Made by a program: the position numbers and the translations under genes. From NCBI GenBank assembly GCA_047495785.1, contig JBLDXI010000051.1:124001-188000 (forward strand): a DNA stretch of 64,000 nucleotides, written 5' to 3'. The notes below the pieces were generated by a model that was not told where the DNA came from, searched no databases, and worked only from the letters and a program-made list of their open reading frames with translations. Within the stretch, counting starts at the first letter, position 1. Every line of letters starts with the position of its first letter. Below, one piece after another: positions 1 through 64,000 of the stretch. The stretch is from Lepidodermella squamata. Its lineage: Eukaryota; Animalia; Gastrotricha.

Positions 1-59252: not shown

Positions 59253-61386
59253 TCGAATTCTTATTTCGGGTGAACTTCGGAGCAGGGCGAGCCGGGTTGG
59301 CTGCTTCCAAGGACTCTGCTATGCCGGGAAAGCTCGACACGAAAAGGTTCGTAATAGTGGCGTTAACTAGCACAGCCATATTCGCATTCTTCCCAGCTTG
59401 CCGGGCTTGTTCCAGCATGGTTGTCATGCAGGCCGCCATCTTGCCGAGAAACGCGTACAAATCGGCTGTTGTCACCGGTCGCGAACCTTGACCTTGACCT
59501 TCAGCTGCGGCTTGATCCTGCTTGGCTGCTTCGAGCTTCTTCTGACGACGCTTCATGTTCTTCTTCTGCGATTTCGACGGCGACTTGACAAAATCGGCAC
59601 CAAGTGGACGGTTTTGGCCAGAGGCCTGCGAGCCCTCCTGTCCACGAGCCTGCAGCTCAGGTCCTGTCTTCGATGACGATGACGACGACACCTGCTGCTT
59701 CGAAGAATTATCCTCGACTCGCTTCTTTGTGGACTCGCTCAACTTCGACTGCTTCTGCTTCTGCTGCTGCTGCTGAAGTTCGGCTTTCCTCGTCTCGTAC
59801 ATCTCCTGCCTCTTCTTCTTGAAGACCGGGCATGAACGATGGCCAGAGGGGTGCGGCCTGACTGTATTGTCGCACAGCGAGCAAACCTTGACTGGATCCT
59901 CCTTCTTCGGGCACTCCGGCGCCCCACGCGAATGGCCAGCTTGAGCACAGTCAGCACAGCGTAACTCATTGTCGCACCGGGTGGCTGGGTGGCCGATACA
60001 CTGGCAGCGATTGCAAATGACCGGGCCCTTGTGGGTTTTCGGATGCCTAAAGTTCAGAAGCTTGCCGCAGAACGTGAAACCGCCCTCAAACTCCTTGACG
60101 AAGGTTGCTCGTTCCTCCGACTCGAATTCCATCAGCACTGGAAAGTGCCTGGGTCGCTTACTGCTCAACTTGACAACTCGCTTGACGCCGTAGTCCTTCA
60201 TGTACTCGAGGATTTCTTCTGCGGTCCAATCGCTCGACAGAGAGTCGGTAATCAGCTTATGCTTCTCAACAATTATCACATTGTCGACGGCCCTTCCCTT
60301 CTCGTCGAAAACCTTTCCTGACGGAGCATGGCAGACAGCGCCTCCAAAGGCAGGCTTCGAGTTGAGCCCCCAGTAAGTCGAGCGCTTGATCGACTCCGCC
60401 GAGAAAGCAGAACCGCAGACCAGCATCAGCCCGCCGCGCTGAAGCGTGCTAAAGCTCTTGATCACAGCTCCCGGTGCGATGCGATCAACCTCCTTCAACA
60501 CGGCTTTTTCGGTCGGCTTGCCAAAAGACAACGGGATCCGATCGATCATAACAATCTTAGCAGCATCTTCCTTCTTCCTCTCACCAGACTTCTTGTTCCG
60601 TCGTTGTTTCTTCTTCTTCGACTCCACCTTCGTGAAACCTTGATCCTGACCTGCTGCATCCTCCTTGTCCACATCCATGTCGGCATCGTCATCGTCGTCA
60701 TCCTCAGACAGGTTGAGATCTGCCTCAAGCTCCTTCAGAGGAATACGAGGCGACGGGCCAGCTTTGTTACGGGCCGACTTGTGGGGCAGTTCCTCCTCAC
60801 CTTCGTCATCGCTCAGTTGTGACATCGGTACGGTCTGGGTGATACCGCCAGGCTGCGAGTTAGTTTTCGCCTGCCTTTTGGCGCCACCCGTGGCCGTAGC
60901 ATTCCCCCTCTGGGTTTTACCAGAAGTAGGATTGCCTCCACCTCGTAGGCGAAGAACCTGATGCAACACGCCAAGCGCCTCCGGTGGGTCGCCTTGTCGG
61001 TTCTCAGCCCTCTGAGCTTTTAGCTCAAGATTGCGAGGATCTCCGACAGCTGGAACTACTCCCATAGCCTCTATCCTTGCTAAAGGCTGGTGCTCGTTAT
61101 TCGGGCCATAGGCCGTCGAACAACGAGGATCTCCAGCCGGAGCCGGACAGGGGAGCATCGCTCTGCCAACTTGGGGTCCTTCAAGGATCCAACCAAGGGC
61201 TTCGGGGACTCCTCGCGAAGCAGTGGCCGTCCGATGGACTTGCTTGCAATCGCAAGGCTTGACCTTGCCCGCTGAGCGGGCAGACCGATCAGAGTCGGAG
61301 CTCATCTCGGTGGAACAAACTACTATGCCCCTATGAAGTCCAGACATACTGGCTTCGCTTTTCATGCAGGGAAAGGGAATGCCCAA
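59239..61386 (-). CDS. E3 ORF1, about 715 aa: 150-aa leader ending LHQVLRLRGG + gag-like region with three knuckles
   Basis: CNRCQCIGHPATRC, CADCAQAGHSRGAPEC, CSLCDNTVRPHPSGHRSC. Start codon uncertain (tracked start is non-ATG; a Met follows 7 codons later). Confidence 0.9.
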   Translation of the reverse strand: MGIPFPCMKSEASMSGLHRGIVVCSTEMSSDSDRSARSAGKVKPCDCKQVHRTATASRGVPEALGWILEGPQVGRAMLPCPAPAGDPRCSTAYGPNNEHQPLARIEAMGVVPAVGDPRNLELKAQRAENRQGDPPEALGVLHQVLRLRGGGNPTSGKTQRGNATATGGAKRQAKTNSQPGGITQTVPMSQLSDDEGEEELPHKSARNKAGPSPRIPLKELEADLNLSEDDDDDDADMDVDKEDAAGQDQGFTKVESKKKKQRRNKKSGERKKEDAAKIVMIDRIPLSFGKPTEKAVLKEVDRIAPGAVIKSFSTLQRGGLMLVCGSAFSAESIKRSTYWGLNSKPAFGGAVCHAPSGKVFDEKGRAVDNVIIVEKHKLITDSLSSDWTAEEILEYMKDYGVKRVVKLSSKRPRHFPVLMEFESEERATFVKEFEGGFTFCGKLLNFRHPKTHKGPVICNRCQCIGHPATRCDNELRCADCAQAGHSRGAPECPKKEDPVKVCSLCDNTVRPHPSGHRSCPVFKKKRQEMYETRKAELQQQQQKQKQSKLSESTKKRVEDNSSKQQVSSSSSSKTGPELQARGQEGSQASGQNRPLGADFVKSPSKSQKKNMKRRQKKLEAAKQDQAAAEGQGQGSRPVTTADLYAFLGKMAACMTTMLEQARQAGKNANMAVLVNATITNLFVSSFPGIAESLEAANPARPAPKFTRNKNSNDLR

Positions 61387-61634
61387 ACCCTGAGTTACTC
61401 GGACGAAGCGTAGTACGCTAAACCTCGGTGAGAAAACACTAATAGCCTACGCCTATACTATAAGAAGCCTATCTCGCGATCTCAGGAGAGAGGGCTTGAT
61501 AAGGCAGCGAATAGTAAGAGGAGTGCTAGCAGTGCTACTTTTATCAAATCAAATGAAGCAATATCAGAATAATCCGAACTTTGCGTTAAAACACTTTGAT
61601 CATAGCCAAAAAGGCCGAGAAGCGAGCCGAGTTG

Positions 61635-61860
61635 CCACTAGTGTTAGCAAGATTGCTCTTATAGTACGTTGCGTTATATTCAGGCAGAAGGCCAGAGAAG
61701 AACTTATATTATTTTGTATAGGAATGACTGATTTAATGAGCGACAGCGCGTATATGGTCAACGCGAAACCAAGCTAATAAGAGAAATAGAGTTGCAAAGT
61801 TAGTTATTTAATGAGCCAATGTGCGCGTTCTAGTAGCTACACTAGAAAGCGTGTCGACAG
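61635..61860 (-). repeat. 226-bp 5'-terminal module of E3, identical to that of E2
   Basis: See 30128-30353. Confidence 0.93.
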
Positions 61861-62972
61861 TAACCTCAGAAAATTTAATATTCAATCGCAGATATTTACC
61901 ATAAATTTGCAAAAATTTTGCCGGTATCCGCCGGTTTTTTTCCAAATCGTTCACTTTTTTGGCCCAAAATCGAGGAGTCCTAAGGCATAGGAACGCGGAA
62001 AAATTTCCTATGAGTCGATCGAGAAGCGCTGATCTTAAAACCGCGGCTGAATGATGAAGGATTCTGAGTAATTCTACAGCCGGAAAATGTCAAATTTCAT
62101 TGTTCGAAAAATTGACCTCGTTAAATTGTCTCGGTTGCGCAACAATGTAACATCTGGCACAATCGAAGTAAACAAATCCCATTGCGTAACACAGTAAGTT
62201 GATGGTAAACGAGTTCCGCTGTTCTCAGGTGCCATTTTTTGCGTACAATTCGGTTTTTCAAGCGGTTTTTTTTATAGGATAGCAAGGAATAAGCGGGATC
62301 GTGTTCGCCTCGTATTCATCGCCTCGTAATCATCGCCTTTTGTGTAATCGCCTCAAACTCTAACACAGGTACTCTTATGAGACGACAGCGCGTAATATTT
62401 ATATAAAACGCTGCTGCAGGAAAAGCATATGCAATTAATGCGGCGCCACTCAGCTCTACTATCGTGAGAGCTGACGGCCGTAAAAGTTGTGCGCTGTGTT
62501 ATATACTACAGGGTTTGTCAGTTGTAGATAAGCGAATTTATTCCTTGTCGACACTGCAAATGGCTGCGACTAGTTGGTTATCGTCCGCTCTTAAAACAGC
62601 GGTCGTGGCACACTGAAACGCGCCAGTCAGGTGTATCTAGCATATACTGGTCGATGCGCTATGAAATCCTAATTATACGCACTAGTATAATTTCTCCCGG
62701 CCGCTGTCGAAGCGACTGGTTTTGTAGAGTTGCAATTTGCTGCCGGCTGTCTAAGCCGAAGGCCGCTGTAGAAGTGGCAATTCTTTTGGCTTCCTAAGCC
62801 ACAGTATAACAAGGATGGATGGCAAATATATCGACCGGGAAGTGCGAAATGCAACAGACGGCAAAGTTATTGGTAAAAATATATACCTCTAACCTTGATG
62901 CTATGACGTAAAGCGCTAGTTGCTGTTTTTCTAAAAAACGGCGACAGGCGTCGTAAAGCAACTCGGATTGGT

Positions 62973-63898
62973 ATTCTGGTTGATCCTGCCAGTTGTCACA
63001 TGCTTGTCTCAAAGATTAAGCCATGCATGTCTAAGTACACACTACGGCAAAGTGAAACTGCGAACGGCTCATTAAATCAGTTATGGTTTATTAGATCGTG
63101 CCTATCACGTGGATAACTGTGGTAATTCTAGAGCTAATACATGCAACTAGCCCTGACTTACGGAGGGGCGCTTTTATTAGATCAAAATCAATCGGCTTCG
63201 GCCGTTTTTGTGATGACTCTGGATAACTTTTGCCGACCGCATGGCCTTGCGCTGGCGGCGTATCTTTCAAATGTCTGCCCTATCAACTTTCGATGGTAGG
63301 TGACATGCCTACCATGGTTGTAACGGGTAACGGAGAATCAGGGTTCGATTCCGGAGAGGGAGCCTGAGAAACGGCTACCACATCCAAGGAAGGCAGCAGG
63401 CGCGCAAATTACCCACTCCCGACACGGGGAGGTAGTGACGAAAAATAACAATGCTGGGCTTCAAGTCCGGTAATTGGAATGAGTACACTTTAAATCCTTT
63501 AACGAGGATCTAGTGGAGGGCAAGTCTGGTGCCAGCAGCCGCGGTAATTCCAGCTCCACGAGCATGTACGTAAGTTGTTGCAGTTAAAAAGCTCGTAGTT
63601 GGATCTCAGGCTTGTGGCCGGTGGTCCGCTCGATACGGGTGTGCACTGCCGTGCCCGGTCTACGTCTGGTTTACAACCTATAGTGCTCTTAACCGGGTGC
63701 TATAGGCTGCCAGAAAGTTTACTCTGAAAAAATTAGAGTGCTTAAAGCAAGCCGTTTGTGCTTGAATACTGTTGCATGGAATAATAGAATAGGACCTCGG
63801 ATCTATTTTGTTGGTTTTCGGAGTCGAGGTAATGATTAAGAGGGACAGACGGGGGCATTCGTATTGCGCCGTTAGAGGTGAAATTCTTGGATCGGCGC

Positions 63899-63957
<59 letters not shown>

Positions 63958-64000
63958 CAGAGGTTCGAAGACGATCAGATACCGTCGTAGTTCTGACCAT
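62973..64000 (+). rRNA. 18S rRNA (unit 6, partial)
   Basis: Copy of the unit 1 18S, truncated by the window end. Confidence 0.97.

What the first reader, a model, noticed from the sequence alone, without database searches (positions are those of the whole stretch)
60937..60966. Second, independent LRLRGG motif (LHQVLRLRGG, 9/10 identical to the ubiquitin tail) in E3 ORF1
Seen: aa 141-150, ending a 150-aa Cys/Pro-rich leader unrelated to the E1 leader. The codons differ from E1 (CGC CTA CGA GGT GGA vs CGG TTG CGC GGT GGT), so conservation is at the protein level. E2 ORF1 lacks the motif. Inference: purifying selection on a cleavage signal that lets variable cargo leaders be swapped in front of Gag.
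Basis: partly seen in the sequence, partly recalled or inferred. Interest (0 to 1): 0.8.

Follow-up and report, generated by a model that had tools for sequence, protein, structure and literature searches.

The report
Ubiquitin-tail motif splitting a retrotransposon Gag
A group of animal-type jumping genes (non-LTR retrotransposons) keeps the last seven residues of ubiquitin, VLRLRGG, unchanged between a fast-changing N-terminal leader and their RNA-binding Gag-like protein; this is most likely a site where a ubiquitin-specific protease cuts the leader off, a processing route not described for retrotransposons.

Summary
Window 60937-60966 (minus strand) encodes LHQVLRLRGG, in frame in ORF1 of an intact APE+RT non-LTR element (E3) inserted in an rDNA spacer.

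It is not chance and not independent of the E1 copy. VLRLRGG is invariant in nine ORF1 proteins: E1, E3 and seven database representatives that are 25-50% identical. Their codons are scrambled by synonymous changes. It is the only invariant block in the N-terminal half. Eight of the nine sit in one well-supported clade.

Leaders upstream run from 19 to 1218 aa, are unrelated, often internally repetitive, and weakly constrained (dN/dS 0.65 against 0.14 for the core). Clade members without the motif start ORF1 at a Met about where the cut would fall. The residue after GG is always G, S, A or M.

No ubiquitin fold is detectable upstream, no protease domain was found in E3, and no paper linking LRLRGG to retrotransposons turned up.

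Best reading (about 45%): a cleavage junction used by a ubiquitin-tail-specific protease, most likely a host deubiquitinase, working like the 2A peptides of other non-LTR elements. Main caveat: known deubiquitinases cut bare LRGG peptides poorly. Cleavage itself is untested.

The parts
60937..60957 (-). E3 ORF1 codons for VLRLRGG, the invariant ubiquitin-tail heptapeptide.
   Evidence: invariant across 9 proteins
60958..61365 (-). E3 leader, from the first ATG to the residue before the heptapeptide (136 aa). It has 5 Cys and 13 Pro, no TM-like segment and no predicted fold.
   Evidence: A variant unitig in run X1 shows 3 synonymous and 2 non-synonymous differences.
60568..60936 (-). Linker after GG, about 120 aa, acidic/basic and G/S/T/P/N/Q-rich, predicted disordered. 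It starts GNPTSGK.
60055..60567 (-). Tandem RRM-like domains of ORF1p
   Evidence: AF2 model, pLDDT 82-95; Foldseek matches to tandem-RRM proteins at E 4e-8
59830..60036 (-). Three CCHC-type zinc knuckles
   Evidence: invariant Cys/His columns
59239..59829 (-). C-terminal long helix, low-complexity stretch and helical end of ORF1p
   Evidence: no Pfam family
56475..59252 (-). E3 ORF2: AP-endonuclease plus reverse transcriptase, 925 aa, intact
   Evidence: PF03372, PF14529, PF00078
56148..61860 (-). Whole E3 insertion in the rDNA intergenic spacer, flanked by a 6-bp duplication (AGGTTA on the minus strand)
3100..3120 (-). E1 ORF codons for VLRLRGG (aa 1218-1224 of the 1904-aa ORF)
3121..6771 (-). 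E1 leader: 1217 codons before the heptapeptide. It has no stop, at least 12 TM-like segments, internal tandem repeats and no relatives.
1057..3099 (-). E1 Gag-like part (linker, RRMs, CCHC knuckles, C-terminal region), homologous to E3 ORF1
   Evidence: 28% identity, E 3e-24
27509..29848 (-). E2 ORF1, a distant homologue without the motif (comparator)

Best explanation
VLRLRGG is a proteolytic junction. ORF1 is translated from an upstream ATG as leader-VLRLRGG-Gag. A cysteine protease that recognises the ubiquitin C-terminal tail, most likely a host deubiquitinase acting during or soon after translation, cuts after the second Gly. This releases an ORF1p that begins with a small residue and a disordered linker, the same architecture that motif-less relatives encode directly. 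The leader is then free to vary, be replaced, or grow by internal duplication.

Functionally this parallels the 2A peptides at the N-termini of other non-LTR ORFs.

Shown: the motif, its invariance at protein level, its clade distribution, the variable and weakly constrained leaders, and the equivalent N-termini of motif-less relatives.

Inferred: that cleavage happens, where it happens, and by which enzyme.
For: 1. VLRLRGG is invariant in 9 ORF1s that are 25-50% identical, with different codons at every position. It is the top-scoring 7-column window in the alignment (identity 1.0, next best 0.59), with flanks at 0.06-0.10.
2. The motif is all-or-none. No degenerate variant appears among 150 representatives.
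3. The similarity is to ubiquitin residues 66-76 only. Ubiquitin and ubiquitin fusions are nearly all of the Protein Data Bank matches, and all the significant ones. The position matching ubiquitin's buried Leu69 is variable and often charged, whereas those matching the exposed His68 and Val70 and the tail are kept. This pattern fits enzyme contact rather than a fold.
4. Clade members P0003, P0006 and P0011 truly lack the leader and motif; their ATG follows in-frame stops. Their Met1 lies 44-212 aa before the RRM anchor, against 98-186 aa from GG in carriers.
5. The residue after GG is G, G, S, S, A, M, G, G, A. It is never Pro and never a destabilising N-terminal residue. The background product is 2e-4 if the carriers are treated as independent.
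6. The motif sits between low-confidence, probably disordered stretches, so it should be accessible.
7. The E1 leader carries at least 12 TM-like segments. An uncleaved fusion would anchor an RNA-packaging protein in a membrane.
8. Leader dN/dS is 0.65 against 0.14 for the core.
9. No protease domain is detectable in E3, so the protease would have to be supplied from outside the element, most simply by the host.
10. There is precedent for an N-terminal separation signal in non-LTR ORFs: 2A peptides (PMC3708506, PMC3894237).
Against: No ubiquitin (beta-grasp) domain precedes the tail. Pfam finds none in 8 leaders. AF2 models of the E3 leader and of the P0002/P0001 leader are unstructured at low confidence. 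Two leaders, 19 and 54 aa, are too short for the fold.

Known deubiquitinases need the ubiquitin body at an exosite and hydrolyse LRGG peptides very poorly (PMC7477763). From general knowledge, the split-ubiquitin assay works precisely because the C-terminal half of ubiquitin alone is not cleaved.

There is no RNA, ribosome or protein evidence. No RNA run holding the element was found.

Start codons of the database homologues are gene-caller calls on metagenome or Logan contigs, and the DNA of P0004 could not be read.
Confidence: 0.45

Rival explanations
1. The motif is an uncleaved docking or pseudo-substrate. The ubiquitin-tail mimic binds the tail cleft of a ubiquitin-system enzyme (a deubiquitinase, E1, or a tail-binding zinc finger) and recruits or blocks it, for example to protect ORF1p from ubiquitin-dependent restriction. 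The leader stays attached.
For: All seven tail residues are strictly invariant, including those beyond the minimal LxGG. This is what binding in a ubiquitin-tail cleft would demand. Bare tails are poor deubiquitinase substrates (PMC7477763), so binding without turnover is chemically plausible.
Against: This reading does not explain why sequence upstream is free to be anything from 19 to 1218 aa, including a multi-TM protein. It does not explain why motif-less relatives start exactly there, or why the residue after GG is always small or Met.
Confidence: 0.2
2. The junction is cleaved, but by a dedicated LxGG-type papain-like, OTU or adenain-like protease encoded elsewhere (another element or a lineage-specific host gene), not by a general deubiquitinase.
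For: Viral papain-like proteases cut polyproteins at LxGG without a ubiquitin fold (general knowledge; MERS PLpro hydrolyses LRGG peptides, PMC7477763). This removes the fold problem.
Against: No protease domain is present in E3 ORF1 or ORF2. Conservation extends to P7-P5 (V-L-R), more than LxGG enzymes need. No candidate enzyme was identified.
Confidence: 0.12
3. The heptapeptide serves another function unrelated to ubiquitin enzymes, such as a strand that packs on ORF1p, an oligomerisation or localisation signal, or a new co-translational recoding signal. Identity with the ubiquitin tail would then be historical (a captured gene fragment) or coincidental.
For: Function is untested. AF2 places part of the motif in a short low-confidence helix.
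Against: A 10- or 11-residue match to ubiquitin 66-76 in several members is hard to explain by coincidence. No 2A-like NPGP is present. Motif-less relatives do without it.
Confidence: 0.18
4. The motif is an inert relic or chance match, or it is not translated because initiation is downstream.
For: E3 has Met codons after the motif, the next being 38 residues downstream.
Against: The heptapeptide is invariant despite saturated synonymous change across 9 lineages. Two in-frame sites were found against 0.09 expected. The E1 leader frame has no stop in 1218 codons against about 40 expected.
Confidence: 0.05

Closest known systems
2A (StopGo) peptides in the N-terminal region of non-LTR retrotransposon ORFs (L1Tc, Ingi, Rex1, CR1, L2, Crack; PMC3708506, PMC3894237)
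   Same: A short conserved peptide near the N-terminus of a non-LTR ORF separates a variable upstream peptide from the functional protein. It is present in some elements and absent in close relatives.
   Different: 2A acts by ribosome skipping at D(V/I)ExNPG|P, and no NPGP is present here. The motif here is the ubiquitin tail and would need a protease. It sits before ORF1 (Gag-like) in two-ORF elements.
Natural ubiquitin fusion precursors (polyubiquitin; ubiquitin-eS31/eL40 ribosomal fusions) processed by deubiquitinases
   Same: The same ...LHLVLRLRGG|X junction, with the downstream protein released (Protein Data Bank matches).
   Different: Those carry the whole 76-residue beta-grasp fold. 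Here only residues about 66-76 are recognisable, and the upstream part is unrelated or too short.
Viral polyprotein processing at LxGG by papain-like proteases with deubiquitinase activity (coronavirus PLpro), and host-ubiquitin insertions in cytopathic pestiviruses (general knowledge)
   Same: A ubiquitin-tail-like site is used to cut a polyprotein of a selfish replicator.
   Different: Coronaviruses bring their own protease and need only LxGG. Pestivirus insertions carry whole ubiquitin. E3 encodes no detectable protease and keeps seven residues.
RRM + CCHC type ORF1 proteins of Jockey/R1/I-like APE non-LTR retrotransposons (Khazina and Weichenrieder classification, from memory)
   Same: Tandem RRM-like domains followed by three CCHC knuckles; ORF2 has APE and RT.
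   Different: The N-terminal leader plus ubiquitin-tail module is not part of the described architecture. The RT clade was not formally assigned.

Membership tests
Ubiquitin / ubiquitin-like domain | About 76-residue beta-grasp fold (Pfam PF00240) | tested here: not met
   No Pfam hit in 8 leaders even at E 10. Leaders of 19 and 54 aa are too short. The AF2 models show no fold but have low confidence.
Ubiquitin / ubiquitin-like domain | C-terminal tail LRLRGG ending in Gly-Gly | tested here: met
   VLRLRGG is invariant. P0002 has NLHLVLRLRGG, 10 of 11 identical to ubiquitin residues 66-76.
Deubiquitinase substrate (ubiquitin-fusion type) | Hydrolysis of the peptide bond after Gly76 | not testable with these tools
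   No RNA or protein data are available. Only indirect support exists.
2A / StopGo recoding peptide | C-terminal D(V/I)ExNPG|P motif | tested here: not met
   No NPG or NPGP in any of the ten ORF1s examined.
APE-type non-LTR retrotransposon | ORF2 with AP-endonuclease and reverse transcriptase; target-site duplication; no LTRs | tested here: met
   PF03372, PF14529 and PF00078 in ORF2. A 6-bp (E3) and a 15-bp (E2) duplication of the spacer target.
RRM + CCHC ORF1p (Jockey/R1/I-like) | RRM domain(s) followed by CCHC zinc knuckles | tested here: met
   AF2 model with two beta-alpha-beta domains at pLDDT 82-95, and Foldseek hits to tandem RRMs at E 4e-8. Three invariant CCHC patterns.
R1 clade (site-specific APE elements) | RT phylogeny placing the element within R1 | not tested
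   Only the nearest Atlas clusters were seen (mostly arthropod, unnamed). No reference RT set was available.

The most novel reading that the evidence does not exclude
A clade of animal non-LTR retrotransposons makes ORF1 a polyprotein that host deubiquitinases cut at a bare seven-residue ubiquitin tail with no ubiquitin fold. This would be the first retrotransposon processed by the host ubiquitin system. It would also be a natural example of fold-independent deubiquitinase cleavage, and it would let elements carry and shed arbitrary N-terminal proteins, up to the 1218-aa multi-TM leader of E1.
Probability: 0.35. Interest if true: 0.85.

Novelty: new variant of a known kind. Interest (0 to 1): 0.66.

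Why it matters
If the junction is cut, retrotransposons have a second route, besides 2A ribosome skipping, to free their structural protein from whatever is translated upstream, and this route borrows a universal host enzyme system.

That would explain how 5' regions of these elements can be replaced or expanded without harming ORF1p. It would also give a natural test of how much of ubiquitin a deubiquitinase really needs, and could provide a seven-residue cleavage tag.

If the junction is not cut, an invariant ubiquitin-tail mimic on a Gag-like protein still points to a direct interaction between a transposon and the ubiquitin machinery.

Tried and rejected
- **Word-indexed protein searches.** The searches with E3 ORF1 and with a 9-sequence profile were swamped by low-complexity words and returned only 1 and 4 relatives. 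The exhaustive HMM search provided the data used here.
- **Full ubiquitin domain upstream.** None was found.
- **Relatives of the leaders.** The Atlas search of the P0001 leader and the Atlas and homology searches of the E1 repeat unit found nothing.
- **AF2 of the P0002/P0001/E3 leader.** Mean pLDDT was 36, so the model is uninformative.
- **RNA evidence.** No RNA run holds the element; only one run of unknown kind does.
- **N-myristoylation of a new N-terminal Gly.** E3 and P0010 fit G-x-x-x-S, but five of nine carriers start with S, A or M, so this was rejected as a general function.
- **Furin, Kex2 or signal-peptidase sites.** The residue pattern does not fit these (reasoning only).
- **Element-encoded protease.** None is detectable.
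- **Host identification from the putative spliced-leader sequence in the literature.** No hit.
- **Literature on LRLRGG or ubiquitin in retrotransposon ORF1.** Nothing found.

Full report
**Setting**

The window is an rDNA array with six 18S genes, five 5.8S and five 28S genes on the plus strand. A 5S gene lies on the minus strand in each spacer, and the unit is about 8.46 kb.

Three APE+RT non-LTR elements lie on the minus strand in three spacers:
- E1: its 5' end is at 6876, and its ORF is 1057-6771.
- E2: 23834-30353.
- E3: 56148-61860.

All three are inserted within about 25 bp of the same spacer position. E3 has a 6-bp target duplication and E2 a 15-bp one.

E3 is intact:
- ORF1 is 59239-61386 by the mechanical TTG start, with the first ATG at 61365.
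- ORF2 is 56475-59252 and carries endonuclease and reverse-transcriptase domains.
- The nearest Atlas clusters of ORF2 are animal, mostly arthropod.

**The observation**

Window 60937-60966(-) encodes LHQVLRLRGG. A back-translated LRLRGG pattern hits only twice in 64 kb, against 0.09 expected. Both hits are in frame in ORF1s that are homologous (28% identity, E 3e-24).

E2 ORF1, a more distant homologue (25% identity), lacks the motif. Contigs of the one public run that holds this DNA confirm the sequence across the motif.

**Beyond the window**

An exhaustive profile search of 1.84 billion representative proteins gave 4276 relatives. Among the best 150, seven carry VLRLRGG at the same place: P0001, P0002, P0004, P0007, P0009, P0010 and P0038. 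They come from metagenome or Logan contigs that also encode an APE+RT ORF2.

With E1 and E3 that makes nine carriers, 25-50% identical to one another.
- The heptapeptide is invariant in all nine. Every codon position shows synonymous variety: V uses GTG/GTT/GTC/GTA, and L uses six codons.
- It is the single most conserved 7-column window of the alignment, with identity 1.0. The best zinc-knuckle window reaches 0.59, and the flanks are at 0.06-0.10.
- No degenerate version exists among the 150 representatives.

Upstream, the consensus is (S/G)-N-L-H-x-VLRLRGG. P0002 reads NLHLVLRLRGG. Nearly all Protein Data Bank matches to that stretch, and all the significant ones, are ubiquitin or ubiquitin fusions, and they align only to residues 65-76. 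The position matching ubiquitin's buried Leu69 is variable and often acidic, which argues against a conserved hydrophobic core.

**Distribution**

In a maximum-likelihood tree of 49 ORF1s, eight carriers fall in one clade of 18 with 95/97 support, mixed with ten motif-less members. P0038 is on a long, unresolved branch. The tree needs 5 changes of state, so the motif in E3 is homologous to that in E1, not independent.

Three motif-less clade members were checked at DNA level. Their ORF1 ATG follows in-frame stops, with AT-rich sequence upstream. Their Met1 lies 44-212 aa before the first RRM anchor. In carriers, GG lies 98-186 aa before it. These relatives therefore encode directly what a cut after GG would produce.

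**Anatomy of E3 ORF1p**

This comes from an AF2 model built on 18 sequences, numbered from the ATG:

| Residues | Feature |
|---|---|
| 1-109 | pLDDT about 30 |
| 110-121 and 132-141 | two short low-confidence helices; the second overlaps the motif |
| 140-263 | low confidence, probably disordered |
| 267-437 | two RRM-like domains, pLDDT 82-95 |
| 444-512 | three CCHC knuckles |
| 513-558 | long helix |
| 598-689 | helical end |

Foldseek matches the folded part to tandem-RRM proteins (E 4e-8). No protease family is detectable anywhere in E3.

**The leaders**
- Lengths are 19, 54, 91, 100, 124, 143, 156, 220 and 1218 aa.
- Only the P0001 and P0002 leaders are alike. E3 shares just the last 20 residues with them.
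- Several leaders contain internal repeats, namely P0009, P0038 and E1.
- The E1 leader has no stop in 1218 codons, against about 40 expected and 77-85 in the other sense frames. It has at least 12 TM-like segments, no relatives and a low recognition score.
- Between P0001 and P0002, leader dN/dS is 0.65. The linker is 0.27 and the RRM-CCHC core 0.14. Synonymous change within the motif is saturated.
- A variant E3 unitig in the sequencing run differs in the leader at 3 synonymous and 2 non-synonymous sites.

The leaders are translated but weakly constrained, so they look disposable rather than like cargo.

**Mechanism**

The simplest account of these findings is a cleavage junction recognised as a ubiquitin C-terminus. 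The findings it has to explain are an invariant tail, free upstream sequence, relatives that start at the cut, and a residue after GG that is always G, S, A or M and never Pro.

The element has no detectable protease, so a host deubiquitinase is the first candidate.

The serious objection is biochemical. Deubiquitinases bind the ubiquitin body at an exosite, and LRGG peptides are very poorly hydrolysed (PMC7477763). The split-ubiquitin assay, from general knowledge, rests on the same fact. No ubiquitin fold can be found upstream of the motif.

I therefore give cleavage by a host deubiquitinase about 45%. Cleavage by a dedicated LxGG-type protease gets about 12%, an uncleaved docking or pseudo-substrate role about 20%, another function about 18%, and an inert relic about 5%.

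**Comparison and novelty**

The closest functional analogue is the 2A peptide in the N-terminal region of other non-LTR ORFs (PMC3708506, PMC3894237), but no NPGP motif is present here. The closest sequence analogue is the junction of natural ubiquitin fusions, but the fold is missing.

Full-text searches found no paper linking LRLRGG or a ubiquitin tail to retrotransposon ORF1. I class the finding as a new variant of a known kind: a separation signal at the N-terminus of a non-LTR ORF.

Earlier notes of this scan report the same motif on other pieces of this genome. Those notes are unchecked and are not counted as support.

**Limits**
- The host and the sources of the homologues are not identified.
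- Start codons are inferred.
- The DNA of P0004 could not be read.
- Only nine carriers are known, and they are not phylogenetically independent.
- There is no transcript or protein evidence.

Noticed in passing
window 15360-15374 (reference spacer); junctions at 6876/6877, 23833/23834, 30353/30354, 56147/56148, 61860/61861: Three ORF1-divergent non-LTR elements (25-28% identity) sit in the same orientation within about 25 bp of one site of the rDNA spacer. The site is about 690 bp from the 5S gene, at ...TTTTCTGAG|GTTAGT on the minus strand. I saw the donor-like sequence and a hairpin downstream, but Rfam found nothing there.
   Followed up: partly
window 61635-61860 and 30128-30353 (minus strand): E2 and E3, otherwise unrelated at DNA level, share an identical 226-nt segment directly at their 5' junctions. 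Its depth in the sequencing run is several-fold higher than that of E3. It may be a separate short insert or a shared 5' module.
   Followed up: partly
window 61467-61626 (minus strand): A degenerate U2 snRNA-like sequence (32 bits, E 9e-5, below Rfam's gathering score) starts the E3-specific 5' UTR. E2 has nothing comparable. It could be a template-switch chimera or the trace of a former target.
   Followed up: partly
window 54121-54517: The 28S gene of the fifth unit carries an extra stretch of about 397 bp, flanked by an 11-bp duplication, at position about 3147 of 3720. It is probably a 5'-truncated rDNA-specific element.
   Followed up: no
window 3121-6771 (minus strand): The E1 leader is an orphan 1.2-kaa open frame with a 951-bp unit repeated twice at near identity, plus 153-bp and 246-bp tandem units, CCLACCLACCLA motifs and many TM-like segments.
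   Followed up: partly
L001 390-656 compared with L002 135-374: Between P0001 and P0002 the leader has a much lower synonymous distance (dS 0.69) than the rest of ORF1 (1.6-2.7). This hints at a DNA- or RNA-level constraint on the 5' region, such as an internal promoter or a translation signal.
   Followed up: no
window 61246-61356: The sequencing run holds two versions of the E3 leader start, at depths 132 and 64, differing at 5 sites. More than one E3 copy is therefore present in the genome.
   Followed up: partly
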